From a virus (taxonomy: Duplodnaviria; Caudoviricetes): a DNA stretch of 64,000 bases. Below, one piece after another: positions 1 to 64,000 of the stretch (positions are counted from its first letter, which is position 1; the number at the start of each line of letters is the position of its first letter). Under the pieces are notes generated by a model. That model did no database searches. It saw only the letters and a list, made by a program, of their open reading frames with translations, and had not been told where the DNA came from. The DNA lies in the IMG/VR virus record IMGVR_UViG_2684622926_000002, positions 1 through 64,000 of that record, one strand, 5' to 3'. The position numbers and the translations under genes are program-made.

Positions 1-1041
1 TTATTCTGTTAGTTGCTTTAATTTGCTACAAGCCTCTTGAGAATCTCCATCGCAGGCTTGTTGGTAATAGTTTTGTGCTAAGGTTCTATTTTGCTCAACA
101 CCATCACCTTTATCATACAAAAGCGCTAAATTGTATTGGGCTTCAGATAATCCTTGTTCTGCTGCTTTTGTATACCAATATACTGCCTTTTGCTTATCTT
201 TCTCTATGCCATCTCCTTCATCATACATAATCGCTAAATTATATTGGGCTTCAGATAATCCTTGTTTTGCTGCTTTTGTATACCAATATACTGCCTTTTG
301 GTTATCTTGTTCTATACCATCACCGTTATAATACAGATCTCCTAAATTGTTTTGTGCAATGGAGTTACCTTGCTTCGCCGATTTTTTATACCAATAAAGC
401 GCCTTTTGCTTATCTTGCTTTATACCATCACCTTCATCATACATAACAGCTAAATTATTTTGGCCATCAGCATCACCCTGCTCCGCCGCTTTTGTATACC
501 AATAAATCGCCTTTTGCTTATCTTGCTTTATGCCTTCACCATTATCATACATAAAGCCTAAATTATTTTGGGCGCTAGCATCACCTTGTTTTGCTGCCTT
601 TGTATACCAATAAAACGCCTTTTGGTAATCTTGCTCTATACCATCACCTTGATCATACATAAGAGCTAAATTATATTGGGCATCAGAATCACCCTGCTCC
701 GCCGCTTTTGTATACCAATATACAGCTTTTTGTTTATCTTTCTCTATGCCATCTCCTTCATCAAACGTAACCGCTAAATTATATTGGGCTTTAGTATTAC
801 CTTGTTCTGATGCTTTTGTATACCAATAAAACGCCTTTTGTTTATCTTGCTCAACACCATCACCTTTATCATACATACTTGCTAAAAAATATTGGGCTTC
901 AGCATTACCTTGCTCTGCTTCTTCTTTACAGGAGGTAAAGGCTTTTTCATAATTTTCCTTATACCAATATTCACTGCATTGATTTGCATACACGGCAAAA
1001 GAAAATAAGAGTGATAATATGACTAATAATCCTTTTTTCAT
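1..1041 (-). CDS. Secreted Sel1-like repeat (SLR) protein, copy 1
   Basis: Signal peptide MKKGLLVILSLLFSFAVYA followed by 36-aa repeats (AQYNLAxMYDxGDGIEQDKQKAxYWYTKAAEQG). Start set at MKKG by comparison with the paralogs; the ORF track starts at 1071. Confidence 0.93.
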   Translation of the reverse strand: MKKGLLVILSLLFSFAVYANQCSEYWYKENYEKAFTSCKEEAEQGNAEAQYFLASMYDKGDGVEQDKQKAFYWYTKASEQGNTKAQYNLAVTFDEGDGIEKDKQKAVYWYTKAAEQGDSDAQYNLALMYDQGDGIEQDYQKAFYWYTKAAKQGDASAQNNLGFMYDNGEGIKQDKQKAIYWYTKAAEQGDADGQNNLAVMYDEGDGIKQDKQKALYWYKKSAKQGNSIAQNNLGDLYYNGDGIEQDNQKAVYWYTKAAKQGLSEAQYNLAIMYDEGDGIEKDKQKAVYWYTKAAEQGLSEAQYNLALLYDKGDGVEQNRTLAQNYYQQACDGDSQEACSKLKQLTE

Positions 1042-1347
1042 GATTTTCCTTATACTATATTTATATAACAACGAAAACTTACTTATACATTTTTAAATGT
1101 TAGTTTAGGGATATTAACTACCAATGTATTTAGAAAATTTATACAAATTTATTAATAGAATTTTTATAAAAAAATCCGAGGAAACTATAACGAGTTTTTC
1201 AGAAAAAATCATTAATTGAATGGCTTTTTTGATCCAAATTAAAAATACATCAAGGCATTTTTGTTCTTGGGGAGAGAACAGAACAAGCACTCGTTGAGTG
1301 CTTGTTGTGAAAAATAGTGATTTAAGGTGTTTTTTGGAATAATTTAA
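1042..1347. repeat. Conserved ~300 bp intergenic repeat of the SLR array; other copies at ~3055-3359, 4185-4490, 5747-6048, 6982-7287 and a partial copy at 8761-8995
   Basis: Near-identical sequence between all SLR genes (e.g. gggatattaacta...aaactataacgagtttttc...gatttaaggtgttttt). Confidence 0.9.
1282..1306 (-). terminator. Hairpin AACAAGCACTC-GTT-GAGTGCTTGTT just downstream of SLR stop codons; copies at ~3294, 4424, 5984, 7221
   Basis: Perfect 11-bp stem about 40 bp after the stop, followed on the minus strand by ctgttctctc. The U-tract is weak. Confidence 0.55.
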
Positions 1348-3054
1348 TTATTCTGTTAGTTGCTTTAATTTACTACAAGCATTTTTATGATACCATTCAC
1401 AAGCTTGTTGGTAATACTTTTTCGCTAAGGATCTATTTTGCTCAATACCATTACCTTTATCATACATAACGGCTAAATTATATTGGGCGTTAACATCACC
1501 TTGTTCTGCTGCTTTTGTATACCAATATAACGCCTTTTGCTTATCTTGCTCTATGCCTTCACCTCTATCATAAGTGACCGCTAAATTATATTTGGCTTCA
1601 GCATCACCTTGTTCTGCTATTTTTGTATACCAATATAACGCTTTTTGCTCATCTTGCTCAGTGCCATTACCGAAATAATACATGTTCCCTAAATTTTTTT
1701 GTGCATTGGCATTACCTTGCTCCGCCGATTTTTTATACCAATAAAACGCTTTTTGTTTATCTTGGTCTATGCCTTCGCCTTCATCATACATATATGCTAA
1801 AAAATATTGGGCCTCAGCATTACCTTGCTCTGCTTCTACTTTACAGGGAGTAAAAGCTTTTTCAAAATTTTCAAAATCCTCCTTATACCAATACTCATTG
1901 CATTGATTTTCTTTTATTTTCTTTAATCTATTACAAGCCTCTTGTGAATACCCTTCACAAGCTAGTTGGTAATACTTTTTAGCTAAAGGTTTATCTTGCT
2001 CAACGCCATTACCATAATCATATTTAACCGCTAAATTATATTGAGCATCAGCATTACCTTTTTCTGCCGATTCTTTATACCAATATACCGCCCGCTTTTT
2101 ATTTTGCTCTATGCCATCACCTTTATCATACATAAGTCCTAAATTGTTTTGTGCAATGAGGTTACCTTTATACGCTGCTTTTTTATACCAATAATACGCC
2201 TTTTGTTTATCTTGCTCTACGCCATCGCCGTCACTATACATAAGCGCTAAATTATATTGGGCGTCAGCATTACCTTGCTCTGCCGATTTTGTATACCAAT
2301 AAAACGCCTTTTGCTTATCTTGCTCTATGCCATCACCTTTAAAATACATATCGGCTAAATTGTATCTCGCGCGGTAGACGCCTTGCTCGGCTGCTTTTGT
2401 ATACCAATATAACGTTTTTTGTTTATCTTGCTCTACGCCATCGCCGTCATTATACATAAGCGCTAAATGATATTGGGCGTCAGCATTATCTTGCTCAGCT
2501 GATTTTGTAAACCAATAAAACGCCTTTTGCTTATCTTGCTCTATGCCATCACCTTTATAATACATATTGGCTAAATTGTATTTCGCGAGGTAATCACCCT
2601 GCTCCGCTGCTTTTGTATACCAATAAAACGCCTTTTGCTTATCTTGTTCTAAGCCATCACCGCTATAATACATATACGCTAAATAATATTGGGCATCAGT
2701 ATTACCTTGCTCTGCCGCTTTTGTAGACCAATATGCAGCCTCTTGTTCATCTACTTCTTCACCTTCACCGTTATAATACATATACACTAAATAATATTGG
2801 GCTTCGGCGTTACCTTGCTCTGCCGCTTTTGTAGACCAATATACAGCCTCTTGTTCATCTTTTTCTACACCTTCACCGTTATAATACATATACGCTAAAT
2901 AATATTGGGCTTCAGCATTACCTTGCTCTGCTTCTTCTTTACAGGAGGTAAAGGCTTTTTCATAGTTTTCCTTATGCCAATATTCATTGCATTGATTTGC
3001 ATACCCTGCAAAAGAAAATAAGAGTGATAAGATGACTAAAAATCCTTTTTTCAT
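1348..3054 (-). CDS. Secreted Sel1-like repeat protein, copy 2 (two units fused)
   Basis: 568 aa. After the first C-terminal cap (ACEGYSQEAC) a second N-cap (NQCNEYWYKEDFENFEKAFTPCK) restarts the repeats. Confidence 0.93.
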   Translation of the reverse strand: MKKGFLVILSLLFSFAGYANQCNEYWHKENYEKAFTSCKEEAEQGNAEAQYYLAYMYYNGEGVEKDEQEAVYWSTKAAEQGNAEAQYYLVYMYYNGEGEEVDEQEAAYWSTKAAEQGNTDAQYYLAYMYYSGDGLEQDKQKAFYWYTKAAEQGDYLAKYNLANMYYKGDGIEQDKQKAFYWFTKSAEQDNADAQYHLALMYNDGDGVEQDKQKTLYWYTKAAEQGVYRARYNLADMYFKGDGIEQDKQKAFYWYTKSAEQGNADAQYNLALMYSDGDGVEQDKQKAYYWYKKAAYKGNLIAQNNLGLMYDKGDGIEQNKKRAVYWYKESAEKGNADAQYNLAVKYDYGNGVEQDKPLAKKYYQLACEGYSQEACNRLKKIKENQCNEYWYKEDFENFEKAFTPCKVEAEQGNAEAQYFLAYMYDEGEGIDQDKQKAFYWYKKSAEQGNANAQKNLGNMYYFGNGTEQDEQKALYWYTKIAEQGDAEAKYNLAVTYDRGEGIEQDKQKALYWYTKAAEQGDVNAQYNLAVMYDKGNGIEQNRSLAKKYYQQACEWYHKNACSKLKQLTE

Positions 3055-3359
3055 GATTTTCCTTATATTATATTTATATTAACAACAAAAACTTACTTAT
3101 ACTTTTTAACTGTTTTTTAGGGATATTAACTATCAATGTATTTATAATAATTTATGCAGAATTATTATTAGGATTTTTATAAAAAATCTAAGAAAACTAT
3201 AACGAGTTTTTCAGAAAAAATCATTAATAGAATGGCTATTTGGATCCAAATTGAAAACGCATCAACGCATTTTTGATCTTGGTGAGAGAACAGAACAAGC
3301 ACTCGTTGAGTGCTTGCTGTGAAAAATGGTGATTTAAGGTGTTTTTGGGAATAATTTAA

Positions 3360-4184
3360 TTATTCTGTTAGTTGCTTTAATTTACTACAAGCATTTTTAT
3401 GAGACCATTCACAAGCTAGTTGGTAATACTTTTTCGCTAAAGATTTATTTTGCTCAATACCATTACCTTTATCATACATAACCGCTAAATTATATTGGGC
3501 TTCAGCATCACCTTGTTCCGCCGCTTTTGTAAACCAATATAACGCCTTTTGCTTATCTTGTTCTATGCCATCACCATTATCATACATAACGGCTAAATTG
3601 TTTTGCGCCCTAAGCCCACCTTGTTCTGCCGATTTTGTATACCAATAAAACGCCTTTTGTTTATCTTGCTCTATACCATCACCTTTATCATACATAACCG
3701 CTAAACTATATTGTACCCCAACATTACCTTGTTCCGCTAATTTTGTATACCAATATACAGCTTTTTGTTTATCTTGTTCTAAGCCATCACCTTTATCATA
3801 CTTAACCGCTAATTCATATTGGGCGACACTCAAATCTTGCTCTGCCGCTTTTGTATACCAATATATTGCTTTTTGCTTATCTTGTTCTATTCCATCTCCT
3901 TCATCATACATAATCGCTAAACTATACTGGGCATAAGGATTATCTTGTTTTGCTGATTTAGTATAAAAATAAAACGCCTTTTGTTTATCCTGCTTTGTAC
4001 CAAAACCTTCATCATACATAAACGCTAAATGATATTGGCCTTGAGCATCACCTTGCTCTGCATCTTCTTTACAGTAGGTAAAGGCTTTTTCATAATTGTT
4101 CTCATACCAATATTTACTGCATTGATTTGCATACCCAGCAAAAGAAAATAAGAGTGATAATATGACTAATAATCCTTTTTTCAT
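3360..4184 (-). CDS. Secreted Sel1-like repeat protein, copy 3
   Basis: 274 aa; same signal peptide, SLR repeats and Cys caps as the other copies. Confidence 0.93.
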   Translation of the reverse strand: MKKGLLVILSLLFSFAGYANQCSKYWYENNYEKAFTYCKEDAEQGDAQGQYHLAFMYDEGFGTKQDKQKAFYFYTKSAKQDNPYAQYSLAIMYDEGDGIEQDKQKAIYWYTKAAEQDLSVAQYELAVKYDKGDGLEQDKQKAVYWYTKLAEQGNVGVQYSLAVMYDKGDGIEQDKQKAFYWYTKSAEQGGLRAQNNLAVMYDNGDGIEQDKQKALYWFTKAAEQGDAEAQYNLAVMYDKGNGIEQNKSLAKKYYQLACEWSHKNACSKLKQLTE

Positions 4185-4490
4185 AATTCTTCCTTATATT
4201 ATATTTTTATTAACAACAAAAAGTTACTTATACTTTTTAACTGATTTTTAGGGATATTAACTACCAATGTATTTATAAAATTTATACAAAATTATTATTA
4301 GGATTTTTATAAAAAATCCAAGTAAACTATAACGAGTTTTTCACAAAAAATCATTAATAGAATGGCTATTTTGAGCCAAATTAAAAATACATCAACGCTT
4401 TTTAGATCCTGGGGAGAGAACAGAACAAGCACTCGTTGAGTGCTTGCTGTGAAAAATGGTGATTTAAGGTGTTTTTTTGAAATAATTTAA

Positions 4491-5746
4491 TTATTCTGTT
4501 AGTTGCTTTAATTTACTACAAGCCTCTTGAGAATCTCCATCGCAGGCTTGTTGGTAATACTTTTTCGCTAAGGATCTATTTTGCTCTATACCATCACCTT
4601 TATCATGCATAACCGCTAAACGATATTGTGCTTCAGCATTACCTTGCCCGCCGCTTTTGTATACCAATATGCAGCTTTAATTTTATCCTTCAGTGTACCT
4701 TCACCTTCATAATACATAAACGCTAAATTATATTGGGCGATAGCAATATCTTGCTCTGCCGCTTTTGTAAACCAATATAACGCCTTTTGGTTATCTAGCT
4801 CTGTGCCTTCTCCTAAATAATACATAACCGCTAAATTATATTGGGCTTCAGCACCACCTTGTTCCGCCGCTTTTGTAAACCAATATAACGCCTTTTGCTT
4901 ATCTTGTTCTATACCTTCTCCTTCACCATACATAGTTCCTAAATTGTTTTGGGCCTCAGCAAATCCTTGTTCTGCCGATTTTGTATACCAATAAAACGCC
5001 TTTTGTTTATCCTGCTCTGTACCTCTTTCTTTATAATACATAACCGCTAAATTATGTTGTGCCTTAGCCAATCCTTGCTCTGCGGCTTTTGTATACAAAT
5101 AAAACGCTTTTTGCTTATCTTGTTCTATTCCATCTCCTTCATCATACATATACGCTAAATTATGTTGTGCTTCAGCAAATCCTTGCTCTGCGGCTTTTGT
5201 ATACCAATAAAACGCCTTTTGGTTATCTAGCTCTGTGCCTTCTCCTAAATAATACATAACCGCTAAATTATGTTGTGCGTCAGCAAATCCTTGTTCTGCC
5301 GATTTTGTATACCAATAAAACGTCTTTTGTTTATCCTGCTCTATACCTGCTCCTTTATAATACATAATCGCTAAATTGTATTGGGCGTTAGCAAATCCTT
5401 GTTCTGCCGATTTTGTAAACCAATAAAACGCCTTTTGGTTATCCTGCTCTATACGTGTTCCTTCATAATACATAATCGCTAAAGTATATTGAGCATTCGC
5501 TAATCCTTGTTCTGCGGCTTTTGTATACCAATAAAACGCTTTTTGTTTATCCTGCTTTGTACCATAACCTTCATCATACATATACGCTAAATAATATTGG
5601 GCTTCAGCATTACCTTGTTCAGCCACTTTTTTACAGGGAGTAAAGGCTTTTTTATAATTTTCCTTATGCCAATATTTACTGCATTGATTTGCATACCCAG
5701 CAAAAGAAAATAAGAGTGATAATATGACTAATAATCCTTTTTTCAT
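4491..5746 (-). pseudogene. Sel1-like repeat protein, copy 4, frameshifted near the 3' end
   Basis: The ORF 4616..5746 derails at TKAAGKVMLK. The normal tail (AQYRLAVMHDKGDG...ACSKLKQLTE*) continues in another frame to 4491. Confidence 0.8.
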
Positions 5747-6057
5747 ATTTTTTCCTTATATTATATTTATATTAACAACGAAAACTTACTTATGCTTTTT
5801 AACTGTTTTTTAGGGATATTAACTATCAATGTATTTAGAAAATTTATACAAAATTATTAATAGGATTTTTAGAAAAATCCAAGAAAACTATAACGAGTTT
5901 TTCACAAAAAATCATTAATAGAATGGCTATTTTGATTAAGATTAAAAATACATTAACTCATTTTTATCTTGGGGAAAAAACAGAACAAGCACTCGTTGAG
6001 TGCTTGTTGTGAAAAATGGTGATTTAAGGTGTTTTTTGGAATAATTTAATTATTCTG

Positions 6058-6981
6058 TTAGTTGCTTAAATTTACTACAAACATTTCATGATTCCCTTCA
6101 TAAGCTAGTTGGTAATACTTTTTAGCTAAAGATTTATTTTGCTTAACACCATCTCCTTTATCATACATAACCGCTAAATTGTATTGGGCGTCAGAATCAC
6201 CCTGCTCCGCCGCTTTTGTAAACCAATATACCGCCTTTTGTTTATCTTGTTCTACGCCATTACCTTCATAATACATAAACGCTAAATTATATTGGGCGAT
6301 AGCAATATCTTGCTCTGCCGCTTTTGTAAACCAATAAAACGCCTTTTGCTTATCTTGTTCTATGCCGTGACCTTTATCATACATAACCCCTAAATTAGAT
6401 TGTGCATAGGGGTAACCTTGCTCCGCAGCTTTTGTACACCAATATACTGCCTTAACTTTATCTTGTTCTGTATCATCACCTTTACCATATATAATCGCTA
6501 AATTATATTGGGCCATAGCAATATCTTGTTCTGCCGCTTTTGTAAACCAATATATTGCTTTATCTTTATCTTGCGCTGTGCCTTCACCTTGATAATACAT
6601 TATTGCTAAATTATATTGCGCCTTAGATACTCCTTGTTTTGCTGCTTTTGAAAACCAATAAAACGCTTTTTGTTTATCTTGCTCTATGCCATCACCTTCA
6701 TCATACATAATCCCTAAATTATATTGAGTTTCAGCATAACCCTGCTCCGCGGCTTTTGAAAACCAATAAAACGCTTTTTGCTTATCTTGCTCTATGCCAT
6801 CACCTTTATTATACATAACCCCTAAATTGTGTTGTGCTTCTGAATCACCTTGTTCTGCTTTTTCCTTAAAAGAAGTAAAAGCTTTTTCGTAATTTTCCTT
6901 ATGCAAATATTTGCTGCGTTTATTTGCATTCCCGGCAAAAGGAAATAAGCGTGATAATATGTTTAATAATGACTTTTTCAT
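6058..6981 (-). CDS. Sel1-like repeat protein, copy 5 (degenerate signal peptide and caps)
   Basis: SLR repeats intact. N-terminus is MKKSLLNILSRLFPFAGNANKRS, the cap cysteines are lost, and the C-terminus is frameshifted. Confidence 0.8.
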   Translation of the reverse strand: MKKSLLNILSRLFPFAGNANKRSKYLHKENYEKAFTSFKEKAEQGDSEAQHNLGVMYNKGDGIEQDKQKAFYWFSKAAEQGYAETQYNLGIMYDEGDGIEQDKQKAFYWFSKAAKQGVSKAQYNLAIMYYQGEGTAQDKDKAIYWFTKAAEQDIAMAQYNLAIIYGKGDDTEQDKVKAVYWCTKAAEQGYPYAQSNLGVMYDKGHGIEQDKQKAFYWFTKAAEQDIAIAQYNLAFMYYEGNGVEQDKQKAVYWFTKAAEQGDSDAQYNLAVMYDKGDGVKQNKSLAKKYYQLAYEGNHEMFVVNLSN

Positions 6982-7287
6982 GATTCTCCTTATGTTATAT
7001 TAATATTAACAACGAAAACTTACTTATAATTTTTAAATGTTAGTTTAGGGATATTAACTATCGATGCATTTATAAAATTTATACAGAATTATTAATAGGA
7101 TTGTTATAAAACAATCCAAGGAAACTATAACGAGTTTTTCAGAAAAAATCATTAATAGAATAGATATTTTGATTAAGATTAAAAATACATTAACTCATTT
7201 TTATCTTGGGGAGAGAACAGAACAAGCACTCGTTGAGTGCTTGTTGTGAAAAATGGTGATTTAAGGTGTTTTTTTGAAATAATTTAA

Positions 7288-8760
7288 TTATTCTGTTAGT
7301 TGCTTTAATTTACTACAAGCCTTTTGATAATCTCCATCGCAGGCTTGTTGGTAATACTTTTTCGCTAAGGATCTATTTTGCTCAATACCATCACCTTTAT
7401 CATGCATAACCGCTAAACGATATTGTGCTTGAGCATCACCTTGTTCCGCCGCTTTTGTATACCAATATGCAGCTTTAATTTTATCCCTCTGTGTACCTTC
7501 ACCTTCATAATACATAAACGCTAAATTGTATTGGGCATCAGCAAATCCTTGTTCTGCCGATTTTGTATACCAATAAAACGCCTTTTGGTTATCTAGCTCT
7601 GTGCCTTCTCCTAAATAATACATAATCGCTAAATTGTATTGTGCCTCAGCTAATCCTTGTTCTGTGGCTTTTGTATACCAATAAAACGCCTTTCGCTTAT
7701 CTAGCTCTATGCCTTCTCCATTATAATACATATTTCCTAAATAATATTGGGCATCAGCATCACCTTGTTCTGCCGATTTTGTAAACCAATAAAACGCCTT
7801 TTGGTTATCCTGCTCTATACGTGTTCCTTCATAATACATAATCGCTAAAGTATATTGAGCGTTCGCTAATCCTTGTTCTGCGGCTTTTGTATACCAATAA
7901 AACGCCTTTTGGTTATCTAGATCTGTGCTTTCTCCTAAATAATACATAACCGCTAAATTATGTTGTGCGTCAGCAAATCCTTGTTCTGCCGATTTTGTAT
8001 ACCAATAAAACGTCTTTTGTTTATCCTGCTCTATACCTGCTCCTTTATAATACATAATCGCTAAATTGTATTGGGCGTTAGCAAATCCTTGTTCTGCCGA
8101 TTTTGTATACCAATAAAACGCTTTTTGTTTATCTTGTTCTATTCCATCTCCTTCATCATACATAACCGCTAAATTATGTTGTCCCTTAGCAAATCCTTGT
8201 TCAGCCGATTTTGTATACCAATAAAACGCCTTTTGCTTATCTTGTTCTATGCCATCACCATTATCATACATAATTCCTAAACTATTTTGGGCGTTAGCAA
8301 ATCCTTGTTCTGCCGATTTTGTATACCAATATACAGCTTTAACTTTATCTTGCGCTGTACCTTCACCGAAATAATTCTTTATCCCTAAATTGTTTTGGGC
8401 AATAGAGTTACCTTGCTCTGCGGCTTTTGTATACCAATATATTGCTTTTTGCTTATCTTGTTCTATGCCATCTCCTTCATCATACATATACGCTAAATTA
8501 TGTTGTGCTTCAGCAAATCCTTGTTCTGCGGCTTTTGTATACCAATAAAACGCTTTTTGTTTATCCTGCTTTGTACCGTAACCTTCATCATACATATACG
8601 CTAAATAATATTGGGCTTCAGCATTACCTTGTTCAGCCACTTTTTTACAGGGAGTAAACGCTTTTTTATAATTTTCCTTATGCCAATATTTACTGCATTG
8701 ATTTGCATACCCGGCAAAAGAAAATAAGAGTGATAATATGACTAATAATCCTTTTTTCAT
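7288..8760 (-). CDS. Secreted Sel1-like repeat protein, copy 6
   Basis: 490 aa; signal peptide, SLR repeats and Cys caps present. Confidence 0.93.
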   Translation of the reverse strand: MKKGLLVILSLLFSFAGYANQCSKYWHKENYKKAFTPCKKVAEQGNAEAQYYLAYMYDEGYGTKQDKQKAFYWYTKAAEQGFAEAQHNLAYMYDEGDGIEQDKQKAIYWYTKAAEQGNSIAQNNLGIKNYFGEGTAQDKVKAVYWYTKSAEQGFANAQNSLGIMYDNGDGIEQDKQKAFYWYTKSAEQGFAKGQHNLAVMYDEGDGIEQDKQKAFYWYTKSAEQGFANAQYNLAIMYYKGAGIEQDKQKTFYWYTKSAEQGFADAQHNLAVMYYLGESTDLDNQKAFYWYTKAAEQGLANAQYTLAIMYYEGTRIEQDNQKAFYWFTKSAEQGDADAQYYLGNMYYNGEGIELDKRKAFYWYTKATEQGLAEAQYNLAIMYYLGEGTELDNQKAFYWYTKSAEQGFADAQYNLAFMYYEGEGTQRDKIKAAYWYTKAAEQGDAQAQYRLAVMHDKGDGIEQNRSLAKKYYQQACDGDYQKACSKLKQLTE

Positions 8761-9028
8761 AATTTTTCCTTATATTATATTTATATTAACAACGAAAACT
8801 TACTTATGCTTTTTAACTGATTTTTAGGGATATTAACTACCAATGTATTTAGAAAATTTATACAAAATTATTAATAGGATTTTTAGAAAAATCCAAGAAA
8901 ACTATAACGAGTTTTTCACAAAAAATCATTAATAGAATGGCTATTTTGATTAAGATTAAAATACATCAACGAATTTTTTTATCCTAGGAGAGAACAGAAA
9001 AAGGGGATTTAAGTCGGCTTTTGAAGTA

Positions 9029-9605
9029 TGGAATGTCGACATGTTTTCATACAGCAAATTTAAGGGGTAACGCTATATCAATAAGGTAAAACCCGCAGTG
9101 AATTAGTTTTACAGAATTGTGTTAGCCATCAGCATTAGAGAGATGACCAACACAATACTCCACAATAGGTTCATGCCAAACTAAAGATAATCGAAGTACT
9201 GAAGATAATGAGTTACTCACCCAGCGCAAAGAGAACAAACGGTTATTGATGGAAAACGATATCTTCTAGCAAGCCACACTGATAATGGCACGAAAATCGC
9301 AGTAATACCATCAAATCAACATCACCATTGATTAAGTTGGTTGGGTCGATGTTTAGCTATAGCAAGGCATTACTTTTATTATCAGTGCCAAACATGCCTT
9401 AAGAAAAAGTTTTAAAGTATGCACAAAAGATTCAATTTATTTTTTAATCATAGCTATCAATCTTATGGTACGCGAAGAATACGAAAAGCGTTGTCAAATC
9501 AAGGCATAATCGTATCGCGTCGTGATGTGGCTAACGTAATGAAAGCATTATCATTGAAATCAGGATATACCGCGAAACGGTATAAAAACAGTTCTTCTCT
9601 CTAAA
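9029..9605 (+). mobile_element. IS3-family remnant (terminal IR joined to rearranged orfA/orfB fragments)
   Basis: TGGAATGTC.AC terminal sequence shared with 22158 and 35363. ORF 9419..9604 (YQSYGTRRIRKALSNQGIIVSRR) is the IS3 OrfB HTH region. Confidence 0.8.
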
Positions 9606-10021
9606 GTATCATTACACAAAACCAATCAATTGGCCTTTAAAATTGCGTACGGCTTTGAGCATTTTTAATATCAGAAACGATTGTGGTTTAAATTAGCATA
9701 GCCTTTTTTTTCGCACGGTGTTTATTTTTAGCTGCAAGTATATTCCAGTTGAAACAGAAAGATAGGAGTACAATCAAAAACCAGGTGCCTTTTTATAGAA
9801 TCAAAGATAAATTTTTTCTTCTAAATAAAAAGATTAGTCTTATTTTTAGTAGTTTAAAGGGGATACTTTCGGGAGTTGGCGGATAAACCGCCCGTGAACG
9901 GAGTCACTGTTGGTTTACTAATTTTTCAAATGGACTTGTAGTGGTCAAGTATTTTCGTACACCAATTTAGCTTGCGCAGCAATGGCCGGTGGTAAACCGG
10001 CATTAAAACTAGGTAGGTGTT

Positions 10022-10116
10022 TTAAAACTATGTGGACGTATTAAAACTATGTGGGCGTATTAAAACTATGTGGCCGTATTAAAACTATGTGGCCGTATTA
10101 AAACTATGTGACCGTA
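10022..10116. repeat. Tandem repeat, 5 x 19 bp (TTAAAACTATGTGGCCGTA)
   Basis: Direct units start at 10022, 10041, 10060, 10079 and 10098, with 0-1 mismatch each. Confidence 0.9.
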
Positions 10117-10473
10117 GTTGGTCAAAGAAAAATCGGGATTTATTTTTTCATGATAGGTAAACCAGATGTGTATCTCTTTTTCTGCTATCTTCATAAGGTT
10201 TTTTACTTATTCTTTGCTTTCGTAAATACGGTTTAATTTAAAACGTCATTAACTGAACAAATCCAAGCACATCTTCTAGGCAGCTTAATGAACTTTGATA
10301 TCAAACAAGGGGGATCTGTACAGCAGAAAAGTTGCCTTAAAACAGGGAAATGGCAATAAATAGTCACTTATCTAGAGGTATTTAGGTTTAAATATAAGCC
10401 CAAATACCTCAAAAAAGTGCAGTTAGAAATTTAGTTTGAGTGGAGTTTTACTGTACAAAGGCCGCAATAAAAA

Positions 10474-10947
10474 TTAAAGTGGTTTATACATATGGTAATT
10501 TATCAGTACCTGATTTTTTCTGTATATTTTGTTAGTCCGTTTTATTTTAAAACCCCATTTTTGGAAAACTGGCATGGCCACTTTTGAAGCATCTACAGTT
10601 AATTGTGAAAAATTTTTCTGGTGGGCCAAGTCAAGTATATGGTCATAGAGTTTTCTTGCTACGCCACGCTTTTGAAAGTCAGGATGCACGTAAAAACAGT
10701 CTATGTAACCATCATCTTTAAGTTCAATAAACCCAGCAAGGCGTGAGCCAAAGATAGCCATCCAAGGCTGAGTGTTATCTAAACGTTTTAACCACATCTG
10801 ATAATCTGGAGGTGTTGGGCTCCATGCTTCTTGCTCTGCTTTGCTATAAATATCGGTATCAATAGCATGAATAGTCGAATGAAACAAATCGCATATTGCA
10901 GTAGCATAGAGTGGTGAGTATAGTTTTACTGCGATTTTAGATGCCAC
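10474..10947 (-). CDS. GNAT-family N-acetyltransferase (YafP-like)
   Basis: IYSKAEQEAW...LAGFIEL..DGYIDCFYVHPDFQKRGVA...LTVDASKVAMPVFQKWGF. Start estimated at GTG 10947; the longer track ORF overlaps an IS remnant. Confidence 0.85.
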   Translation of the reverse strand: MASKIAVKLYSPLYATAICDLFHSTIHAIDTDIYSKAEQEAWSPTPPDYQMWLKRLDNTQPWMAIFGSRLAGFIELKDDGYIDCFYVHPDFQKRGVARKLYDHILDLAHQKNFSQLTVDASKVAMPVFQKWGFKIKRTNKIYRKNQVLINYHMYKPL

Positions 10948-11420
10948 ATTACCCAACGTGTTCCCTACTTTCATTATGATTGGCTCCAACAAGACTTTGC
11001 ACTTCATTATCGCCAACATTAACAAAACGGGCTTGCGTACTAATAGCTTCGTCAGTATCCACATTAATAGCTTACTGTGGTTTGCGCCATGTTCTGCTTT
11101 TTTTAACTTTACCTTTACCAAAGGCTTTAAAGTCTGTCGCGACAATAACGAAACAGCGAATAGCCCTTTCGATTTATTGCTATATTTGGCGTAAATTGTC
11201 TTTGAATGTTTATTGATATTGGACGGATGATATTAGTGTAACATCCAGCTACTTGCAAGCCAACTCGAAAAAGCCTTGCCGTGCAGATAACAGCATAGAG
11301 AATGTCCCCCCTCCATCATCAAGGTAGTTTCAAGCGCGGTATTAAAATACTGGAAGTCTCCACGCATACTATTAAGTTTTATATTGTCACGTAACTATAG
11401 CTAAATCAGATTGTTACTAG
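10945..11420 (-). mobile_element. IS5-family (IS903 group) transposase pseudogene
   Basis: Broken frames give FQYFNTALETTLMM, ARQGF, ATDFKAFGKGKVKKSRTWRK and FVNVGDNEV, matching IS903-type transposase motifs. Confidence 0.6.
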
Positions 11421-11591
11421 TAAGTCGGATGGGGGCTTTAGCGATGTTGGTGCCGGTTTCGGGGCTATAGTGACAGAAAAGTTTTTTAACCCTAACCAAT
11501 CTTGTTATGTGGTATTGAGTATTTTAATTTCTATAATTAAACTTTCCGATTGCCTAAAGTAGAGATAAAAAAGCTGTCTAAAGTAGATCGC

Positions 11592-11990
11592 CTATTTTAA
11601 AATTGTGTAGTTTTTAATTATCTCATTATACTTTATATAGCACTTTTCAATAAAATTTTTGGTTTCATTTAATATGTTTTCCAGATTACTAATTATATGA
11701 AACTCTTCAAAAATATTTCCATCTGATGTATAAAACTGCCCTTTTATTTCTATTCTTTGATTATCATATTCTCTATATGAAATCTCTATATCTAAAAGAT
11801 CAATATCTTTCTCATTTAAAACTTCTTCTTTTAATAAAAATTCTAAATATTTGATATGTTTATATACATTCCCTTGATTATCTTTTTCATATTGATCTTC
11901 AATATGAACTTTTTTAATTTCTTCTCGATTTTGAAACTTTTCTTTTCCGAAAAGAAAATATTCATTGAGTAAAAATGTTACTTTATCCAT
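11592..11990 (-). CDS. Putative Rhs immunity protein
   Basis: 132 aa, lies immediately after a truncated Rhs tip (NPSG at ~12065). Confidence 0.55.
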   Translation of the reverse strand: MDKVTFLLNEYFLFGKEKFQNREEIKKVHIEDQYEKDNQGNVYKHIKYLEFLLKEEVLNEKDIDLLDIEISYREYDNQRIEIKGQFYTSDGNIFEEFHIISNLENILNETKNFIEKCYIKYNEIIKNYTILK

Positions 11991-12620
11991 AATTCATATC
12001 TTGTGTACAGGTAACTTTTGCATCTTGTAAAGCTTCTGTAAAACTAGACTTATTACCCTATAACCCGACGGGCTCTTTCCGCAAATAAAACCCAGTATTT
12101 GCGGCGTAGTATCTGAAACTGTCACAATAGAGTCCTGCTAGTTCCTCATCCTCATAATGACCAAGCTGCCTGAAAGGTTAGAAATGTTTATTGTGAAAGC
12201 TATCTTCCCAGATCCTACCATAAATATCAAACACTACCTGCAAACAAGCTTTCCTTATTTATCGTAAACCTGATCGGGTCTTTCAAAATAATCAGATAGA
12301 ATAAAGTAGCTGTTTTCATCCTAAATTTTTAGCAGTCGCCGCGAAACTTCCATCTGCATACAATCAAGTAGTAACATTATGGATTTATTCAGATTTATCC
12401 AAAATAAGTAATCCTAAATCATCAGGTAGAATTTAAGATCGCTCACTTAGCTCATAGCTCTATTAGGTAATAGAACATTATGCCCTCAAAGAAGGAATAA
12501 ATTTTTGAATTAACAGTTTAGCCGTTCTTCTTAAAGCATCATAAGCAAAGGGAATCAATTGGCCTTTAGGATTGCGTACGGCTTTGAGCATGCCAATGTA
12601 ACGAACTTACCAACAGTCAT
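11990..12620 (-). pseudogene. Rhs core/tip fragment with truncated toxin
   Basis: Fragments YDALRRTAK...WQVVFDIYGRIWEDSFHNKHF.PFRQLGHYEDEEL. Confidence 0.75.
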
Positions 12621-12732
12621 AAGACTTTAGCCTTATTAAAATCCTTATTCCCGAGGACGAACAGGAACTATTGGATAAGTTGGACAGTTAAATAAACAAA
12701 AAATCCTACTTTTTGATTTGGATTCTTCTTTT

Positions 12733-13020
12733 TTAAGGCATTCTCATTAAACTTTCTCTTAATCTATTAATTAAGTCTTTTGATTTAAGACATTCCAGTG
12801 GAGTTAAATAATCTAATACAGGGGCTTTATAATTTAACCATTCTTCATAATTTTTGCCAATTTTACCATACACAACTTTAGCTAGATCAGTATGATTGTT
12901 TAATAAAGTTAATAAATTTATCTTTTTTTCATCTAAATAATTCTTATTCCATATATCTTCAAATGAATGAACAAAACTTTCCCATTTATCTCCTATATAG
13001 TATTTTTCTAATTCATACAT
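12733..13020 (-). CDS. Immunity protein with an MbcA/ParS/Xre antitoxin-like C-terminal motif
   Basis: EEWLNYKAPVLDYLTPLECLKSKDLINRLRESLMRMP resembles the DUF2384 motif; it follows a RES-like toxin. Confidence 0.6.
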   Translation of the reverse strand: MYELEKYYIGDKWESFVHSFEDIWNKNYLDEKKINLLTLLNNHTDLAKVVYGKIGKNYEEWLNYKAPVLDYLTPLECLKSKDLINRLRESLMRMP

Positions 13021-13051
13021 AATTTATAATCCATTAAATATTATAATATTA

Positions 13052-13560
13052 TTACCTGCAATATCTTGTGCAGAAGGCGCTAGTATCCAGCAAAACCGTT
13101 AGATTTTGCAAAATCTCCAAGTTTTGAGTAACATCATAATTACCGCTTAGGGCTATAATATCATCTAAAGATACATTAAGTTTATTCCTAACATTTGGAT
13201 CTATTAAATCTAATACATTCTCTAATGAAAATTCTTTTGTTACTAAAACCTTATCCCCTAATGGAAGGTAACATGTAATTTCTTTATAAGCTGTTTGTAG
13301 GCTTATCCTAGCATAAACACCACCTACTCTAGGTTTAGTATCTCTATGATTAACCGCAACATTCCATTGACGGCGAGTCCAAATTGAAGAAACTCTATCC
13401 GGCATATCATCTCAATATGCACTCCCTTCCACTTTTTTACCAGATAACCCACAATTTTCCAACCCGAACAGGCAACCTCGGTATTCGAGTCGAAGACATA
13501 CACATATAAATTGGGGTTATTCCTACCAAGTCCTATAGGATCTTTGCTCATATTGCGATG
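13052..13560 (-). pseudogene. Rhs tip with RES-domain (NAD-consuming) toxin, inactivated
   Basis: KDPIGLGRNNPNLY...FGL ENCG, in-frame TGA, then NHR..PRVGGVYA..SLQTAYKEI...LENVLDL..P.VR..LNVSLDDI; frameshifted at the end. Confidence 0.65.
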
Positions 13561-14218
13561 ATTCCTTTTTGTTGATGAGAAAATAATGAGCCTACGCAAG
13601 TTGTGCAATATCCTTAACAGTAAGGTAAAAATTAACGTTTTTTCATCCTAATCAGTCATCAATATGCCTCCAAATTATTGCGTTTAATGGTCAAAATAAA
13701 AAACTGCAAATGGGGCCAATGATCTTAAAATTTGCACGAATTGATAATTAGAAGAAAAGAATAGCTGACCAAGAGTTAAAACTGATAGATACATATAAAA
13801 ACCATAACACTTAATTGTTGTACCCCAAAAGTGGTACAAACGATTTTTAGCAAATACATTTAACATAGTTAAGCTATGGCTAAATTAGTGATTAATGTAA
13901 GTTCACAACCTCAATAAAATTAACATCAAATTATTGGTACTAAAGTTTGTTACCTGATAAGGAAAGAAAAGTCATGTAAAAAGGTATTTTTTTAATTAAT
14001 GTTTTTTATAATTGATATTTTTTTTAATATTTTTTGACTTTAATGGACTGGTGAAATATTCTACATTTAGATTTATTTATCAGCAATTAAAATACTAGAC
14101 TTTAGTTTATATTGATTTTTTAGTGAAAGGTCTAGCATTTTTTATAAAAAAATTAATCTTAACTTAATTTTTTATAAAATATATCGGTTTCTAATACTCA
14201 AAACTAACTAGGATTAAG

Positions 14219-15382
14219 ATGGTTAAAAAATTATATTCAAGACAAAAAAGAAAAAAACTGAAATTTTATGAGGAAAATTTATTCAAATTCATTAAGTTTT
14301 TATTCACAATATTAACCCCTTTTTTAGGGTTGGTTTTAGTATGGTGTTTTTTGAGTAGTATAGATCGAACTGATGTTTTCCAACAAATCGCTTTTGGTAA
14401 TCAAGCTACCTTTATGCCTCTTATTGTCTTTTATATCTGTATGTTCTCTATTGTTTATTTAAGCGCCGTCCCGAGTTTTATGTTTGTATTTTTTCCTAAA
14501 ATTCTTATTAGTGAAGATTTACCTTTTGTTTTTTCAAGTAAACGGGCATTTATAGAACAAATTATAGTACTAATTATTCTACATTTTTTTGTTATTACTA
14601 TATCAATTTTTTTACTAGCGATAATCTGTTTCAATATGTATATAACCTTAGTTGTTTCCGCTTTGGTGTATTTGCTTTATTCAAAAGGTTACTTTTATAT
14701 TAGATATGGGATAAAAATTCATAATAAATTAGTTTTTATTAATTTTTTTTCCGCGTATTTTTCATTTTTACTAATTAGGTGGTTTTTCTTGCATATCACG
14801 GGTGCTAAATTTGAATCATCTAATGAGAGTTCGCTTTGGGGTTTGCTTGGGATTTTTCTTTGGCTTACATTGATTTATGCTATATTGCTAATTGTTTTAT
14901 ATCTTCCTGCAATTATATATTACATGTTCTATAATTCATATAAAATAATTCTAAGTTGTATAGCTTTTTTAATCTTAGTTATTTCGTTTGTTTTAGCTAT
15001 TTTTTATAATAACCTTTTTCATAATATATTTGAACAATACTTAATTATAGATAGAACCCCTTATGTAGCTATTTTGAATAAAAATGATTTTGCGAAAAAT
15101 ATTTTTTATGATCCAATTTGGGAGCTTAAGGATTTAGATGAAGATAGTAATTTTTATCTTTTAAGAGGAGAAAAATTTTTCAATTTATCTTCATACACTC
15201 TTTTTTGCCCATTAGATACTTATAAATATTTTAAATCTAGCCCATCTAAAATAAACTTTAAAGATTATACAAAACATTGTAGAGTGCTAAATATTGATGA
15301 AGTTATGTTTGAAGAACTTAAAATAGGTAAGCTTAAACGTAGAGTGAGACATATAAGTAAATTGAAGTATTTTACTCGCTAG
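14219..15382 (+). CDS. Polytopic membrane protein of unknown function
   Basis: 387 aa, about 8 hydrophobic segments then a soluble C-terminal domain; very AT-rich. Confidence 0.7.
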   Translation: MVKKLYSRQKRKKLKFYEENLFKFIKFLFTILTPFLGLVLVWCFLSSIDRTDVFQQIAFGNQATFMPLIVFYICMFSIVYLSAVPSFMFVFFPKILISEDLPFVFSSKRAFIEQIIVLIILHFFVITISIFLLAIICFNMYITLVVSALVYLLYSKGYFYIRYGIKIHNKLVFINFFSAYFSFLLIRWFFLHITGAKFESSNESSLWGLLGIFLWLTLIYAILLIVLYLPAIIYYMFYNSYKIILSCIAFLILVISFVLAIFYNNLFHNIFEQYLIIDRTPYVAILNKNDFAKNIFYDPIWELKDLDEDSNFYLLRGEKFFNLSSYTLFCPLDTYKYFKSSPSKINFKDYTKHCRVLNIDEVMFEELKIGKLKRRVRHISKLKYFTR

Positions 15383-16034
15383 TTTGTTAATTTTGATAAA
15401 GTGATTTTAATAAATGGATATTTGAATTATAAATATAAATTTAAGAATATATAGTCATAAATTTTATAGCCAGCTTATAGATAATAGCTGTCATAAAGTT
15501 AAATGCTTTTAATTTATAATTGATATTTTAATATGCATAATTGATCTTAAGTTAGTTTAGGTGTTTATATCAATAACTAATTATATAATCAAAGATAAAT
15601 TTTTTCTTACAAATAAAATAAAAAGATTAGTCGTATTTTTAATAGTTTATAGAGGATGCTTTCGGGAGTTGGCGGATAAACCGCCCGTGAACGGCGTCAC
15701 GGGTGGTTTTCTTGTTTTCAAATAAACTTCGTCGCCGTGACACGATGCACCAGTCTACAAGCAAAAAACAGAAGCTTTAGCAGATGCGCCAGCAGACGAA
15801 GAAACAGCGGATGAGGAGAAGCAAAACACGTGAAGAGCGCGAGATTAACCAAGCGTTAGCCAAGCTGGAGCGCAAGCATCGAAACCGAGTTTGAGCGTTG
15901 ACTAATGCCTTCTACAACTCATGCGTTCTCTTATTCCCGAGGACGAACTCGAACTCTTAGATAAGCTGAATGCTTAAAAAAACAATAAAGCCAACTCAAA
16001 AAGTTGAATTTTATTTATATTTGTATTCTATTAA

Positions 16035-16560
16035 AGATAAAGAAATAAGAGTTGTTTTATAAAGAAACAATAACGGTATATCAAGCATAGAGAAAAGAAA
16101 TTGCTTTACCTGCTGTAAAGGCTCAAACTTTTGTACCTCCCTTTAAAGTTGAAAGAATGACTTGGATTAAACCTTCTTTTTATCGATGATGTACAGATCT
16201 GGATGTGCTGAGGAGAAAGAACAAGAACATATATTAGCAATTAAAATAAAACGAGAAGGTTTTAATAGGCTTTGGAAAATGTCTGTTTATTTATTTTTAA
16301 AAAGCATATTTATAAAACTTATGAAAATTAAAAAGGGAAATTGAACAATACAGTTGTTCGTATTCAGTGGGATCCTGAAAAAAGTATTAAACTGGAGAAT
16401 TTAGATTATAAATCTATTCAAATAGGGTTAAAGGGTGGAGCTGTTAAAAAATATCTAAAAAGATTGGATTGTTCAAATTGATGATATTACAGATTTTTTT
16501 AAAGAAATACACTAACTCATTTTAAATAATGAACTAGAAAATCAAATGAATTATTGAAGC
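16035..16560 (+). pseudogene. DUF4291-family pseudogene
   Basis: ETITVYQA*RKEIA...[13 protein letters not shown]...MMYRSG...EQEHILAIKIKREGF...VRIQWDPE...YKSIQIGL, with stops and frameshifts. Confidence 0.75.
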
Positions 16561-17099
16561 GGATTAAATTCAGTTTTTTGTATTAGAGTTTTAGCTGTAT
16601 TATTTAATTCTTCATAAGGAGAATCGAAATATTGCTTTAAGATACCTAATATCTCATTATTGATACCTACTTTATATAAATTCCAAAGACATTTTTTCCA
16701 GATTGGAACCATAAATGTTTCTATATTTTCAGTATCCTGTTCTTGAAATTTATTAATATGCAATATTTTTAGATAATATTTAATATTACCCTTACATACC
16801 TCTAATGAATCTAAAATTCTTTCTAATAGGTAATAAGGTACCCATATTTTATCAATTAATTGCTTATAAACCTTATCAATATTCTTATTTATATATTCTT
16901 CATCATATAAATACTCTATAATATCTAAGCTTACTTCTACTTGCTCAACATTCTCTCTAGCAATCGAATCCAATAAATTTAAGTAAAAATAATCGATACT
17001 TTGTCTTAAATCTATAGAATATTCACTATAAAATTTATCCAAATCTATTTTATTAGTTAGCAACTTATAGATTAACTGTTGTTCTTCAGCTGTAATCAT
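16551..17099 (-). CDS. Putative Rhs immunity protein
   Basis: 182 aa helical protein downstream of a truncated Rhs tip (YISKDPIGL at ~17220). Confidence 0.55.
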   Translation of the reverse strand: MITAEEQQLIYKLLTNKIDLDKFYSEYSIDLRQSIDYFYLNLLDSIARENVEQVEVSLDIIEYLYDEEYINKNIDKVYKQLIDKIWVPYYLLERILDSLEVCKGNIKYYLKILHINKFQEQDTENIETFMVPIWKKCLWNLYKVGINNEILGILKQYFDSPYEELNNTAKTLIQKTEFNPLQ

Positions 17100-17524
17100 T
17101 ATTATAAAATTTGATTATTTACCTTCAATCTTAACATTTTCAAAAGATACACTATTTTCATTAAATGTATCAAGACTTTTTCCTGTTTGAAATATATTCC
17201 CAACAAGTCCGATAGGGTCTTTGCTTATATAAGCTCCTGAATTACTTTCGTAATATCGGAAACGGTTACAATAGCGTCCTCTAAGTTCCTCATCCTCATC
17301 CTCATACTGACCAAACAGCCTAAAAAGTTAGAAATGCTTATTGTTAAAGCTATCTTCCCGTATTCTAGATAAATATCAAACTCTACTTGTCAAATAAGCT
17401 TGCCTGTTTCATCGTAAGCTTGATTCAATGCTTAAAAAACAACAAGCCAACTTATAAAAGTTGGCTTGTTATTTTATATTGAAAATTTATTATCACATTG
17501 GTTTTACCAACAAATAATAAATAA

Positions 17525-17854
17525 CTACATCCACCTATTAGTCGAAGTATTAGCATAAAATAAATCAAAATATTTTTGATCTATTATTTTCATACTTTCT
17601 AAAGAACCAAGTAGATTTTCAGATATTTCTAAATCTTCAGCACAACCTGAGTATTTTGTTAAAAAATTTATAAATTTAACTAATAACTCATTTTTATCTT
17701 CTTGTGTTAAAGAATTATCATTATAAAATTGCTCAATTATAATTTTTATTTTTTGTTTTTCTTTAACATTATCTTCATAAGTTGCATTGAGATTCTGATA
17801 GAATATATCCCATTCGTTTGCTATTTCTTCTAATAATCTTAAATATTTTTGCAT
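17525..17854 (-). CDS. Hypothetical/immunity-like protein
   Basis: 109 aa intact ORF in the cassette array, followed by the recurrent hairpin. Confidence 0.55.
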   Translation of the reverse strand: MQKYLRLLEEIANEWDIFYQNLNATYEDNVKEKQKIKIIIEQFYNDNSLTQEDKNELLVKFINFLTKYSGCAEDLEISENLLGSLESMKIIDQKYFDLFYANTSTNRWM

Positions 17855-17879
17855 AGTCTAAATATTTTTAGCTTATTTT

Positions 17880-18293
17880 TTAGTTTTCCAGAAATAAATC
17901 TCGTTTAGATTTATTTTTGGCATCATTTACTCTCTCTTTTTTTATATTAAAATAGTTTACAGCTTTATTATATATTTCTTCATTACATTGAAGAGAAAAA
18001 ATAATTTTATCTTTTTGATTTTTAATCATAAACGTATCTTTATTAAAATATAGTTTAGCATCTCTTATATTAATTAAACCTTTTTTTCCAACTAATCTTG
18101 ATGAATATTGAAATATAATATTTTCATCATTTATATTAATAAAACCACACTCTTCAGATTGAGAATAGATAGTTAGGTTTAAAGAGTGATAATCTTCCTT
18201 ATAAGATTTGATATAAAATTTAGGTTTTAAAAATGAAAACATAATTAATAAAGATATTATTAAAAAAATTATTAGTGAAATTAACTTAAACAT
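17880..18293 (-). CDS. Hypothetical protein with N-terminal membrane anchor
   Basis: MFKLISLIIFLIISLLIMFSFL followed by a soluble domain. Confidence 0.55.
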   Translation of the reverse strand: MFKLISLIIFLIISLLIMFSFLKPKFYIKSYKEDYHSLNLTIYSQSEECGFININDENIIFQYSSRLVGKKGLINIRDAKLYFNKDTFMIKNQKDKIIFSLQCNEEIYNKAVNYFNIKKERVNDAKNKSKRDLFLEN

Positions 18294-18365
18294 TTAATTT
18301 TAGATTTTAAAGAATCTATTTTTTAGCTAATGTAGCAGGCGTAACCCATTTATACCAAGACATTT

Positions 18366-18695
18366 TTATTCTTTTATATCTGCTTCTTGAGTGGCAACGT
18401 ACGCAAAACTTGCACATTGCCTATCTCGTAAATTATATCCATTAATTGATGTGCTACCAGCTTTAAACTCTTTAATATATTGTTTCAAATTATACATTTG
18501 TGTTCCATCTATATCATAAAATACTGAATGCAAATTAGAACTATTTAAATACTTTATATGATTATAACTTAGTTCTCTAGGAATATCTGCAATCCTAATT
18601 TTAGGTATTTTATTATAATTAAAACAATCTCTAGGCACTGTCCAATATAAGTAGTAGTTCCATTCTCTGTTACTCCTATTAGGGCATGGCCACAA
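18366..18695 (-). pseudogene. Probable toxin-domain fragment
   Basis: Lies downstream of a degenerate tip remnant (YVGRSIWV at ~18745); no recognised family. Confidence 0.3.
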
Positions 18696-18912
18696 AGTCG
18701 TAAGTATTAGAATATCTAATTAATTTCTAACTTAACCCAAATGGAGCGACCCACGTATTGCTATCAAACTGCTGCACTAAAATACTTTCCAATACTAGCC
18801 AGTTTTGTAATGAGGTATTGAGTAGTTGGATTTCTATTATTAGGCTTTCTGATTGCATAGGGCAAAAATAAAAGAAAAAAGCCAACTTTTATAAGTTGGC
18901 TTGTTCATTTAA

Positions 18913-19374
18913 TTATTCTAATTTTGGTAGCCTATAACCATCATTTATAAATCTATTATTCTCAAAAACTATTACATCCCATAAATTGTTATATCTTGGC
19001 GCCAAATTAAAACATATCCAATTATTATTTTTACACAATTGCACCTTATTACTTTTTACATTTTCATATAATTCATTAAGAGGCAAAAACTGCATATTTC
19101 TTCGTTCAAAATATGCTGAATAATAAACTATCAACCAAGACCATTCTGAATCACTACTCATTTTATAAAAAGCATCAATTATCTTTTTTTTATCAAAATT
19201 TGGATTATTTTTCAAATATTCATCTATTTTAAATGTTGCAGAAATAATATCTGTGGGCATGTATGCTTCATTCAATCGAATTTCATATCCATTTTGACCT
19301 GTCAAATAATCAAATATTTGATCTTTCTGAACTGCTTGAATAAATAATTCATTAATGTCTTTTCTTATAACCAT
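18913..19374 (-). CDS. Putative Rhs immunity protein
   Basis: 153 aa, directly after the toxin at 19383-19830. Confidence 0.6.
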   Translation of the reverse strand: MVIRKDINELFIQAVQKDQIFDYLTGQNGYEIRLNEAYMPTDIISATFKIDEYLKNNPNFDKKKIIDAFYKMSSDSEWSWLIVYYSAYFERRNMQFLPLNELYENVKSNKVQLCKNNNWICFNLAPRYNNLWDVIVFENNRFINDGYRLPKLE

Positions 19375-19382
19375 TTTTATAA

Positions 19383-19900
19383 TACTTTTGTAATTATTAC
19401 TTAATAAACGGTACCTGATCTACCACTACTTCTGCAATACCTCCAGAGGCTGTACCTACCGGTATAAATAACGCATTATCTCCTGATAAATCAGACGATG
19501 GAAGTCTAAAATTATGATCTGTAGGTTTAGGTATAGCTATCTTATATGACTCTCTTTTACCTTGCCAATCTTTTGCAAGTATACCTAATCCTTTTTTCAA
19601 TCACAGAAATATCACCATTTGCTTTTTTTCAATGAATCATCTAGTTGACTTGTTGGAGCGACGAGCTGTCCATCTGGTCTAGCTAAATGGCTTTTTCCTT
19701 TACCAAAAAAATCATAAGCATCTCCTGTCATCAAAAAAGAAGCTCCAGAATCAAAATCTGAATGAACTCCACACTCACTTAATCCCATTGGGTCAACCGC
19801 TGCATTAGAGTCGTATACATAAGCATACAAATTTGGATTATTCCTAGCAAGTCTTATAGGGTCTTTGCTTATATAAGTTCCTGAATTACTATCCTAATAT
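19383..19900 (-). pseudogene. Rhs tip plus frameshifted toxin of unassigned family
   Basis: YAYVYDSNAAVDPMGL cleavage motif; the toxin is split into ORFs 19612..19830 and 19397..19600 (FRLPSSDLSGDNALFIPVGTASGGIAEVVVD). Confidence 0.7.
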
Positions 19901-19909
19901 CGGAAATGG

Positions 19910-20500
19910 TTGTGATCTAACTTGATGCATCCTTTTTCTTCGCGCGAGGTTTTTCTTTTAGCTTCAACTCTGTTTCAGTTGAAACAGAAAGATAAAAGTA
20001 CAATCAAAAAAAACAGATACCTTTTCATAGAATCAAAGATAAATTTTTTCTTCCAAATGAAATAAAAAGATTAGACGTATTTTTAGTTGTTTATAGGGGA
20101 TGCTTTTAGGAGTTGGCTGATAAACAACTAAAAAACGTACGAGGTCTTTTGTAACTCGTTACAAAAACGAGTTTTAAGCGGTGTTGCAAGCAGTAAAGCG
20201 AGAGTGCAAGTGCGGGCGGTGTGATCTTGCCAAAAATAAAATCCATTCCTTAGACTATTTGGGCGAATAAACTGCCCGTGAACGGTGTCACAGGTGGTTT
20301 ACCTATTTTCAAATGAACTTCGTCGCCGCGACACGATGCACCAGTCTACAAGCAAAAAACAGAAGCTTTAGCAGATGCGCTAGCAAACGAAGAAACAGCG
20401 GATGAGGAGAAGCGAAACACCTGAAGAGTGCAAGGGTAAGCAAGCGTTAGTAAAGCTGGAGCGCAAGCACCGGAACAGAGTTTGAGCGCCGACGAATGCC
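19910..20500. repeat. Rhs-associated ~0.6 kb non-coding repeat; other copies at ~24838-25435 and 28188-28835, partial copies at ~9745-9935, 15570-15965 and 22020-22157
   Basis: Shared text such as catagaatcaaagataaattttttcttcc...tttgtaactcgttacaaa...aactgcccgtgaacgg...aagctggagcgcaagcaccggaacagag. Confidence 0.9.
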
Positions 20501-20536
20501 TTTTTAAAATAAGTTTTATTCTTCCCCTTTTAATAA

Positions 20537-20938
20537 TCAATTATTATTTTTATAGGTAAATAGTAAAGTTTTACTTTCTGCTTCATAAACCCGAATTTCA
20601 TTTTTTATTGTACTACCAATATATTCTATAAAATCAAATACAGGCTTTAATTCTTCCATTGTTAATGAATAAACAGAACTAGTGAATAGAGAGATAACAT
20701 TTTCACCTTTGTACTCTGAGATAAGCTCCAAATTAAGTGAGATTATTTTTAATTGATTTTCAATATTAGAATGCTCAAAATTTAAATCTCCTTTTTCGAA
20801 ATATTCAATAGCATACTTCTGTTCTAAAATACTTTTTAATACTAGCCAGTTTTGTAATGAAGTATTGAGTAGTTGGATTTCTATTATTAGGCTTTCTGAT
20901 TGCATAAGGCAAAAATAAAAGAAAAAAAGGCAACTCAT
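20537..20938 (-). CDS. Hypothetical/immunity-like protein, duplicated at 25467..25835
   Basis: MQSESLIIEIQLLNTSLQNW..., near-identical to 25467..25835; a 5' fragment also lies at ~18780-18870. Confidence 0.6.
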   Translation of the reverse strand: MSCLFFFYFCLMQSESLIIEIQLLNTSLQNWLVLKSILEQKYAIEYFEKGDLNFEHSNIENQLKIISLNLELISEYKGENVISLFTSSVYSLTMEELKPVFDFIEYIGSTIKNEIRVYEAESKTLLFTYKNNN

Positions 20939-20996
20939 AAAAGTTGGCTTTTGTTTTTTTTGTAAACTTCAAAAAAGTAATAAGGTAGTACCTTAT

Positions 20997-21205
20997 TAAT
21001 GTATCTTTGGTGAACTAAACGTAATTGATGTTTTGAAATCGGGTTGTTTTTTAGTGATGGATTCTTTATATAAAGTAACTCCAATAAGTTTTCCATCTAA
21101 AAAGTAATTACACTCATAATCACACTATTAGAAAATATACTAACTATTGTCATAGCCGGACTATCACTTTTTAGGTACACTACATCACCTCTTTTATTTC
21201 TTCAT
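20997..21205 (-). pseudogene. YodC/DUF2158-like small protein pseudogene
   Basis: MKK*KRGDVVYLKSDSPAMTIV matches the GDVVxLKSGGPxMTV motif. Confidence 0.5.
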
Positions 21206-21262
21206 AATTTTTTGATTATAAGATTATATATTCATTAACTAATTCATTATTTTAGTGAAAGT

Positions 21263-21538
21263 TTATTGATCAAGAAAAAAACGACTTTTGATATTTCCTT
21301 GTCTACATAGTTTACATATACGTTCAAGTATTAGCTTTTTGTTCTTTACTTCTGAGGTAGTATTATTTTTATTTATTTGAATTAAACTTTCTGGATAAAT
21401 TGCAATATCATAATCTTCACTTACTACCATCTCACTATCTATAAAGTATTCATTATTATTTGCATCAAAATATTCTATTCCAGATCTTCCTTTAATTACA
21501 ATATAGTCTTCTGCTATTTCATCTTTAATTATGGCCAT
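21263..21538 (-). CDS. Imm74-like immunity protein
   Basis: GRSGIEY....YFIDSEMV...YDIAIY motif; overlaps the stop of a Tox-ARC toxin. Confidence 0.7.
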   Translation of the reverse strand: MAIIKDEIAEDYIVIKGRSGIEYFDANNNEYFIDSEMVVSEDYDIAIYPESLIQINKNNTTSEVKNKKLILERICKLCRQGNIKSRFFLDQ

Positions 21539-21900
21539 GTTCCTGTTTTTAATTTGTTAGAATTTATATCTCTAATTTCTGTTGTTAATCCTTTTTTGTC
21601 AAGAATTAGTTTTTCTATTTTTTTCCATACACTATCAGCCCGTCTATATCGAGAGGAATCAATAAAAGCAATTGTATGTGTTCGAGATTTTGGAGTAGAA
21701 GCAGCAAAATCAGCTGAAGTTTTTTTCCATAATGATTCAGCATCAACCCAATCCATATCTTTAGTCCAAGCTTCCAAAGCTTTCCCTTGTGGTGTCATTT
21801 CAAGAATAGTTCCTCCAATACTTTCTGCATATTCTTGAGCAGTTTGTTGAGTTAGTCTCCCTCCAGACCAAAAAACTTTTATTTTTTTATCCAACCCCAC
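21529..21900 (-). CDS. Orphan Rhs C-terminal toxin, Tox-ARC (ADP-ribosyl cyclase/NADase-like)
   Basis: FWSG, ILEMT, LWKKTSADFA and SVWKKIE align with the CD38-like WS, TLE and catalytic E motifs; preceded by an Rhs tip. Confidence 0.7.
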   Translation of the reverse strand: MGLDKKIKVFWSGGRLTQQTAQEYAESIGGTILEMTPQGKALEAWTKDMDWVDAESLWKKTSADFAASTPKSRTHTIAFIDSSRYRRADSVWKKIEKLILDKKGLTTEIRDINSNKLKTGTWP

Positions 21901-22157
21901 GGGGCGACCATCGTATTGGAGTCATGAGTATAAGCATACAAATTTGGGTTATTCCCAGCGAGTCAGATAGAGTCTTTGCTTATATAAATTCCTGAATTAC
22001 TATCGTAATATCGGAAACGATTGTGGTCTAACCCTGTGCATCCTTTTTCTTCGCGCGAGGTTTTACTTTTAGCTTCAACTCTGTTTCAGTTGAAATAAAA
22101 AGATAAAAGTATAATGAAAAAAACAGATACCTTTTCATAGAATCAAAGATAAATTTT

Positions 22158-22250
22158 TGGAATGTCTACACTTTTTCATACAACAAAATTAAGGGGTAAC
22201 TGTTTATTAAATGCCATCGGCGTCAAATAACCTAATGATGAATGCAGCCG
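22158..22250 (-). mobile_element. IS3 right-end fragment
   Basis: TGGAATGTCTACACTTTTTCATACAACAAAATTAAGGGGTAAC plus the orfB 3' end; same as 35363. Confidence 0.75.
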
Positions 22251-22254
22251 ATTT

Positions 22255-22387
22255 GTTTAAAGACCCAGTAATGCTCCAAAGGCTCGCTGAACTCGACAGA
22301 ATGGACAACACCGAAAAAAGCCATATTCTGCACGTGCTCGACGGTTTTATTAAATCCGTAAAACTTAAAAATATTGCTGCACTGTAA
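22255..22387 (+). pseudogene. 3' fragment of an XRE regulator (paralog of 32299..32655)
   Basis: DLFKDPVMLQRL...HILHVLDGFIKSVKLKNIAAL*. Confidence 0.75.
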
Positions 22388-22440
22388 AATAAACAAAGCC
22401 ACTCATTTGAGTGGCTTTAATGTTTGTATACAATTCAGTT

Positions 22441-22800
22441 TTACAAGACTCTTATATCATTAATTTCAATTTTTGGCACTCCATTGTCGTTATAGCAAGA
22501 CAATGACAATGTTAAATCACTTCTCCCTTCCTCTTTTGTCCAAAGGGGTAAATAAATATCAATTCTATTTTCAGAGGTAATATCGTATGCTTCTGCTATT
22601 GAGAATGCCTTATCAGGCAATGAAACAATAGTACATCCGTAATCGTCAATAACTCTTTTCAAATCTTCAATATTAACTCTTCCGTTTTGCCCATTGGTCT
22701 TAATTAAATCATATTCTTTGTTCGAAATACGAATTACTAACTTTTTTATAAGTGGCTTATATTGTTCAATCTTTTGTTCCATAGTAATGATTTTATCCAC
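22441..22800 (-). CDS. Putative immunity protein
   Basis: 119 aa with an LWTKEEGRSDLTL motif; overlaps the stop of the upstream toxin. Confidence 0.65.
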   Translation of the reverse strand: MDKIITMEQKIEQYKPLIKKLVIRISNKEYDLIKTNGQNGRVNIEDLKRVIDDYGCTIVSLPDKAFSIAEAYDITSENRIDIYLPLWTKEEGRSDLTLSLSCYNDNGVPKIEINDIRVL

Positions 22801-23250
22801 ATCCTTTTCTATTTCTAGGACGACGTGTAACTGTATCTTTTGTTACACCAATAGACTCGAAATATTTATCTGCGTCAAGAATTGCTGCCCGTGCTTGTTC
22901 TAGTGATAAACCTACTTCTCTTAGAGCTCGATAACCAATTCTTCGTTCTGCTCCATATGTTCCTCCTCCTGCCATTCTTTGGCTTGTGTTGCTTTATAGT
23001 GCGGAGTTCCTATTTGCGTAGAAGGACCTTCTAACTGAACGCCAGGTGCTTTATTGGTATCGTATTCTGGTAATCTCTAATGGCTGCATCTTGAATTACG
23101 TAATGAGCATCTTTTAATCCTGCAGAGCGTAATTCCCCAATGGGTGTCGTAGCTCCTTCTAATCCCAATAGATCAACCCAAGTGTTTGTATCTTTCACAT
23201 AGGCATAAAAATTAGGCTGACCGCTGAGTAACCCAATGGGGTCTTTGCTT
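22793..23250 (-). pseudogene. Rhs tip plus HNH/Tox-SHH-like nuclease toxin, frameshifted
   Basis: WVDLLGL EGATTPIGELRSAGLKDAHYVIQDAA...APGVQLEGPST..GTPHYKAT..QRMAGGGTYGAER. Confidence 0.55.
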
Positions 23251-23624
23251 ATATAGGTTCCTGAATTACTTTCGTAATATCGGAAACGATTATAATAGCG
23301 TCCTCCAAGTTCCTCATCCTCATACTGACCAAGCAGCCTGAAAGGTTAGAAATGCTTATTGTTAAAGCAATCTTCCCAGATTCTACCATAAATATCAAAC
23401 GCAACCTGCCAAACAAGTTTTCCTTTTTCATCGTAATCCTGAGCGGGGCTTTCAAAATAATCAGATAGAATAAAGTAGGTGTTATCATCCGATATTTTAG
23501 CAGTTGGCACTAAACTTCCATCTTCATACAGCCAAGTAATAACGTTATGGGGCGGTTCAGTGTAACTATCCCCTAAAATAGTAGATAAAAAAGTAGAAAC
23601 TTCTCTATAATATTTTTATGACAA

Positions 23625-23892
23625 CCCTAAACAAAAAGGTCGATTTTTCAAAATAAGAAATTCAACAATTTCTAACCACATTAAACCATTTTAAACATTT
23701 TGAAGATTACCAGCAGCTAGGTTATACGCTGCATTCAGTTGGTAATATTATGCCAACAGCTTTACTGGCAGAAACGGAATGCAAAAGCCTTACCCTTTGC
23801 CACAAACCGCTGGACTTATACAATATCTTTACCCTTATTAAAATCCTTATTCCCAAGGACGAACTCGAACTTTTGGATAAGCTCAATGCTTA
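23625..23892 (+). pseudogene. Small conserved Rhs-locus protein ending ...IPKDELELLDKL (internal stop); second copy at ~26981-27255
   Basis: MTTLNKKVDFSK*EIQQFL...LIKILIPKDELELLDKLNA. 3' fragments recur at ~12640, 15910, 28780, 30910 and 34300. Confidence 0.6.
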
Positions 23893-23950
23893 AAAAATAA
23901 AAAAACCAACTTTAAATGTTGGCTTTTTTGTTTCTTATAAGCAATTACGT

Positions 23951-24280
23951 CTAACCTTTTATTATTTCAAATTTTGGAAATTGTTCTATAACAAATTTTA
24001 ATCTATCAGTAATATCTATTATATGCTGATCATTACCTTTAGAAAGCACATCATTTATTTCTAAGCTAAACAAATCTAATTGCTCTGGATTTTGCATAAT
24101 TCCAAAATAAAAACCTAATATATTATCGGTATAAATAAAAGGAACTTCATCACGTAAGTAATTGTCTAACCCGTAAAACATTTCTTCTTTATCAAAAATT
24201 AACTTAGATAATATATTACCTACTTTAATAATATCTTTTTCAGAATATTTAAAAATTACATTTCCTTTAAAATATTTCAT
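23951..24280 (-). CDS. Putative immunity protein
   Basis: 109 aa, downstream of the toxin at 24368..24730. Confidence 0.6.
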   Translation of the reverse strand: MKYFKGNVIFKYSEKDIIKVGNILSKLIFDKEEMFYGLDNYLRDEVPFIYTDNILGFYFGIMQNPEQLDLFSLEINDVLSKGNDQHIIDITDRLKFVIEQFPKFEIIKG

Positions 24281-24367
24281 TTTTATTGATTAATTTAATA
24301 TTATACTTATAAAATATTTGCACACCTTCATCTATTAAACTCCCTATTTTTCCTGATTTAAATATCC

Positions 24368-24730
24368 TTATATCCATAGGTTTTTAGGGTCAAATCTATA
24401 TCCAGAAAAACTATCAATAAACACATTTTCCATTTCATTAACAATATCACCTGCTCCAGTTTTTCTCATTCCCCGCCACCAATCATTTTTAGAAAATACA
24501 TCTGAATCATATAGTTTGTCAATAACAATAAAAACATCAATATTTGTGGGATCAAAAGGTGCATTTCCTTTATGAGGGCCTTTTACGCCTGTTGCGGCAG
24601 AACCTCTAAAACCTATTTGAGCATTAGGAGCTAGTTTCTTAATTTTATCTTCAAAATCTTTTAAAATACTTTGTATTTTTTTATTGACATCTTTAAATCC
24701 ACACTCATTTAACCCGAACGGGTCAACCAT
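24368..24730 (-). CDS. Orphan Rhs toxin, nucleotidyltransferase-like (3' end probably frameshifted)
   Basis: VDPFGL, then IGFRGSAATG...FDPTNIDVFIV, a GS plus acidic-pair pattern as in pol-beta NTases. Confidence 0.5.
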   Translation of the reverse strand: MVDPFGLNECGFKDVNKKIQSILKDFEDKIKKLAPNAQIGFRGSAATGVKGPHKGNAPFDPTNIDVFIVIDKLYDSDVFSKNDWWRGMRKTGAGDIVNEMENVFIDSFSGYRFDPKNLWI

Positions 24731-25466
24731 CGTATTTGAGTCGTGAGTATAGGCGTATAAATTCGGGTTATTCCCTGCGAGTCCGATGGGGTCTTTGCTA
24801 ATGTAGGAACCTGTTTCAGGAGAGTAGTACCGGAAACGGTTGTGATCTAACTTGGTGCATCTTTTTTCTTCGCGCGAGGTTTTACTTTTAGCTTAAACTC
24901 TGTTCCAGTTGAAACAAAAAGATAAAAGTATAATGAAAAAAAACAGATACCTTTTCATAGAATCAAAGATAAATTTTTTCTTCCAAATAAAATAAAAAGA
25001 TTAGACGTATTTTTAGTTGTTTATAGGGAATGCTTTTAGGAGTTGGCTGATAAACAACTAAAAAACGTACGAGGTCTTTTGTAACTCGTTACAAAAACGA
25101 GTTTTAAGCGGTGTTGCGAGCAGTAAAGCGAGAGTGCAAGCGCAGGCGGTGAGATCTTGCCCAAAATAAAATCCATTCCTTAGACCATTTTGGCGAATAA
25201 ACTGCCCGTGAACAGCGTCACAGGTGGTTTACCTATTTTCAAATGAACTTCGTCGCCGTGGCGCGCTGCACCAGCCTACAAGCAAAAAAGATAAGCTGTG
25301 GCGGATGCTTCAGCAGACGAAGAAAAAACGGATGAGGAGAAGCGAAACACGTGAAGAGTGCAAGGGTAAGCAAGCGTTAGTAAAGCTGGAGCGCAAGCAC
25401 CGGAACAGAGTTTGAGCGCCTACGAATGCCTTTTTAAAATAAGTTTTATTCTTCCCCTTTTAATAA

Positions 25467-25835
25467 TCAATTATTATTTTTATAGGTAAATAGTAAAGTT
25501 TTACTTTCTGCTTCATAAACCCGAATTTCATTTTTTATTGTTCTACCAATATATTCTATAAAATCAAATACAGGCTTTAATTCTTCCATTGTTAATGAAT
25601 AAACAGAACTAGTGAATAGAGAGATAACATTTTCACCTTTGTACTCTGAGGTAAGCTCCAAATTAAGTGAGATTATTTTTAATTGATTTTCAATATTAGA
25701 ATGCTCAAAATTTAAATCTCCTTTTTCGAAATATTCAATAGCATACTTCTGTTCTAAAATACTTTTTAATACTAGCCAGTTTTGTAATGAAGTATTGAGT
25801 AGTTGGATTTCTATTATTAGGCTTTCTGATTGCAT
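25467..25835 (-). CDS. Duplicate of 20537..20938
   Basis: Near-identical protein; part of a ~1 kb direct duplication. Confidence 0.6.
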   Translation of the reverse strand: MQSESLIIEIQLLNTSLQNWLVLKSILEQKYAIEYFEKGDLNFEHSNIENQLKIISLNLELTSEYKGENVISLFTSSVYSLTMEELKPVFDFIEYIGRTIKNEIRVYEAESKTLLFTYKNNN

Positions 25836-25909
25836 AAGGCAAAGCTAAAAATAAAAAGCCAACTTTTTAAAGTTGGCTTTTTGTTATTTAAATTCTATTC
25901 GACTACTAA

Positions 25910-26248
25910 CTATTTGTACTTATTTTCACAAATAATTACACCTGATAATCCTACTGATGAATTTATATAAAAAATTAATAAATCAGTATTTATATAATTT
26001 TTTAAAAAAGGATAATCTTCCATTATGGGAACTGGCAGTTCATTTGTTTTATAACTATTGATTTCAAATATAACATTTTGATCTGAAAAGAAATTAAATT
26101 CAAACTGAAGAATATTTGAAAAAATAATCTCTTGAGAGTTATCACAAAGTAATTTTAAAATATTTTGGCTTTTATCATGATAAATACCATTAATACTTAT
26201 ATCATGATAATCTTTATACACATGTAAATTTTCCATTTTTTGCATCAT
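25910..26248 (-). CDS. Putative immunity protein
   Basis: Overlaps the 3' end of the toxin at 26214..26567. Confidence 0.6.
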   Translation of the reverse strand: MMQKMENLHVYKDYHDISINGIYHDKSQNILKLLCDNSQEIIFSNILQFEFNFFSDQNVIFEINSYKTNELPVPIMEDYPFLKNYINTDLLIFYINSSVGLSGVIICENKYK

Positions 26249-26567
26249 CTATTAACGATAAATCATCAGAATCAATAACTCTTCCATCACTCCTTACTTT
26301 ATTAGGGGCTTTATCTGATGGATAATCCCAATCATGAGCATGAGGATCTCCAAAACCATGATCATGTCCAAAATCTATATCTTTTACAGGATTACCATTA
26401 GAATCATAAGTTCTTATTTGAATTATATCTCCTGTTTCTGGATTTGTTTTAACAAGAGTTCCATTACTAGGACCATAGACACCTGTTCTACTTCCTTCTG
26501 GTAATCTACTACTCATTGGTTTTCTCGCCAACCCAAATGGATCAATATAGAAATTAATATCCTTCAC
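26214..26567 (-). CDS. Orphan Rhs toxin, Ntox24-like predicted RNase (intact tip)
   Basis: IDPFGL then GPSNGTL...QIRTYDSNG..VKDIDFGHDHG..DPHAH. Confidence 0.55.
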   Translation of the reverse strand: MKDINFYIDPFGLARKPMSSRLPEGSRTGVYGPSNGTLVKTNPETGDIIQIRTYDSNGNPVKDIDFGHDHGFGDPHAHDWDYPSDKAPNKVRSDGRVIDSDDLSLIDDAKNGKFTCV

Positions 26568-27389
26568 ATATCCATAAACATTCAGCCCACCATCTATCCC
26601 AATCGGGTCTTTACTAATATACGCGCCTGTTTTGGGGGAGTAGTAACGGAAACGATTATAATAGCGTCCTCCAAGTTCCTCATACTGACCAAGTTGCCTG
26701 AAAAGTTAGAAATGCTTATTGTTAAAGCTATCTTCCCGTATTCTACCATAAATATCAAACTCTACCTGCCAAACAAGCTTTCCTTTTTCATCGTAATCCT
26801 GAGCGGGACTTTAAAATAATCAGATAGAATAAAGTAGGTGTTATCATCCGATATTTTAGTAGTTGGCACTAAACTAAACTTCCATCTTCATACAGCCAAA
26901 TAGTAACGTTATGGGTCGGTTCAGTGTAACTATCCCCTAAAATAGTACATAAAAAAGTAGAAACTTCTCTATAATATTTTTATGACAACCCTAAACAAAA
27001 AGGTCGATTTTTCAAAATAAGAAATTCAACAATTTCTAACCACATTAAACCATTTTAAACATTTAGAAGATTACCAGCAGCTAGGTTATACGCTGCATTC
27101 ACTTGGTAATATTATGCAAACGGCTTTACTGGCTGAAATGGAACATCCTAAATATTCCAACCATAATAAATGGGATATGTACAATCTTCTATCTCTTATC
27201 AAAAGCCTGGTTCCTAGTAACAAATTGGAATTGCTTGATAAACTCAACGATTAAACAGAAGAGGCTGTCCAAAAGAAGGATAGCCTCATTTTTATAAATT
27301 CTTTTCAATTAGTTCAGAAAATGAGTTTGAATATAGTTCTTCATACTCATTATCATGATAAGAAATTAGATCATTTCAATTATATATAT

Positions 27390-27611
27390 CTATTTTTTAT
27401 TTTTAACAAACTTAAATATTTTGAAATGTTCTTTATCATTTATCATTAATCTTGCCATAGGAACATCTATCATTATATTTCCACACTTACATTCAGAAAA
27501 TGTTTCGGGCAAACTATTTACATTGGTATTACACAATGTACATTCATAATAAATATTTTTTCCTGTAGGATAGCCTTTCTCTTTTTGATAAGTTATATAT
27601 TCTTTTTCCAT
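27390..27611 (-). CDS. Small Cys-motif immunity-like protein
   Basis: 73 aa with CxxC...CxC; follows the TNT-like toxin. Confidence 0.55.
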   Translation of the reverse strand: MEKEYITYQKEKGYPTGKNIYYECTLCNTNVNSLPETFSECKCGNIMIDVPMARLMINDKEHFKIFKFVKNKK

Positions 27612-27621
27612 TTTTATAATT

Positions 27622-28080
27622 CTAAGGACATATTATCTTTCGATCAACAACTTCCAAATGCCCTGAATCAATTAAATCTCCTATTGTTTTATTTTTAGTA
27701 AAGAATTGTTGAGCTTCTCCTTTTTTACCTAACCAAGGGGTTATATCTCCAGCATCAACTTCAAATAATTTCTTAACTCTATATGTTGTTAATATGGTAC
27801 CTTCTTTTACTGGTAACATAGCCCTATTTGTAAAGGGAACTCCTGACTCTGCTAAGAATTTACCTCTATGATTAAAAACTCCTTCAGTGTCAAACTAACC
27901 ACCATATCTATCTAACAACATACCTTGAGATAAATTTACTGTATTCCTACCACCTGAAAATCCATCATTTTGAGGCCATGCAAATTTTGTAAATTTTCCG
28001 TCTGAATCATGCCATCTACCAGTGTTATCAATTTTATATGGCGTACCTTTAGGTTAAGCCATCAACCCGAACGGGTCAAC
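27622..28080 (-). pseudogene. Rhs toxin, TNT/DUF4237 NAD glycohydrolase family, inactivated
   Basis: AWPQNDGF...LLDRYGG*...GKFLAESGVPFTNRAML...YRVKK..V.AG.ITPW.G..G..QQF. Confidence 0.75.
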
Positions 28081-28909
28081 CTGTGTATTAGAGCCGTGAG
28101 TTTAAGCGTATAAATTTGGGTTATTCCCAGCAAGTCCGATAGAGTCTTTGCTTATATAAGTTACTGATTTACTATCGTAATATCGGAAACGATTGTGGTC
28201 TAACCCTGTGTATCCTTTTTCTTCGCGCGAGGTTTTACGTTTAGCTTCATTCTGTTACAGTTGAAATAAAAAGATAAAAGTACAATCAAAAAAAACAGAT
28301 ACCTTTTCATAGAATCAAAGATAAATTTTTTCTTCCAAATGAAATAAAAAGATTAGACGTATTTTTAGTAGTTTATAGAGGATGCTTTCTGAGTTGGCGG
28401 ATAAACAACTAAAAAACGTACGAGGTCTTTTGTAACTCGTTACAAAAACGAGCTTTAAGCGGTGTTGCGAGCAGTAAAGCGAGAGTGCAAGCGCGAGCGG
28501 TGAGATCTTGCCAAAAATAAAATCCATTCCTTAGACTATTTTGGCGAATAAACTGCCCGTGAACGGTGTCACAGGTGGTTTACTTATTTTCAAATGAACT
28601 TCGTCGCCGTGGCGCGCTGCACCAGTCTGCGAGCAAAAAGATAAACTGTGGCGGATGCGCCAGCAGACGAAGAAACAGCGGATGAGGAGAAGCGAAACAC
28701 GTGAAGAGTGCAAGGGTAAGCAAGCGTTAGCGAAGCTGGAGCGCAAGCACCGGAACAGAGTTTAAGCGTTGACGAATGCCTTCTACAACTCATGCGTTCC
28801 CTTATCCCTGAAGAGGAACTCGAACTCCTTGATAAGAAAAATAGTTAAATGAAAAAGCCAACTTTTATAAGTTGGCTTTTGGTGTTATTTCTATTCTATA
28901 AATAATATA

Positions 28910-29194
28910 TTATCTATTATTACATATTAACTCAAAACTTTTTTTAGGAATAAACGAAAATTTACCAAGCAAAATTATTCTTCCTGTCATACCTATATCT
29001 ATTGTAGGAATAGATTTTTTATACATTAAAATATCTAAAATTTTATAATTAACTTCATTAATATTAAGATCATCTTTAAAAGTTGTAAAAATATCTCCAA
29101 TATTTAAAACATCTCCTTCTATAAATCTTCCATTTACCCAAAATGAATTAATATCTATTTCGCCATAGAATTCAACTTGAAATATATTTTTCAT
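28910..29194 (-). CDS. Putative immunity protein
   Basis: 94 aa, predicted beta-rich; downstream of an ART-like toxin. Confidence 0.55.
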   Translation of the reverse strand: MKNIFQVEFYGEIDINSFWVNGRFIEGDVLNIGDIFTTFKDDLNINEVNYKILDILMYKKSIPTIDIGMTGRIILLGKFSFIPKKSFELICNNR

Positions 29195-29199
29195 AATAT

Positions 29200-29651
29200 T
29201 ATTTATTTACATAATGCTTTTGTTCTTTTAACAAATTCATTTATTTCTGCATCAGACATTGATCCTAATTGTTTAAATGTATTGGATAGATCCCCAATAG
29301 ATACTTTAGTAGGAACATCATACCCCATTTTTTTAAGATAGCTGTTGCATCCTTTGCGGATATTTCAGCAGTTGCTAATTACCTTAAATCATTTGGTAAC
29401 ATATCTATTCCTACTTTATTTTCAAATGACGCTAAAACATTACCATCTAATATTTTAGATGAATCTATAGCACCTTTATCAAATATTTGTACAACAGCCT
29501 CTCCATAATTAGAAGAATGATTAGCAAATATTGTTGCTACTCTTGGTTCTGTCATCACAGGTGTTATACCTATTCTTTGAGTAGCATTACTTCCATTAAA
29601 CCCTATAGGTGTACCTCTAAAAAATGGATCCAACCCCAGCGCGTCGACCAT
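29200..29651 (-). pseudogene. Rhs toxin, ADP-ribosyltransferase-like, frameshifted
   Basis: DALGL DPFFRGT...ITPVMTEPRVATIFA...FENKV, an R-S/T-E-like pattern; continues in another frame to LCK*. Confidence 0.45.
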
Positions 29652-29773
29652 CCTATTAAAGTCATGAGTATACGCATTCGAGTTATTCCCAGCAAGTCCG
29701 ATAGGTTTTTTGCTTATATTAAGTTACTAATTTACTATCGTAATATCGGAAACGATTGTGATAAATTATCCCT

Positions 29774-30445
29774 TTATAAAATTTCCTCTATTGAATTTCT
29801 AAATATTTCATTCTCCTTAATTTCATTAGGAAGTTTCTTAATAAACATATCAAGTTCATCTTTTCCTAAAAACTTTTCAATATTAAATAAGAATAGAGGT
29901 AAATTAGATGATTCTAATGTATTGCTTAGCTTTACTAAATAATTATTTGATAAATATTTTAACGCTATATTTTTATCAATATTTAATACAAAAGAAAATA
30001 TATATGGATATTCCGAACTATATTTAACTAAATATTCTAAATTATCTTTGGTATAATTAAGAGAATTATTATCTATAGAACTGATATACATTTTTAAATC
30101 ATGTTTTTCCTGTTCAATTAATTTAACTCTATCAATTATATCTTCAATTTCTAAAATTTTATTTTCAAACAATATACATTCACCAACTTTGTGAGCTCCA
30201 TCCATATAATCAAATTTAAAACCTTGTTTAAGTATTCCCTTTGGTGCATCTTCTGATAAAAAAAACACTTCATTAGCTATTGTTTTATATCCTTGATCTC
30301 TTGGTGAAATATCAAATTTAAAAGCAATACTCCATCCTTGTTTGCTTTCAGGTAAATATATTTGCGTATATAAAAGTTTAGTTGAAGGCAAAAGCCTTTT
30401 TTCTCCGTCAAATATATTTTTATTCCAATTAATTAAACATTTCAT
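29774..30445 (-). CDS. Putative immunity protein
   Basis: 223 aa, directly after the toxin at 30476..30800; a broken paralog lies at ~37020-37400 (+). Confidence 0.6.
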   Translation of the reverse strand: MKCLINWNKNIFDGEKRLLPSTKLLYTQIYLPESKQGWSIAFKFDISPRDQGYKTIANEVFFLSEDAPKGILKQGFKFDYMDGAHKVGECILFENKILEIEDIIDRVKLIEQEKHDLKMYISSIDNNSLNYTKDNLEYLVKYSSEYPYIFSFVLNIDKNIALKYLSNNYLVKLSNTLESSNLPLFLFNIEKFLGKDELDMFIKKLPNEIKENEIFRNSIEEIL

Positions 30446-30475
30446 AATTTCTATTTATATTTTACTCGATGAGAA

Positions 30476-30805
30476 TTAACACTTGTAACTTTGGTAGGTT
30501 TTTTTATTTAAATCATCAATTTCTATAGCTCTAGATTTTCCTATTCCATCCAAATCATAATCAGCTATACATGCCTTTTTAGCTATATCATTATCTATTT
30601 CAAATCCTACTACACAAAATTTACTATCTCCTTCTAAATGGCCTAATTTATGACCAAATTCTACAGCACCTTCATAACTTTCTGCAAACCATTTAGCCAT
30701 CATTCCTCCACTATCTCCTCCCATGCGCCATCCATTTTCAAGAGTATCAAAATACTCAGCTCTAGTCATAGTTCTAAATAATTCCATCAACCCAAACATT
30801 ACTAT
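30476..30805 (-). CDS. Orphan Rhs toxin (ART-like fold suspected)
   Basis: FGL MELFRTMTRAEY...KWFAESYEGAVEFG...LDGIG. Confidence 0.5.
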   Translation of the reverse strand: MVMFGLMELFRTMTRAEYFDTLENGWRMGGDSGGMMAKWFAESYEGAVEFGHKLGHLEGDSKFCVVGFEIDNDIAKKACIADYDLDGIGKSRAIEIDDLNKKTYQSYKC

Positions 30806-31027
30806 CATGCGTATACGCATACCAATTTGGGTTATTTCCAGCAAGTCCGATAGGGTCTTTGCTTATATAAATTCCTGAATTACTATCGTAATATCGGAAA
30901 CGATTGGAATATGTACAATCTTCTATCTCTCATTAAATGCCTTATTCCCGAACCTGAACTGGAACTCTTAGACAAAGTAAATAATTAAATGAAAAAGGCT
31001 GTCTCTTTTTGAGGCAGCCTCTTGGTT

Positions 31028-31261
31028 TTATAAATTTATTTTTAATTTTTCTTTTACTAATTTTTTAATTTCACCCTCGGTCATTTCAAATTCTGATCCT
31101 GCATCTATAATCATAATATCTTCAACAATATCATACAAATCTTTGTCAGATATTTTATGCTTCAAATAAAAATCAAAAGCATATTTAGTGGCTAATTCTG
31201 AACTATAACCTTGTTTGAATATAAGCCGTAATCCTTCTATAAATTCTTCTCTTAAATCCAT
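31028..31261 (-). CDS. Small orphan immunity-like protein
   Basis: 77 aa with an IDAGSEFEMT motif; its upstream partner has been replaced by an IS3 remnant. Confidence 0.5.
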   Translation of the reverse strand: MDLREEFIEGLRLIFKQGYSSELATKYAFDFYLKHKISDKDLYDIVEDIMIIDAGSEFEMTEGEIKKLVKEKLKINL

Positions 31262-31274
31262 ATTTCCCTACTAA

Positions 31275-32267
31275 TGACATCCTTTATGGCTCAATGAACG
31301 AGTGATCCACAATACCTAAAACAACTATCGAGTAATTGATTATCAAACTCTTTTCCTCGGTCTGAATGAAATAGTGCGATTGAGGATAATATAGCTTTAA
31401 TTTGGCTTAATGCTTGCATAACAAGCTCGGCTGTTTTGTGTTGTCCAATCCGGATATCTTTCATGCTGAGAGTGCGAGTAATACCCCCAGATAATTCCAT
31501 TTTTGCCTCACTTTTATATAAGTCAAATCAGCGACAATGACATTTGTTTTCAAGCTAACAGTAAAATTTTATTGTAAAAGATAGCAATTGCAAAAGAATT
31601 AACTTCTATAAAAATGTTTTTATACCGTTTTACGGTATGTTTTGCTCTCAATGATAATACTTTCATGACTTTAGCCACATAACAACGCGATAGGATTATA
31701 CTTTGATTTGACAACGCTTTTCGTATCCTTCGCGTACCATAAGATTGATAGCTACGATTAAAAATAGATTGAATCTCTTGTGCATACTTTAAAACTTTTT
31801 TCTCAAGGCGCGTATTGCACTGATAATAAAAGTAATGCCTTGATATAGCTAAACATCGACACAACCAACTCAATGAATGGCGATGTCGATTTGATGGTAT
31901 CACTGCGATTTTCGTCCCATTATCAGTGCGGCTTGCTTTAGGATTTCGTTTTCCATCAATAACCGTTTATTCTCTTTGCGCAAGGCTAGCAACTCATTAT
32001 CTTCAGTACTTCGATTATCTTTAGTTTTGAATGAACCCGTTGTGGAGTATTGTGTTATCCATCTATCTAACGCTGATGGCGTTAACTCATACTGTAAAAC
32101 TCATTCACTGCGGGTTTTACCTTGTTGATATAACGTTACCATCTGCTATTTAAAATCATCTGTATAGGTTCGTCTTTCTCGTCGTATTATTTTCATCGTA
32201 TTTTCCTTTTTTGGGGTAGTTTATCTTATCCCTTAAAAAAGTTGTACGAATTAGTGTAGCCTATCCA
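31275..32267 (-). mobile_element. IS3-family element, degraded, with left IR
   Basis: IR TGGATAGGCTACACTAATTCGTACAAC at 32267; orfA fragment (RRYTDDFK); orfB HTH (31550..31903) and integrase core (31291..31500, FHSDRGKEF). Confidence 0.85.
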
Positions 32268-32298
32268 AGTTAAATCACGGTTTTTATAACCCTTTTAA

Positions 32299-32655
32299 GT
32301 GTTTTTTATTATGGATAATTTTGGTAAAAGAGTAGCCTCTTTACGGAAGGAAAGAAAGATGACACAAGATGAATTAGCTAAATTGTTGAATACTTCTATT
32401 TCTGTTATTGGCAGGTATGAAAGAGATGAAATGCCCCCTAGTATTGAGGTAGCTAAAAAAATTGCAGGTTTTTTAAAAACTACTGTAGGATATTTATTAG
32501 GAGAAACAGATAAAGCAGATTTATTTAAAGATCCAATTATGTTACAGCGTTTAAGTGATCTTGAAAATATGCAGAGTGAAGATAAAAACCATATTTTACA
32601 TCTCCTTGATGGCTTTATTAAATCCGTAAAACTTAAAAATATTGCTGCACTGTAA
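32299..32655 (+). CDS. XRE-family helix-turn-helix regulator
   Basis: FGKRVASLRKERKMTQDELAKLLNTSISVIGRYERDE..PSIEVAKKIA. Confidence 0.9.
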   Translation: MFFIMDNFGKRVASLRKERKMTQDELAKLLNTSISVIGRYERDEMPPSIEVAKKIAGFLKTTVGYLLGETDKADLFKDPIMLQRLSDLENMQSEDKNHILHLLDGFIKSVKLKNIAAL

Positions 32656-32732
32656 AAGTAAAAAACCGCTTCGATGAAGTGCCCCCCAATAGTTGGACAA
32701 CCAATTACTGGTTTTTTTTTTAAATGAAAACT

Positions 32733-33281
32733 TTAAGGATTGAGTTTATTATTTATATCTTTCTTTAACTCTTCAGCTTTTTTTAACATAGCAAAAGATT
32801 CTGTTTCATAAAAATTATCCTCAAATTCGTTATCTTTTATTTTTTTAATTCGCTCTTCTAATAAAGGAATAAAAGCAATAGAATTAAAATCTGAAAAACG
32901 GTCTTTGTATTTTATCAATATCTCTTTTAAATAAATAAAAATATCATTACAAAGTTTGTTACGCATTTCGTCCTCTGGAAAATTTATATATTCATTTAAA
33001 ACAAGCATTTGGTCTATTACAAGTTTATCTTCTTTTTGTTTATATCGTGCATAAGACTTTAATTTACCTGCTTCAATATCTTTTATATCAAACAATCTCA
33101 AAATAATGCTTAATGATGTATGATGTCTATCTATTTTTTGCAATTGGTTAGATATAGATTCTTGCCACGCCATATTATTTAGATTGTCAATTATATATCT
33201 TACAACTTTTATTTGTTTTACATTATTTTCAAAATTTCCAGCGTATCTTGATTCGTAAGTTATCTTTAAAAAAGTACCCAT
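32733..33281 (-). CDS. Immunity protein (Imm12-like)
   Basis: 182 aa, directly after a URI-like toxin; family assigned from context and a weak motif. Confidence 0.55.
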   Translation of the reverse strand: MGTFLKITYESRYAGNFENNVKQIKVVRYIIDNLNNMAWQESISNQLQKIDRHHTSLSIILRLFDIKDIEAGKLKSYARYKQKEDKLVIDQMLVLNEYINFPEDEMRNKLCNDIFIYLKEILIKYKDRFSDFNSIAFIPLLEERIKKIKDNEFEDNFYETESFAMLKKAEELKKDINNKLNP

Positions 33282-33293
33282 AAGTTATTGTCT

Positions 33294-33911
33294 TTAATGA
33301 CAAGTTTTGTTACCCGCAGGTAAATTACCGCCATTTTGTTTTTTATAATCTTCTAATAATTGATTTTCTAATAAACGGTCAGCTTGCTTAGTACCTCCTT
33401 GGTCAAAAAAGTCCATTCTTAGTCCAGCTGTTTGACCCTGTATAACTTTACCATTGGCATCTACTCCAACGGATTTAGCTCCTGATTTGTTTATTCTTGC
33501 CTCATCTAAAGCTATTGTAGAATAACGGTTTGCCGAATTTTTTGATTCCCCTATTTTATACAACTCGTCTTTTTTCATAAATACGTATGAAGTTGGCTGT
33601 GGTTGTCCTTTTGTATGTACAGGATACCAACCGTCGGCAGTAGTATAAAGTCCATAAACATCCAACCCGAATGGGTCTATCCACGTATTGGAATCTTTAA
33701 CGTAACCGTACATTGTCGGGTTTCCACCTGCTAAACCAATCGGGTCTTGGCTTATAAAGTTACCAATATTTGGGTCGTAATATCTGTGCCTTTGGTAGCA
33801 CAAATCTATCTCACTATCGTAGTATTGACCTTGGAATCTAAAAGGTAAGAAATGCTTATTGTTAAAGTTATCTTCCCAGATTCTACCATAAATATCAAAC
33901 GCTACCTGCAA
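33294..33911 (-). CDS. rhs: Rhs C-terminal tip with URI/GIY-YIG-like nuclease toxin
   Basis: PFRFQGQYYDSEIDLCYQRHRYYDP..G.FISQDPIGL..YV..P..WIDPFGL, then VYGLY...YKIGES...RY...E...LP.GNK. Confidence 0.85.
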   Translation of the reverse strand: MQVAFDIYGRIWEDNFNNKHFLPFRFQGQYYDSEIDLCYQRHRYYDPNIGNFISQDPIGLAGGNPTMYGYVKDSNTWIDPFGLDVYGLYTTADGWYPVHTKGQPQPTSYVFMKKDELYKIGESKNSANRYSTIALDEARINKSGAKSVGVDANGKVIQGQTAGLRMDFFDQGGTKQADRLLENQLLEDYKKQNGGNLPAGNKTCH

Positions 33912-34290
33912 ACAAGCTTTCCTTCTTTATCGTAAGCCTGAGCGGGGCTTTCAAAATAATCAGATAGAATAAAGTAAGTGTTATCATCCGATATTTTAGC
34001 AGTTGGCACTAAGCTTCCATCTTCATACAGCCAAGTAGTAACGTTATGGGTCGGTTCAGATTTATCGAAAATAAGCAATCCTAAATCATCAGATACAATT
34101 TAAGATTGCTCACCTAGCTCAAAGCTCCATTAGGTAATAAAACATTATTCCCTCAAAAAAGGAATAAATTTTTGAATTAACCATTTTAGCCGTTCTTCTT
34201 AAAGCATCATATTCAAAACGAATCAATTGGCCTTTAGGATTACGTATGACTTTGAGCATTTCATTGTCAAAAACTTACCAGCAGCATTAG
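33912..34290 (-). pseudogene. Rhs core fragment upstream of the tip
   Basis: Broken YDALRRTAKMVNSKIY...TWLYEDGSLVPTAKISDDNTYSILSDYF frames. Confidence 0.75.
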
Positions 34291-34386
34291 CTTTAAAACT
34301 TATTAAAATCCTTATCCCTGAGGATCAACTCGAATTACTGGATAAACTAAGCAGTTGAAACATACAAGGCTGTGATTATTGATAGC

Positions 34387-34868
34387 CTTATATTTTTTTC
34401 TTTGCTTAAATCTTCTCTAACTTGCATTAAAACTTCTCCTAGCCAATTAGTGCCTTTCCATTTTTAGGATCTAAAATATCAGGATTATCTTCATTCATAC
34501 CTACTCCTCAAATAATATCATGAGGACTAGCTTCGACTAGAATTTTATTTCCTGTGGAAAGTAGAATCTTTTTTAAATGCTCATTTTGGTTAAATTTTGC
34601 AAAATTCCCTTGATAAAATATCTTTTGTGCCTATTCATTCCATATAGATAAATCAAGAAAATTTACTTTGCGAGCTAATTCTTTTGGTATTCTTGGTTAT
34701 TTAGTTTCTAATATTTTTTTAGCTATTTCTACATCTTTAAATAATAATGCTTTTGAATACATCATTCATTGTTCTGCACCATTGAAAAAATTATGATCTA
34801 TAATAAAATTACATAGATACCATTGTGAGAAAATATCTTTTGTACGGTAAAAGAAAAAAATTATTCAT
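34387..34868 (-). pseudogene. NADAR (YbiA/DUF1768) family pseudogene
   Basis: FSQWY..F...AEQ*MMYSKALLFKD...KFNQNEHLKKILLSTGNKILVEASPHDII*GVG...WLGEVLMQVRE. Confidence 0.8.
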
Positions 34869-34889
34869 TTAAATGTTATTATTTTGAAA

Positions 34890-35309
34890 TCATTTGTTCA
34901 TTATAGAATTTAACCATTTATTATAGAACTGATCTTGTTGCTCTTTGGTAGCAAATTCATAAATATCAATATAATCAAAAATATTTACTATGTCTTTGTT
35001 TAGTGATGGTTCTCCTATTTTTAAAAAATATGCTTTATGTCCTCCCATATTCATCATCATTGGTGAAGGATATACATTTATTAACGAACCATAACATTGT
35101 AGTCCTATATATTTATCTAATAATAAATCTTTTAATTCTTGAAATACAAGGAACCAATATTCTCCTTTTTTTTTGATTTCTTTATTATCATAATAAATAC
35201 TTATTGAAACCACATCTTCTTCATCACTCTCAAACAATTCTAGGTTTAGATTTATTACTTTATTATTCTTTAAATCTAATCCTTTAATATTTAATACTTC
35301 TAAGGACAT
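34890..35309 (-). CDS. Orphan immunity-like protein
   Basis: 139 aa intact ORF (GSLINVYPSPM..MG..KAY.L.IG). Confidence 0.55.
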   Translation of the reverse strand: MSLEVLNIKGLDLKNNKVINLNLELFESDEEDVVSISIYYDNKEIKKKGEYWFLVFQELKDLLLDKYIGLQCYGSLINVYPSPMMMNMGGHKAYFLKIGEPSLNKDIVNIFDYIDIYEFATKEQQDQFYNKWLNSIMNK

Positions 35310-35362
35310 TCTATTTTTGGGGGATTTTAAGGTTTATAATTAGGATTAGATATTAATTCATC

Positions 35363-35713
35363 TGGAATGTCTACACTTTTTTATACAACAAAATTAAGGA
35401 GTAACTGTTTATTAAATGTTATAGTCGTCAAGTAACCTAATGATGAATGCAGTCGATTGTTGTTGTACCAATATGCATAAGCAGAAAAACGTTGTCGTAG
35501 TACATTGCCTTAGTTCATTCGTATTGGTGAATATCTCATTTTTGACAAATTCAGTTTTAATTGTCTTAAATATCGCTTTAGCAACAGCATTATCGTAAGG
35601 ACATCTTTTATGGCTCAATGAGCGAGTGATACCCAATACCACAAATCAACTATCGAGTAATTGATTATCAAACTCTTTTCCTCGGTCTGAATGAAATAGT
35701 GCGATTGAGGATA
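35363..35713 (-). mobile_element. IS3-family 3' remnant with right IR
   Basis: IR plus ORF 35412..35642 (CPYDNAVAKAIFKTIKTE, rve_2 motif). Confidence 0.85.
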
Positions 35714-35769
35714 ATGGTGTTGACTAGTTGAAACAAAAAGGCCAACTCATTTTAATTGGTTATTATTGT

Positions 35770-36081
35770 TTAGTTATTAATTTTTTTTACCCATTTTTCA
35801 TAATTTTGAATAATGGATAATAATTCAGTTGTGAGACTTTCTTTATAATTCCATGAATCAATTATAAAATATGATATTTGAGCGCCATCGATTAGCTCAA
35901 AATAATTATTCGATAACATATTTTTTTTTACATTATCTAAATAATTCAAAATAATATCCCTTTGATTTTCACTTACTTTAATATCATGAATTGAAGAATT
36001 TGAAATTTTTTCAATTGCTTTATCCACTTTTAATAATAAATTATTCATACTTTTCGCTCTAAAAAAGATCTCACCATGCAT
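35770..36081 (-). CDS. Orphan immunity-like protein
   Basis: Intact ORF of about 92-103 aa in the cassette array. Confidence 0.5.
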   Translation of the reverse strand: MHGEIFFRAKSMNNLLLKVDKAIEKISNSSIHDIKVSENQRDIILNYLDNVKKNMLSNNYFELIDGAQISYFIIDSWNYKESLTTELLSIIQNYEKWVKKINN

Positions 36082-36176
36082 TATCTGCTGAATCTAGTAG
36101 ATGTTTTTTGAATTTTGCTATACAGATAGGTATTTAAATTACGCTTGTTCCCTGTAAAGCCAAAGTCAACCTGCTT

Positions 36177-36500
36177 CTATTCTTCTATAATTTTATATTT
36201 ATGCTGGTTTTGCCAAGAAATGATTTTAATTTTTCCGTCAATAATTCCTTGATCTCTATAATACAAGATTAATTGAGCGGGACTCCAATCTTGCCCATCT
36301 GCAAATAATACTTGATAATTTTGCATTAAATTTTTAATAATGTGGATTCTTTGTTGCTCTGTATCAACTTTTTTAATAAAAAAATCATTCTGTTCTTTTA
36401 TAAAACCTAAAGCTATTAATAGTTGCTGTAATTTTACATCATCACATTGTGCTACAATACGTGAACCAGCTAACTCATGAATTAAAATATAACTTTTCAT
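36177..36500 (-). CDS. Hypothetical protein
   Basis: 107 aa intact ORF (GQDWSPAQL). Confidence 0.55.
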   Translation of the reverse strand: MKSYILIHELAGSRIVAQCDDVKLQQLLIALGFIKEQNDFFIKKVDTEQQRIHIIKNLMQNYQVLFADGQDWSPAQLILYYRDQGIIDGKIKIISWQNQHKYKIIEE

Positions 36501-36549
36501 TTAAATAATTCTATTTAATCTTTTGAGGCTATTTAGAACAATAGCTTTT

Positions 36550-36760
36550 TTCTTTATACTTTGCAAAAATCTTCGCTAGCCTAAATTAAAACTTTCGCTA
36601 ACCAAGTAGTTGCTTTCCATTTTTTAGGGGAATAGATATCTGGGCTATCGCTAATCATTCCATATGGCTAAATCGAAATTTTAAACCTGACAACCTTATT
36701 CTTTTTGAGTTCTAGGCTCTTTTGTTTCTACAATTTAAGAAGCAATTGCTTAATCTTTAA
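36550..36760 (-). pseudogene. Second NADAR remnant with internal deletion
   Basis: IVETKEPRTQKE*GCQV*NFD...PDIYSPKKWKATTWLAKVL parallels 34387..34868. Confidence 0.55.
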
Positions 36761-36829
36761 AAAACGAGTTTTTAAATAGACTATACATGGTTCTGTACAA
36801 TTAACATAATGATTTTATATAAGAAAAAA

Positions 36830-37400
36830 TGTAGTGTATTTTGATGTAGATGATGCAGTAGCAAAAGTTGCTTATAAAGCAGATCACTTAGATGGAATAG
36901 GTTCTGTGAGGGCTATTGAGGTTGCTGATTTAAATGGAAAGACTGAAGTTAAAAAGTTAATTCAATTAAAGTAGAGTGTAAATAATAAAATCACTATTTA
37001 ATTGGGATAGGACTATATTTGATGGAGAAAAAAGACTTTTACCATCAACGAAGGTTTTACATACTCAAATTTATTTACCAGAGTTAAAAGAAAGTTGGAT
37101 TATCGTTTTTAAATTTAATATTTCGCCGAGAGATTAGAGATATAGGACAATAGCAGAGGAAGAATTTTTTTGTCAGAAAAAGCGCCGAAAAAAATATTAA
37201 AAGAAGGGTTCGAATTTAACTTTATGGATGGTCCAAACATTATTGGAGAATGTATATTGTTTCAAGAAAAACTTATTTAAATGGACGATGTAATGGAAAA
37301 AATTAAATTCAACGAACAGGAAAACATAAATAAAAAATGCTCATTAACTACGTGAATAATAATTCTTTTAGTTATCCAACAAATCAACTTAGGTTTTAAT
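36830..37400 (+). pseudogene. Inverted, decayed paralog of the 30476/29774 toxin-immunity pair
   Basis: FDVDDAVAKVAYKADHLDGIGSVRAIEVADLN and DGEKRLLPSTKVLHTQIYLPE fragments. Confidence 0.75.
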
Positions 37401-37453
37401 TAAATAGAGTTCGGATTAGCCATACAATTTTCTTTTGTGTAAAAAATTGTTAA

Positions 37454-37921
37454 AAACATAGCCATAAAGTATCTATCAAACAAGTAGGTGATAATATTTC
37501 TTTTGAAAAAGTACCGACTGTCAATGGTAAATCTGTAATTACTGATTTAACAGATGTTAATAATAAAATTAACTCAATAAATACAAATTTAAATATTCTC
37601 AATAATCGTACTTATGTTGTTGAATCATACCATAATGATAACGCGTGGTATCAAGTTTATTCAGACGGATATATTGAACTATCTGATGCTCAGTATATAG
37701 AAACGAAGAGCATTAATGCGGTAAATGGAACATTTATTAATTTATTAAAACCAATGAAATCATATCATTATGGAATAAGTGTTGATAAAGTTAATAACGG
37801 ACCATGGGCACAAACGGAGTTTGCGTATGCTGAGGTTTATCCAACTGGATTTTGGCTTGCTTCCTACACATCAAGTATTCCAGGAGCAGTGATGGTTCGT
37901 TGGACAGTAAGAGGATATTAA
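37454..37921 (+). CDS. Headless tail-fibre C-terminal cassette (gp53-like tip); no start codon
   Basis: Open frame of 155 codons: QVGDNISFEKVPTVNGKSV...WYQVYSDGYIE...VRWTVRGY*, followed directly by its own chaperone gene. Confidence 0.7.
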   Translation, partial: KHSHKVSIKQVGDNISFEKVPTVNGKSVITDLTDVNNKINSINTNLNILNNRTYVVESYHNDNAWYQVYSDGYIELSDAQYIETKSINAVNGTFINLLKPMKSYHYGISVDKVNNGPWAQTEFAYAEVYPTGFWLASYTSSIPGAVMVRWTVRGY

Positions 37922-37922
37922 C

Positions 37923-38255
37923 ATGACTATTACAAATCAAGAATATGCAGAAATGGCTATTAAAGCTAATAAAGAGGGGAAAGAGTTAAAATACGAAAAC
38001 GGCAAATTAACTCTCGTTGCTCCCGAACCAATGAAGTTTACAGAAGAGCAAATAATCTTTCAAAATCAGCAAATTAAAGAATCTTTATTCAAAGAAGCTA
38101 ACAGCGAAATAGATATACTCAACGATAAAATAGAGTTCGACGAGGCGACAGATGACGATGTTGCAATGTTAAAAAAATGGAAATTGTACCGAATTAACTT
38201 TAAGAAATTGGACGCAACAGATATTAAGGCCATATTCCCGATAAAGCCCATTTAG
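37923..38255 (+). CDS. Tail fibre assembly chaperone
   Basis: C-terminal LKKWKLYR...KLD..DI..IFP.KP motif. Confidence 0.8.
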   Translation: MTITNQEYAEMAIKANKEGKELKYENGKLTLVAPEPMKFTEEQIIFQNQQIKESLFKEANSEIDILNDKIEFDEATDDDVAMLKKWKLYRINFKKLDATDIKAIFPIKPI

Positions 38256-38779
38256 GGCTTTTCAGGAAATATTACAGCAATATTTGATACATCAATGCGA
38301 TTTAGCAAAACTCGATATTTTTTCCACGCGTTCAATTTGTCTTCATCACCGTTTTCTGACATGTCCAAATCTATCGCGTCTTGTAGTATGGATATATTTT
38401 CATTAGCCTCATTTAATAGTGAGTTTTTTAACATTTTATTCTGTTTTACTTTAAATGCGTTTTGGTCATCTTCATCTAAAACCCATTTTTTACCGTTCCA
38501 TTTTGAAAACTGAAACGGCTCCAGTGATGTAAAACCTTCTTTTATTTCTCCTAAATAATCGATTTTAACCGATTCTTTAGTTTCAATATCGAAAACTATT
38601 TCATCACGATGATCCTCAACTAAAACCCATGTACCATTTTTCTCGCATGGGTGAAAGCCTTCTTTAAACTCTGGCGCAATCCGTAATGCATTATCTGGTG
38701 GTAACGTATCATCGTTAGCGTCTAATTGATGTGTATATGGTTTTAGTGCATTTGTGTTATCAAAATAATAATTAATCAT
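38252..38779 (-). CDS. tfa: Tail fibre assembly chaperone (lambda Tfa family)
   Basis: W.LVEDHR....D......I.YLG.I...T...P.QF.KWNG..W; L.AWKKYRVLLNRID. Confidence 0.9.
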   Translation of the reverse strand: MINYYFDNTNALKPYTHQLDANDDTLPPDNALRIAPEFKEGFHPCEKNGTWVLVEDHRDEIVFDIETKESVKIDYLGEIKEGFTSLEPFQFSKWNGKKWVLDEDDQNAFKVKQNKMLKNSLLNEANENISILQDAIDLDMSENGDEDKLNAWKKYRVLLNRIDVSNIAVIFPEKP

Positions 38780-38803
38780 AATTTTTCCTATTTAATTTCT
38801 TAC

Positions 38804-38825
38804 CTACTCGCCAAGTAGGTAGTGC
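38804..38825. repeat. 22-bp perfect inverted repeat CTACTCGCCAAGTAGGTAGTGC, partner at 39322-39343
   Basis: Read directly; extends to 40/44 identity with only synonymous mismatches. Confidence 0.9.
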
Positions 38826-39057
38826 AGAAGATGACGCCATCAGAAATATTTGGGCCAGATATGGCAATTTTATAGTATCGGCATTAGATGCCACAGGAGC
38901 ATTTAATATTAATGCAATCGCGTCTCCGGCGTACGATGGCAATGCGCATGGTTGGCACGTAGATATTCTATTTGATGCATCACGAGTTGTGCCGACAGCA
39001 CATGAGAATCGCCCGATTAATATTGGGTTAACACCAGTAATATACCTTGGTGTTTAG
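38806..39057 (+). CDS. Silent, inverted alternative C-terminus of the tail fibre
   Basis: TRQVGSAEDDAIRNIWARYG...FDASRVVPTAHENRPINIGLTPVIYLGV*; no start codon; its stop overlaps the stop of 39054..40694. Confidence 0.85.
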   Translation, partial: TRQVGSAEDDAIRNIWARYGNFIVSALDATGAFNINAIASPAYDGNAHGWHVDILFDASRVVPTAHENRPINIGLTPVIYLGV

Positions 39058-40694
39058 ACGCCCAAATAAATCGTAGGGGTCAGAGCAATATTCAGTGGTC
39101 GATTTTCATGAGCAGTTGGAACAAACCATGATGCATTAAATAAAACCGATTGCTCTGGGTAATCAGAATCCGACACGTGACAAGTAACTGGATAATTTCT
39201 ATTATTCAATCCAGAACCATCGTCATTTCGAAATTTTCTGAAGACACCGTTCGGCACGGTATCTTTCCAGTGAAAAATATGGTGAATTTCGCCATACAGA
39301 TTTCTAATTGCGTCATCCTCAGCACTACCTACTTGGCGAGTAGTTCCATTTGCAGGTCTTTCAAAAAATCCTCTACCATCTGGTGCAAACGCGGACGGTA
39401 CATTAATATATTGCTGACCATCAATTTCTTTAATTGTTATTTGATGATCACGTTTATAATTAGCAGATAACCCATTTAAAGCACGACCTTGTGGTGAACT
39501 TAACAGATAGTTATCACCGTTTCTAAAATACCAACCAAACGGCAATTCACCAGCACGGAACGGCATCAATCGAAATTCACCGATTGCATCTTTAAAGACT
39601 ACATGATCACCTACTGAGTAGGTAGGTACGCCATTTACTACACTTTTAGTTGCAGGTAAAGCTCTGGCAATATCGGCTGAAATATTATTTGTAGTTATTT
39701 GCTCTACCCAATTTTCCCAAAATCCGCCTTCAGTACTACCTCTATAATTTCTAATAAATTGACGACCTGATTTATAGAGTGTATATATTTGTACACAGCT
39801 TTGGTTGCCCTCGGTCAAAGTCGGTAAAATTATCAATGACCCTGCCTCTTGAATCGGGTAACCTAGTTCCACGAGCGCCTTAGCATCATGTTTTTGATAA
39901 TATATTCCTTTAGCCAATGCTCCTAGATGGTTGGGAGGTATATTATCTAAATCGCCGCAATATCGCATAATTGTCTGCGGGTCAATAGTTGACGCCCACT
40001 CTTTTGCATTGTCAGCACTATTTTTTGCGGCTACCGCTGATGATTTTGCATTAACTTCAGATGTATTTGCGGATTTAGCACTATTTGCCGAGTTTATAGC
40101 TGACTGGTTAGCCTCTTTTGCCGAATTATTTGCATTATCTGCATAAATTTTCGCAGTATCTGAACTTGTAGTTGCAACACTTGCTGCATCTGTTGCTGTT
40201 ATCGCCGATTTTGATGCTAATTGTGAACTTGTTGCTGCTTCAGCAGCACTTACTTTCGCCGCATCGGCAGATGATTTCGCATTGGTTTCTGATGTATTAG
40301 CATGGTTAGCACTATCTGCTGATTTTTTCGCTGATGTATATGAATCTATTGCTGATTTTATTGCTTCATTTCGAGCATCAAAAATCTGCTTTAAAAATTC
40401 AGGAGTTAAGTCACTTTCTTCGGGATTAATTAAATAATCGTTTAATGTACCATCTACTGAATCAGAATAAATATTGATTTTTCCAAGTCGCTTTTTGGGG
40501 AAACCGTTAATGATTAAGCTAACTTCATATTCACATGGCAATACATTCATTGAATATTTGCCGTTCTCAGACACTTGAAATGTTTGCGTTTGAGTTAATA
40601 CTTTGCTAGTCGTTTTTTTTGCATATAGTTCGATAGTGCAGTCATTGATAATTTGACCTGCACCATCCGTTAAAATTCCTGATATTTTTGCCAT
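39054..40694 (-). CDS. Side tail fibre protein
   Basis: Stf-like N-terminus (ISGILTDGAGQII..CTIEL.A), Ala/Ser repeats, knob-like domain and collar-like C-terminus. Confidence 0.9.
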   Translation of the reverse strand: MAKISGILTDGAGQIINDCTIELYAKKTTSKVLTQTQTFQVSENGKYSMNVLPCEYEVSLIINGFPKKRLGKINIYSDSVDGTLNDYLINPEESDLTPEFLKQIFDARNEAIKSAIDSYTSAKKSADSANHANTSETNAKSSADAAKVSAAEAATSSQLASKSAITATDAASVATTSSDTAKIYADNANNSAKEANQSAINSANSAKSANTSEVNAKSSAVAAKNSADNAKEWASTIDPQTIMRYCGDLDNIPPNHLGALAKGIYYQKHDAKALVELGYPIQEAGSLIILPTLTEGNQSCVQIYTLYKSGRQFIRNYRGSTEGGFWENWVEQITTNNISADIARALPATKSVVNGVPTYSVGDHVVFKDAIGEFRLMPFRAGELPFGWYFRNGDNYLLSSPQGRALNGLSANYKRDHQITIKEIDGQQYINVPSAFAPDGRGFFERPANGTTRQVGSAEDDAIRNLYGEIHHIFHWKDTVPNGVFRKFRNDDGSGLNNRNYPVTCHVSDSDYPEQSVLFNASWFVPTAHENRPLNIALTPTIYLGV

Positions 40695-40755
40695 ATTTTC
40701 TTCTCATTTGTTTAATGACATTTAGGTGTTTAATGTCATAATAGATATTAATCGT

Positions 40756-43700
40756 TTAGTCAGGTAGAAAACCGTTTGAGTTTTTCATTAGAAAAACTAG
40801 GGAGTTAAAAGATAATGTATATTTAATTGAAACCGAAGCAGGTTTATTAATAGTTAATGATATTTTAACTCGCTCACCATTGGAAAATGGAGGAATAGGT
40901 AAAATTAAATTACGAAATCCCACCCCTTTTATGTAAAATTTATTAACTTCATAGGGGTATTGATCATTAAATAAAAAACGCATACTCCCACGAATATTTT
41001 CAAAGTCAGATCCCAATCCCATTACCCCTCCGACAACTTTAATTTCTTCGATAAAACATAATTTTTGCCACTCTCCAGATGCTTCTATGTTCATTACATG
41101 AACGTTTTGGTTTGGGTTTGTCTCTACAATCCTAATCTCTTTCTTGAAAAGTTTTGCTGAAAGAACGTTACCCCTTATTTGATTAACATCCAAAGTACCT
41201 CTTATTTGACAATTTTTGTTAATGATTACATTATTTAGTTCTCCAGAATTAGCATAAATATTTCCTGAGATATTGGCTTTACGAGCATTGACGGTGCCAT
41301 CAGGCAGTAACTCAAATACTGGAGGTGTCCCTGCGCTTATTACACTACCGGCAACCATTTTCCCGCCCGTTATTAGCGGCGCTTTGATTTCTGTACCAGC
41401 AATTAATCTATCACCTCGCATTGTACCCGTTGCAATTAAATCGCCATCAATGAACATTTTTGGCTCTATCCACTGTGCACCGTTGTATAGCCTAGCTTCT
41501 GAGTGCGAAACTTTACCGTCAGAGGCTAGTGAGTAAATGATTAATGTCGTATCACGAGCGGGATAAAAGCCAAATTCACGATAAAACATCTGCGTTGCAT
41601 TATCATTAGCAGGAAATTTACCATCACCTGTTTGAATTCTAAATAGACCACCTGCGCCATTTTCTGCAACTAATGTTCGAGTGTTAGCAATAAACATTTC
41701 TGAACGCCCAACAACATTAACCGCATTTACACCATACCAATATTCGGTATCTGGGGTGCAGTCAACATCTGTTAATGACATGGCGCGACCCAAGTAGTTG
41801 GTCTGTGCCTCGACTTCTGCTTTGGTGGTGCCTTTATAAAATTCAAACTGAGTACCTAAGCTAGATGTTGCTGTCATAACTGGGCGAACTGCAATATTAA
41901 ATGCACTTGGCGTTAATACTAATCCTGAAGGTTTTGCTGGTGGTAATATTGAAAATGCGATAGTTCTTTCATCACCTAATCGCCCGTCTTCTCCCACTCC
42001 TCTGACTGTTGCATTGAATTTACCTTGTTGCAAGTCTGATAGGTAATATTCAGTATTATTAACAGTTTCACGACTAATTAGTTTATCATCACGATAGATT
42101 TTTACTTCGAATCTCAAGTTTTGAATCGTGCGAGGTGTAGACCATGATAATCGTGCTTGATATAGATCAGATTCAGGGATAATTTCAGTCTGCAGCTGCT
42201 CTACAGGCGGAATTAACCAACTAAAAATAGAACCGCTTTCCTCTTCAAATTTAGCGCCGTTATCAACAATTTCTTCTTTCCTAGTTTCATGTTCTAGCGC
42301 AGTGATAGAGTAAGTGCCATCACTGTTTTCTGTAATGGAAAGAGCTTTGAATAATCGTGGCTTGATTTTATTGTCATATAGTCCCCAAACAGAATAATCA
42401 TCAACACTAACACTATTTACCAAAACAAGCTGATTGGGTTTGACTTGTGCTTGAATTTTAATTTTATGTAGTTGCATATTGGTATCAGTTACACTTAAAT
42501 ACGCATTTTTCATATTTTTAATGTCAATATCACGGTCTAACTTAATAGTACTACCATTTGCCTCTAAAATTCGTCCACCGATAGTCGTACCTGCAAAATC
42601 ATTATCAGTAATACCAATAATATCCCCAGGCAAATGTCTAATACCTTCACGTCCTACATTGAATGTAACGGTTTGTGTCTCTAATTTTTCGGTTTGAATT
42701 AGCCATTTCCCAACTCTATGTGCCTGCCCTCTCGATGTACAGCCAAATGCATCGACTTGAGCAACATTCAACCCGAATCGTTTAATTAACTCATCATCAG
42801 CAACGTATTCGGTTGTGGTCTCCCAGTTATTATTGGGGTCAATATAACGTACGTGCACAGCTGTATGCCGTGATTTTTGCGCGGCTGACGTGTAGTTGAA
42901 CTGACCATCGACAACGTTCGCATTTGAATAAATCGCCACAGGGTCACTTGGTCTATCCATAACGGCTGTATATTGTGTACCGTCCCAAATCGGCATCGCC
43001 CGAAATATCGAGCATAAATCATGAATAACCTCATACGCCTGTCGTTGCTCGGTAATATAGCAATTACAGGTAAATCTTGGCTCTTTGCCACCGAAACCGT
43101 CATCGACTAACTGATCACAATATTGAGAAATGGTATATAACGCAAATTTATCGACACCGAATTGACTGATGCGATTCCCCATACCGTAACGTGTGTTGGT
43201 CAAAATATCGTAAAATATCCAAGCTGGGTTATTTGTCCAAGCAAGCTTGAAATTTCCTGACCAAAAACCTTTATATTCTCTCGTCTCAGGGTCGTAATTG
43301 TCAGGCACTTTAACTATCATACCTTTGATTAAATAGTTTCGGCGAGGTACACCACTAAATTGCGATGAATCGAATTTTAGTCCAACTACCGCAGTATTTG
43401 GATATGAAAATTTGGTATCATAAATTTCTGTGTACGAACTCCACAGCGTATTATTAGCTAATAATGATGACGTGCTATCTTGCGTTCTGCGCACTACTCG
43501 AATGTTAAACGGTTTCGGAGGTAAATCATATAAAATAACCGATGTTAAATACTGTGAGCGGGTTTTTTTATCGATTAAATCAACAGTTTTTACCGTTTCC
43601 CACATGTGGCCCGTACCGATTTGAATTGCCATTGACACCGATGTTCGGTTAATGTTGCCTTTTTTGTCCGTTGAGCTTAATGACTGTACACCAACTGTAA

Positions 43701-44040
43701 CCCGAACTCTGTCAATATTGGGGTCGGTAATGGTTCGTACAATCGGGGTTGATGCCTTTACCTCAAGATTAACAGGCACTTCGTTTTCCGTTGCTAGAAA
43801 ACTCTCAAGCGGTGCTTGTGACTGAACGCCAGCCGTCCATTCGACTTCAACTCCCTTGAAGTTGTATGAACCGTTTGGTGCTTGAATTGGCGTATCGTTT
43901 AAAAAAACGCTTTGTAGGCCATTCACTGGTCCTTCTATCTGTCCTTCACACAACAAATCAATAATACTCAGTTGCTGATTTGATTTTAAGTTATCTTGCG
44001 CCTCTGTGGGCGTTTTAGCCTTTTTTTTACCTTTACCCAT
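40756..44040 (-). CDS. Host-specificity/central tail tip protein (lambda J family)
   Basis: MGKG....EA.DNLKS.Q.LSIIDLLCEGQIEG; YPNTAVVGL.FDS.QF..VP.RNY.I.G; NPAW..YDILT..RYG.G. Confidence 0.95.
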   Translation of the reverse strand: MGKGKKKAKTPTEAQDNLKSNQQLSIIDLLCEGQIEGPVNGLQSVFLNDTPIQAPNGSYNFKGVEVEWTAGVQSQAPLESFLATENEVPVNLEVKASTPIVRTITDPNIDRVRVTVGVQSLSSTDKKGNINRTSVSMAIQIGTGHMWETVKTVDLIDKKTRSQYLTSVILYDLPPKPFNIRVVRRTQDSTSSLLANNTLWSSYTEIYDTKFSYPNTAVVGLKFDSSQFSGVPRRNYLIKGMIVKVPDNYDPETREYKGFWSGNFKLAWTNNPAWIFYDILTNTRYGMGNRISQFGVDKFALYTISQYCDQLVDDGFGGKEPRFTCNCYITEQRQAYEVIHDLCSIFRAMPIWDGTQYTAVMDRPSDPVAIYSNANVVDGQFNYTSAAQKSRHTAVHVRYIDPNNNWETTTEYVADDELIKRFGLNVAQVDAFGCTSRGQAHRVGKWLIQTEKLETQTVTFNVGREGIRHLPGDIIGITDNDFAGTTIGGRILEANGSTIKLDRDIDIKNMKNAYLSVTDTNMQLHKIKIQAQVKPNQLVLVNSVSVDDYSVWGLYDNKIKPRLFKALSITENSDGTYSITALEHETRKEEIVDNGAKFEEESGSIFSWLIPPVEQLQTEIIPESDLYQARLSWSTPRTIQNLRFEVKIYRDDKLISRETVNNTEYYLSDLQQGKFNATVRGVGEDGRLGDERTIAFSILPPAKPSGLVLTPSAFNIAVRPVMTATSSLGTQFEFYKGTTKAEVEAQTNYLGRAMSLTDVDCTPDTEYWYGVNAVNVVGRSEMFIANTRTLVAENGAGGLFRIQTGDGKFPANDNATQMFYREFGFYPARDTTLIIYSLASDGKVSHSEARLYNGAQWIEPKMFIDGDLIATGTMRGDRLIAGTEIKAPLITGGKMVAGSVISAGTPPVFELLPDGTVNARKANISGNIYANSGELNNVIINKNCQIRGTLDVNQIRGNVLSAKLFKKEIRIVETNPNQNVHVMNIEASGEWQKLCFIEEIKVVGGVMGLGSDFENIRGSMRFLFNDQYPYEVNKFYIKGVGFRNLILPIPPFSNGERVKISLTINKPASVSIKYTLSFNSLVFLMKNSNGFLPD

Positions 44041-44590
44041 CTATTGTTTCCAACCCCTGTGATAAAACTTTAGAGCCTATTTTTGTTAATCCGTAGCAAA
44101 GTGGTACTGGTGCACCCTGTGCTATCGTGTTGTCCAGATTAGAAAAAGAGGTGTTTTTATTAGTACCGCCATCGGCTAATTTCTCGGTTTTGGGTAGCTT
44201 GGTTAGCATCATGGCTACACCACCGATCATTAAGCCCACACCTGTTGCCATCAATGGATAACCCATTGGCGTCCAGTAAAAAATAGCCCCAACAACAAAC
44301 ATTACAGCACCTGCGATAAAGCTGAATGCCCCACCTTTTGCACCTTCTGTTTTGGGTACAATATGAATCACGGCATTTTGAGGAATTCGGCTATGCAACC
44401 CAAACTGTAAATTGCCCTCATTCATATCTACACCATTAATTCGTACGCGAAAAAAACCGTTCATAATTTGCTTTTTTAAGCCTTTTATCTGACAATACAA
44501 ACCATTTAATGCTTCTGCTGCTGTTTCAACGTTCATATTGAACTTATCGCCATATTGTTTAAGATCGCCATAAAGCCGAATTTTTGCCAT
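44033..44590 (-). CDS. Tail assembly protein I
   Basis: IRLYG.L..YG; QGAPVPLCYG...GS.V.S. Confidence 0.92.
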   Translation of the reverse strand: MAKIRLYGDLKQYGDKFNMNVETAAEALNGLYCQIKGLKKQIMNGFFRVRINGVDMNEGNLQFGLHSRIPQNAVIHIVPKTEGAKGGAFSFIAGAVMFVVGAIFYWTPMGYPLMATGVGLMIGGVAMMLTKLPKTEKLADGGTNKNTSFSNLDNTIAQGAPVPLCYGLTKIGSKVLSQGLETIDG

Positions 44591-45252
44591 TTTTTATGTC
44601 TCCATATTGAATGCGTATAGTCCATCCAAAAACCGCCGTACATATCTCGTTTAGATAGACGATTTGGACAGTGATGTAAGATTTGTTGGTTGCCAATGTA
44701 GATGGCTGCATGGTTAGGTGTTGATGAGCCTAGACAAATGATGATGATATCGCCTTCTTGCAGTTCTTGCGCATCAACTTGCACAAACCCGTTTTGGGGC
44801 AGTAAATCTAGATAGAGGTTTTGACCGTTGTGCCACCAATCGTCCTGACGTTCATAGTCAGGTAGTTCAATACCAGCAAGCATATAGGCGTCACGTACTA
44901 TTGTTAGGCAATCGATTTTTCCGTGTTGAAACTCTCGACCTAATAATGGTTTTATATATCTAAATTTATGAATTTGGTTATCACATAGCAGCCACCAATC
45001 TAAACCTGTAAACTGTTGATAAATTTGATCAGCCTCACTAAGAATTGGCTCACCGTCAGGATGAGAATGTACAACTGCTGTAATCTCACCCTTCTCTTCA
45101 GCTTTTATCCAATCATCGGGGGATATTTCAAATGTTTTTGTCGGTGTTGCTGATATATTGTTGCATGGCATATAGATTTTATTATCAATAACAAAACCGC
45201 AGCATTCAGCCTCACCGCATTGTTTAGCATGATTGAGTATCTCTTTTTTCAT
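44533..45252 (-). CDS. Tail assembly protein K (JAB plus NlpC/P60)
   Basis: ECCG, VVHSHP, DC, HAAIY, HH motifs. Confidence 0.92.
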   Translation of the reverse strand: MKKEILNHAKQCGEAECCGFVIDNKIYMPCNNISATPTKTFEISPDDWIKAEEKGEITAVVHSHPDGEPILSEADQIYQQFTGLDWWLLCDNQIHKFRYIKPLLGREFQHGKIDCLTIVRDAYMLAGIELPDYERQDDWWHNGQNLYLDLLPQNGFVQVDAQELQEGDIIIICLGSSTPNHAAIYIGNQQILHHCPNRLSKRDMYGGFWMDYTHSIWRHKKWQKFGFMAILNNMAISSI

Positions 45253-45314
45253 TATTTAACCTGATTTTTAGGTATATTTAAGGGGGAAATAGATTTGTAA
45301 TTATTGAGTTTTGA

Positions 45315-46019
45315 CTAGGATAATTTTGCAGCAGTAGGAAAACCACCAAATGGTAGAATACCGTATTGGCCATGACGAAGTTTACAACCAGTTAAACATC
45401 GGCTACATTTATCTTTAGTGATGTCGTTTGTTGGTTTGTCGAACTCATCCGCTACTGCACCGCCTGTATAACCACATTCCGACGAGCGATATATCCAATT
45501 GCAAGTGTTAGCAACAATGACACGAGCCGGAATTAATGCACCGTCGGACTCGCATGGCAATGCTAATTCAAATGTAACAACCATTGAATTTTGTTGTTTT
45601 ACCTGCTCAATCACATAATTTGAGATAATTTCGCAAAACGGATCGGCATATTGATTACCGTTCTCAAAATTCACCGCATCTAGATATTTGACAGGCACTT
45701 CATGACGGGTGACAATTGCACCAAGTAAACCGTCAAAATCAGCAATTAGACCATTGATAAAGCCCATCGCATTACTAACACTCATTGTTGGACGGTTACT
45801 CACACCCTGTCCATTCTTTTCAAAACCTTCAACTTTTATGGGATAAGGTTCATAGATATTACATTGCCACGTTATCGGTCGTCTCAGCTCATTTAATCCA
45901 TTGTGAAATCGAAATATAGTTTTGTTGCCGACAATTTTAGTTAAATCAACTTCATACAAATCAACAATCGCATCTTGTGCTATTTTAGTTATATCGAGTA
46001 GCATTTTTTGCGGTATCAT
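45315..46019 (-). CDS. Minor tail protein L
   Basis: YEPYPI.V.GFE; CNW.YR..ECGY.G; DKCS.CL.GC..R; LPFGGF. Confidence 0.95.
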   Translation of the reverse strand: MIPQKMLLDITKIAQDAIVDLYEVDLTKIVGNKTIFRFHNGLNELRRPITWQCNIYEPYPIKVEGFEKNGQGVSNRPTMSVSNAMGFINGLIADFDGLLGAIVTRHEVPVKYLDAVNFENGNQYADPFCEIISNYVIEQVKQQNSMVVTFELALPCESDGALIPARVIVANTCNWIYRSSECGYTGGAVADEFDKPTNDITKDKCSRCLTGCKLRHGQYGILPFGGFPTAAKLS

Positions 46020-46345
46020 ACTACAACCTCCTCAAATGTTGCAGTAATTGATATTACTGTATGTTTAACATTTGTTGACCATGATGGACATTTAACTGTG
46101 ATTAATCGATTGGTGTTTGGCTCTCGCCATTTGAAGGCATGAACACCACCATGCCGCGTTAGAAAGTCATCAATCATAGCAGCATCATCTCTAGGAACAT
46201 TCAAACTTACGTCATATAAACGTAGATCGTTATTAATCCCATCTCTAACGCGTTGTTCGTAACCATCACCAAATTTGATAAGTTTGACCCTTGGTTCAGC
46301 TTTAACTGTTAAACCTGGAGCAAGCTCCCAACTGAATGTTTCCAT
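46016..46345 (-). CDS. Minor tail protein M
   Basis: METFSW...FGDGYEQR..GIN...FL..HGG..AF.W. Confidence 0.92.
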   Translation of the reverse strand: METFSWELAPGLTVKAEPRVKLIKFGDGYEQRVRDGINNDLRLYDVSLNVPRDDAAMIDDFLTRHGGVHAFKWREPNTNRLITVKCPSWSTNVKHTVISITATFEEVVV

Positions 46346-46361
46346 ATTTTCTCCAGACAAT

Positions 46362-46382
46362 AAAAAACCGCCAACAGGCGGT
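46362..46382 (-). terminator. Rho-independent terminator (ACCGCC-TGTT-GGCGGT plus U-tract)
   Basis: aaaaaaccgccaacaggcggt on the plus strand. Analogous hairpins at ~53182, ~54934 and ~59863. Confidence 0.7.
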
Positions 46383-46502
46383 ATGTGTGAATTTTAATTG
46401 TGAATTTTTAGTTACCTATACGGTATAAATCAATGATGTATTGTCGTCCTCTAGATTTCTAAACGACCTACACGGCAATGCTCCCCTCTAGGTACAACTT
46501 TA

Positions 46503-47009
46503 CTAGTTAAATTTTTTTATTTTCTCTAACAACGTTTCAAGTTCATTTACGTTTTTATTTACTAGGGTTTCCATGATTGCAATGGGTAATTTTGAAATAC
46601 CCTCACTATGCGCCATCACATAGTCAGCAGTTACACTCATTATGTCATCTTGAGCGACTAAAACTAAACACACACCCGCAATTCTGGTTTCAGAGTGAAT
46701 ATTCTTGATATTTATTTCACCAGTCATGTCAATTATTGTTGCATAACTTTTGAACGCATCATCACCAAGGTTTTTATATTTTTCTATTAATTTGTATTTG
46801 TTTATATCTTCACGTGAAATTTTCCCGATAGTACTTTGGCTATTATCCTTTATGATTAATCCATTCATTTGTTGTGTGAAATAATAAGGGGTTGACTTGC
46901 ATATGTCAGCTAAATATGTAGATATATCATTTTCGGTTAAATTCGAATTTGCGCTAACTAGAAAAGGGAAAAACAATAAACAAAACAAAATCCTTTTCAT
47001 ACTTTCCAT
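46503..47009 (-). CDS. Moron: exported protein of unknown function
   Basis: Signal peptide MKRILFCLLFFPFLVSANS; inserted between the TMP and M genes. Confidence 0.75.
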   Translation of the reverse strand: MESMKRILFCLLFFPFLVSANSNLTENDISTYLADICKSTPYYFTQQMNGLIIKDNSQSTIGKISREDINKYKLIEKYKNLGDDAFKSYATIIDMTGEINIKNIHSETRIAGVCLVLVAQDDIMSVTADYVMAHSEGISKLPIAIMETLVNKNVNELETLLEKIKKFN

Positions 47010-47107
47010 CCTAATGTGTTCATTTTTTAAATGGTATGAAATTTCGACAGTTAAATCAATAAACTTTTAGTAATTCTTCTATTCGTTATTCTTTTTGTAA
47101 CTGTGCA

Positions 47108-47502
47108 CCTATTATCCCAGTACATAAAGGGTACACTAATAAACGCCGATTAGCTCCCTCATAAAAACCGGTTTATCCCTGTGTGTACAGGGAACACCTT
47201 TTCTAAAAATCGAATAATGTCATCTTTGTCGGTTTATCCCTGTGTATACAGGGAACACAAAACCATTTCTAATAAGATATTCGATTGTCTCGGTTTATCC
47301 CTGTGTATACAGGGAACACACTCTGGGGATGTGGGTTGATAAAAACTCGAACGGTTTATCCCTGTGTATACAGGGAACACATTAGTATTCTCATGGTTTG
47401 TGATACCTCTGCCGGTTTATCCCTGTGTATACAGGGAACACCTAGAGCTCCCATTTGAAATACTGATAAAACACGGTTTATCCCTGTGTATACAGGGAAC
47501 AC
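47108..47502 (-). CRISPR. Type I-E CRISPR array: 6 repeats plus 1 degenerate trailer repeat, 6 spacers of 32 bp
   Basis: Repeat GTGTTCCCTGTATACACAGGGATAAACCG (minus strand) at 47169, 47230, 47291, 47352, 47413 and 47474, with a 61-bp period; trailer copy at 47108 is 21/29 identical. Confidence 0.97.
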
Positions 47503-47620
47503 TTATTATAACTTATTGTTTATTAGTTAAAATACTAAGCGATAAATTTCCACCAACTTTTTTACTGTTTTTTTGCATGATTTTATTGAGATGTTTTTAG
47601 TGATTTATTATTAGCAAAAT
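47503..47620 (-). promoter_or_regulatory. CRISPR leader
   Basis: AT-rich, opposite the degenerate end; minus strand AAAAAAGTTGGTGGAAATTT...AAACAATAAGTTATAATAA resembles enterobacterial I-E leaders. Confidence 0.75.
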
Positions 47621-47721
47621 GACTCTATTTTTTAGGTTATTTGCTTATGTAACTTGGCTATAAGCGGGTATCTGATCAAGTAAGCGATTTGACGAACCAC
47701 ATTTGCACGCCCTGTAATTCT

Positions 47722-47847
47722 TTAATGGTGACATTTTAACGCTGACGATTCTATTTTTTCTCGCAAATCATTCAACGGATTGATAGCAGTGGCTAATGTT
47801 TGTTTACAAATACTAAACAACTGTAACTCAATAGGGTCAAAATTCAT
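47722..47847 (-). CDS. Small ORF (41 aa) between the solitary repeat and the leader
   Basis: MNFDPIELQLFSICKQTLATAINPLNDLREKIESSALKCHH*, with AGAG before the ATG. Confidence 0.3.
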   Translation of the reverse strand: MNFDPIELQLFSICKQTLATAINPLNDLREKIESSALKCHH

Positions 47848-47856
47848 CTCTATTAT

Positions 47857-47885
47857 TGATTAATCCCAGTGAATACAGGCAACAC
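47857..47885 (-). repeat. Solitary degenerate CRISPR repeat
   Basis: GTGTTGCCTGTATTCACTGGGATTAATCA is 23/29 identical to the array repeat, in the same orientation but out of register with it. Confidence 0.7.
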
Positions 47886-48067
47886 TGTTTTACGCCACTC
47901 GTCGCATCATAACTACGCCTTAAATTACTCAAAAGGAGATCTGGAGCACAAAACTGTAACGAGATAGCGAACGTATTCTCTCATATGGGTATTGTGTTAG
48001 ACGCATTCCCGATCTTATGATCGGGAAATAAAAGTTGGAGATCTACAATTAATTTAGTTGGTTATAT

Positions 48068-48631
48068 TTATCGTTTATACTCAAACTCTATATTCATTAA
48101 GGTTTTTATCTTGTCTATTAACGAATATTTTATCCCATGTTTATTCAATGTTAATTCAGCATAAATATAATCCAAGCTATCTTTTTTGTAATTATGTCCA
48201 TCAATATCTATTTCTCCAATTTCATCAACTCTTGGTTCACGAGTGTTGTCAATATAATATTCGCATGAAGAATAACCGACTAAATCAACACCCATTCGGT
48301 TTTTGGATGAAAATTTAACCAAAGCAGTTGTGTTATAGAAATTTTTGGGATCATTATACTTTTCTTTTAATGATGAATATATTCGATTTCTTGAAAAGTA
48401 ATTATCAATTCTATCTTGGCTCCAGTTTTTCTTACTAGTCAAGGATAATTCTAGAATTTTATACGACGATGGCGCCACCATACGTTCTTTAGTTGCAAAG
48501 GAACATCTTTGCTTCAAGTCATATAAAAAAACATCATCATAGCTAACACTTTCATGTACATATATTAAAAATGTTGATACTAATGTACCTACAACCAAAA
48601 TTGATATGATAAACCATTTCATTCCATTCAT
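48068..48631 (-). CDS. Moron: membrane-anchored protein of unknown function
   Basis: N-terminal TM segment (WFIISILVVGTLVSTFLIY); C...KERMVAPSSYK...FSSKNRMG motif. Confidence 0.75.
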   Translation of the reverse strand: MNGMKWFIISILVVGTLVSTFLIYVHESVSYDDVFLYDLKQRCSFATKERMVAPSSYKILELSLTSKKNWSQDRIDNYFSRNRIYSSLKEKYNDPKNFYNTTALVKFSSKNRMGVDLVGYSSCEYYIDNTREPRVDEIGEIDIDGHNYKKDSLDYIYAELTLNKHGIKYSLIDKIKTLMNIEFEYKR

Positions 48632-48680
48632 CCTTATGTCACTAATATATAATGAATGGTATGAAATTTTAGTTATTAAA

Positions 48681-51600
48681 TCAACGACGATTTAATTTAC
48701 CACCAGGTCGCATTTGTTCGTCTAGTATTGATAACACTGATTGTTTTATCATTATACCGATTTCTTTGCCGTCTTCCTCGCTAATATCACCTCCGCCAAC
48801 ATTGACTGGTACATTTACAGTAATACTGCCGCCAGATGATTTAGATGCATCAAGGAAATTTTTTAAATCAGCATTTGTGCGCGCATCAACAACTCTCTCG
48901 CCTTTATCGAGTAACCAAGTTCCTTCGCGAGGAATACTATCGATACCACTATGCGCCATACCTGAAATGGTTTGAGCTGCAATCAATCCGACTGAAGCAT
49001 AACCTAATCCTCTGATCCAACTTGCAGCGGAAATACCAAAAATAGGGCCAAGTTCAAGCGCTTTTGATGCTGCAACTTCTGTACTAATAATAGCTTGAGC
49101 AATAGCAGAAGCCTTACTAGCTAAAAACATCACTTTATATGCAGCTGATGATTCACCAGCTGTTTGTTTGAACATATCAGCAATTGAACCAGTTAGTGTT
49201 GAAAATGTACCTAACGCCGCCATTGTATATACAGATTGCAACTCTTGTTGCTTATTCTGCATAGTTTCCTCGATGCTCAAAACTGCGTCAGCATATTCTT
49301 GATGATTTATTAACTTAGCATTTAGCAAATCAGTTTGAATTGCTAACTGTTGTTGCTGCCAATCTTTGAGGTTTTTTTCATCTTCAGCAACTTTGATTAG
49401 CTCACTACCTGGTCCATTATAAGAATTTTGAATACTTAACGTAGGCGCTGATTGAACCATTTTTTGATTCATTTTTTTAAGCAACTCTTCACGTTCTTGC
49501 AAGGAAACGTTACTTTTTTCAAGAACTGACAGATTTTGTTTGTAACTATCAAATTGTTGTTCGGTAGGACTACGCATTGAATCAAGAATAGATTTGTATT
49601 CTTTTTGGGCATTAAGTTGATCAATCTCAATGGCTTTATTTTCTAAAGCTTTTTTTTGCTCACCAGATAATACTTTTAATTCACCCTCTGCTAATTGGCG
49701 TCGGATTTTTTGAAGTTCAGTGATATCTTTATAGGCATTAATTTGATCGTTAAGTTTTCCAAGTTGGGATTGATAAAGATTAGTTGGATTTTTATCCAAA
49801 CTACTACGCTTTAGCTTCTCTTGTTCTTGATAAGACTTTCGTAACTTCTCAATGTACTCTTTCAATTTTTCAGCTAATTCATCTGACATTTCTGCTGATA
49901 GTTCCTGATTGGTCACTAAAGCAATAAGGTCTTCTGAATGTGCCAATGCTGCATTACCCGCTGCTTTTTGTAAACCGGCTAATATGTAAACCTGTTCCGC
50001 GGATAATCCTGTTTTTTGACTGTTTGTTTCTAGATCTTGGTTTAATATACGAAGTTGGTAACCGAGGTTTGGAAAATCTGCTACGTCAAGCTTTTTAAGA
50101 CCTCCAGCCGTTTCCTCTGACGCTTTTTTAGTGGCATCTATCTTTATTTTGGTTTCTGCTAGTGCTGCTATATTTTGCAATAACGAGCCTGTTATTGTGT
50201 TAAGAAGGTTTGTGAACTGTTCTCCACCACCCGTTGCATTAATTAAACTTATACCTGCTTCATTAATTCCCTCTCCGAACTCTTTTGAGGTAATTTCCCC
50301 CTCTATAACTTTATTTTTTAACACCTCAATTTGATTAATATATTTAGCTATTGCATTTTCATTTTCTGGCGAGATGTACGGTGAAAAACTTGAATAATCA
50401 AATGACGGTATTAGCTCTGTTAATTTGTCAGTTAATATTTTTTTAATTTCTGATACGTCGCTATTAACAGCTTTTACATTGACTTTAATTTCCGCGTCAA
50501 GTCCTGCTCTAATGTTACCTTGACGTGCTTTATCAAGTTCTTTGTATTTTGCAATCAATTGATCAACAGGTAATTGTAGCTCTTCGATTGGTTTTTTAGC
50601 ACTATTCGCGCCATCTCTCATTGAGAAAAAAGCTGTCCCAACAGCTATGGCTGTCATCGCTAATCCTAATGGGCCACCAAGTACTCCTAACAAGGTACTA
50701 CCGGCACGAGTTAAAATAGTCATTGCGCTACTTGACAACTTAAGTCTCTCATTTGCTGCCCTAAGACCATTTTTAGCCTGCGTTTCCCTTTCAGTTAGAG
50801 CAATTTCTTGAGCTTCAAGTGCTAAGACAGCTCTTCGTACATATATGCTAGAACTAATACCGGAAATATTTTGCAATCTAGCAATTGCCGCCTGTTTGGT
50901 GCTTGCAATAGATTGTTTTTCAACTGCTATTTTTTGCAGCTCAGACTCAGCAAGATGTTTTTGAGCTAATGCTAGATTTCTGGTTTTATTAATTTGATCT
51001 ACTATTTGAACTGAAACTTTTTTTAATGATGTATATGCACCATTTAGATAATTGCTAAATTTGGCCGATACAACTGCTGCTCCAGCAACGGAAACTAATC
51101 CAATATTATCAGCTAAAATTTTTAAAGCCTTCGATATATTATTAGTTAATCCAAGACTATTATTTAATTCGTTGACTAATTGTCCAAAATCATTAGATAT
51201 TGCATTAAAGCCACCTTGAAGCGTATCACCCATGGCATCTGCCATTTTACCCGTTTTATCTTTGGCGTTAATCATCGCATCAGAAAGTTGACGCATTGAA
51301 ATTTCACCAGACATACCGAGTTGGATAATGGTAGCTTCAGATTCTCCCATGGAGTCAGATAATGCAGTAGCAACATTAGATGTTGATGACAATATTGTTT
51401 TAAAATCATCACCGCTTACTTTACCCGTAAGCAGTGATTCATTAATTGCTTTTATACTTGTCGATACGTCAGTTGCTGATGTCGCATTTATTTTATAACT
51501 ATTTGACATCGCCTCGATAAAATCGACCGTTTCATTAGTACTGTAACCTAAATCAGACATTGATGAAGCAGTCGCAATATATAACTTTTGGGAATCTGAA

Positions 51601-51989
51601 ATCGCTTTACCATTTCTGTTACTTATTGCAAGTAACCTGTCTTGAACTAATTGATAATCATCAGCAGATCCACCAACTGAATCTATTGCCATTTTGACGC
51701 GATTGGCCATTTGCCCATAGTCATCGGCCATTTTCAAAATACCAGTAATTGAAAAATCAACTCCAAGTGTTTTGGTCATCTCGGAGGCTGAAATTTTTAA
51801 CTTACTTAAATGCGCATTGATTGCTTGAATTGATTTCTTATTGTTAGCAATGTGTTGATCAAAACGCCGTGAATATTTCTCCATTGTTTTGTAATAATCA
51901 TTACCAAGACGGGTTGCTCTTTTAATTTCTCGTTGATACGATTCTGAATTTGCACTGAGTCGTATCACCAATTCTCGCGGTATAGCCAT
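48681..51989 (-). CDS. Tape measure protein
   Basis: About 1100 aa, MAIPRELVIRLSANS start, helical tape-measure domain, ends GMAHSGIDSIPREGTWLLDKGERV...RPGG.L. Confidence 0.95.
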   Translation of the reverse strand: MAIPRELVIRLSANSESYQREIKRATRLGNDYYKTMEKYSRRFDQHIANNKKSIQAINAHLSKLKISASEMTKTLGVDFSITGILKMADDYGQMANRVKMAIDSVGGSADDYQLVQDRLLAISNRNGKAISDSQKLYIATASSMSDLGYSTNETVDFIEAMSNSYKINATSATDVSTSIKAINESLLTGKVSGDDFKTILSSTSNVATALSDSMGESEATIIQLGMSGEISMRQLSDAMINAKDKTGKMADAMGDTLQGGFNAISNDFGQLVNELNNSLGLTNNISKALKILADNIGLVSVAGAAVVSAKFSNYLNGAYTSLKKVSVQIVDQINKTRNLALAQKHLAESELQKIAVEKQSIASTKQAAIARLQNISGISSSIYVRRAVLALEAQEIALTERETQAKNGLRAANERLKLSSSAMTILTRAGSTLLGVLGGPLGLAMTAIAVGTAFFSMRDGANSAKKPIEELQLPVDQLIAKYKELDKARQGNIRAGLDAEIKVNVKAVNSDVSEIKKILTDKLTELIPSFDYSSFSPYISPENENAIAKYINQIEVLKNKVIEGEITSKEFGEGINEAGISLINATGGGEQFTNLLNTITGSLLQNIAALAETKIKIDATKKASEETAGGLKKLDVADFPNLGYQLRILNQDLETNSQKTGLSAEQVYILAGLQKAAGNAALAHSEDLIALVTNQELSAEMSDELAEKLKEYIEKLRKSYQEQEKLKRSSLDKNPTNLYQSQLGKLNDQINAYKDITELQKIRRQLAEGELKVLSGEQKKALENKAIEIDQLNAQKEYKSILDSMRSPTEQQFDSYKQNLSVLEKSNVSLQEREELLKKMNQKMVQSAPTLSIQNSYNGPGSELIKVAEDEKNLKDWQQQQLAIQTDLLNAKLINHQEYADAVLSIEETMQNKQQELQSVYTMAALGTFSTLTGSIADMFKQTAGESSAAYKVMFLASKASAIAQAIISTEVAASKALELGPIFGISAASWIRGLGYASVGLIAAQTISGMAHSGIDSIPREGTWLLDKGERVVDARTNADLKNFLDASKSSGGSITVNVPVNVGGGDISEEDGKEIGIMIKQSVLSILDEQMRPGGKLNRR

Positions 51990-51990
51990 A

Positions 51991-52290
51991 TTATTTTCCA
52001 ATTAAGTTAGATAATGCGTCGAATAAAGTGACTGGTTGCTTTTTCTCTTCTCTAAATTTAATTAAACAGTCGTCGAAAGAGACTTTTCCACCTTGTGAGC
52101 GGTATATAGATGAAGAAATTTGAGCTGCATGCCAGTCATTTCGCTCGTCACTGATAGGATTTAATTTATCAAATGCGACCCAGTAGTAAAATTCACTAGC
52201 TGAAAGTGATTGCTCAAGTTCAGCTAGTGTTTTACCAAGCCTTAATGCTAGCTTTAATTTAAAGAAAAGCTCTGGTTCATTTTCTACTTT
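51991..52290 (-). CDS. Tail assembly chaperone T (the -1 frameshift extension of G)
   Basis: Open frame KVENEPELFFKLKLALRLGKTLAELEQSLSASEFYYWVAFDKLNPISDERND...; slippery A AAA AAG immediately before the G stop. Confidence 0.85.
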   Translation of the reverse strand, partial: KVENEPELFFKLKLALRLGKTLAELEQSLSASEFYYWVAFDKLNPISDERNDWHAAQISSSIYRSQGGKVSFDDCLIKFREEKKQPVTLFDALSNLIGK

Positions 52291-52667
52291 TTTTCAGCCT
52301 CTTTGAGAGGATCGTTATTTAACTCTATCAATTCGAGGGCTTTATTCAGTACTCGAGTATGAACAGGACCATAACTTTCTACTAACGCCTCCATTTCTTT
52401 ACTGTCATTACTATTGAAAATAAGATTACCGTTTTTATCAATTACGGTTGCAGCAAATAATAAAGTTTCAGCTTTGATATTAAGTAAGTCTTTTTCTTGC
52501 TCAGTTAATGAGTCATCTTTTGACGTTTTTTCAATGGATTTTACATAACGATAAAAATCAATATGTAACGGTTCTCGAACACAAATTGTTGTATTCCATT
52601 CTGCCACCTGAAACTCTTTAGTGCGAAAGCCTGAATTTTTAGCAGTGATAATTTTCTTTAAATTCAT
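52284..52667 (-). CDS. Tail assembly chaperone G
   Basis: GFR....V.EW....VREP; YGPVH.R.L..ALEL; ends AEKK*. Confidence 0.88.
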   Translation of the reverse strand: MNLKKIITAKNSGFRTKEFQVAEWNTTICVREPLHIDFYRYVKSIEKTSKDDSLTEQEKDLLNIKAETLLFAATVIDKNGNLIFNSNDSKEMEALVESYGPVHTRVLNKALELIELNNDPLKEAEKK

Positions 52668-52687
52668 TATGATGTTTTCTCCACAAA

Positions 52688-53158
52688 TTAATTAGCTGGA
52701 GTCGGTTCATTAAACACAAATGAGCCTTTTACTTTGAATGCGAATGAACCAGTTAAAATGCCATTCTTTTCACCTTTAAACTCAAAATTGGTAACACGCG
52801 CAATCCAGTCAACAGAACTACCATCCTCATGTTGGATTTTAAATGCGTAATTATTACCTGACTCATAGGATTCTCTTAAAGCTTTTTGACCATCATTTGC
52901 AATAACAAAATTAACGTTCATTGATACAGTTGGTTCAGCCGGTAATCCACTAATGGTTTCTTTGGTACGAGATGAAAGTGTTGAGACATCAATCTCTTCA
53001 CCTTCTGGTGATGTCATGGAATAGTCGGTTACCGTACACTCTAAACTTAATTTTGGGGTGGTATCAGTGATGAATTTTGTTGAAGGATCTTTACTAATAA
53101 ATACACCGATATCTCTAGTTTTGGTATATTCGCTTTGTGATTTTTGTACTTCAGTCAT
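52688..53158 (-). CDS. Major tail tube protein
   Basis: EEIDVSTL.S..KE.ISGL..EPT.S...NF....GQ.AL......F.I. Confidence 0.88.
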   Translation of the reverse strand: MTEVQKSQSEYTKTRDIGVFISKDPSTKFITDTTPKLSLECTVTDYSMTSPEGEEIDVSTLSSRTKETISGLPAEPTVSMNVNFVIANDGQKALRESYESGNNYAFKIQHEDGSSVDWIARVTNFEFKGEKNGILTGSFAFKVKGSFVFNEPTPAN

Positions 53159-53445
53159 GTTAGTTTCTCCAAAAATAAAAAAAACCGCAATTAAGCGGCA
53201 AATAGGTTAATTTTTACTTACTGATTATTAAAGGTATAGCTCTTATGATGCTCGATAGAGTTATATATTTAATTCGTAGTTAGGGTGACTTTTAACATTG
53301 AAATGTTTCAATTGTTATTAGTATATTATTGCATCTATGTTTCCTATAGATTAAAAATCTATAAATATCATTATGCAAATCAAATAGTTAAATTATATAA
53401 ACATGGTTTATTTGTATAGAGTAAAAGTTAAAAACTAAGCTCAAT

Positions 53446-53703
53446 TTAATTGATTACGCTAATTATTTTTTTTATTGCCCTTTTATCTTGATTGCACATC
53501 TCAATAACATTCAAGAGATGCTCGTTATAGCTAACACTATCGCCGAATGTCATTTTTTGTGGTGGTAAATTTGCTATGCAATCACTGAGCAGATTTGCTG
53601 GAATTGGCTGATTCACGTAAACTTTTCGCTCGGTTGTACAGGCTACCAGAGATAGACATAGGCACGAACTGATTAGCGCAATCATTATATTTAAGTTGTT
53701 CAT
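53446..53703 (-). CDS. Rz1-like outer-membrane spanin (lipoprotein)
   Basis: Lipobox LSLVAC, P.PANLL..C, CN.DK.AI; overlaps the i-spanin gene. Confidence 0.8.
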   Translation of the reverse strand: MNNLNIMIALISSCLCLSLVACTTERKVYVNQPIPANLLSDCIANLPPQKMTFGDSVSYNEHLLNVIEMCNQDKRAIKKIISVIN

Positions 53704-53950
53704 TGATCTGCTCCTGACGTGAAATAGATTGATTTTCTAGCTCACGTTTTGATTGTTCGTTAGCGGCAATAATCTGATTATTTCTCTCGATAGTTTGCTG
53801 TAATTGTTGCATCTGTGAAGATAATTCAGTCATTTTCTGTTTTGCTGTTTGTTCATCTTCAAAACATTGATAAGCAAAATAAATGCTAAAAATAACAATA
53901 ATTAATAATATTATCGGAGACAGCTTATAAAGTAGTTTTAATTTATCCAT
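53582..53950 (-). CDS. Rz-like inner-membrane spanin
   Basis: N-terminal TM segment, coiled coil, CA...VP. Confidence 0.8.
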   Translation of the reverse strand: MDKLKLLYKLSPIILLIIVIFSIYFAYQCFEDEQTAKQKMTELSSQMQQLQQTIERNNQIIAANEQSKRELENQSISRQEQINEQLKYNDCANQFVPMSISGSLYNRAKSLRESANSSKSAQ

Positions 53951-54390
53951 CAGACTAACCCATTGACGTAAACTGTTTTACCGCCCTGTTTAACCGCAGT
54001 TAACACGATTTGGCGGTTATTGCTCGGACTAAATCCAATATGTACCCATTGGTTGTGCTCCTGGATTAATTTGTCAAACTGCACACCGGCATCAATCAAA
54101 CGTTGGCAAATCTCTTTAGGCGTTCCGTATGAGCTATGAAAATCAACGGCAAGCCCTTTGGTGTGCGCGCTAGTTGGTGAACCGCCTACTTGAGTATTGA
54201 GTGCCGGACAACGATAGCCTGATGTGATAATAATCGGGAAACCTAAAACTTTTCTTACGCACTCCAATTTATTGGCAGTTAGCTTGATATTGGGCATTAA
54301 TTGAACTGGTACAGAATTGTTTATTTTGGCTCTCTCGCCTGTGGTTGAGCGGGTAAATTCCTCAAGCGTAAAATGTTCGGTTAGTTGCAT
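53950..54390 (-). CDS. Endolysin, peptidase M15A family
   Basis: HFTLEEF, SGYRC..LN..VGG...SAH..G.AVD, FD.LI.E...WVH. Confidence 0.92.
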   Translation of the reverse strand: MQLTEHFTLEEFTRSTTGERAKINNSVPVQLMPNIKLTANKLECVRKVLGFPIIITSGYRCPALNTQVGGSPTSAHTKGLAVDFHSSYGTPKEICQRLIDAGVQFDKLIQEHNQWVHIGFSPSNNRQIVLTAVKQGGKTVYVNGLV

Positions 54391-54698
54391 TAGTTATCTC
54401 CTTTGGCTTTTTTAATCAGTCTTTCTTCCAGCGCTTTAATCAGTGTTGCGCCCGACCAACCTGCTAACCCAGCTATACCGCCTGCTAGTTCAAAATCCCA
54501 GTTAAAATAACTAGCAGCAAGAACCACAAGAGAACCAGCAAAAGTTGATACACATATCTGACCTATCAACGTACCAACTCTGAATTTACCACCATTTATA
54601 ACATGATAAGAATAGCTTGCTAATGAACCGAGCGAAGTAATAATAAATAGGTATACAACAACCGTCCAGTTGACGTTGTTTGGGTCTTTTATTGGCAT
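54390..54698 (-). CDS. Holin
   Basis: 102 aa with 3 TM segments, directly upstream of the endolysin. Confidence 0.85.
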   Translation of the reverse strand: MPIKDPNNVNWTVVVYLFIITSLGSLASYSYHVINGGKFRVGTLIGQICVSTFAGSLVVLAASYFNWDFELAGGIAGLAGWSGATLIKALEERLIKKAKGDN

Positions 54699-55865
54699 GA
54701 TAAAATCTTTATGTTAGTTAATAGAAATGACAGCGTGCTAGCTAAGCATTGGTTGGTTGTGTGTGTCTAGCGTTGCTGTCGATGCTGTAGCTCTTCACTA
54801 AGGTATCTAGTTTTGACTATGTCAAAAATTAGTAAAAGTGATGAGAGAAACTTTATTTAAAATAGATAATTAGCGAAAATATAGTGTCTACCATGAATTA
54901 AAATTAAGGTTAATTGTCTATAAACAAGCATAAAAAAACCGCAATTAAGCGGTTAATCTAGCATTTTGAATTAGTTATTTTTCCCTAAAAAAATAATCAA
55001 TTACAAATTGTATCGTTAAGTTAGTTATAACTCTTTTATAATTAAGATTTTAAATGTAAACAAATTGATGCATTATCTTTTCTTTATTAGAGAGTCATAG
55101 AAAAAAAGTGCTAAAAATTCAAAAAATGCAGCATCGCCACTATAAAAGAGGTAGTGATAATCAGTTAAATTATTGAGCCTCTATTCCGAAAAATAGATAT
55201 AAAAGAACAGATTGATAACAAAATAAATCATCAAAAAAACAATTACATATTGTTAATCTTTTCATTTTATTTTTATTTAAAAATATATTCTCACCTTCAA
55301 AAGATAAGTACTTATCCCATCTCTTAAATTGATTATACGGTATTCAATATTTGAAAATATTACTCAACGCGAAAAAATAGAGCGCTAACTTTCAATATCT
55401 CGATTCAGTTAGATTTATTTGCTATATAATCGATAACTCTTTTATAGAATCTTAGACTAAATTTATATTAAATCTTTAGTTAAAATAATCCCTAACTGGA
55501 ATTATAAAGTTAACTAGATAATTTTTAGCATTATTTAAGTTTTACGAATACAGTTATAAAAATTATACAAAAGATGAGCAAGGTAATTTTTTAAGAAATC
55601 TATTTCATTAACAACTAAAAATAATTAAATTATTTTTGATTAAGCGTTTGAGCTTTATTATAAGTTAACTCACAATGATAACCATCAATAGAACGCTGAT
55701 AAGCTACTATCGACCTAATACTAGGACTTAAAGAGAAGTAAAATAACAGGTAAAATACGCATTTTAATTCTGCTACTTTGATAAGCTCGCCAATATTCAA
55801 TAGTAGAAATAAAATATAAATCATTGAATAAAATTAAAAAAAGATTGTATATTTAAAAAATCAAG

Positions 55866-56063
55866 GTGAATAGTATGGCGTTAACTAGAACTGAAATTAA
55901 TGAGCGTAGTAACGAAAAACGTGGTATAAAAAATAAAGCATTTAAATTAAATATAAACGATATAGCAATGATTAAACAAACTGCTATAGATTTAAATATG
56001 TCAGAAGCAAAACTAGTAGTAGAAGCTATTAAATTCTATAAAGACAATAAAAAAGCCTCATAA
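55866..56063 (+). CDS. Small ribbon-helix-helix/CopG-like protein; duplicate at 62711..62908
   Basis: MALTRTEINERSNEKRGIKNKAFKL...KLVVEAIKFY. Confidence 0.6.
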   Translation: MNSMALTRTEINERSNEKRGIKNKAFKLNINDIAMIKQTAIDLNMSEAKLVVEAIKFYKDNKKAS

Positions 56064-56276
56064 GAGGCTTTCTTGGTAATTCAATATTGAACGTTGTTCT
56101 TGTAGAGTGATTTCATTTAGATGTTTTCTTGGGTTACCACACATCCAACAAGAACAAGCTGCGGGTGTTACTACATGTCTTTTTAGAGCCTTTCTTGAAG
56201 TAGCACCATAAAAGTCATTCTTTCTATTATCTAAACATCGTTTAATCTGATGTCGTCTATATGCTCTTGTTCTCAT
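56058..56276 (-). CDS. Small phage protein with CSCWMCGNPRK motif; duplicate at 62903..63121
   Basis: 72 aa, located directly downstream of Q or its remnant. Confidence 0.65.
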   Translation of the reverse strand: MRTRAYRRHQIKRCLDNRKNDFYGATSRKALKRHVVTPAACSCWMCGNPRKHLNEITLQEQRSILNYQESLL

Positions 56277-56394
56277 ATTTTTCTAATTAACTAACAAGTT
56301 AGATAATAAAAAAGCTCTTTTTTAGAGCTTTATATACAACTATTCCATTCTGTGTGCTTTATACCACACCTCTCTTAAGAAATCAACTTTTTTA

Positions 56395-56738
56395 TAAAAA
56401 TTTATTTTTTAACATCTCTAATTCAATTCCGGATCTGCTTTTTATTGCGGCAAACTACCCTGTTAAAAAATCCTCACCACTTTTTTGAGTTTATCAATTG
56501 CATTCCAATTGGTTTTAAATTTTTTGGCAATATCAACAGTGGTAATGGTTTAACCATGTAGAGTTTCTCCTCTCTGATACCTCGGGCAATTTTTTAAAAA
56601 TTGGCAAATCATCAAAACCTTGCGCTTGTCTTTTCCTTCCGCTTTAACACAGCCAGCCACAGCTATATAGTCAGTAACCTCTTGTTTTTTTCACCCAATA
56701 ATAGAGTATCAAGGTATTATATATATCTTTGGATTGAG
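56395..56738 (-). pseudogene. 3' remnant of a Q antiterminator (duplicate of part of 63237..63854)
   Basis: Nucleotide match to ~63240-63587, with frameshifts. Confidence 0.85.
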
Positions 56739-56900
56739 GCATTTTCAGCGATAAGATAGTCAGATGTAGGCATCTGCATTGGTAAAATTTGAATTTTCGT
56801 GTACTTGTTAATGGCGTCGCCTACAAGATTAAAAATAAAAAACAACCAATTGATTAGTAGGGTTAAAAAATAAAATAAAAATACCGTAAAAAATACTGTT

Positions 56901-58691
56901 TTATTTATTGGTATACCAACATTCAAATCGAGTAATTTCAACGCGCATCGTTTTAGCCTCACCTTTATCGATTCTTCGGTAAACATTGCCCGCAACACCT
57001 GAGGTAACAGGCTCTACGTTAGGTAAAACTCTCTCAAATGACATTGTTGCGATTGCACCTTCGCTTTCTATTTGTATATTCGCGTAACCTCGATTGTCAA
57101 TGAATGACGTTAAACTTACACTATACCGCGAGTCCGATTTTTTAATATTTAGATAGCCCACTTTTTCATAGCGATTAACATTATTTAAAGTATCAAATGT
57201 ATGTATATATATTGATATGTATCCAGAGAAAAAATACAACATAATGCCGTTAATGGTGTTCTTATATCTACCAGGTGCTTGACATAAGAACACACCCGAA
57301 CCGTCATCGAAAAGCCCTTCTAGTATAATATGAGTATTTTTATCTCGAGTGAACAGTTGTACAACGTTCTCTCCGTATCTATCGTAAATATCTGATGTGC
57401 GGCAAAAACTAGTTTCTATAAATGGTTCATCAGCCGGTGCAACTAGGTCTTGCTGATCCCTAAACGTTCTATAATTTTTTAGCAAATCTTTAGTTGTAAG
57501 TTTAGCTTGATAGTTCACAATAAAATCAAAATGACCAAAGAACACACTATTTGTCAGGCTCATATCTCCTATTAATTGAATTCTATTTAGCCCATATTTC
57601 AGATCTTTAATGTATTCTGGGGTATCCACCGCCGAGTACTCACCATACCACAACATCGAACCTACGATTTTTGATTCACTATTACCCGTTAGCACATCCG
57701 TTACTTTAATGCTCGATGTTCTGGCATCCCCCAACATCCGGCGGTAAACAATGGAAGCGTTAGGATGCTCACACCAAACCCAAATATCGAGCAGTACTTT
57801 GTTTTTGCAATCAAATTTTTGGGGATTAACATAAGGATTAACACCATATTTACAACTTGTTGTCGTAGATGAAGTATTAACACCTATAGGTGAATTACCC
57901 CTATCATCTAAAAAGTGTACGCTTTCATACGTGTTGCTGTCGTTAATTTTAACAATGCGATTATAAAATAGATTGGCAATCCAGCATGCCTGAAACGAAT
58001 GTCCCAAATCCAACCAGTGTGTATTATCTGGTTGGAGATCTGCGTAGTTATACTCATTTGTATTTGACATCCACTTTTTCATCTCGGCGTCTAGGTCTAA
58101 CAAGGGAATATTTCGAGTACACGCAATGTATCTTTTCATACTATTTATGCGTTCGATCTTAAAGGGTTTGCTATCCATATCCCCCGTTGATTTTAAACGG
58201 ACAACGTTGCACGTCAATATAATAGGTAAGGCGCCAATCTTTTCTATTTTATCAATTAATAAATTTGTTTGCTGTAATGTATCCGCCAATAAGTCTCCTT
58301 TGTTATGACCAGCATCGTTAATGCCAAATCCAAACATTACAATATCGACTTTGCCATAATGGGGATTATTAGTTATCGCATTTTCAAAATTTTGCACTGC
58401 CCAACCGTCATCCAGTCGTTTACCTGAATACCCCGCGTTATAAACATGGATATTGTCATTATTGTACATTGTCCGTAATATCGCTTGTAATATCACAGGC
58501 CAAGAATTTGGGGCATTATCGTTGTGATTTGTACCAAATTTATTTCGCGTCCATCCAGTAGTCGCATGCCCATCTGTTGTTGAATCACCATAACATGCGA
58601 TTTTTACTGTTTGCCCCGCAGCCATCTGGGCAATCCAATAATTTAGTTTACCTTTGTTGTCGATTTCAAGTGGTGTGTTAAACTCTGACAT
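56901..58691 (-). CDS. SGNH/GDSL hydrolase-domain protein (tailspike-like esterase)
   Basis: YGDSTTDG, NAGYSG, FGINDA and DNTH catalytic blocks, followed by beta-rich domains. Confidence 0.8.
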   Translation of the reverse strand: MSEFNTPLEIDNKGKLNYWIAQMAAGQTVKIACYGDSTTDGHATTGWTRNKFGTNHNDNAPNSWPVILQAILRTMYNNDNIHVYNAGYSGKRLDDGWAVQNFENAITNNPHYGKVDIVMFGFGINDAGHNKGDLLADTLQQTNLLIDKIEKIGALPIILTCNVVRLKSTGDMDSKPFKIERINSMKRYIACTRNIPLLDLDAEMKKWMSNTNEYNYADLQPDNTHWLDLGHSFQACWIANLFYNRIVKINDSNTYESVHFLDDRGNSPIGVNTSSTTTSCKYGVNPYVNPQKFDCKNKVLLDIWVWCEHPNASIVYRRMLGDARTSSIKVTDVLTGNSESKIVGSMLWYGEYSAVDTPEYIKDLKYGLNRIQLIGDMSLTNSVFFGHFDFIVNYQAKLTTKDLLKNYRTFRDQQDLVAPADEPFIETSFCRTSDIYDRYGENVVQLFTRDKNTHIILEGLFDDGSGVFLCQAPGRYKNTINGIMLYFFSGYISIYIHTFDTLNNVNRYEKVGYLNIKKSDSRYSVSLTSFIDNRGYANIQIESEGAIATMSFERVLPNVEPVTSGVAGNVYRRIDKGEAKTMRVEITRFECWYTNK

Positions 58692-59004
58692 TTTTACCTC
58701 GTTAGGATTTTATTATAGTACTTAATTTATTAATTATTTGAAAAATAAAGATAAAGAACAAATTAAATACCGTAAAATTTTTTGAATTTATTCGATCTGT
58801 TTCTCAATCTTTTTATATTAGAATAATGCCCGACGATTACGATTTAGAATTAGCAGGCGATAAGCTACATAATTAACAGTCACGACGATCATAACTACGT
58901 TTTCTATCAAAATGATGATGACATGTTTGATATCGCCGATTTTGTGATGTTGTCTGATGTTGTCTGATGTTGTTGAGTATTGAAGATTGAAGTTCGTTGC
59001 GATG

Positions 59005-59335
59005 ATTGTTAACTCAATTCTGGTTTTGTTGGAAAAATAACATTGATATCCGATGCGTCTAATTTTTTTAGACTAATTCGATATAGTTTCCATTTTTTTA
59101 ACATTGTTACATCTTTATCAGTCGCCTGGTCGAACTCTATTTTATCGATGAGTATATCTATTTCGTTGTTAGCTTCATTCAATAACGATTCTTTAATTTG
59201 CTGATTTTGAAAATTATTTGCTCGTCCGTAAACCCCATTGTTTCAGGATTAACAAGAACTAATTTACCATTTTCACATTTTAACTCTTTCCCCTTTTTAT
59301 TAGCTTTAATAGCCATTTCATCTGCCATATTACAT
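59005..59335 (-). pseudogene. Tail fibre chaperone pseudogene (copy of 37923..38255)
   Basis: EMAIKANKKGKELKCENGKL...EQIIFK; frameshifted. Confidence 0.8.
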
Positions 59336-59344
59336 ATTAACTGT

Positions 59345-59830
59345 AGTTTCGGTTTTCTCTTTAAATACCTGAACACTCACGTGTTTACTTAACAATTCAA
59401 GATTCTTGACTTTGTCTGGTATTTTATTTTTTTCATAAGTGCTTCCGTGTCCCCAATTCCGATAATGGCAATATCTAAACCTGATAATGTGGTCCTCTAT
59501 GTTCTCGGCCATTCTTTCATGGGGAGGAAATCACCTGAATGAGCGAGGATGTCCAAGATGTCCATTTGGTCTATTTCAACTAATCGCTTTAGCACATAGT
59601 CAGCATCTATTTTGTTACGTTTATCGTGCTGTTGTTTAGGTTCTTAGATATAATTTTGAACTGAAGTTTTTTGAAGTAATTGGTAAGATAATTGTGCGGA
59701 CGTCTTTTGACTATATCCTGCTGACTATATCCTGCTGACTATATCCTGCTCGGATTGCTGCTTGTGTCGTATTGAGATCTACTAAATAGCCACGACAAAA
59801 CAGCTCATGTTTGTCGGTGAGCTTTGTCAT
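59345..59830 (-). pseudogene. terS: Terminase small subunit pseudogene
   Basis: MTKLTDKHELFCRGYLVDLNTTQAAIRAGYS...PDKVKNLELL.KHVSVQ; broken by frameshifts and a 3 x 14-bp repeat (GACTATATCCTGCT, 59709-59750). Confidence 0.85.
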
Positions 59831-60180
59831 ATTTATACCTTTAGTTAATTTTTTAGATAATAAAAAACCGCCAGACGGCGGTTCGGTGAATTAATTACTC
59901 ATGCCTTATAACAAACAGAGCTTCAGCAAAAGTCGCTAACATAAACCTTTCGGGCTTACTTTCTGCTTGGTCAATGATTCGTTGTAATTGCTCCTCTGCA
60001 TCATCAGGAAGTGGCTCGGTATTAATCAGTTTAGTCGCTTGCTCAACTAATGAATCAAACTTATTCATTTAATGCCCTTATCTAACGCATTATTCATTGG
60101 CCTGTAACCATTCAGATAGTTGACTTGGGTGACCTATTTTTTTCTTATCACCCTTTTTCATAATCTTTCCTTTAATTAAC

Positions 60181-62211
60181 TTAAATATACATGATTGCAG
60201 GTATTTTTCTTTCTCCTTCACCTAAACTAGGGTTATTTATAATTTTCCCTTTGTACCACAATGATGCACTACCACCGCCATCAAGATTAAACGCATGAAT
60301 GCAACCAAGATCTTTCATTTTTCTAGCTACTTGCTCCATTGTACAACCAGCAAATCCAGATTTACCATCAACAGCAAGCAAAATATAACTTCCATCTTTT
60401 TTCTGTCCTAAACACATTCTAGCGGATAAATATCCAACCCAACCATTATAATCTAACAATTTATTTGGAACTGGATCATATACCTCACCATCTACAACAA
60501 GTGGGGCTCGAAATATTGCTGTTTGCCATGCGTTTTCAGCAATACTAGCTGAGGCAATCATCAAAGGGTTATTGGAACTATAACTAGGTGTTGAAAAATC
60601 GCGACATGTTAAGCTATTGTATCTATCAATGACAAGCATGCTGCGTGCCCACCAAAAGTTTTCTGTTCCATATGTATCATATACAGTTCCATTGACGACG
60701 ATATCACCAAGTTTTTTACTTGGAACATGCCAAGCACTGCTATTCCATGCTAAGGTTGCATTATCAATAGATTTCATCCAGTCAGATAGTGTTTTAAAAT
60801 CGTTAGTATTAGCTGCTTGTTGTATTTTTCGATAATCATTGACTCGAAATTCAATAAGGTATGAGGTTGCCTCATTTAGATCTGAATCATGCTCTTTTAT
60901 AATTGGCTCTGAAATATAATCATTGATTGACGGTTTAATAATATTTAATTTTTGTTCATTATAAATATTTGTTACATCAGCAGAAGAATCATTTCTAATG
61001 GTTTTTATTTCTCCAGGGGCATAAAATTCATTGTTAAAGTATTGGCCATTTGTTACCTCTTTACTAAACCATAATAATCCTGTATTTGTTTGTGTAACGT
61101 CTGTGTAAAATTTATTATTAAAAACAGAAATACTATCAGTGTATTCAATTTTTATACCTGATGATAAACAATGAAAACTACAATCATGTATTCGCCAGAA
61201 TTTACTTGGGTAGGTATTTCCTCTTGTTTGTGCATTTAAATTGGCATTACCAATAATAATTGCATAACCTGTTTTAACAGCTCGATCAAATACACAATTG
61301 AATAAATCAACATTAACACATCCGGTTGCCCTAATATTACAAGCTTTTTCGTTAGAAGTTAGATTTGAATTGTGAACTTTTACATCAGTACATGCCTCTA
61401 ATTTTATAGTATCTGTTATGGTACTGGCTGTAATATTATTAATCATAAGACCATTACAAAAGTATGCTCTAATCCCGCCATGCTTTAACATCTCCTTATC
61501 ACGCAATGAACCTGTAATAACCAAATTATCTAAAATTATTTTAGATAATCTTGCGGTACTCGTACCAATTAAAGATATACTAGAAGCGACACAATTTGCT
61601 ATACGGGTATTGAGGATACGAATTTCACTAGCAGCAAATGACATTGTTGGTTCAATATAAATCCCATTTAGGAACTCTTGAAATTCACAATTGTCGATTA
61701 ATACGTGATTAGCATTTAGAACAGTTAATCCATTGAATGCTCGACTCTTAATCGAAGTAAATTTACAACAACGAATAGAATATCCACTTGTTATCGTCCG
61801 CGATTGACCAATTTGCAGGCTCGAATGTAAAAAATTCACACCGTTTAACGCAACCGGAGTATAGATTTGTTCATTATCTTTTGGCGCAAGTTTCACTACC
61901 AGATTATTAAATGTTACATTTGAAACATTCATTCTACGCCCAATATAAAAAACCACATTAGGAGAAAGATCTCCATTGTCAGGAGCCTTAAAAGAAACAG
62001 CGCCTGTAGAAATAAATTCTCTTTTTAATTCAATATCTGACGAAATAGTATAAGTGCCGCTCGGGAATAATAAAATTCCACCATTTTTATACGTTTCATC
62101 AATTGCTTTAGTAATGGCTAAGGTGTCATCCTGTAGCCCATCCCCTACGGCTCCGAACTCTTTAACTGAAAAAATATTTGATTTTTTATCATACTCTTGC
62201 GATGAATTCAT
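60181..62211 (-). CDS. Beta-helix (pectate-lyase-like) plus phosphodiester glycosidase (NAGPA-like) protein, tailspike/depolymerase-like
   Basis: SVKEFGAVGDGLQDDT.AI..AI...FPSGTY; C-terminal R..LGQ.KDG.Y.LL.VDG...A.NLDGGGS. Confidence 0.85.
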   Translation of the reverse strand: MNSSQEYDKKSNIFSVKEFGAVGDGLQDDTLAITKAIDETYKNGGILLFPSGTYTISSDIELKREFISTGAVSFKAPDNGDLSPNVVFYIGRRMNVSNVTFNNLVVKLAPKDNEQIYTPVALNGVNFLHSSLQIGQSRTITSGYSIRCCKFTSIKSRAFNGLTVLNANHVLIDNCEFQEFLNGIYIEPTMSFAASEIRILNTRIANCVASSISLIGTSTARLSKIILDNLVITGSLRDKEMLKHGGIRAYFCNGLMINNITASTITDTIKLEACTDVKVHNSNLTSNEKACNIRATGCVNVDLFNCVFDRAVKTGYAIIIGNANLNAQTRGNTYPSKFWRIHDCSFHCLSSGIKIEYTDSISVFNNKFYTDVTQTNTGLLWFSKEVTNGQYFNNEFYAPGEIKTIRNDSSADVTNIYNEQKLNIIKPSINDYISEPIIKEHDSDLNEATSYLIEFRVNDYRKIQQAANTNDFKTLSDWMKSIDNATLAWNSSAWHVPSKKLGDIVVNGTVYDTYGTENFWWARSMLVIDRYNSLTCRDFSTPSYSSNNPLMIASASIAENAWQTAIFRAPLVVDGEVYDPVPNKLLDYNGWVGYLSARMCLGQKKDGSYILLAVDGKSGFAGCTMEQVARKMKDLGCIHAFNLDGGGSASLWYKGKIINNPSLGEGERKIPAIMYI

Positions 62212-62229
62212 TTAATTATCTCCTTAATA

Positions 62230-62626
62230 GCCTTTTTAATTTGATTACACATTTCAATAACATTGAATAAATGCTCCTTGTATCTGATGCTATCGCCGAA
62301 CGTCATTTTTTGTGGCGGTAAATTTGCTATGCAATTACTGAGCAGATTTGCTGGAATTGGCTGATTCACGTAGACTTTTCACTTGGTTGTACAGGCTACC
62401 AGAGATAGACATAGGCACGAACTGACTAGCACAGTCATTATTTTTGAGTTGTTCTTGGATCTGCTCCTGACGTGAAATAGATTGATTTTCTAGCTCACGT
62501 TTTGATTGTTCGTAGCGGCAATAATCTGATTATTTCACTCGATAGTTTGCTGTAATTGTTGCATCTGTGGAGATAATTCAGTCATTTTCTGTTTTGCAGT
62601 TTGTTCATCTTCAAAACATTGATAAG
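62230..62626 (-). pseudogene. Spanin (Rz/Rz1) remnant, duplicate of ~53530-53872
   Basis: Nucleotide match to the spanin genes, with 5' truncation and a deletion. Confidence 0.85.
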
Positions 62627-62710
62627 CTCGCCGGCATTCTATAGTAGTTTAAATTTTAGGTAACCTATTAAATAACCTTAAAAAAATGATTGTAGATTTA
62701 AAAAATCAAG

Positions 62711-62908
62711 GTGAATAACATGGCACTAACAAGAGTTCAAATTAATCAAAAAAGTGACGAAAAGCGAGGAGTTAAAACAAAAGGTTTTAAATTAAATATA
62801 AACGATATAGCAATGATTAAACAAACTGCTATAGATTTAAATATGTCGGAAGCAAAGCTAGTAGTAGAAGCTATTAAGTTCTATAAAGACAATAAAAAAG
62901 CCTCATAA
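62711..62908 (+). CDS. Small RHH-like protein (duplicate of 55866..56063)
   Basis: Near-identical C-terminal two thirds. Confidence 0.6.
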   Translation: MNNMALTRVQINQKSDEKRGVKTKGFKLNINDIAMIKQTAIDLNMSEAKLVVEAIKFYKDNKKAS

Positions 62909-63121
62909 GAGGCCTTCTTGGTAATTCAATATTGAACGTTGTTCTTGTAGAGTGATTTCATTTAGATGTTTTCTTGGGTTACCACACATCCAACAAGAAC
63001 AAGCTGCGGGTGTTACTACATGCCTTTTTAGAGCCTTTCTTGAAGTAGCACCATAAAAGTCATTCTTTCTATTATCTAAACATCGTTTAATCTGATGTCG
63101 TCTATATGCTCTTGTTCTCAT
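62903..63121 (-). CDS. Small phage protein (duplicate of 56058..56276)
   Basis: One amino-acid difference from the other copy. Confidence 0.65.
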   Translation of the reverse strand: MRTRAYRRHQIKRCLDNRKNDFYGATSRKALKRHVVTPAACSCWMCGNPRKHLNEITLQEQRSILNYQEGLL

Positions 63122-63236
63122 ATTTTTCTAATTAACTAGCAAGTTAGATAATAAAAAAGCTCTTTTTCAGAGCTTTATATACAACTATTCCATTCTGTGT
63201 ACTTTATACCACACCTCTCTTAAGAAATCAATTTTT

Positions 63237-63854
63237 TTATAAAAATTTATTTTTCAACATCTCTAATTCAATCCCGGAACTGCTTTTTATTGCGGCAAAA
63301 TACCCTGTTAAAAAATCCTCACCACTTTTTTTCAGTTTATCAATTGCATTCCAATTGGTTTTAAATCTTTTGGCAATATCAACAATCGATAATGGTTTAA
63401 CCATGTAGAGTTTCTCCTCTCTGATACCTCGGGCAATTTTTTTAGAATTTGGCAAATCATGAAAACCTTGCGCTTGTCTTTTCCATTCCTCTTTAACACA
63501 GCCATCCACAGCTATATAGTCAGTAACCTCTTGTTTTTCACCCCAATAATAGAGTATCAAGGTATTATATATATCTTTGGATTGAGGTATGTTCAAAGAT
63601 AAGATAGCCAAAAGTGCATCGTTAATTAGCATTGCATCATTATCAGAACAGACTTCTTTAAGTTTTTTTGGCTGTGAATGGTAATATAATAGTGTATTTT
63701 GTTTTAAATAAAGGTTTTTTCTTGACCAATTGCCAAAACGCATACATACATCAGTAATATCATAATCAGCTTTAAATCTCACTTTTGCGATCGACTTATC
63801 CGCTGTTTTTGGTTTTTCATCTTCTTTATATTTATACTCTGTCACTATTTTCAC
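63237..63854 (-). CDS. Late-gene antitermination protein Q (lambdoid)
   Basis: DI.DV..RFGNWS...CSDNDAMLIND...LILYY...IA.RF.......GEDFL.GY; located at the head of the late operon. Confidence 0.7.
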   Translation of the reverse strand: MKIVTEYKYKEDEKPKTADKSIAKVRFKADYDITDVCMRFGNWSRKNLYLKQNTLLYYHSQPKKLKEVCSDNDAMLINDALLAILSLNIPQSKDIYNTLILYYWGEKQEVTDYIAVDGCVKEEWKRQAQGFHDLPNSKKIARGIREEKLYMVKPLSIVDIAKRFKTNWNAIDKLKKSGEDFLTGYFAAIKSSSGIELEMLKNKFL

Positions 63855-64000
63855 CCTTAAAATTTTTCAAGTTCCTGACACTACTCTGTTTTTAATTCGA
63901 TATTTAGTTCGCTTTTTAATTACTAGGAACGTAAATGGTTAAATATCAGCGATGATTGCTATTGTTACTCTTACGTCAGCTGTTCAATGTCCTTTTACTG

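Follow-up and report, generated by a model that had tools for sequence, protein, structure and literature searches.

Switching of phage tail fibres by DNA inversion has been textbook knowledge since Mu and P1 and, to our knowledge, always involves serine invertases. In the Mu G, P1 C and e14 P segments and in p15B Min, a constant fibre part is followed by convergent modules of tip and chaperone with an invertase at the edge, and inversion gives an alternative host or target range. The enzymes Gin, Cin, Pin and Min act on sites that span about 26 bp around a 2-bp core, together with a Fis-bound enhancer. Carotovoricin Er, an R-type particle with a Pin-like invertase, changes its killing range through fibre inversion. 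In the R64 shufflon of IncI plasmids, the tyrosine recombinase Rci (about 384 aa) inverts several segments and thereby swaps the C-terminus of the PilV adhesin; the sfx sites are 19 bp long with a 7-bp spacer, and only one sfx arm is conserved. The predicted Rin system was the only phage tyrosine invertase that we found in the searchable literature. This shufflon of Bifidobacterium prophages diversifies the RBP by inverting C-terminal cassettes (Mavrich et al. 2018, PMC6109161). The invertase predicted for it, encoded next to the cassettes, is a tyrosine recombinase that has no arm-binding domain; the rix site consists of an asymmetric repeat of 11 bp, TTCCCTAACCC, and a second inverted locus without a flanking recombinase is possibly served in trans (PMC6109161).

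Here we describe a tail-fibre locus in a window of 64,000 nucleotides, the whole stretch of DNA analysed, and compare it with related Gilliamella loci and with its own genome (G000, 3.54 Mb). Very probably it is a two-level invertible tail-fibre locus, one of a family that is common in Gilliamella and driven by a tyrosine recombinase. Rin is the closest precedent, as an armless tyrosine recombinase stands beside headless RBP cassettes there and likewise in loci L071, L072, G026, G008, G017 and contig C8 of the own genome, whereas the window itself is without a recombinase. The two systems differ in several respects. The Gilliamella site has a different sequence from rix (TTCCCTAACCC) and forms a dyad of 6, 7 and 6 bp. 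The Rin hosts are Actinobacteria with TP901-1-like RBPs that lack Tfa, whereas the large Gilliamella cassettes each bring their own chaperone. Unlike Rin, Gilliamella has two nested switches and an enzyme close to lambda Int, the Rin enzyme being compared by its description.

The layout and the outcome are those of the Mu G, P1 C, e14 P and p15B Min segments, but those enzymes are serine recombinases (PF00239), whereas Gilliamella uses a tyrosine recombinase and a 7-bp spacer. The first-pass annotation had drawn a parallel with Mu G, p15B Min and carotovoricin Er switching; since the enzyme is of another type, that parallel is functional only. The R64 shufflon resembles the Gilliamella loci in its tyrosine recombinase and in the exchange of an adhesin C-terminus by several invertible segments, but it acts on a plasmid pilus adhesin rather than a phage fibre, and the Gilliamella enzyme is closest to lambda Int, Rci being set beside it by description. 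The family thus represents a second, unrelated-looking solution to fibre switching, found in Gram-negative lambda- and P2-type fibres.

Layout of the fibre locus and its recombination sites

The side tail-fibre gene (39,054-40,694, minus strand; 546 aa), compared here with its relatives, has a PF08400 N-terminus, is assigned to a PHROG of tail fibres, and has a lambda J-like tip attachment protein (40,756-44,040, minus) directly upstream. Residues 1-360 of the fibre are constant, residues 361-452 form a middle part that we call Mid, and residues 453-546 form tip A, which is now expressed. Tip A lies tail to tail with a headless tip B (38,806-39,057, plus), which is silent, has no start codon and encodes 81 aa past the QVG crossover point. 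The chaperone gene Tfa follows (38,252-38,779, minus; PF02413, E 5e-26), and since it lies outside the A/B segment it can serve tips A and B alike. A third cassette, C, consists of another silent headless tip (37,454-37,921, plus; 145 aa counted from VGD, 37,484-37,921) and a chaperone gene of its own, Tfa' (37,923-38,255, plus; PF02413, E 4e-11). This arrangement, with a separate chaperone for cassette C, is the one originally read from the sequence. So are the inverted repeat at cassette B, of which the perfect 22-nt run lies within 44 nt at 91% (38,804-38,847 and 39,300-39,343), and two dyads, both present in the window.

The working unit of recombination is a 19-bp core, ACCTAC-N7-GTAGGT, made of 6-bp inverted half-sites and a 7-bp spacer, in which the right half-site read in frame encodes Val-Gly. 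The outer site in the gene (39,609-39,627, minus) has a perfect core, in the coding sense ACCTAC ctactca GTAGGT with GTAGGT encoding V361-G362, and its partner with an identical spacer adjoins the recombinase in L071. The inner site in the gene (39,327-39,345, minus) reads AACTAC tcgccaa GTAGGT in the coding sense, encoding TTRQVG, and forms the border of the segment inverted in L072. Its partner at the head of cassette B (38,802-38,820, plus; ACCTAC tcgccaa GTAGGT) has the identical spacer. At the head of cassette C only a degenerate remnant of the outer partner is found (37,471-37,489, plus; ATCTAT caaacaa GTAGGT). Of the four sites claimed at first, those at the outer and inner positions in the gene, the latter with AACTAC as its left half, and at the head of B thus stand, and the C site is degenerate. 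The repeat at C amounts to 27 nt at 74%, like many chance pairs among those listed, and can be recognized as a former site only through relatives. The expectation that crossovers fall at in-frame sites bearing GTAGGT was sound, with the unit now refined to the 19-bp core, and so was the statement that the sites are not hix-like: they are dyads of 6, 7 and 6 bp, judged against the hix/gix consensus.

The site is highly specific. Exactly four perfect copies of ACCTAC-N7-GTAGGT occur in the own genome, where base composition predicts about 0.1, and all four are at fibre-switch borders: two in the window locus and two flanking a second fibre switch on contig C8. In G026, G017, G015 and G008, each perfect match to ACCTAY-N7-GTAGGT likewise sits at a fibre switch. 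Partner sites share their spacer in the window, L072, G017 and G016, with three distinct spacer sequences. The outer pair of L071 has the common spacer ctactca, and the spacers of its inner pair differ at 2 of 7 positions, so matched spacers are not kept in every copy. Part of the repeat is explained by protein conservation, since the right half-site and some of the spacer are constrained by the TTRQVG or SVG peptide. Half-sites are also kept at non-coding positions, and the left half-site of the silent cassette B is perfect though non-coding. The 7-mer AGTAGGT alone is a weak marker, with 14 copies on the two strands of the window where roughly 8 would be expected; specificity resides in the 19-bp form.

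Inversions in related loci

Positions 4,152-4,691 of L072, a metagenome contig, match positions 38,804-39,343 of the window in inverted orientation (93% identity) with collinear flanks, and the overlaps equal the 44-bp repeat. In this A/B segment of about 0.5 kb, the inversion joins Mid and tip B into one open frame (P0121 in L072), and the tip is 99% identical to tip B of the window, as predicted for an inversion that swaps the C-terminal tip in frame. The outer inversion, of the large segment that holds tip and chaperone, is seen between L045 (7,182-9,038) and L046 (6,840-8,675), where flanks of 97-99% identity are joined by overlaps of 19-20 bp. These loci come from G026 and G008, and the same element occupies the same aroC-prmB site in both. 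Contigs C19 and C4 of the G008 assembly show the two alternative joints, identical at 100% and with overlaps of 19 bp at the site, and contigs C4 and C41 start exactly at the site; this assembly may represent a mixture and not a clone. Programmed fibre inversion thus takes place in relatives, where the same element is found both ways with collinear flanks and with joints at short inverted sites. The strain comparison proposed in the first-pass annotation therefore did reveal alternative orientations (window and L072, G026 and G008, and within G008), which places the locus in a family of multi-cassette invertible fibre loci.

Three further cases were considered and set aside as inversions. Tip C is the expressed fibre C-terminus in P0004 and P0005, whose fibre N-termini are 91-94% identical, but in the P0005 contig, L070, this arrangement is fixed and non-invertible and is followed by a true arm-bearing integrase. 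The difference between L072 and L073 ends inside homologous Tfa 5' regions, not at sites, so these loci are also rearranged in another way, by homologous recombination or through ambiguity of assembly. C8 of the own genome and G015 have in common a module of tip and TfaC8a that just one of them expresses, the other keeping it silent; their partner modules are not the same (54% identity), and the comparison is supportive only. No contig with the alternative orientation was found in the own assembly. Among the JGI metagenome contigs, a collection from which the element is absent, neither an exact scan for the predicted B-on joint nor a degenerate pattern for either orientation gave a match.

The recombinase and its loss from the window

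In complete loci, a tyrosine recombinase of 293-300 aa adjoins the invertible segment, beside the outermost cassette C. This adjacency is found in seven loci (G026, G008, G017, C8 of the own genome, G015, L071 and L072). The enzyme has domains PF00589 and PF22022 and aligns from its residue 11 with residues 69-355 of lambda Int (E 3e-51). All six catalytic residues (R, K, H, R, H and Y) are conserved with lambda Int, as compared in the C8 paralogue and the enzymes of relatives, the window having no such gene. Identity with the lambda-family integrases (lambda, HK022, 434 and HK97) is 38-40% over the core-binding and catalytic domains, which are held in common. The N-terminal arm-binding domain, residues 1-64 of Int, is missing. 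Members of the fibre-linked clade are 289-311 aa long and lack PF09003, which is carried by true integrases at no more than 43% identity. On sequence grounds, the switching enzyme of the family belongs with the lambda-Int-like tyrosine recombinases but is armless, and it clearly descends from an integrase of the lambda type that lost its arm domain. Lambda Int carries out integration between attP and attB, in which the core site has a 7-bp overlap region; the Gilliamella enzyme would instead invert DNA between two simple inverted core sites in the gene. Armless relatives in Salmonella and Sodalis (41-46% identity) do not adjoin annotated fibre genes, so the link to fibres is claimed for Gilliamella only.

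The first-pass annotation saw no invertase, and indeed the window has no PF00589 match. A serine recombinase of the Gin or Min type, as its parallel implied, is not what the genomes hold: PF00239 matches 12 of 14 control genomes but nothing in the own genome (99.98% complete), and it is likewise absent from G008, G016, G017, G024 and G026. The genome search for a recombinase that had been suggested instead leads to the tyrosine recombinase on contig C8. This paralogue (G000:C8:82309-83205) is intact and lies next to a fibre switch of the P2 type (C8 locus, G000:C8:80755-82317) whose half-sites are identical to those of the window. In G016 and G024 no recombinase homologue was found at E<=1e-40, yet the A/B-type architecture is kept, which indicates that the architecture can persist without the enzyme or with another one.

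The fate of the recombinase gene in the window can be traced by comparison with L071, in which a fibre 94% identical to that of the window is accompanied by a recombinase adjoining cassette C and by an intact C-side site, GCCTAC ctactca GTAGGT. In the window, the usual place of the recombinase is taken by a sequence (36,840-37,483, plus) that is a diverged paralogue of positions 29,940-30,604, part of an Rhs/immunity island; the two are 72% identical over 669 bp. The similarity to the Rhs island stops exactly at the border of the spacer and the right half-site, and G037 holds the uninterrupted form of the Rhs-type sequence. A tblastn search of the window with two recombinases found no remnant, with chance matches only at E>1. 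Rhs-island sequence has here replaced the recombinase gene and, at the C site, the outer half-site and the spacer. With these lost, tip C is stranded: the right half-site alone is kept, and the C spacer matches the outer spacer of the gene at 3 of 7 positions. Inversion of cassette C, as first envisaged, is therefore not to be expected in the own genome. The A/B switch, judged from its sequence, is structurally intact in the window, and with no recombinase gene in cis it could flip only through the C8 recombinase in trans.

Proposed nested switching, rival explanations and the probable carrier

From what has been observed, namely the anatomy, how specific the sites are, the two inversions among relatives and the kind of recombinase, we propose the following mechanism. 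The inner pair of sites (spacer TCGCCAA) bounds a 0.54-kb segment with two tail-to-tail tips, and its inversion would replace the last 94 aa of the fibre (tip A) by 81 aa (tip B), while the downstream Tfa would stay put and serve both. The outer pair (spacer CTACTCA), which in complete relatives bounds about 2.2 kb, would exchange Mid, tip and Tfa for tip C and Tfa'. Since the spacers of the two pairs differ, a site in the gene would exchange strands with its own partner only, and such choice by spacer identity would keep the nested switches from deleting each other. Heterospecific lox and FRT sites show the same spacer-matching behaviour. The nested switches appear to be separated by spacer sequence alone and may thus be a natural case of a logic for which the examples elsewhere are mostly engineered lox and FRT variants. 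Simple 19-bp sites in a reading frame, together with their recombinase, make a compact candidate tool. The C8 recombinase may act in trans on the A/B switch of the window. The fuller proposal, in which an armless lambda-Int enzyme runs nested fibre switches paired by 7-bp spacers and its C8 copy is a master invertase in trans for the A/B switch of a headless lambda-type tailocin, is put forward tentatively and is rather unlikely in its entirety; if true, a symbiont of the bee gut uses a single C8 enzyme to set the target range of two weapons derived from phage tails.

Could the cassettes be debris of mosaic fibre genes, with no switch and with repeats due to protein conservation only? Mosaicism is pronounced in fibre genes, tip C stands in fixed, non-invertible arrangements in L070 and the C9 remnant, and the C repeat of the window is at chance level. 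This reading is nevertheless very improbable. It is contradicted by the two orientations at 100% identity in one assembly (G008) and by inversions with collinear flanks at 19-bp joints, and it does not accommodate the genome-wide confinement of the site to switch borders or the conservation of half-sites at non-coding positions. We give even less credence to a serine-invertase system of the Gin/Cin/Pin/Min type with its invertase elsewhere or missed. Constant part and convergent tip and chaperone modules do copy the Mu G and P1 C segments, but the data contradict this reading: the sites are not of the hix/gix form, the place of the invertase is taken by a tyrosine recombinase, and PF00239 is absent from the own genome and five others with such loci in a search whose controls give matches. 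Homologous recombination by RecA, with no dedicated recombinase and with exchange in the 44-bp inverted repeat or between the similar Tfa genes, is improbable to a lesser degree: the L072/L073 inversion ends within homologous Tfa 5' regions, and the architecture is kept in G016 and G024, where the search gave no recombinase homologue. The joints in G008 and G026, however, fall within 19-20 bp, a length at which RecA exchange is not efficient, seven loci have the recombinase next to the switch, homology alone leaves a 6-7-6 dyad with perfect half-sites unexplained, and the L072/L073 difference may be an arbitrary choice by the assembler across a repeat.

A far more serious contender, which we put at slightly under an even chance, is that the locus in the window was formerly invertible and is now locked with tip A on, so that B and C are never expressed. 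It draws on the disappearance of one half of the C site and of the gene for the recombinase, on an assembly without a contig of alternative orientation, and on the position of the cluster beside a decaying Rhs/IS region. Against it, the inner sites are intact with identical spacers and the non-coding left half-site of the silent B is perfect; the frame of tip B is uninterrupted and its product is 99% identical to a tip in use in another locus; and the genome has an intact paralogous recombinase with the same half-sites. The invertible locus driven by a tyrosine recombinase remains our preferred reading for the family.

The gene cluster runs from antiterminator Q, holin, endolysin and spanin (Rz) through the major tail protein, a chaperone and the TMP-to-J genes to the fibre and its chaperone, and no capsid, portal or terminase gene is among the ORFs scanned in it. 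A lysis cassette followed by lambda-like tail genes without a head is the arrangement of F-type pyocins or tailocins. The carrier is probably either a lambda-type tail that lacks a head, which would make it an F-type tailocin, or a defective prophage, and the switch would then set the target range, that is, which neighbouring strains are bound, and would be relevant to strain competition in the honey-bee gut. For annotation, short 'integrases' adjoining fibre genes should not be called prophage integrases. Dozens of variants of the recombinase are present in Gilliamella metagenomes.

Organization of the fibre locus and its recombination sites

Immediately after a lambda J-like gene, the minus strand encodes a side tail fibre of 546 aa with a PF08400 N-terminus (39054-40694), whose last part is the currently expressed tip A. 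The stop codon of the fibre gene overlaps the headless plus-strand frame of tip B (38806-39057), the two reading frames meeting tail to tail. Beyond B lie the minus-strand chaperone Tfa (38252-38779; PF02413), the plus-strand second chaperone Tfa' (37923-38255; PF02413) and tip C, a headless plus-strand open reading frame (37454-37921). The gene order agrees with the first-pass annotation, which had described a fibre gene followed by two headless plus-strand tips, C having its own chaperone. The repeat list of the locus includes a 60-nt repeat (77%) at the junction of A and B, which is accounted for by a C-terminal motif common to both tips; this motif may be the reason why a single chaperone suits A and B.

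The B repeat spans 44 nt (91%) in the repeat listing, of which 22 nt in a row are identical (38804-38825 / 39322-39343), as claimed. For C, a repeat is present too, yet at 27 nt and 74% it does not rise above many chance pairs in the same listing. By reading each GTAGG of the locus and of its relatives in the coding sense, we derived a common 19-bp core consisting of ACCTAC, seven bases and GTAGGT. The fibre gene carries an outer site (39609-39627, coding sense ACCTAC ctactca GTAGGT) and an inner site (39327-39345, coding sense AACTAC tcgccaa GTAGGT); the site at the head of B (38802-38820) reads ACCTAC tcgccaa GTAGGT and that at the head of C (37471-37489) reads ATCTAT caaacaa GTAGGT. Perfect ACCTAC-N7-GTAGGT matches occur four times in the 3.54-Mb genome, where base composition predicts about 0.1; two are in the window fibre locus, and the other two border a further fibre switch, on contig C8. 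All perfect ACCTAY-N7-GTAGGT matches in four related genomes (G026, G017, G015 and G008) are likewise at fibre switches.

Tyrosine recombinases and inversion at related loci

A tyrosine recombinase of 293-300 aa sits at the segment edge in every complete locus, namely those of G026, G008, G017, the relative contigs L071 and L072, the C8 locus of the same genome and its G015 orthologue. The enzyme has the domains PF22022 and PF00589, shares 38-40% identity with the HK022, 434 and HK97 integrases, aligns to lambda Int residues 69-355 (E 3e-51) and keeps the equivalents of all six lambda Int residues R212, K235, H308, R311, H333 and Y342. Only about 10 residues precede its core-binding domain. 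The names attached to matching relatives place the genus as Gilliamella. Members of the clade linked to fibres (289-311 aa, 60-98% identity) carry no arm-binding domain PF09003 and turned up in Gilliamella alone, and arm-bearing integrases reach no more than 43% identity to them. Lambda-type core sites have a 7-bp overlap region, which the 7-bp spacer of the fibre sites fits. The genome search for a recombinase suggested in the first-pass annotation returned one intact tyrosine paralogue, which shares 82-83% identity with the enzymes of L071 and L072 (G000:C8:82309-83205), and no serine recombinase in a profile search that does give matches in control genomes; five other genomes bearing such fibre loci also gave no serine recombinase. 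We regard it as very likely that this family of loci is a tyrosine-recombinase fibre switch. A second armless clade, about 49% identical, is present at L072 1049-1939 and on another contig at L076 3655-4545; in L072 a few small ORFs separate it from the fibre-linked enzyme downstream, and a Sodalis prophage has a similar tandem pair.

Inversions of the fibre segments are real in relatives, and the proposed strain comparison recovered them for the inner switch (the A/B segment) in L072, for the outer switch (Mid, residues 361-452 in the window fibre, plus tip and Tfa versus tip C and Tfa') between G026 and G008, and in both orientations within G008. In metagenome contig L072, Mid is fused to a tip that shares 99% identity with tip B, and a tip A-like cassette is silent; its 540-bp segment matches window 38804-39343 inverted, with both flanks collinear and overlaps that correspond exactly to the 44-bp repeat. 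One and the same element adjoins aroC-prmB in G026 and G008. The G026 fibre ends with a tip C-type module and Mid plus tip are silent, whereas G008 has the opposite arrangement, the 1.85-kb segment being inverted between flanks of 97-99% identity with overlaps of 19-20 bp. The G008 assembly itself holds both orientations at 100% identity: alternative joints with 19-bp overlaps occur on contigs C19 and C4, and contigs C4 and C41 begin exactly at the recombination site, as an assembler would produce from a sequenced population containing the two orientations. A tip-only architecture of the A/B type, its spacers matched, recurs in G017 and G016 (spacer tcgacag). G024 has this architecture, but its gene-side partner site was not found and the spacing of its silent-cassette site is irregular.

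The spacer pattern suggests a pairing rule in which each gene-internal site would pair solely with the cassette site bearing the same asymmetric spacer. Such matching would yield inversion rather than deletion, and the two gene-internal sites, being direct repeats with different spacers, would keep the nested switches independent. The one exception to this rule is the inner pair of L071.

The parallel with Mu G switching drawn earlier stands for gene layout, which Mu G and P1 C share with the Gilliamella locus, but not for the chemistry, the recombinase being of the tyrosine and not the serine type. Among known systems the Rin shufflon comes nearest; it was reported as the first tyrosine invertase encoded by a phage (PMC6109161). 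Its host, site and cassette content differ, and its enzyme is probably of another lineage. Tail-fibre and Tfa genes are among the inversion targets and neighbours in passages of a systematic inversion survey, and those passages describe no tyrosine-recombinase fibre switch of the Gilliamella kind (PMC9881135).

State of the two switches in the window

L071, whose fibre is 94% identical to that of the window, retains the full order of fibre, silent tip, Tfa, Tfa', tip C, the site GCCTAC ctactca GTAGGT and the recombinase gene. No recombinase gene or remnant was found in the window by tblastn; the gene present in L071 is gone here, in line with the earlier remark that no invertase is visible. 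To the left of the C-site GTAGGT, the sequence is paralogous, at 72%, to window 29940-30604, within an Rhs/immunity island. In the nearest relative, G037 (94% identity in J), which has a non-invertible fibre, the immunity-paralogue sequence runs uninterrupted as ...ATCTATCAAACAA then TTAGTT...; in the window the same sequence is cut directly after CAAACAA and fused to the GTAGGT of cassette C, one immunity-like copy stopping exactly at the crossover point. The break therefore lies at the spacer/half-site border, where tyrosine recombinases cleave, and we infer that an illegitimate exchange with a pseudo-site left this scar. The C site matches its gene partner at just 3/7 spacer bases, which leaves tip C and Tfa' stranded.

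Both inner sites remain intact and share one spacer sequence, and the left half-site at silent B is perfect though in non-coding sequence. It is likely that C is dead in the window and A/B structurally intact. The C8 recombinase adjoins a P2-type fibre switch in which both sites read ACCTAC ttatgag GTAGGT. Since enzymes across the clade (64-99% identical) use the same half-sites, its action in trans on A/B is plausible from sequence. The window's own assembly has a single orientation with no alternative seen, and we give A/B still flipping in this strain slightly less than an even chance.

The C8 locus (G000:C8:80114-83205; L054 8115-11209) is self-contained amid ordinary host genes: its fibre is P2-type (PF12571), its two Tfa genes are convergent, and it further includes a silent Gp53-like tip and the armless recombinase. 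In the G015 orthologue, the tip and Tfa module is in the silent position. An orphan fibre remnant adjoins recQ (G000:C9:496175-497010; L002 1224-2250), and recurs in G015 and G037. It consists of a 230-aa frame, in which a fragment of the constant part runs into a tip C-type end, and a Tfa'-type chaperone, with 82% DNA identity to window cassette C. The immunity-like gene and its downstream sequence form inverted copies (36840-37486 and 29940-30604, 72%) flanking about 6 kb of Rhs/orphan-toxin island. A C-terminal IS3-family transposase fragment (35412-35642), with the fibre locus on one side and the Rhs fragments on the other, fits decay at that edge of the element.

The surrounding tail cluster

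In minus-strand order the cluster begins with antiterminator Q (63237-63854), followed by two tailspike/fibre-like genes, holin (54390-54698), endolysin (53950-54390) and Rz spanin (53582-53950). Directly after Rz come the major tail protein, chaperone, tape measure, M, L, K, I, J, fibre and Tfa, the lysis cassette running straight into tail genes (52284-54698), and no head or packaging gene is present among the ORFs scanned from Q through Tfa. From its genes, the cluster has an F-type tailocin layout; if this reading is right, the switch would set killing range rather than host range. A frameshifted Tfa'-like pseudogene (59021-59319; 72-80% aa identity to 37923-38255) lies between the two tailspike/fibre-like genes, one a 596-aa GDSL esterase type and the other a 676-aa pectate-lyase/NAGPA type.

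Follow-up and report, generated by a model that had tools for sequence, protein, structure and literature searches.

Organization of the locus

The window (the whole 64,000-nt stretch of DNA analysed here) belongs to the 3.54 Mb genome (G000) of Gilliamella, a bee-gut bacterium. Its lambda-like tail gene cluster is interrupted between the tape-measure gene and the gene for the minor tail protein gpM, and this slot is occupied by cargo: a CRISPR array with its leader, two open reading frames (ORFs) and isolated, degenerate CRISPR repeats (Table 1). Genes of the L, K, I and J Pfam families come after gpM. An initial annotation had placed the array between the tape-measure and M genes and in the same orientation as the tail genes; both statements are borne out, as Pfam assigns the two flanking genes to those families, and both lie on the minus strand, as does the array.

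Table 1. Features of the cargo slot and its edges, in order of decreasing coordinate.
Feature	Position	Strand	Basis or remark
Tape-measure protein gene, upstream edge of slot	48681-52001	-	Pfam TMP_3, E 1.2e-39
30-nt element, second copy	48655-48684	-	Direct-repeat family D2, 80% identity
Cargo ORF, 187 aa, N-terminal membrane anchor	48068-48631	-	phrog_20018 match (function unassigned there)
Second-array relic: trailer-flank sequence and solitary degenerate I-E repeat (47857-47885, 23/29)	47625-47885	-	
Array leader, ~150 nt	47503-47655	-	Alignment with host and other Gilliamella leaders
Type I-E CRISPR array, six 29-bp repeats and five 32-bp spacers	47169-47502	-	Direct-repeat analysis
Array repeats	47169-47197, 47230-47258, 47291-47319, 47352-47380, 47413-47441, 47474-47502	-	Direct repeats
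Spacers, from leader end	sp1 47442-47473, sp2 47381-47412, sp3 47320-47351, sp4 47259-47290, sp5 47198-47229	-	
30-nt element, first copy	47030-47059	-	Direct-repeat family D2, 80% identity
Cargo ORF, 168 aa, signal-peptide-like N-terminus	46503-47009	-	
Solitary type I-F-like repeat	46456-46483	-	24/28 to host I-F repeat
Intrinsic-terminator-like hairpin and T-run, directly upstream of gpM start	46367-46382	-	
Minor tail protein gpM gene, downstream edge of slot	46016-46360	-	Pfam Phage_min_tail, E 9.6e-36

The two cargo ORFs had been described as envelope-protein morons. The ORFs themselves are real, but the term envelope derives only from their N-termini. The longer one belongs to no Pfam or PADLOC family and falls, in the Atlas, among hypothetical-protein clusters only, and the shorter one belongs to no Pfam, PHROG or PADLOC family; nothing usable on the function of the cargo proteins was obtained from these four resources. 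A copy of the 30-nt element sits directly upstream of each ORF, and may provide both with a common promoter or 5' UTR. An Rfam scan of positions 46000-49000 at E≤1 matched no CRISPR-DR model; its sole match, to sRNA-Xcc1 at 47930-48014, reached 26.7 bits, below the gathering score of 53, and was taken as chance.

The carrier element

The array is carried by a lambdoid proviral element without cas genes, in which cI, O, DnaB, Q, lysis and tail genes were identified. After the lysis genes, which code for holin, endolysin and Rz, the tail-tube gene comes within ~290 bp (Rz end, 53582; tube gene start, 53158). No head genes were found in the element, no ORF between Rz and the tube gene is big enough to encode a terminase, portal or capsid protein, and the only large ORFs between Q and holin match tail-fibre or spike PHROGs. 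A lysis cassette leading directly into lambda-like tail genes, with no head or packaging genes, is the gene order of F-type tailocins. This argues that the carrier is a defective prophage or a candidate F-type tailocin, and not a transmissible phage.

Repeats, leader and host CRISPR system

The six repeats recur with a period of exactly 61 bp, the geometry of type I-E arrays. They were initially described as near-perfect, which is accurate: five are identical, and the remaining copy, the trailer-end repeat at 47169-47197, has one differing base. The six spacers counted in the initial annotation are in fact five. It is the minus strand that gives the canonical type I-E reading of the repeat (GTGTTCCC...GGGATAAACCG), and the leader is therefore at the high-coordinate side, from 47503 onward. 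When folded as RNA, the repeat GTGTTCCCTGTATACACAGGGATAAACCG is predicted to form a 7-bp stem closed by a tetraloop (-10.5 kcal/mol, z -3.2), and this stable stem-loop is followed by the ...ATAAACCG handle, which together constitute the type I-E signature.

Searches for Cse1, Cas1 and Cas3 homologues found none within the window, in agreement with what had been claimed, and located them only on two other contigs of the genome (C6 and C7). A host type I-E operon, comprising cas3, cse1, cse2, cas7, cas5, cas6e, cas1 and cas2, is found on C6, and full-length Pfam matches indicate that all of these genes are complete. Looking for such an operon elsewhere in the genome had been recommended, and its repeats are near-identical to those of the array: relative to the two cas-adjacent host arrays, the array repeat carries 3-6 substitutions, with the stem preserved through compensatory changes, and both the hairpin architecture and the 5' handle are common to all.

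The leader, also recognised at the outset, is confirmed by alignment. Its repeat-proximal ~60 nt (47503-47562) form a core conserved with three host arrays, two of them cas-adjacent (C6a and C6b) and one on another contig (C10), and the complete leader region is 80% identical to that of an array in a further Gilliamella genome (G014). A promoter scan returned 11 sites, against 12.5 expected from shuffled sequences, and no leader promoter stands out. At the leader-repeat junction, 2 nt ('GA') are missing from this copy when compared to the host arrays and to the sister genome described below (G006); this loss may impair spacer integration, and is consistent with the presence of 5 spacers here and 13 in the sister. 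The locus is a genuine type I-E array, devoid of cas genes and equipped with a host-type leader.

Spacer targets

It had been proposed that the spacers be searched for protospacers with an AAG-type PAM. For two of the five spacers, protospacers were located in phage genes from other genomes of Gilliamella, and a 5'-AAG PAM, characteristic of type I-E, precedes each of them. The first, sp5, matches the head-tail adaptor gene of a prophage in the sister genome at 32/32 positions. The second, sp2, matches a head-module gene (phrog_771, beside a head-decoration gene) of a phage in genome G035 at 29/32 positions. Of its three mismatches, two affect the third position of a codon; one mismatch is at spacer position 1, and interference against this prophage variant is for this reason perhaps weak. 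The same G035 prophage, whose lysis cassette is shared with the carrier element (82-85% amino acid identity), is targeted by three spacers of the host cas-adjacent array C6b, again with an AAG PAM. The identified targets are therefore head and connector genes of Gilliamella prophages, that is, of related viruses of the same host.

No homologues of the genes targeted by sp2 and sp5 were found in G000, and none of the five spacers has a self-target in its own genome. No protospacer was found for sp1, sp3 and sp4 among 38 genomes of the genus, allowing up to 3 mismatches. Exact scanning of IMG/VR with all five spacers gave no match, and a blastn search of the array against GenBank phages gave chance-level matches only (E about 2), none of them meaningful for any spacer.

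The same element in a sister genome

The same element is present in G006, syntenic and at the same chromosomal place, with 96-99% identity. Its array consists of 14 repeats and 13 spacers, none in common with those of G000, which answers the suggestion that leader-end spacers be compared among strains. A derived repeat variant is found in the 12 copies on the leader side, and the ancestral one in the two on the trailer side. Such a gradient is the pattern expected if new repeats are copied off a mutated leader-proximal repeat, and points to spacer addition in place, as judged from the repeat sequences. In searches of the G000 genome and the collected loci, the 13 spacers matched their own array only, and two of them gave no protospacer when compared with the genus genomes.

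This comparison also bears on whether a chromosomal CRISPR locus could have been joined to a prophage contig during assembly, a chimera that had been named at the outset as a ground for dismissing the array. Short-read assemblies are prone to breaks and false joins at repeats, and the metagenome contigs do end at the edges of this array. However, the same junctions are present in an independent metagenome-assembled genome (MAG), with both flanks 96-99% identical, and in three independent sequencing runs from bee or insect guts, contigs reach from each flank into the outermost repeats. An artefact is excluded on this basis for practical purposes, and I consider its residual probability close to negligible.

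At least three quarters of the sampled sequence words were contained in each of 14 sequencing runs, in which the order of the spacers is unreadable because their contigs break at the repeats. One run (X15), only guessed to be RNA, covers parts of both cargo ORFs and the distal leader, and not the array, a pattern that is neutral as to crRNA. The leader had no match among the JGI metagenome contigs scanned.

Solitary repeats

The initial annotation listed a trailer repeat. The degenerate repeat at 47857-47885, which has 6 mismatches, sits instead upstream of the leader, and is the remnant of a neighbouring array that was lost: another Gilliamella genome (G004) has an array of eight repeats whose trailer flank and degenerate end repeat are 78% identical, over 277 nt, to the region containing it. 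No second repeat was found 61 nt from it. A 41-codon ORF downstream of it was considered as a gene and rejected, as only ~30 N-terminal codons are conserved in G004, followed by a frameshift. For the solitary I-F-like repeat, a mini-array was likewise considered and rejected, the candidate partner matching at only 17/28 positions with a spacing of 52 nt, not 60.

Standalone repeats on mobile elements have been discussed (PMC6858448; PMC10120712), and the occurrence of both I-E-like and I-F-like solitary repeats in the same cargo raises the question of whether these repeats serve not in immunity but as RNA anti-CRISPRs (Racr-like) or cr-like RNAs (CreTA-like), which sequester or redirect the host Cas proteins. 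A Racr retains the Cas-binding hairpin outside an array, and neither solitary repeat does so: the I-E repeat forms no hairpin (-1.5 kcal/mol, z +1.2), and the I-F-like repeat folds weakly (-4.0, z -0.5). In addition, the I-E repeat with its 230-nt flank corresponds by homology to the last repeat and the trailer of an ordinary 8-repeat array in G004, the small ORF beside it is frameshifted there, no partner repeat lies one unit away, and the spacers of the main array have real phage targets with the host PAM. A decoy or regulatory role is accordingly very improbable.

Expression and function of the array

The favoured reading is that of a cas-less type I-E array that is cargo of the tape-measure/gpM slot in a lambda-like tail cluster, and that works in trans with the host type I-E system; I assign it a probability of roughly three in four. 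The array would be transcribed on the minus strand, both from its own leader and by late transcription, which unavoidably crosses it because genes M to J lie beyond. Host Cas6e would cleave the transcript at the repeat hairpins into 61-nt crRNAs, and these would be loaded into host Cascade, directing Cas3 to AAG-flanked targets in Gilliamella temperate phages. New spacers would be inserted at the leader end by host Cas1-Cas2.

The position of the array inside the late operon could also be taken to mean that it ties CRISPR activity to tail induction, through a burst of crRNA, or through cleavage of the late mRNA by Cas6e in the tape-measure/gpM interval, which would modulate the tail-tip genes. 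The array has the same orientation as the tail genes and separates genes that need to be co-expressed; the only terminator-like site within 46300-48750 comes after the cargo, just before gpM; and arrays at other Gilliamella loci (L040, L042, L043, and three in G035) are likewise co-oriented with tail genes. On the other hand, an I-F array in a P2-like cluster of the host (C9) is antisense to the tail genes, and the conserved leader of the present array makes it independent of late transcription. I therefore regard such coupling as very improbable.

A further possibility is that the array was captured or built in the past and is now a frozen relic, no longer expressed, processed or extended, that stays only since its deletion is not selected. 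The 2-nt deletion at the leader-repeat junction, the small number of spacers relative to the sister, the degraded, head-less carrier and the decayed solitary repeats in the same cargo would all fit with this. Yet five of the six repeats are identical with their hairpin intact, the oldest spacer (sp5) still matches a present-day prophage perfectly and with the correct PAM, and the host Cas6e and Cascade genes are intact. Moreover, with late transcription reaching M to J across the array, an expressed cluster could hardly fail to yield some pre-crRNA. A relic is for these reasons unlikely, and an array operating in trans remains the preferred explanation.

The interpretation initially proposed is supported overall, and two of its options can be assigned to different stages. 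A phage-borne array used in competition applies to the origin of the array and to its intact relatives, and is limited to these because the carrier in this genome is head-less: the array most likely first arrived with a temperate siphophage, and on such phages these arrays serve to exclude other phages. For the present genome, a domesticated orphan array is the best description; as the carrier lacks a head, the array would now act as a further memory bank of the host type I-E system.

The slot in other Gilliamella genomes

In other Gilliamella genomes, the equivalent slot contains I-F or I-E arrays, Septu systems, toxin-antitoxin pairs or anti-repressors, and the gap between the tape-measure and distal tail genes is a cargo hot spot in this genus. 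In related loci, I-F mini-arrays occupy the place of the solitary I-F-like repeat, and the I-F arrays in L042, L043 and G035 hold 2-3 spacers. Spacers of slot arrays from other Gilliamella prophages match other prophages, with the AAG PAM for I-E and CC for I-F. Those of the G035 prophage match genes adjoining the array slot of other elements, and more generally the spacers of arrays in these slots match one another's cargo.

From these observations a broader proposal can be made, tentatively and at rather under even odds: that the slot after the tape-measure gene is a recurrent landing place for cas-less I-E and I-F arrays on temperate siphophages and their head-less, tailocin-like descendants, with working host-type leaders, growth in place by means of host Cas1-Cas2, and a network of mutual targeting between prophages. 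Both identified targets of the present array are head-module genes absent from the carrier element; if the proposal is true, arrays in head-less tail clusters could safely target the head genes of intact relatives. Gilliamella can be cultured, and the gut community to which it belongs is simple and well sampled; the system could therefore be used for testing how arrays move onto phages, whether they are extended there, and what becomes of them once the phage is domesticated to a tail-only element. For phage-host networks in the bee gut, such spacers record the history of mobile elements as well as that of the host.

Comparison with known systems

The type I-E arrays of E. coli K-12 have a 29-bp repeat, a 32-bp spacer and an AAG PAM. 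The Gilliamella array has the same 61-bp unit and PAM, the same G(T/A)GTTCCC start and GGGATAAACCG end of the repeat, the same stem-loop with an 8-nt handle, and a similarly AT-rich leader. It differs in the sequence of the stem (CCCTGTA/ACAGGG) and in its location, which is within a phage tail cluster on a different contig, at about 3 Mb of genome distance from the cas genes.

F-type pyocins, or F-type tailocins, are known from gene clusters of Pseudomonas aeruginosa. In these, as in the carrier, a lysis cassette is directly followed by the tube, G/T, tape-measure, M, L, K, I, J and fibre genes, with no head genes and with a cI-like repressor upstream. To my knowledge, no CRISPR array has been described inside any tailocin cluster, and a full-text literature search returned none.

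Cas-less arrays are known from viruses and proviruses, including the archaeal SPV1 and SPV2 (Medvedeva et al., 2019; PMC6858448) and the phage and prophage mini-arrays of Faure et al. (2019; via PMC7099407). Such arrays are considered weapons in virus-against-virus conflicts. They resemble the Gilliamella array in lacking cas genes, in having repeats that match those of the host, in occupying the same position in closely related elements with different spacers, and in targeting other viruses of the same host. In SPV1 and SPV2, spacers likewise match genes adjoining the array slot of other elements, as do those of the G035 prophage (PMC6858448). A host-like leader is a further feature in common with the archaeal viruses. 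In contrast, mini-arrays are defined by 1-2 spacers (PMC6858448), and the 5 found here and 13 in the sister genome exceed this number. For bacterial phages, these sources describe mini-arrays of one or two spacers that lack host-type leaders and presumably change by recombination only (PMC6858448; PMC7099407), while the Gilliamella array possesses such a leader. Its carrier, being head-less, cannot itself be a superinfecting competitor. If the broader proposal is true, these elements are a bacterial, culturable counterpart of SPV1 and SPV2. What is new here is a bacterial prophage-derived, multi-spacer array with a host-type leader and full spacer turnover between near-identical elements.

A bacterial parallel comes from the type I-B arrays in Clostridioides difficile prophages (Hargreaves et al., 2014, PMC4173771; Boudry et al., 2015, PMC4556805). 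They too are multi-spacer, cas-less prophage arrays in a gut bacterium, which rely on cas genes in the host chromosome and are directed against other phages of that species. The Gilliamella arrays differ in being of types I-E and I-F, in belonging to a different phylum, and in that one of their carriers resembles a tailocin cluster. They also bring together two CRISPR types in a single tail-operon hot spot, a feature set out here for the Gilliamella arrays.

A type I-E array between the tape-measure and gpM genes

In the array, six 29-bp direct repeats recur exactly every 61 bp, and the intervals hold five unique 32-bp spacers (sp1 to sp5, leader end first), not six as counted in the initial annotation. 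Five of the six repeats are identical, and the imperfect one, with one base different, is the trailer-end repeat. On the minus strand the repeat reads GTGTTCCCTGTATACACAGGGATAAACCG, the layout of E. coli-type I-E repeats, with a GTGTTCCC start, a stem-loop and a ATAAACCG handle; its RNA is predicted to form a tetraloop hairpin with a 7-bp stem (-10.5 kcal/mol, z -3.2). It follows from this reading that the array is co-directional with the surrounding tail genes, and that the leader is on its high-coordinate side. Pfam matches place the array between the tape-measure gene and gpM, with L, K, I and J after gpM, and the tube and G/T chaperone genes upstream of the tape-measure gene, all on the minus strand. 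The proposed I-E array in the tail operon, co-oriented with the tail genes, is thus confirmed by the repeat geometry and by its Pfam neighbours.

Two further ORFs occupy the 2.3 kb between these genes. They had been described as envelope-protein morons, as their N-termini may suggest; no recognisable family was found for either in Pfam, PHROGs, PADLOC or Atlas. A 30-nt element is present directly upstream of each ORF (80% identity between copies), and may be a promoter or 5′ UTR common to both morons. Downstream of the 187-aa ORF, a perfect hairpin overlaps a sub-threshold Rfam match to sRNA-Xcc1 (26.7 bits, gathering score 53).

Features of the window, and related loci in Gilliamella genomes
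Feature	Position	Strand	Remark
gpM gene	46016-46360	minus	Pfam
Terminator-like hairpin	46382-46367	minus	just before gpM
Solitary I-F-like repeat	46456-46483	minus	24/28 vs host I-F repeat
168-aa ORF	46503-47009	minus	signal-peptide-like start
30-nt element	47030-47059; 48655-48684	minus	two copies
I-E array	47169-47502	minus	
Imperfect repeat	47169-47197	minus	
sp5	47198-47229		oldest spacer
sp2	47381-47412		
Leader	47503 onward		junction 47502/47503
G014-like segment	47503-47655		80% identity
G004-like segment	47625-47885		78% identity
41-codon ORF	47722-47846	minus	
Solitary I-E-like repeat	47857-47885		23/29 match
sRNA-Xcc1 match	47930-48014	minus	
Perfect hairpin	48006-48027		
187-aa ORF	48068-48631	minus	N-terminal membrane anchor
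Tape-measure gene	48681-52001	minus	Pfam
Rz, endolysin, holin	53582-54698	minus	
Duplicated segments	55775-56759 / 62616-63607		
Duplicated segments	53460-53875 / 62213-62627		
Second Q-like fragment	near 56395-56763		
sp2 protospacer	G035:C6:464639-464670		29/32
sp5 protospacer	G006:C1:279489-279520		32/32
I-F array, P2-like cluster	C9:585325-585710 (L120 9326-9711)		seven repeats
I-E array	C10:126532-127654 (L013)		seven repeats
Septu pair, G. apis NO3	L040 2153-4135		
Arrays, G035 prophage	G035:C6:449719-453541 (L121 9720-13542)		two I-F, one I-E

A complete I-E system in the host

The initial annotation called for a search for I-E cas genes elsewhere in the genome. The Gilliamella host (3.54 Mb, 34.5% G+C) possesses, on its contig C6, a complete set with near-matching repeats (cas3, cse1, cse2, cas7, cas5, cas6e, cas1 and cas2, all full-length Pfam matches), in which an ABC-transporter block separates cas3, on the opposite strand, from cse1. 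This operon is flanked by two arrays, of 18 and 66 repeats. Their repeats differ from that of the window by 3-6 substitutions, and that of a further array, on contig C10, by one; compensatory changes preserve the stem in all host I-E arrays, and the handle is conserved except for one base in the 66-repeat array (ATATACCG). The predicted leader is also borne out, as a stretch of ~60 nt adjoining the first repeat is conserved across the four host I-E arrays. The leader-repeat junction of the window lacks two bases (GA) that are present in the three other host I-E arrays and in G006, a closely related genome. Since an identical gap-free junction is found in a contig from an independent run, this loss is not an assembly error, and it might reduce spacer integration in this strain.

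Counting all, the host has four I-E arrays and about ten I-F ones (about 14 together), many of them short and dispersed, as well as a complete-looking I-F cas locus on contig C7. On contig C9, a P2-like cluster houses one of the I-F arrays between baseplate V and a tail-completion gene, on the strand opposite to its tail genes. This cluster includes the replication gene gpA, two ORFs and then lysis genes, with head genes seemingly absent, and may be an R-type tailocin-like element also bearing a CRISPR array. The C10 array, with solitary repeats on its flanks (two I-E-like and one I-F-like), adjoins an Rz1-like gene and an endolysin fragment, with the chromosomal queH alongside; it seems to be all that is left of similar prophage cargo.

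Spacer targets

A spacer search with a PAM check, as previously suggested, identified protospacers for two of the five spacers among 38 genomes of the genus, both in phage genes and both directly after AAG. In a prophage of G035, sp2 matches a head-module gene coding for 356 aa (phrog_771), with a head-decoration gene as its neighbour; of the three mismatches to sp2, two are at third codon positions. I roughly estimate that a match of 29/32 would arise by chance about 1e-6 times in the sequence searched. The gene hit by sp5 codes for a head-tail adaptor (phrog_195) and has major-head and portal-like genes beside it. G000, the host genome, contains no homologue of either targeted gene, and no self-target of the five spacers outside the array. 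No targets were found for sp1, sp3 and sp4 in the genus genomes, GenBank phages or exact IMG/VR matches; targetless spacers are usual in CRISPR.

Three spacers of C6b, one of the cas-adjacent arrays, match the same G035 prophage as sp2, also with AAG. Taken with the AAG-flanked phage targets, this suggests that the spacers of the array came from the I-E adaptation machinery of this host; they point to the same enemies as do those of the chromosomal arrays.

Probable change in place in a sister genome

In G006, an independent metagenome-assembled genome, the element recurs at the equivalent chromosomal position. From 26007 to beyond 73900 the two copies are 96-99% identical in nucleotides, and both cargo ORFs and the same solitary I-F-like repeat are present. 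The G006 array has 14 repeats and 13 spacers, none common to G000, so that the strain comparison proposed for leader-end spacers revealed an entirely different set. The two trailer-side repeats possess the G000-type handle (ATAAACCG), and the twelve leader-side ones a derived handle (ATAGACCG), as expected if a mutation in the leader-proximal repeat was copied with every later insertion. This pattern argues for canonical leader-end acquisition within the element, and not for wholesale replacement.

Solitary repeats and a lost neighbouring array

The repeat at 47857-47885, initially annotated as a trailer repeat, is a separate feature upstream of the leader. A solitary repeat of this kind could represent a Racr/CreTA-like element, but this is improbable here: the repeat is predicted not to fold (-1.5 kcal/mol, z +1.2), and together with its flank it appears homologous to an ordinary array end in another Gilliamella genome, G004, where the matching segment terminates with the last, degenerate repeat of an 8-repeat array. 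The leader-side segment matches an array leader in a further genome, G014. From these two matches, I read the intergenic piece as the present leader and, behind it, what is left of a neighbouring array since lost: its trailer flank and its last repeat. Tandem short arrays are common across the genus. The solitary I-F-like repeat lies between the 168-aa ORF and the pre-gpM terminator, where relatives have I-F mini-arrays, and is most simply another array relic.

Starting 9 nt past the solitary I-E repeat is a 41-codon ORF. The G004 trailer flank conserves its first ~30 codons, after which the frame shifts there; the ORF may be the stump of a gene formerly behind a chromosomal array.

The carrier is head-less

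The lysis genes lie upstream of the tail genes on the same strand, and beyond these are a Q-like gene, DnaB- and O-like genes and a divergent cI-like repressor. The lysis genes and the tube gene are only ~290 bp apart, and tail-fibre or spike families account for all the large ORFs between Q and holin, leaving no room for terminase, portal, capsid and connector genes. For this reason, I regard the carrier as a lambdoid element without head genes: a defective prophage or else a candidate F-type tailocin. Its gene order is that of F-type pyocin clusters. Cross-matches with G006 revealed two pairs of duplicated segments between Q and the lysis genes. Together with a second Q-like fragment, these suggest that, upstream of the tail cluster, two prophage remnants have fused.

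A recurrent hot spot in Gilliamella

Among relatives found via gpM, the tape-measure-to-gpM gap varies widely: 5 nt in Zophobihabitans (L041), 465 nt (L035), 700 nt in G. mensalis (L039), 1.4 kb (L037), 2.3 kb in G000, 2.8 kb in G006, 3.0 kb in G. bombicola (L042) and 4.9 kb (L038). In G. bombicola R-53248 and Gilliamella sp. Choc5-1, the slot contains an anti-repressor gene and an I-F mini-array with a leader, co-oriented with the tail genes. Pfam also detects a HigB/HigA-like pair in that of G. bombicola; two ORFs matching these in size (97 and 104 aa) occupy the corresponding position in Choc5-1. In G. apis NO3, the cargo region upstream of gpM combines an I-F mini-array with an adjoining Septu pair (PtuA, E 5.5e-148; PtuB, E 1.6e-84).

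The G035 prophage targeted by sp2 is head-bearing, and its lysis cassette is 82-85% identical to that of the window element. Between its tape-measure and minor tail genes, it possesses three arrays, as well as anti-repressors, an HNH gene and a toxin-antitoxin pair. One I-E spacer has AAG-preceded matches to the slot anti-repressor gene of G. bombicola (30/32) and to that of Choc5-1 (29/32), and an I-F spacer matches a slot ORF of Gilliamella sp. Lep-s35 (28/32, after CC). By these matches, the G035 arrays are prophage-borne ones aimed at the cargo of other prophages. If array-bearing tail clusters and mutual targeting hold up genus-wide, their interest exceeds that of a single locus.

Comparison with known systems

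With the corrections to spacer count and trailer repeat, the initial observation is confirmed, and its interpretation is supported overall. I consider it probable (about three chances in four) that, with the host's machinery acting in trans, the array provides ordinary I-E immunity, and that it came on a temperate phage and was kept in a domesticated remnant. Searching the full text of open-access papers brought up no report of arrays in Gilliamella prophages or tailocin clusters.

The window array is a variant of already known prophage- or virus-borne cas-less arrays, its nearest counterparts being virus-borne mini-arrays and the prophage arrays of C. difficile. The archaeal viruses SPV1 and SPV2 carry arrays targeting the cargo of other elements (PMC6858448), the same cross-targeting as in the G035 prophage. 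Prophage-located I-B arrays are known in C. difficile (PMC4173771, PMC4556805); like the window array, these are cas-less, with host-matched repeats and spacers against other phages. The virus-borne mini-arrays share the absence of cas genes, the host-matched repeats and the anti-phage spacers (PMC6858448; Faure et al. 2019 via PMC7099407); those of phages are described as lacking host-type leaders and probably changing by recombination (PMC6858448; PMC7099407). The window array is a bacterial example that combines multiple spacers with a host-type leader, in contrast to these phage mini-arrays; and it differs from both the mini-arrays and the C. difficile arrays in its head-less carrier and in its location in a defined tail-operon hot spot that hosts two CRISPR types.
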